Virus record (IMG/VR): IMGVR_UViG_2693429557_000012
Source of the DNA: a virus
Taxonomy: Duplodnaviria > Heunggongvirae > Uroviricota > Caudoviricetes
DNA length: 6,465 nucleotides
Strand: one strand, 5' to 3'
In this document: piece after piece, positions 1-6,465 of the stretch
Layout: each line of letters begins with the position of its first letter
Position numbering within the stretch: position 1 is the first letter of the stretch
The notes under the pieces: generated by a model
What the model was told of the DNA's origin: nothing
The model's database searches: none
The model's input: the letters and a program-made list of their open reading frames with translations, nothing else
Made by a program: the position numbers and the translations under genes

Positions 1-139
1 GATAACAGGTGTCTGGAAATATAGGGGCAAATCCAGCGTTCATCAGCCCCCGCATTGCCGACAGGATCACAGACGGGGGGCGCAACTGGTTGTCGTTCAA
101 CTGGCCCAGCTACCGTTCTTGTATCAGAGGTGTGGCTGC

Positions 140-1531
140 ATGACAACACCAGTCTGGCGTAATGATGACCTGGAAGGCGCTGTCATTGGCGCATTCTTTC
201 TGCGTGGGGCAGATCATGAAGTGATGGATATTCTGATCACACTACCGGCGGACATTTTTTCTGTACGAGCGTATCGGGATATCTACACAGGCATCTGCAG
301 ACAGGCCCGTGTTTCAGGAGTGATTGACCCCGTGCTGTTGTGTAATGAGATGCCGGAACTTGCCCCGGTGATTACTGATACCGGGCGTAAAACCTGGGTG
401 AAGTCTTCACTGGAGCACTATGTTGCAGCGTTGCGGCGCAATGCCGCACTGCGCGATGCAGAAAAAACACTGAATGAGGCGCTGCAGAAATTACGTGATG
501 CGCATACCTGTGAAGCAGCTGAAGATGCCCTGAAGGATGCGCAGAACATGATGGTCACACTGTCGACAGGAAAGGGCGTCATTCAGCCGGTACATATTGA
601 TGATGTGCTTCCGGAAGTGGTTGAGCGTGTTGAATGCCGGAATCAGGGGCTGGAGAAATCCAGGACGTTGATGACCGGTATTGATGAACTGGACGCAAAA
701 ACAGGCGGTATGGAGCCCGGAGACCTGGTATTCATTGCCGCCCGTCCTTCGATGGGGAAAACCGAACTTGCGCTGGACATCATCGACAAGGTGACTGAGC
801 AGGGGCATGGTGTGCTTCTGTTCACCATGGAGATGGCGAACATCCAGATTGGTGAACGTATGGTGTCTGCGGCTGGAGGGATGCCAGTATCACGCCTGAA
901 ATCTGTGGCTCACTTTGAAGATGAAGACTGGGCGCGTTTCTCACAAGGGGTGGGGCGGATGACCGGGCGCAATATCTGGATGGTGGACCAGGCGAACCTG
1001 ACCATTGATGAGATATGCGCAACAACGAAACACCATCTGATTAAACATCCGGAAACGGCGCTGGTGGTGGTTGATTATCTCGGGCTGATAAAAACCCGAA
1101 CCACGGGGCGTCATGACCTTGCCGTGGGTGAAATCTCAAAGGGGCTTAAAGGCCTGGCAAAATCCGGTGGTTTTCCGTTGATTGCGCTGAGCCAGCTCTC
1201 CCGCGGTGTGGAGTCCAGACCCAATAAACGTCCCATGAACTCAGACCTGAAAAATTCCGGAGAAATAGAGGCGGATGCAGACATCATTCTGATGCTTTAC
1301 AGGGATGAAGTGTACAACCCGGATACACAGGCTACAGGCATAGCAGAAATTAATATCACGAAACAACGTAACGGTTCTCTGGGGACGATTTACCGGCGTT
1401 TTTATAACGGACATTTTCTGCCTGTGGACCAGGAAAGCGCACAGGTTCTTTCCACCCCAATGCGGCAGCCCCAGCCGCGCAGATACAGCAATACACGTAC
1501 CGACAGCAGTAAGATGGAGCGTTTCTTTTGA
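140..1531 (+). CDS. DnaB-family replicative DNA helicase (phage replication module)
   Basis: Walker A motif AARPSMGKTE, a VVVDYLGLI Walker B-like segment, and a C-terminal ALSQLSRGVESRPNKRPMNSDLKNSGEIEADADIILMLYRDEVY block typical of DnaB. The N-terminal region follows the DnaB N-domain pattern. The ORF track starts at TTG 119; I prefer the in-frame ATG at 140, which has GAGG 9 nt upstream. The frame is open back to the window start, so an upstream start cannot be excluded. Confidence 0.85.
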   Translation: MTTPVWRNDDLEGAVIGAFFLRGADHEVMDILITLPADIFSVRAYRDIYTGICRQARVSGVIDPVLLCNEMPELAPVITDTGRKTWVKSSLEHYVAALRRNAALRDAEKTLNEALQKLRDAHTCEAAEDALKDAQNMMVTLSTGKGVIQPVHIDDVLPEVVERVECRNQGLEKSRTLMTGIDELDAKTGGMEPGDLVFIAARPSMGKTELALDIIDKVTEQGHGVLLFTMEMANIQIGERMVSAAGGMPVSRLKSVAHFEDEDWARFSQGVGRMTGRNIWMVDQANLTIDEICATTKHHLIKHPETALVVVDYLGLIKTRTTGRHDLAVGEISKGLKGLAKSGGFPLIALSQLSRGVESRPNKRPMNSDLKNSGEIEADADIILMLYRDEVYNPDTQATGIAEINITKQRNGSLGTIYRRFYNGHFLPVDQESAQVLSTPMRQPQPRRYSNTRTDSSKMERFF

Positions 1532-1542
1532 ACAACCAGACA

Positions 1543-1785
1543 ATGACTTTTACCTCTGAACAATTGCGTAAACACGCGCAGGAAATGTTGCGACAGGCGG
1601 AACAACTGGAAAAAACAGGTGTAACAAAAGATGCCATTCGTCGGGATATGGTGCCAGCGCTCAGGGAACTGATGCAGGCGAAACATCGCGCACAAAAAGC
1701 GGTGGATGAGCTCGTTGATTGTGTGGCAGAGCTGGAAACCAAAGTTGGAAAGTTTGAAAAAATGGTGCAGGAGGTGCTGCGCTGA
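1543..1785 (+). CDS. Small hypothetical phage protein, predicted helical/coiled-coil, function unknown
   Basis: ORF packed between the helicase stop and the rusA-like start (stop overlaps the next ATG as TGATG). Charged, helix-prone sequence with an EQLRKHAQEMLRQAEQLEK motif. Start is uncertain: ATG 1543, or TTG 1528 which has GGAG 8 nt upstream. Confidence 0.45.
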   Translation: MTFTSEQLRKHAQEMLRQAEQLEKTGVTKDAIRRDMVPALRELMQAKHRAQKAVDELVDCVAELETKVGKFEKMVQEVLR

Positions 1786-2156
1786 TGCGCCATGAGTTTA
1801 TTTTACCTTATCCGCCGACGGTGAATACTTACTGGCGACGTCGTGGCAGCACATATTTTGTATCAAAAGTTGGTGAGCGTTATCGCCGTGATGTGACGCT
1901 AATTGTTCGCCAGCAGCGGCTGAAATTAAACCTGTCCGGAAGGCTGGCGATAAAGATTATTGCAGAGCCACCGGATAAGCGCCGTCGTGACCTGGACAAT
2001 ATCCTGAAAGCACCACTGGATGCGCTGACGCATGCCGGACTACTCATAGACGACGAGCAGTTTGATGAAATCAATATTGTGCGCGGTCAGCTCGTTCCTG
2101 GTGGGCGACTGGGCGTGAAGATTTATGAAATCACAGGTGATAACGATGGCGCGTGA
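1785..2156 (+). CDS. rusA: RusA-family Holliday junction resolvase
   Basis: 123 aa with a [10 protein letters not shown] start, an [27 protein letters not shown] block and a [11 protein letters not shown] tail, matching the E. coli RusA pattern (RRRDLDN...DAL...DD.Q...GGRL) as I recall it. Sits in the usual nin-region position upstream of Q. Confidence 0.8.
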
Positions 2157-2532
2157 TATTCAGCAGGTTATGGAACGGTGGGGGGCTTGGGCTGCAAACA
2201 CTCATGAAGATGTATCCTGGGCGTCGATCGCTGCTGGTTTTAAAGGGTTAATTCCGTCGAAAGTGAAATCACGCCCTCAGTGTTCTGATGATGATGCAAT
2301 GATAATTTGTGGCTGTATGGCCCGGTTGAACAAGAAAAATCAGGATTTGCACGATTTGCTGGTGGATTATTACGTAGGTGGAATGACTTTTATGAGTCTG
2401 GCACGGAAACATGGGTGTTCGGATACCTGTATTGGCAAGCGCCTGCAGAAAGCGGAAGGGGTTATTGATGGCATGTTGATGATGCTTGATATCCGGCTGG
2501 AGATGGACAGATACGTAGAACGAATTATGTAG
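2146..2532 (+). CDS. Q: Late-gene antitermination protein Q
   Basis: [23 protein letters not shown]...[16 protein letters not shown]...[22 protein letters not shown] closely resembles Q of DLP12/933W-type lambdoid phages as recalled. Start ATG 2146 has AGGTG 7 nt upstream and overlaps the rusA 3' end; the ORF track's 2125 is an alternative. A PR'-like promoter follows immediately. Confidence 0.8.
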
Positions 2533-2536
2533 GTGC

Positions 2537-2566
2537 TTGACCAGACACATTGTCCGGGGCTATATT
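2537..2566 (+). promoter_or_regulatory. Candidate PR' late promoter / Q-utilisation region (TTGACC, 18 bp spacer, TATATT)
   Basis: -35 TTGACC at 2537-2542 and -10 TATATT at 2561-2566, starting 5 bp after the Q stop, which is the canonical PR' position in lambdoid phages. The predicted short transcript contains a CGCCAG/CTGGCG hairpin (2574-2591). Confidence 0.45.
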
Positions 2567-2627
2567 CCTCACGCGCCAGCAAAATCTGGCGTCGGGATTG
2601 GAACCCCGGATAGAGACCGCGACAGAC

Positions 2628-2649
2628 ACACGCCGCGAGCGTGTTTTTT
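2628..2649 (+). terminator. Candidate tR'-like intrinsic terminator
   Basis: 6 bp stem ACACGC/GCGTGT with loop CGCGA, followed by six T residues. It lies about 75 nt downstream of the predicted PR' start, giving a short 6S-like RNA. Confidence 0.5.
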
Positions 2650-2777
2650 ATTGTCGTATGCACGCGCACATCTGAATTATGGTGGGGCGCATGGGGGAGC
2701 TGAAAAGCTCGCCGGTCGGTTTCCCGGTAGTTCCAACCCTGTGCGTCTCACCACCCGATGATTGGAACCTGACGGTG

Positions 2778-2806
2778 TTGACAGTTTCAGGTTTGCAGTT
2801 TACATT
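2778..2806 (+). promoter_or_regulatory. Candidate sigma70 promoter upstream of the ORF6N-like gene
   Basis: Perfect -35 TTGACA (2778-2783), 17 bp spacer, -10 TACATT (2801-2806). The ~200 nt leader contains a weak terminator-like hairpin, CCACA/TGTGG plus seven T residues, at 2842-2869. Confidence 0.3.
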
Positions 2807-3012
2807 TCCCCGCGGTGCTCAAAACACCTCGAAAGCGGTATCCACACCCGATAGCCATGTGGTTTTTTTGTGTCCAGAATTCTTGGTTTATGACCGGGTG
2901 TGCGGCTAATACAATACCAGCAATGGAAATACGCCCGCCGACTTTCGACGGTTTTGAGCGCCCGGTCACCCTCTCAAAAGGGGTAAATCAAAATATTCGA
3001 AAGGACATGTCT

Positions 3013-3576
3013 ATGAATCGCACGTCTATTGAAAAACTCCCGTCACTTACGCATAACCATCTTCCTGTCATGACAACAGAGCTGCTGGCTGATTTGTACG
3101 GAACAGAGCGCCAGCGTTTGACAAACAATTTCAATCGAAACAAAGAACGGTTTATAGAAGGTAAACATTTTTTCCTGATAGAAGGTGATGCGTTACGAGA
3201 GTTGAAGAACGAAAACTCTTTAAGAGTTTCTGTGAAAATTGCCCGTAACGTTCGCTCCCTCATCCTCTGGACAGAACGTGGCGCAGCCCGTCACGCCAAA
3301 ATGCTCGAAACCGATCAGGCGTGGGAAGTGTTCGAAAAACTGGAAGACTGTTATTTCAACCAGAAACAGCCACCAGCGGCACAAAACACATCTATCGAAA
3401 ATGATGGATGCGCATTACTGAGCCACTTCGATAAACACGGTCAGGTTGAGTTCACGGAAAAGGTACCCGCCGATGCGATGGTATGTACTCTGGAACGGTT
3501 TAAATTTTATCTGGAGCAACACGGGTGGATCGTTGCCCGTAAAGAGCAACTGGTGGAGCGGTTGATGCGGTTTTAA
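3013..3576 (+). CDS. ORF6N-like (KilA-N-related) phage protein, often annotated as antirepressor/regulatory protein
   Basis: LPVMTTELLADLYGTERQRLTNNFNRNKERFIEGKHFFLIEGDALRELK...LWTERGAARHAKMLETDQAWEVFEKL matches the ORF6N domain pattern as recalled. Start ATG 3013 has AAGGA 7 nt upstream. The ORF-track extension back to 2815 has no support and would overlap the promoter and leader hairpin. Confidence 0.65.
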   Translation: MNRTSIEKLPSLTHNHLPVMTTELLADLYGTERQRLTNNFNRNKERFIEGKHFFLIEGDALRELKNENSLRVSVKIARNVRSLILWTERGAARHAKMLETDQAWEVFEKLEDCYFNQKQPPAAQNTSIENDGCALLSHFDKHGQVEFTEKVPADAMVCTLERFKFYLEQHGWIVARKEQLVERLMRF

Positions 3577-3651
3577 AAATTTTTTCCGAAAACTTTACGA
3601 TCGTAAAAAGTTGAATATCCTGTTAAGAGTGGTTACTACGCCACACAGCTT

Positions 3652-3678
3652 AAACCCGCCGATGAGCGGGTTTTTTTA
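3652..3678 (+). terminator. Intrinsic terminator downstream of the ORF6N-like gene
   Basis: AAACCCGC/GCGGGTTT stem with 6 nt loop, followed by a run of seven T residues. Confidence 0.65.
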
Positions 3679-3726
3679 TACCTGAAAAACGGCACAGGAC
3701 GTTAAACGTGCTGGTGGTCAGATGAG

Positions 3727-3755
3727 TTTGCAGATGTGATGACATATGGTTATTA
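3727..3755 (+). promoter_or_regulatory. Candidate promoter for the tRNA array
   Basis: TTTGCA (3727-3732), 17 bp spacer, TTATTA (3750-3755), placing the start about 3 nt before tRNA-Ile. Confidence 0.3.
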
Positions 3756-3765
3756 TTCTGCCTCC

Positions 3766-3842
3766 GGCCCTTTAGCTCAGTTGGTCAGAGCGAGCGACTC
3801 ATAATCGCCAGGTCGCTGGTTCAAGTCCAGCAAGGGCCACCA
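3766..3842 (+). tRNA. ileZ: tRNA-Ile (anticodon CAU, ileX/ileZ-like, reads AUA)
   Basis: Hand-folded cloverleaf: acceptor GGCCCTT/AAGGGCC, anticodon loop CTCATAA, T arm GCTGG-TTCAAGT-CCAGC, encoded CCA. Near-identical to E. coli ileX as recalled. C4-G69 and C5-G68 fit Ile2 rather than Met identity. Confidence 0.85.
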
Positions 3843-3843
3843 A

Positions 3844-3920
3844 CCACCACTAGCTCATCCGGATAGAGCATCAACCTTCTAAGTTGACGGTGCGAGGTTC
3901 GAGTCCTCGGTGGTGGGCCA
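3844..3920 (+). tRNA. argN: tRNA-Arg (anticodon UCU, reads AGA)
   Basis: Cloverleaf with anticodon loop CTTCTAA, T arm CGAGG-TTCGAGT-CCTCG, acceptor CCACCAC/GTGGTGG with an unusual C1:G72 pair, encoded CCA. Begins 1 nt after the previous tRNA. Confidence 0.8.
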
Positions 3921-3922
3921 GC

Positions 3923-3998
<76 letters not shown>

Positions 3999-4001
3999 TA
4001 T

Positions 4002-4076
<75 letters not shown>

Positions 4077-4256
4077 GTCAGAGTCTTTCAGTCTGCGATG
4101 ATGGGAAATCCCGGAGTGACTGAAAGACGTTTAAGTTATGAATGATCGCCTTTTTTTGCAAAATTGCTGTGCAGAAATACTAACCTTCGGGCGTGCGATC
4201 ATTCATAAGCACTCTGCTTTTATTCCGATTAACTGTGGGTGGTTTGTTGGATAGAG

Positions 4257-4817
4257 TGTGAGGTGTACTGGCAATAGCGGACACTACCATTTGTTCTTTT
4301 TTTAAGCAGCCATCTGATGATATTTTTCCCTGAAGGCTGCCGGGGAGATATTCCCCAGACGAGAGTGACGACGCTGACGATTGTAGAAAATCTCAATGTA
4401 TTCCCGTATTACTGAGATGGCTTCATCCCGGTTATTAAAACGATAGTGGCTCAGGCTCTCATTTTTCAGCGTTCCCCAGAAGCTTTCCATCGGAGCGTTG
4501 TCGTAACAGTTACCTTTACGCGACATTGATGTTTTCAGACCAGACTGCTCCTGTATGACCCGGTAATCGTATGCGCAGTACTGTGAACCTCGATCAGAGT
4601 GGTGGATTAGCCCGGCAGGTGGGCGCTGGCTCCTGAGCGCCATAAACAGGGCTTTACCTGTCAGCTCTTTTGTCATGCGCTCTCCCATGGCGTAGCCGAC
4701 AATTTCGCACGTATAAACATCTTTGATGCCAGCGAGGTACAACCATCCCTCCTGTGTGGCAACATACGTCAGGTCCGCCACCCAGACCTGATTTGGTGCT
4801 GTAGGAGCGAACGTCAT
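4257..4817 (-). mobile_element. 5'-truncated IS3-family insertion sequence (3' ~560 bp only: C-terminal OrfB plus terminal inverted repeat)
   Basis: Encodes the DDE integrase core of an IS3-family OrfB (VADLTY, HHSDRGSQY, NAPMESFWGTLK). Beyond the stop at 4302, 4257-4290 (TGTGAGGTGTACTGGCAATAGCGGACAC) resembles IS3-group terminal repeats that begin with TG. OrfA, the OrfB N-terminus and the other end are absent. Confidence 0.75.
4302..4817 (-). pseudogene. IS3-family transposase OrfB, C-terminal catalytic fragment (N-terminally truncated)
   Basis: 171 aa ORF carrying the DDE triad but missing roughly the first 110 residues and the upstream orfA. The apparent ATG at 4815-4817 falls in the junction microhomology and is probably not a genuine start. 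Confidence 0.75.
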
Positions 4818-5224
4818 TTTTCCTGATAGAAGGTGATGCGTTACGAGAGTTGAAGAACGAAAACTCTTTAAGAGTTTCTGTGAAAATTGCCCGTAACGTT
4901 CGCTCCCTCATCCTCTGGACAGAACGTGGCGCAGCCCGTCACGCCAAAATGCTCGAAACCGATCAGGCGTGGGAAGTGTTCGAAAAACTGGAAGACTGTT
5001 ATTTCAACCAGAAACAGCCACCAGCGGCACAAAACACATCTATCGAAAATGATGGATGCGCATTACTGAGCCACTTCGATAAACACGGTCAGGTTGAGTT
5101 CACGGAAAAGGTACCCGCCGATGCGATGGTATGTACTCTGGAACGGTTTAAATTTTATCTGGAGCAACACGGGTGGATCGTTGCCCGTAAAGAGCAACTG
5201 GTGGAGCGGTTGATGCGGTTTTAA
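4817..5224 (+). pseudogene. 5'-truncated second copy of the ORF6N-like gene (C-terminal ~135 codons, no native start or promoter)
   Basis: In-frame identical copy of 3169-3576. The ORF track calls it from a TTG at 4850; its N-terminal ORF6N half is missing. Confidence 0.7.
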
Positions 5225-5299
5225 AAATTTTTTCCGAAAACTTTACGATCGTAAAAAGTTGAATATCCTGTTAAGAGTGGTTACTACGCCACACAGCTT

Positions 5300-5326
5300 A
5301 AACCCGCCGATGAGCGGGTTTTTTTA
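5300..5326 (+). terminator. Intrinsic terminator (repeat copy of 3652-3678)
   Basis: Identical duplicated sequence: AAACCCGC/GCGGGTTT stem plus seven T residues. Confidence 0.6.
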
Positions 5327-5413
5327 TACCTGAAAAACGGCACAGGACGTTAAACGTGCTGGTGGTCAGATGAGTTTGCAGATGTGATGACATATGGTTA
5401 TTATTCTGCCTCC

Positions 5414-5490
5414 GGCCCTTTAGCTCAGTTGGTCAGAGCGAGCGACTCATAATCGCCAGGTCGCTGGTTCAAGTCCAGCAAGGGCCACCA
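5414..5490 (+). tRNA. ileZ: tRNA-Ile (anticodon CAU), second copy
   Basis: Identical to 3766-3842 within the direct repeat. Confidence 0.85.
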
Positions 5491-5491
5491 A

Positions 5492-5568
5492 CCACCACTA
5501 GCTCATCCGGATAGAGCATCAACCTTCTAAGTTGACGGTGCGAGGTTCGAGTCCTCGGTGGTGGGCCA
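5492..5568 (+). tRNA. argN: tRNA-Arg (anticodon UCU), second copy
   Basis: Identical to 3844-3920 within the direct repeat. Confidence 0.8.
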
Positions 5569-5570
5569 GC

Positions 5571-5646
<76 letters not shown>

Positions 5647-5649
5647 TAT

Positions 5650-5724
<75 letters not shown>

Positions 5725-6337
5725 GCGAGATTTGAGACGAAGGTTGTTATTTGCACTGACACAATATTGTGTGGGAATGTCTGACTCCTTACCATCTCCT
5801 GTTCTGTGATGTTGTTTTGTTGCAGTTCCAGTGCTCTTTTTTCAGCACCAGAATGGTGCATTGTCGGTCAGGTTACGTAGTGAACCTCTGGCAGGGGACT
5901 GATAATGCATCATTCTGGTGTTGTAAATATCTCTTCGGACAACTTACAAAATATTCTAAGCAAACCCCGGGAACACACTCTTAACTGCCTTGGCTGGCGG
6001 TTTTTTGTACAGTGCTCGGTATGTGTGAGCTGGAAATCAGATTTTGCATGGACTGGAATCATGCTGTTATTTAGGGGCGAAGAACTGGCTTTTTCTTCCG
6101 CCTTCTCACCAGTAACGATTAGAAAAATAATGAAATGCCCCCCTCCGGGGAGGAGGACCGTAGAAAAAAGGACCCGCCAGCAAAAACATTGGGGATGAAC
6201 AGCTTTCGCTACTCAGATTGCTGGCGGGTAAAGTTCCTCATGAATTAAGAATGCTACGCGATCTTTTTTAATGGAAATGAAAATTATTGTCAATTAGTCG
6301 TGCGTGTTTTTTCATACAATATTGGTAAAGGTGATTC

Positions 6338-6373
6338 AGGCCATCAGAGTTTTGCTGATGGCCTTTTTTCTTT
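6338..6373 (+). terminator. Strong intrinsic terminator immediately upstream of the holin gene
   Basis: 10 bp stem AGGCCATCAG/CTGATGGCCT with 7 nt loop AGTTTTG, followed by TTTTTTCTTT. Confidence 0.7.
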
Positions 6374-6424
6374 CCGATAGCACAGGTCTGTCGGGGGGCG
6401 GGATATGTATCAGATGGAAAAAAT

Positions 6425-6465
6425 ATCAACAGGCATTGCCTACGGCACCTCCGCCGGCAGTGCCG
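6425..6465 (+). CDS. Holin (lambdoid S / DLP12 EssD-like), N-terminal 13 codons only; continues beyond the window
   Basis: MYQMEKISTGIAYGTSAGSA resembles the N-terminus MYQMEKITTGVSYTTSAVG of EssD-type holins as recalled. It sits where the lysis cassette is expected, after Q, the tRNAs and a terminator. Confidence 0.5.
   Translation, partial: MNRHCLRHLRRQC

Follow-up and report, generated by a model that had tools for sequence, protein, structure and literature searches.

The E. coli tRNA operon glyW-cysT-leuZ has a 3' external transcribed spacer, 3'ETS-leuZ, that acts as a sponge for small RNAs (sRNAs). This RNA of about 53 nt is bound by Hfq, has defined sRNA partners and occupies the interval between the last tRNA and the intrinsic terminator of its operon. 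RNase E/P processing of the tRNA transcript sets it free to accumulate, its 3' end being the terminator hairpin. Could a prophage tRNA array be followed by an RNA of the same kind? The element described here takes the same place between last tRNA and terminator, and the same mode of release is predicted for it. It differs from 3'ETS-leuZ in length (about 180 nt plus the terminator), in its three conserved hairpins and in being prophage-borne, and the copy in the DNA analysed here lacks the terminator. By position, the element may work like the 3'ETS RNA of a tRNA operon.

Two further parallels come from phages. The tRNA cluster of phage T4 holds the stable RNAs 'species 1' and 'species 2' (rnaD and rnaC), small structured RNAs that are co-transcribed with and processed from the cluster. 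T4 is, however, a virulent phage of another lineage, and its RNAs have been observed experimentally, whereas the element is a predicted RNA. GOLLD and ROOL, Rfam families of large ornate prophage ncRNAs that often adjoin tRNA genes, resemble it as structured prophage ncRNAs linked to tRNA arrays; they are, in contrast, several times larger and belong to other bacterial phyla, and the element has no match in Rfam. The resemblance to the T4 RNAs, GOLLD and ROOL appears to be one of association, and we claim no family membership.

In lambdoid prophages, STnc100/PasD, PasA/PasC, IsrK/IsrJ, StxS and the 6S RNA of lambda are short terminated transcripts of the interval between Q and the lysis genes, as the element would be. 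None of them, however, is similar to it in sequence or by covariance model, and a tRNA trailer is not among the roles described for any of them. Table S6 of PMC8550237 shows PasA and PasC to be antisense to the late operon, and PasA, PasC and PasD flank holins in EPEC prophages (PMC8550237; bioRxiv 10.64898/2026.05.13.724894). The put RNAs of phages HK022 and HK639 share other traits with the element: they are hairpin RNAs of phage origin with a cis effect on transcription, and terminators follow them. The put RNAs render RNA polymerase resistant to terminators farther downstream. They measure about 70 nt, form two stems and sit just below early promoters (PMC9378689). The element, unlike these ~70-nt RNAs at early promoters, is found in the late region after a tRNA array; HK639 has both a putL-like RNA and the element.

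Results

A single-copy segment between a prophage tRNA array and IS600

The window, by which we mean the whole stretch of 6,465 nucleotides analysed here (IMG/VR record IMGVR_UViG_2693429557_000012), is the late-region side of an IS-riddled, rearranged lambdoid prophage. Its bases 1-40 match the end of a multicopy IS3-family element, which we take to be IS2 by its terminal repeat, and are followed in the list of open reading frames by a DnaB-like helicase, RusA and the Q antiterminator. Rfam matches to isrK, c4-a1b1, C4 antisense RNA and sRNA-Xcc1 at 2560-2975 stand ahead of an ant-like ORF, with which they make up a P1 immI-like module. A tRNA array on the plus strand (3766-4076; ARAGORN, Rfam tRNA matches) encodes Met/Ile2 (CAT), Arg (TCT), Thr (TGT) and Gly (TCC). 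ARAGORN finds the array a second time at 5414-5724, within a perfect 908-bp direct repeat (3169-4076 = 4817-5724) whose second copy (4817-5724, plus strand, 100% identical to 3169-4076) contains the 3' part of ant and the tRNA array.

The two repeat copies bracket the structured element at 4077-4258 and a fragment of IS600. Lying outside the repeat, the element is unique in the window, and an earlier model-made description of this DNA (hereafter the sequence-only reading), which spoke of a unique segment of 180 bp, was right in this. It was also right to place the segment between the tRNA array and the IS, but its limits of 4078-4256 have to be corrected: 4077 is the first base past the CCA of tRNA-Gly as delimited by ARAGORN, and the 3' limit is 4258.

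Inverted repeats and predicted fold

Two perfect inverted repeats mark the segment. In the first, GTCTTTCAGTC (4083-4093) pairs with GACTGAAAGAC (4118-4128) to give 11 bp around a loop of 24 nt; the 11-bp perfect stem had been recognised before, but with its 3' arm set one base too far to the right and a loop of 25 nt. In the second, TTATGAATGATCGC (4136-4149) pairs with GCGATCATTCATAA (4195-4208) over 14 perfect base pairs around a 45-nt loop. Here, too, a perfect stem had been seen, but as one of 12 bp, and the 3' arm of these 12 bp is really at 4195-4206. Inverted repeats of this quality (perfect, at least 11 bp, loops of 3-60 nt) occur three times in the window, two of them inside the element, compared with a mean of 0.07 in dinucleotide shuffles of the window (n=300). 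When the segment itself was shuffled, one such repeat arose in 3 of 3000 sequences and two in 0 of 3000. Both inverted repeats are far beyond chance.

The plus strand folds with an energy of -61.4 kcal/mol (z = -4.1), which 0 of 200 shuffles equalled. The predicted structure contains both hairpins, but a picture of two hairpins is incomplete: the fold adds a third at 4209-4258 and an apical 8-bp helix within stem 2 (4153-4160 with 4170-4177). We refer to the three hairpins as SL1, SL2 and SL3. Behind SL1 follows GUUUAAGUU and behind SL2 GCACUC, and a terminator scan detected no intrinsic terminator in 4077-4258, in keeping with the earlier remark that neither stem is followed by a T-run and that these are no simple terminators. 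A promoter scan likewise returned no promoter inside 4077-4258.

Homologues and covariation

Among 5,426 complete E. coli genomes, 517-536 contain the element (179-182 bases) with an identity of 95-100%, in every case in the chromosome. It is also found in the phages PhiR47_1, phi467, vB_EcoS-689R5 and vB_EcoM-606R7 and, at about 75% identity, in HK639; at 72-80% identity it occurs in HK639 and many prophages of Enterobacteriaceae. Scans of genome and viral contigs with exact words from the SL2 loop and SL3 contributed some 190 further loci, a mode of retrieval that inflates the apparent conservation of these very words. Shigella flexneri, Enterobacter hormaechei, Citrobacter sedlakii, Yokenella regensburgei and Phytobacter ursingii are among the sources of these loci. 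Lambdoid prophages of E. coli, Shigella, Salmonella, Enterobacter, Citrobacter, Yokenella and Phytobacter share this conserved family.

RNAalifold was run on 24 and then on 51 distinct full-length sequences of 72-100% identity. Both sets gave the same three hairpins with 57 pairs, 10-11 of which carry compensatory double changes; the sequences fall into a few clades, many compensatory cells stem from few events, and the cells are not independent. Standard pairs fill 97.1% of the cells in this structure, as against 39-48% when the partners are slid by 1-3 columns, and none of 500 column shuffles reaches its covariation score or its count of doubly changed cells. G-U or U-G occupies 429 cells and A-C or C-A only 21. 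Tolerance of G-U but not of A-C indicates that the structure is that of the plus-strand RNA and argues against a DNA operator. A small structured RNA had been one suggestion of the sequence-only reading, with folding and covariation across homologues as its check, and the compensatory changes are there in the 51 homologues. The segment 4077-4258 is a conserved, non-coding RNA element of three hairpins, encoded on the plus strand.

Anatomy of the three hairpins

Between the 3' end of tRNA-Gly and SL1, the alignments show a single-stranded linker, GUCAGA (4077-4082, plus strand), which reads GUUAAAG or GUUUAAG in relatives and is a candidate site of endonucleolytic processing.

SL1 (4083-4128, plus strand; folding and RNAalifold) leads from the 11-bp basal stem through a K-turn-like internal loop to an apical stem (UGGG/CCCG) that is capped by a variable tetraloop. 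Two pairs of the basal stem show compensatory changes (U-A to C-G and C-G to U-A). The internal loop can be read as the pair C4096=G4116, a bulge of G4097, A4098 and U4099, then G4100.A4115, A4101.G4114 and U4102.G4113, followed by GGG/CCC. Over the 51 sequences there is no variation at A4098-U4102 and A4115 and almost none at G4097 and G4114. This arrangement would fit the K-turn pattern, with the tandem G.A/A.G pairs as candidate sheared pairs; two RNAalifold runs pair the flanks of the loop differently, and one clade has U instead of G4114.

SL2 (4136-4208, plus strand; folding and RNAalifold) is built from the 14-bp basal stem, the apical 8-bp helix (4153-4160 with 4170-4177), which closes the conserved loop AAAUUGCUG, and a mini-hairpin, CC-UUCG-GG, at 4184-4191. 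In the basal stem A-U is exchanged for U-A and U-A for G-C, and one position of the apical helix alternates between U-A, U-G and C-G. The SL2 interior differs in one clade (L153, L163 and L190). Judging from the alignment, and not from a pair count, the basal arms of this clade, UUUUGAAAAC... and ...GGUUUUCAAAA, can still pair.

SL3 (4209-4258, plus strand; folding and RNAalifold) has a lower stem formed by GCACUCUG and UAGAGUG(C), in which five of eight pairs show double changes; relatives carry at least three versions of it (CACUCU/AGAGUG, CACUCC/GGAGUG and CAUCUC/GAGGUG). Its G/U-rich 3' strand, GGGUGGUUUGUUGG, is strongly conserved, and the variable 5' strand often pairs with it through G-U. 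In the window the first base of IS600 stands in for the C that closes the first pair.

The hairpins are separable modules. SL2-SL3 may directly follow tRNA-Gly, SL1 may stand behind another tRNA, and SL2 or SL2-SL3 may stand behind a small ORF. Salmonella phage Fels-1 contains one isolated SL2 and one decayed full copy.

IS600 truncation and intact relatives

Where does the element end, and what once followed it? The sequence adjoining SL3 is the IS600 terminus TGAGGTGTACTGG..., of which T4259 is the first base. Independent copies of IS600 share sequence with the window only from TGAGGTGTACTGG (4259) inward, and comparison with them delimits the fragment as the 3'-terminal 559 bp of IS600 with the C-terminal part of its transposase (4259-4817, minus strand). 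Its inner end, at 4817, is joined to an internal position of the ant-like gene. The segment is therefore not the terminal part of a longer IS: IS600 ends at 4259, and some 517 E. coli genomes contain the element without IS600.

CFSAN029787 and PhiR47_1 preserve the uninterrupted order, namely the same tRNA array, the element, about 110 bases, a P21-type class II holin, the endolysin and Rz. The extension of about 110 bases holds a short terminator (CCCGC-UUUU-GCGGG-U5) and a ribosome-binding site. Identity between the window and its intact relatives ends exactly at ...GGATAGAGTG/C, where IS600 starts in the window. These comparisons show that IS600 inserted exactly at the 3' foot of SL3, and that the terminator, the remainder of the leader and the holin were removed. 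The window copy is a truncated relic that has neither terminator nor lysis genes, and any transcript started at the tRNA promoter would now extend into IS600 in antisense orientation.

The sequence-only reading had envisaged a surviving 5' control region of a cargo gene removed by the IS event, and had proposed BLASTN to find the gene that follows in intact relatives. That search does lead, over about 110 nt with terminator and ribosome-binding site, into a holin gene. The truncation is thus borne out, but not the cargo gene, as the part lost is the leader of the lysis cassette together with the holin. Nor does the idea of a control region for the downstream gene hold, since the element moves with the tRNA cassette and precedes at least five families of holins.

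The tRNA unit and the lysis cassette

A promoter scan located a sigma70-type promoter-like site for the tRNA array on the plus strand at 3728-3756, with a -35 hexamer TTGCAG (3728-3733), a spacer of 17 nt and a -10 hexamer TATTAT (3751-3756) that ends 9 nt before the first tRNA; its second copy is at 5376-5404. The pattern TTG[CA]NN, 16-18 nt, TANNNT at 5-12 nt before the first tRNA recurs in 44 of 45 unique contexts, compared with 0.9% of shuffles. Hexamers (TTGCAA/G/T; TATTAT/TATCAT) and spacing are kept, the sequence of the spacer varies, and so do the genes upstream of the arrays (Q, ant, a methyltransferase, terminators).

The 3' end of a plus-strand tRNA lies within 170 nt upstream of the SL3 core in 61 of 90 unique contexts, the distance being about 160 nt where SL1 is present and about 104 nt where it is not; SL1 or SL2 can each follow the tRNA 3' end directly. 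The other 29 contexts have no tRNA ahead of the element (e.g. L160 and Fels-1, in which SL2 or SL2-SL3 comes after a small ORF). It follows that the element is not strictly a tRNA trailer, and its constant position between Q and the lysis genes would fit a role as late leader equally well.

Past SL3, 57 of 84 unique contexts show a hairpin that resembles a terminator, T-run included, at a distance of up to 110 nt. Intact members have one or two intrinsic terminators past the element and then the lysis cassette, the terminator of E. coli-type copies being weak, with a stem of 3-5 bp. HK639 is annotated with terminators immediately ahead of its tRNA and immediately behind the element. The predicted fold of the complete trailer is SL1-SL2-SL3 followed by a terminator hairpin in both HK639 (z = -3.5) and PhiR47_1 (z = -5.3). 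In intact relatives the element hence has the position of a 3'ETS, from the 3' end of the last tRNA to the terminator and below the operon promoter. In the window the 5' boundary of this arrangement is retained, with 4077 following the CCA, and the terminator is lost to IS600.

The first gene downstream is a holin, drawn from at least five Pfam families, which indicates that the element belongs with the tRNA cassette and not with one lysis gene. In HK639 and Fels-1 the leader from Q to holin is a series of terminated RNA modules: an isrJ-like match, one or more tRNAs, SL1-3, and one to three copies of STnc100. Rfam scores STnc100 above its gathering threshold there and the isrJ-like module just below its own.

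Comparison with known RNAs and other identities

Searches of Rfam 15 gave no match at E <= 1 over 4077-4258, nor over an intact copy (L003); the families without a match to the element include STnc100, AgvB, AsxR, isrK, isrJ, C4, Y-RNA-like, GOLLD and ROOL. In HK639 there is only a sub-threshold match to istR over SL3 and the terminator (26 bits, gathering threshold 45, E = 0.15), and the Rfam search of Fels-1 assigned the element to no family. When PasA, PasA-long, PasC and PasD2 of E2348/69 (coordinates from PMC8550237, table S6) were compared by blastn with HK639, the window and the spacer of an intact relative, nothing but chance words, 9-14 nt long, came up. The element shows no relation to the put RNAs either. 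Its covariance model R1 matches nothing in HK022; in HK639 the model hits 44516-44699 only, and not the annotated putL-like RNA at 34187-34312; and the element sits in the late region behind a tRNA array instead of below an early promoter. A likeness of SL1 to the anticodon and T-arm part of tRNA-Gly, apparent in a MAFFT alignment, was dismissed, as tRNA models give no match there.

Neither the window nor 14 kb of an intact prophage contains a complement of the G/U-rich strand of SL3 beyond its own, and inspection by eye revealed no alternative terminator/antiterminator pairing common to E. coli-type and HK639-type copies. A full-text literature search with conserved words of the element (both strands, as RNA or DNA) retrieved nothing relevant; topic searches that combined prophage with AgvB, holin and tRNA, or with 3'ETS, led to no papers of relevance other than those on Pas and STnc100. 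The HK639 record leaves the element unannotated. Within Rfam 15 and the searchable literature, the RNA family is apparently undescribed.

Discussion

We propose, with moderate confidence, that SL1-3 form the structured 3' trailer of an autonomous tRNA unit, a trailer that is probably freed as a stable RNA and insulates the holin gene. The conserved promoter of the array and the terminator that usually precedes the array suggest that promoter, tRNAs, SL1-3 and terminator form a self-contained unit. Such a unit would constitute a 'moron' in the late region that can be transcribed in the lysogen, with SL1-3 as its 3' external transcribed spacer. Processing of tRNA-Gly would then free an RNA of about 210-220 nt, and this RNA is likely to be stable because its 5' end is closed by SL1 and its 3' end by the terminator hairpin. 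SL1-3 and the terminator may also keep transcription of the tRNA unit that is not modified by Q out of the holin gene, whereas late transcription antiterminated by Q would read through the element. In short, we infer expression in the lysogen, release, stability and insulation from features that can be seen directly, i.e. structure, strand and position, the conserved promoter and terminators, and the truncation by IS600. The K-turn-like loop of SL1, the loop of SL2 and the G/U-rich strand of SL3 suggest that a further, specific interaction with protein or RNA may exist.

The main rival to an autonomous tRNA unit, possible but in our view doubtful, is a cis-acting 5' leader of the lysis mRNA that sets the level of holin mRNA and hence the timing of lysis. 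The tRNAs would be excised from the Q-antiterminated transcript, SL1 would cap the new 5' end against RNase E, and the long irregular hairpins SL2 and SL3 would serve as RNase III/E processing or stabilising signals. Such a leader would account for the invariable position of the element, which lies between Q and the lysis cassette also in the copies that lack a tRNA ahead of them, and for the start of SL1 only 6 nt past the tRNA 3' end; SL2 is a long hairpin with internal loops and is presumably broadly like phage RNase III sites. It is harder to reconcile with at least five unrelated families of holins behind unrelated intervening leaders of 60-950 nt, with the 1-4 terminators (and, in HK639 and Fels-1, other sRNA modules) between element and holin, and with the conserved promoter and terminators around the tRNA unit, which favour independence. 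Complementarity to the local holin leader was not found.

Is the position behind tRNAs, alternatively, a mere convenience of expression for a trans-acting or ligand- or protein-binding regulatory RNA, be it an sRNA or sponge, an RNP scaffold or a riboswitch-like sensor? We consider this general proposition unlikely, yet several features speak in its favour. Invariant bases outside helices (the SL1 loop, AAAUUGCUG in SL2 and GGGUGGUUUGUUGG in SL3) stand beside covarying stems, and the modules shuffle like genes. Its leader neighbours match STnc100, and upstream are isrK (in the window) and an isrJ-like RNA (in HK639), both of Hfq-binding families. The holin-adjacent prophage sRNAs PasA, PasC and PasD regulate host genes (PMC8550237; bioRxiv 10.64898/2026.05.13.724894). 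On the other hand, E. coli-type and HK639-type copies display by eye no conserved alternative pairing with the terminator. Moreover, no L7Ae-type K-turn protein is known in E. coli. A more specific form, in which SL1-3 and the terminator are an undescribed K-turn-containing ncRNA, expressed in lysogens from the promoter of the tRNA 'moron', released by tRNA processing and acting in trans, is a tentative idea to which we give limited credence. A DNA-level element, such as an operator (e.g. for Fur) or a recombination 'boundary' between phage modules, might be read from the perfect dyads and from the site at the junction of tRNA and lysis cassettes; it is already disfavoured and, we think, very improbable. 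Its arms change in sequence while pairing is kept, and the asymmetry of 429 G-U to 21 A-C cells, unexpected for a DNA palindrome, also tells against the protein-binding operator that had been suggested earlier. The resemblance to an iron box, noted as weak at the time, amounts at best to 11 of 19 positions of the 19-bp Fur consensus GATAATGATAATCATTATC on either strand. A small protein encoded by the 38-codon, ATG-initiated ORF at 4138-4254, for which some relatives have ORFs in a similar frame, is hardly credible. Indels of 1 nt break the frame in relatives that are 97% identical, in copies of the PhiR47_1 type the frame is open for 14 codons before a stop, past codon 17 the two main clades are in different frames, start codons differ across homologues, and the substitutions compensate pairs.

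What does the element mean for prophage biology? Regulatory RNAs by which prophages rewire their hosts (StxS, AgvB, Pas, STnc100) are known to come from the late region. To this region our analysis adds a well-supported, unannotated family of structured RNA, present in about 10% of complete E. coli genomes and in other Enterobacteriaceae. For the annotation of the window, 4077-4258 is a leader relic truncated by IS600, and neither an operator nor a gene. Should the trans-acting version be true, the RNA could regulate or sponge RNAs of the host or of phages, act as a decoy for defence systems that target RNA, or provide a scaffold for proteins, and a new functional prophage RNA would exist in about one of ten E. 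coli genomes. If the RNA accumulates in lysogens, it would represent the phage counterpart of the sRNAs derived from tRNA trailers, and would offer a tractable enterobacterial case of the unexplained link between phage tRNA arrays and structured ncRNAs.

An IS600-associated rearrangement around the three-hairpin element

The three-hairpin RNA element and the IS600 copy beside it are flanked by a perfect direct repeat of 908 bp (3169-4076 = 4817-5724), each copy of which comprises the 3' part of the ant-like ORF and the tRNA array. The IS600 copy itself (4259-4817) is 5'-truncated, and its inner end is joined to an internal position of ant. The junction of the third hairpin, SL3, with IS600 was found in none of the collection's complete E. 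coli genomes. Three IMG/VR contigs (L050, L077 and L121) share the truncation of the window, the element ending after base 182 in each, and L050 also has the downstream arrangement in common with it. When DNA beside independent IS600 copies (the flanks at loci L202 and L203) was compared with window 4240-4258, a loose resemblance was observed; the sequences concerned are TTTGTTGGATAGAGTG, GTTTATGGATACAGG and TTTTGTTGCCATCAGTT. Such loosely similar flanks hint that IS600 has a target preference.

Downstream of the second copy of the tRNA array (5725-6465) lies a different leader, of 690 nt, which contains a 31-nt inverted repeat with 84% complementarity (5839-5927). Two dyads resembling terminators, at 6172-6229 and at about 6340-6370, also lie in this leader, and a P21-type holin follows it, starting at 6415. 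The complete 690-nt leader is rare: it occurs in 9 E. coli genomes, those of the same EIEC-like strains that bear 100%-identical copies of the element. A further insertion sequence marks the start of the window, where the end of a multicopy IS3-family element (1-40), probably IS2 to judge by its inverted repeat, adjoins the DNA that precedes the helicase gene. This terminal sequence occurs in 3,611 of 5,426 E. coli genomes.

RNA and tRNA modules of the late region

Immediately 3' of the late antiterminator gene Q and upstream of the ant-like ORF, four Rfam families match above their gathering scores: c4-a1b1 (2560-2612), isrK (2573-2649), C4 antisense RNA (2675-2758) and sRNA-Xcc1 (2892-2975). 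Together, these matches constitute a P1 immI-type (c4/ant) module within a lambdoid late region. The module is also present in E. coli CFSAN029787, at another place in that genome.

The Q-to-holin leaders of phages HK639 and Fels-1 carry the sRNA family STnc100 (RF02076), once in HK639 (L001, 3754-3959) and three times in Fels-1 (L204, 1273-1486, 1687-1809 and 2810-3028), every copy having a terminator at its end. In these phages the late leader consists of sRNA-like modules in a row. A 52-codon ORF-like stretch (MANLIDCRNKFGVIYFCGES...), starting 64 nt 3' of SL3, recurs in 14 loci; in HK639 the 5' portion of the STnc100 match overlaps its start.

The array's second tRNA (3844-3920 and 5492-5568) has a constant acceptor and T-arm scaffold among relatives (L002, L142, L179 and other loci), on which the anticodon arms differ. 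The versions are Arg-TCT, as in the window, Lys-TTT, the most frequent, and a form of 73-74 nt with loops AAATGTT, TAATGTT, TTATGTT or GAATGTT, to which ARAGORN assigns Phe-AAA, Leu-TAA, a TTA 'stop' anticodon, Phe-GAA or nothing. Judged from these sequences, the varied arms on one scaffold look like anticodon-arm swapping in phage tRNA.

Follow-up and report, generated by a model that had tools for sequence, protein, structure and literature searches.

Two conserved non-coding modules between the tRNA genes and the holin gene of a lambdoid prophage

The interval between the tRNA array and the holin gene

The window analysed in this study is a stretch of 6,465 nucleotides from a virus of the Caudoviricetes (IMG/VR record IMGVR_UViG_2693429557_000012). 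An array of four tRNA genes on the + strand (5414–5724), identified through ARAGORN and Rfam tRNA matches as CAU (Met/Ile2), Arg-UCU, Thr-UGU and Gly-UCC, is the second copy within the window. A promoter scan placed a promoter-like element (TTTGCA-18-TATTAT; 5375–5404, + strand) 9 nt before the first tRNA, and the spacing between this −35/−10 pair and the first tRNA is constant across four further prophage settings with differing flanks. The window ends within a gene on the + strand (6405–6465, starting MYQMEKISTGIAYGTSAGSA…), which was identified as the start of a class II holin gene through alignment of holin starts and through the annotation of CFSAN029787, where a class II holin family protein is found at the corresponding place.

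The DNA between these genes (5725–6404) is non-coding, holding neither a gene nor a gene remnant, and is a mosaic of two conserved modules. Module A (5725 to ~6010, + strand) forms the 3′ trailer of a prophage tRNA operon that is self-contained. Module B (6022–6404) is a holin-leader module that immediately precedes class II holin genes and also occurs, as a remnant, beside iss. In prophages with different holins, TerB or LT-II cargo, tRNA-Gly is likewise followed by module A, and module B precedes the class II holin in prophages without module A, as well as persisting in iss remnants. As each occurs without the other in further prophages, the two modules assort independently among lambdoid prophages. 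The reading favoured here, with moderate confidence, is that of a tRNA-operon trailer followed by a holin leader that carries terminators and a candidate small RNA (sRNA) on the minus strand.

The sequence-only reading of this DNA had found no convincing protein gene in the interval, and this was upheld, with no Pfam or PHROG match to ORF 5905–6198 or to any other ORF of at least 30 aa. Its suggestion of structured non-coding RNA was also borne out, through a conserved hairpin and several terminator-like dyads, but its option of a decayed cargo gene was not, as no ORF of at least 30 aa matches a protein family and the two modules are intact in many other prophages. The dyads exceed what is expected by chance, as evidenced by seven terminator-like sites in 5300–6465 compared with 1.3 ± 1.1 in shuffled sequences, and by folding z-scores of −3.0 for 5725–6012 on the + strand and of −3.4 (6160–6262) and −4.0 (6120–6262) on the minus strand. 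Two features were absent from that first reading, namely the two-module mosaic and a U-tract on the minus strand beside a 12-bp dyad in module B.

None of the elements in the interval matches an Rfam family, taking membership as a covariance-model score at or above the family gathering threshold. Scans of the whole window (E ≤ 1) and of the target interval (E ≤ 10) returned only spurious microRNA-precursor matches to the long hairpin of module A and weak generic matches to sRNA 3′ ends at 6278–6374, and the models of STnc100 (RF02076), AgvB (RF02702), AsxR (RF02703) and Esr41 (RF02676) had no match in 5700–6420, even at E ≤ 10.

Module A and its long hairpin

The promoter-like element at 5375–5404, the four tRNAs, the trailer and an intrinsic terminator at 5983–6008 would make up a single tRNA transcription unit. 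The 5′ part of the trailer (5725–5827, + strand), delimited in an alignment of 14 trailers, holds a small hairpin, ACACAATATTGTGT, at 5759–5772, in place of which a second trailer type has a different hairpin (CGTA...TACG). CAGTGCT, which is nearly invariant among relatives, and a U-run stand directly before the long hairpin. This hairpin is joined to the terminator by an A/U-rich linker (5939–5982, + strand; …UAAGCAAACCCCGGGAACAC…), defined in the same way, whose motif TAAGCAAAaCCtGGaAAtAC is conserved in seven trailers of the same tail type. The terminator itself (AACUGCC-loop-GGCGGUU, then a U-run; + strand), called by the terminator scan, is conserved with an 8-U tail in the relatives L011, L012 and L156–L159, and the U·G pair that it has in the window is acceptable on the + strand only. 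Its right arm is the first copy of GCTGGCGG, whose recurrence at 5993 had been remarked upon and is present at 5993–6000. The recurrence is probably a coincidence, as it joins two modules that are found separately and as chance alone would, by our own estimate, yield about three shared 8-mers in 612 bp.

The long hairpin comprises ~100 nt and 32 bp (5828–5938, + strand) with core arms at 5839–5869 and 5897–5927, and was derived with RNAalifold from 16 relatives. A 16-nt inverted repeat with one mismatch, reported previously at 5846–5861 and 5905–5920, is present and forms the core of this longer repeat, the arms of which are 31 nt long and 84% complementary; the mismatch is a G·U pair in the + strand RNA. 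The consensus energy is −36.1 kcal/mol on the + strand vs. −4.3 kcal/mol on the minus strand, and the window obtains 82.5 bits with model R1 on the + strand vs. 38.7 bits on the minus strand. Across the 16 sequences, 28 + 4 base pairs are conserved, many of them G·U, and 97.7% of cells are paired, compared with 34–58% in slid-register controls. Double changes were found in six pairs (13 such cells), a number reached by 3 of 500 shuffles, and the observed pairing or covariation score was reached by none of 500, although the covariation rests on closely related sequences with an effective number of 1.4. The long hairpin is maintained as a + strand RNA structure. It is also inherited together with tRNA-Gly(UCC), lying 120–150 nt after that gene in all 101 IMG/VR contigs with a resolvable upstream tRNA, and was found in 339 of 5,426 complete E. 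coli genomes, including in a prophage of DH5alpha. A divergent copy in L017, which has no tRNA upstream and for which the hairpin is not the minimum-energy fold, looks decayed.

When homologous regions were compared for covariance, as the sequence-only reading had proposed, the long hairpin was supported and the small hairpins proposed within its segment were not. The overlapping and mutually exclusive small hairpins proposed for 5831–5859 do exist as repeats, GTGCT (5831–5835) with AGCAC (5844–5848) and GCACCA (5845–5850) with TGGTGC (5854–5859), but their alternative folding finds no comparative support: among relatives CAGTGCT is constant whereas the partner segment differs, and compensating changes are absent.

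The long hairpin may be an element of RNA processing or stability, most likely a double-stranded site of the RNase III type or a structure protecting the 3′ end. Its targets would be the tRNA precursor in lysogens and the long Q-antiterminated late transcript, in which the lysis mRNA would have to be severed from the tRNAs. The freed RNA of ~180 nt, comprising hairpin, linker and terminator, could then serve as a trailer-derived regulatory RNA.

The only sizeable ORF singled out beforehand (5905–6198, 97 aa) is present, with AGGGGA 6 nt before its ATG, and it had been proposed that the region might encode a small regulatory protein. This, or a similar role for another short ORF, or descent from a lost cargo gene, is considered highly improbable here, even though the upstream AGGGGA resembles a ribosome-binding site and some pipelines annotate hypothetical proteins in related loci (P0001–P0004; L157 1992–2252; L009 3166–3357). 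The apparent Shine–Dalgarno sequence and the ATG both sit inside the conserved long hairpin, and the ORF then runs through the terminator U-run and across the recombination junction between modules A and B. In 14 relatives the homologous ATG opens ORFs of 15–97 aa with unrelated tails, conservation ending with the hairpin arm, and a near-identical relative is frameshifted within the ORF at the C-run 6138–6143. A search against 5.8 billion proteins matched only six hypotheticals, all from the same locus, of which four are near-identical Shigella flexneri proteins and two others have a query coverage of 46%. Relatives have annotated ORFs in other frames, and these ORFs are not kept in the window. 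Neither the frame nor the product of ORF 5905–6198 is thus conserved in relatives, as would be expected of a protein-coding gene.

Module B and a candidate minus-strand RNA

Module B was found in ~1,370 of 5,426 E. coli genomes and on 579 plasmids. Identity is 87% upstream of the holin in a first group of loci (L009, L010, L078–80, L084, L085), and ~85% in the CFT073 island (L002) and beside iss on ColV plasmids (L008). A collection of 142 holin-anchored loci from GTDB genomes and IMG/VR returned only the same three sequence types, and because only three or four such types exist, module B provides neither covariation nor proof of strand. Variation is nevertheless uneven along it. The core (6160–6240) is more conserved than the rest of the module, with 10 of 81 vs. 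85 of 274 variable columns (Fisher p = 6e-4), and is retained even in iss remnants with neither Q nor holin visible in the vicinity. The least conserved part is 6086–6159, with only 49% invariant columns.

Stem-loops followed by U-tracts, which are predicted to terminate transcription, are located at 5983–6008 and 6338–6370 on the + strand and at 6158–6137 and 6229–6163 on the minus strand, the last of these derived from the fold and the others from the scan. The terminator at 6338–6370 (AGGCCAUCAG-loop-CUGAUGGCCU, then UUUUUUC; 10 bp, 6 GC) lies ~35 nt before the holin start codon and is identical in the intact prophage variants, whilst in the remnants it is kept via G·U pairs, on the + strand only. 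It would keep polymerase that lacks Q modification, for instance when started at the tRNA promoter, out of the lysis genes, whereas Q-modified polymerase would read through it. For a + strand sRNA ending at this terminator, no acceptable −35/−10 pair was found by eye or by scan; a promoter-like site at 6103–6131 was considered and rejected, its spacing and hexamers not being conserved in the EC24 and CFT073 types. The GC-rich hairpin at 6137–6158, found by terminator scan and fold, spans the polymorphic C-run 6138–6143. It is terminator-like on the minus strand in the window (−15.5 kcal/mol, vs. −9.2 kcal/mol on the + strand), but as the favoured strand flips among module B variants its strand is ambiguous.

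The core of module B contains the perfect 12-nt inverted repeat that had been pointed out earlier, ACCCGCCAGCAA at 6172–6183 and TTGCTGGCGGGT at 6218–6229. In the fold, this is the outer stem of a compound hairpin (6163–6229) that reads as an intrinsic terminator on the minus strand. The 12 bp surround an 8-bp inner stem, which includes two G·U pairs and carries a GAAA loop, and CCUUUUUUC comes after the outer stem. The U6 tract starts 2 nt after the 12-bp stem on the minus strand. The inner stem forms on that strand in five of five variant sequences, with substitutions falling in loops, and the flanking A-run of the + strand, which is the U-run of the minus strand, is invariant. The inner stem depends on its G·U pairs, which, like the U-tract, exist on the minus strand only.

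These dyads could instead act on the + strand, as a 5′ leader structure of the late lysis mRNA affecting, for example, mRNA stability, holin translation or lysis timing, in which case a minus-strand transcript would be irrelevant. The outer stem has much the same stability on either strand (−27.4 vs. −28.8 kcal/mol), the one stem change of the ColV variant is a G·U wobble on the + strand and a mismatch on the minus strand, and a small hairpin at 6046–6064 keeps its pairing on the + strand only, in the EC24 type. Module B also always travels with a class II holin. The asymmetry of the A-run and U-run and the G·U pairs of the inner stem, however, fit the minus strand, the core is best conserved even in the iss remnants with no visible Q or holin nearby, and the compound hairpin ends ~175 nt before the holin start codon, away from its ribosome-binding site. 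A role as + strand leader seems rather improbable.

Upstream of the compound hairpin, on the minus strand, a promoter-like element was read from the sequence at 6265–6293, consisting of TTGACA (6293–6288), a 17-nt spacer and TAAAAA (6270–6265). It was not called by the consensus scan, the −10 TAAAAA being without the final T. Both hexamers and their spacing are identical in all module B variants despite substitutions in the spacer, with 86% invariant columns. Together with the compound hairpin, this element would constitute a small gene directed against the late operon, for a terminator-ended candidate sRNA of ~96 nt (6163–6258, minus strand), the transcription of which we infer from these two signals. 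The predicted RNA has an unpaired 5′ part of ~30 nt followed by the compound terminator hairpin (MFE −31.6 kcal/mol, z = −3.4), and its putative 5′ seed part (6241–6264) is less conserved than its terminator, with 62% invariant columns.

That 5′ variability and the weak −10 would also suit a module without any gene, in which the 12-bp dyad and its U-tract (6229→6163), and possibly 6158–6137, are merely minus-strand terminators. These would stop antisense transcription, arising from minus-strand genes that are expressed in the lysogen and lie within or past the lysis cassette, short of the tRNA and Q region, and the TTGACA would be fortuitous. Minus-strand genes do lie downstream in related prophages (L009 3910–4182 and iss at 5311–5604; L010 4099–4359), and in the ColV remnant iss points toward module B. 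This explanation is credible but unlikely: the −35 and −10 hexamers and the 17-nt distance between them do not vary although the spacer mutates, the hairpin loops are as conserved as the stems, beyond the needs of a plain terminator, and the documented sRNAs PasA and PasC hold the same slot in the same orientation.

The candidate sRNA was also compared with published RNAs. The dyad sequence was not found in the supplements of Tree et al. (2014), and a search of the literature on sRNAs of iss or ColV plasmids yielded nothing relevant to module B. PapR, an sRNA of uropathogenic E. coli, was considered because module B of CFT073 lies ~2 kb from papI, but its ends as taken from published cloning primers (CGGGCTGAAGTCCGG… and …TCTCCCAGCGCGGGCTTTTTTT) were unmatched in the window by reading. 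Module B was likewise rejected as a homolog of PasA–D: in blastn searches (word size 7) of the window against the pasA, pasC, pasD1 and pasB loci of E2348/69 and the extracted PasA and PasC sequences only the holin starts aligned, with no match in the target interval. Only three of the loci collected here carry pasA or pasC genes.

Relation to known prophage RNA elements

The lambdoid Q-to-holin interval is the site of Shiga toxin and other cargo, and this slot also holds sRNAs that rewire host regulation, such as AgvB, AsxR, Esr41, STnc100/PasD and PasA/PasC. The window adds to it two unannotated conserved RNA elements, one a hairpin inherited with a phage tRNA gene and the other, within module B, transferred to ColV plasmids and uropathogenic islands alongside the serum-resistance gene iss. 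That both are functional unnamed regulatory RNAs, a trailer non-coding RNA and a minus-strand sRNA of ~96 nt acting in trans, is a tentative and somewhat doubtful proposal. If true, the hairpin trailer would be a phage non-coding RNA, and could be an RNase III-gated processing switch or a trailer-derived sponge, tying the lysogen-expressed tRNA unit to late and lysis expression. The ~96-nt RNA would then be a new sRNA that has spread together with iss across ColV virulence plasmids and ExPEC islands and is present in about a quarter of complete E. coli genomes, controlling host or virulence genes in trans in the manner of Pas, AgvB and AsxR; if expressed, the module B element would rank among the most widely distributed accessory sRNAs still without a name in pathogenic E. 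coli. Should neither element act in trans, the locus would still be a clean example of prophage terminators shielding lysogen-expressed units from lethal lysis genes.

In the lambda tR′ paradigm, Q-modified RNA polymerase reads through the terminators of lambdoid late operons. The terminators at 5983–6008 and 6338–6370 are similarly intrinsic, on the late-operon strand and between Q and the lysis genes, but are far downstream of PR′/tR′, the PR′ short-RNA region of the window being where Rfam calls isrK (~2573–2649). At their positions they would insulate the embedded lysogen-expressed units. STnc100/PasD (RF02076) is a + strand non-coding RNA of the same Q-to-holin interval. EC24-type prophages have a full STnc100 (114.5 bits) 115 nt upstream of module B, and a weak match (24 bits) is given by the tail behind the same tRNA-Gly hairpin in the DH5alpha prophage, whereas the window has no STnc100 match and its post-hairpin tail is of the short terminator type.

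RNase III processing hairpins are found in polycistronic phage transcripts, in the T7 early region, the lambda N-leader and sib. The module A hairpin resembles these as a long imperfect double-stranded RNA of more than two helical turns between functionally different transcript segments, its predicted structure offering the ~20 bp or more of near-continuous double strand that characterizes RNase III substrates, but it sits in a short terminator-bounded unit and not only in a long mRNA. A further parallel is 3′ETS-leuZ, a regulatory RNA reportedly excised from the 3′ trailer of the glyW-cysT-leuZ tRNA operon in E. coli. Both lie between the last tRNA and an intrinsic terminator, here between the end of tRNA-Gly at 5724 and the terminator at 5983–6008 with the structure on the + strand, belong to the tRNA transcript, and could be freed when the tRNA 3′ ends are processed. 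The trailer in the window differs in being prophage-borne, ~285 nt long and dominated by a 32-bp hairpin.

The closest likeness to the candidate sRNA is that of PasA and PasC of EPEC E2348/69, sRNAs encoded on the minus strand just ahead of class II holins (Pearl Mizrahi et al., 2021, PMC8550237; Zhu, Shabalina & Storz, 2026, bioRxiv 10.64898/2026.05.13.724894). These are small intergenic genes directly before the class II holin and opposite in strand to the late operon, as the candidate would be: PasA lies on the minus strand ~240–290 bp before the holin in L004, and the candidate runs 6258→6163 on the minus strand, with the holin starting at 6405 on the + strand. Further shared features are a TTGACA-type −35 upstream, a terminator stem containing GCCAGC followed by a U-tail (in the window the 12-bp stem and then CCUUUUUUC on the minus strand, invariant among variants), and a further terminator hairpin, on the + strand, that separates the sRNA gene from the holin. 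The terminator in the window is distinguished by its compound form, a 12 + 8-bp hairpin with a long conserved internal loop, and the Pas genes are almost never on plasmids, whereas module B occurs with iss on ColV plasmids.

Composition and coding potential of the interval

The interval between the tRNA array and the lysis genes (about 5726–6337) is very probably a non-coding mosaic, with a tRNA-trailer hairpin on the + strand and flanking terminators. Sequence 99.3–100% identical to it is present in nine E. coli chromosomes, that of EIEC CFSAN029787 among them, and Shigella flexneri loci also match; RefSeq holds no annotation between tRNA-Gly and the holin in the near-identical chromosomes, CFSAN029787 included. 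Across the 5,426 complete E. coli genomes searched, matches to the interval break at about 6010–6022, separating a tRNA-operon trailer (module A, 5725–~6010) from a holin-leader module (module B, 6022–6404). All of the dyads described in the sequence-only reading were found at the positions given there, and hairpins exceed chance, with seven terminator-like sites in a terminator-like scan vs 1.3 ± 1.1 in shuffles, and folding z-scores of −3 to −4.

That reading had offered a structured ncRNA, a small regulatory protein or a decayed cargo gene. No ORF of at least 30 aa on either strand matched Pfam or PHROGs. The 97-aa ORF (5905–6198) has an apparent SD and ATG, yet these lie within a conserved RNA stem, and among 5.8 billion proteins it matched only six hypotheticals, four from Shigella flexneri and two unnamed (46% query coverage). 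It is frameshifted in a close relative at the C-run 6138–6143, and it runs across the module junction and a terminator U-run. The homologous ATG in 14 relatives opens ORFs of 15–97 aa, which have in common only the first eight residues, encoded by a hairpin arm. On this evidence, a small protein and a decayed cargo gene are both rejected, and the structured ncRNA is supported. The C6 run also differs in length among relatives that are >98% identical (C4 in locus L134), an indel that shifts the frame of annotated hypothetical proteins as well.

The window covers the late-regulatory part of a lambdoid prophage, opening with a DnaB-type helicase, a RusA-like gene and Q (2125–2532). Directly 3′ of Q is a block of RNAs recognised by Rfam above gathering score (2560–2975): c4-a1b1 (2560–2612), isrK (2573–2649, 77.5 bits), whose end is the terminator that follows Q, C4 antisense RNA (2675–2758, 71 bits) and sRNA-Xcc1 (2892–2975, 77 bits). 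Together with the putative ant-like ORF that follows, this block may be a c4/ant immunity cassette of the P1 type, situated within the PR′ leader. The first copy of the four-tRNA array lies at 3766–4076. The 3′ part of ant and the four tRNAs are perfectly duplicated over 909 bp in direct orientation (3169–4077 and 4817–5725), on either side of a minus-strand ORF of 171 aa (4302–4817), a putative IS3-family transposase fragment. This arrangement suggests an IS-associated rearrangement, or the junction of two prophages. The class II holin gene starts at 6405, 3′ of the interval. Window-identical copies in S. flexneri SFBU1023 and E. coli ECMA0423 (2501–2590 in both loci) match the holin only over residues 1–30, and the gene may be truncated there; the window itself stops within the holin start.

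The tRNA trailer

Module A occurs elsewhere at 66–78% identity, always behind the final tRNA gene in a prophage array, and the genes 3′ of it vary by prophage (other holin types, TerB, an LT-IIb toxin phage). Strain DH5alpha has one copy, in a prophage that we take to be phi80. Across 14 aligned trailers, a variable spacer of ~100 nt, with a small hairpin whose sequence is unlike between trailer types, is followed by an invariant CAGTGCT plus U-run ahead of a long hairpin. One of two tails follows: a short A/U-rich linker with an intrinsic terminator, the type seen in the window (terminator at 5983–6008), or a longer, structured tail.

Several lines of evidence support the long hairpin as a + strand RNA structure. 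With RNAalifold on 16 sequences, the + strand forms 32 pairs at −36.1 kcal/mol vs 17 pairs at −4.3 kcal/mol on the minus strand, a gap explained by the many G·U pairs among those conserved. Paired cells amount to 97.7%, vs 34–58% in slid registers, both sides change in six pairs, and none of 500 shuffles matched the observed pairing or the covariation score. Of the hairpins first proposed here, the 16-bp inverted repeat forms the core of this structure; the two short "mutually exclusive" ones lack conservation. That the long hairpin serves as a processing or stability element is about as likely as not.

A pattern scan of IMG/VR yielded at least 120 contigs, with a tRNA-Gly(tcc) gene 120–150 nt upstream in all 101 that have an identifiable upstream tRNA; of the other 19, some are plainly unrelated and five have too little upstream DNA. 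A promoter-like TTGCA-N17/18-TATTAT stands at a fixed distance ahead of the first tRNA, even where the surrounding sequence is unrelated. On this basis, the tRNA array, trailer and terminator look like an autonomous unit.

Behind the first tRNA-array copy lies, in place of module A, a different dyad-rich segment of 182 bp (4077–4258), with 94–100% identity to sequence that precedes class II holins by ~110 nt in numerous other prophages (L013, L014, L058 and other comparison loci); in the window the transposase-like fragment cuts it short. At least two interchangeable versions of the spacer between tRNA and holin thus exist.

The holin-leader module

Module B is found at 87% identity immediately before class II holins in prophages without module A, and as a remnant fused to Rz1-iss (~85% identity) on ColV-type plasmids and the CFT073 island, in about 1,370 genomes and 579 plasmids altogether. 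On ColV plasmids (L008:4001–5026) and the CFT073 island (L002:5001–5344), the stretch of the module between 6022 and the + strand terminator is joined straight to Rz1-iss, with holin and lysozyme deleted and IS elements on the left; the iss locus thus takes a holin-leader element along.

The core around the perfect 12-bp dyad (6160–6240, 81 nt) has 10 variable columns across four lineages, vs 85 of 274 in the rest of the module (Fisher p = 6e-4), and its substitutions are confined to loops. Several features favour the minus strand. Read in that direction, the dyad folds around an inner stem of 8 bp (two G·U pairs, GAAA loop), and CCUUUUUUC comes after it; the + strand has no U-tract and loses the inner stem. 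TTGACA-17 nt-TAAAAA, invariant in all variants, lies ~35 nt upstream of the dyad on the minus strand. From these features, module B may encode a minus-strand sRNA of ~96 nt (6258→6163), which we regard as possible rather than probable. Substantial caveats count against it: the candidate −10 (TAAAAA) is without the final T, and just 62% of columns in the 5′ part are invariant. No covariation was found in module B among the four lineages, and the adjoining hairpin (6137–6158) switches its favoured strand between variants. The + strand intrinsic terminator at 6338–6370 is identical in intact prophages and maintained by wobble pairs on the + strand in the remnants.

Comparison with known RNAs

No family in Rfam 15 matches either element, and PasA–D have no sequence similarity to the window. 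PapR was ruled out from its published primer sequences. PasA and PasC of prophages PP2 and PP5 of EPEC E2348/69 do share the layout of the module B candidate, being minus-strand sRNAs with a GCCAGC stem and U-tail just upstream of the holin, with a separate + strand terminator hairpin in between, as in the window. In PP2, a second PasC-like unit (TTGACA … GCCAGCG-loop-CGCTGGC, then U7; L004:2250–2420, minus) follows closely behind PasA on that strand, an apparent tandem pair of sRNAs.

In relatives, this interval is occupied by STnc100, an sRNA with structure in common with PasD; the Rfam search gave no STnc100 match in the window. EC24-type prophages have a full copy (RF02076, 114.5 bits) 115 nt ahead of module B (L009:2698–2886). 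In the DH5alpha prophage (L155:2590–2786), the longer tail that follows the same tRNA-Gly hairpin is a weak match (24.4 bits) with the CGGGAGGCACCCG motif in common, which hints at a divergent STnc100/PasD relative.

Both elements are new, unnamed additions to known kinds of prophage non-coding elements. The closest functional analogues of module A are tRNA-trailer RNAs such as 3′ETS-leuZ and phage RNase III hairpins; those of the minus-strand unit of module B are PasA/PasC, and those of the two + strand terminators are Q-overridden late-operon terminators.
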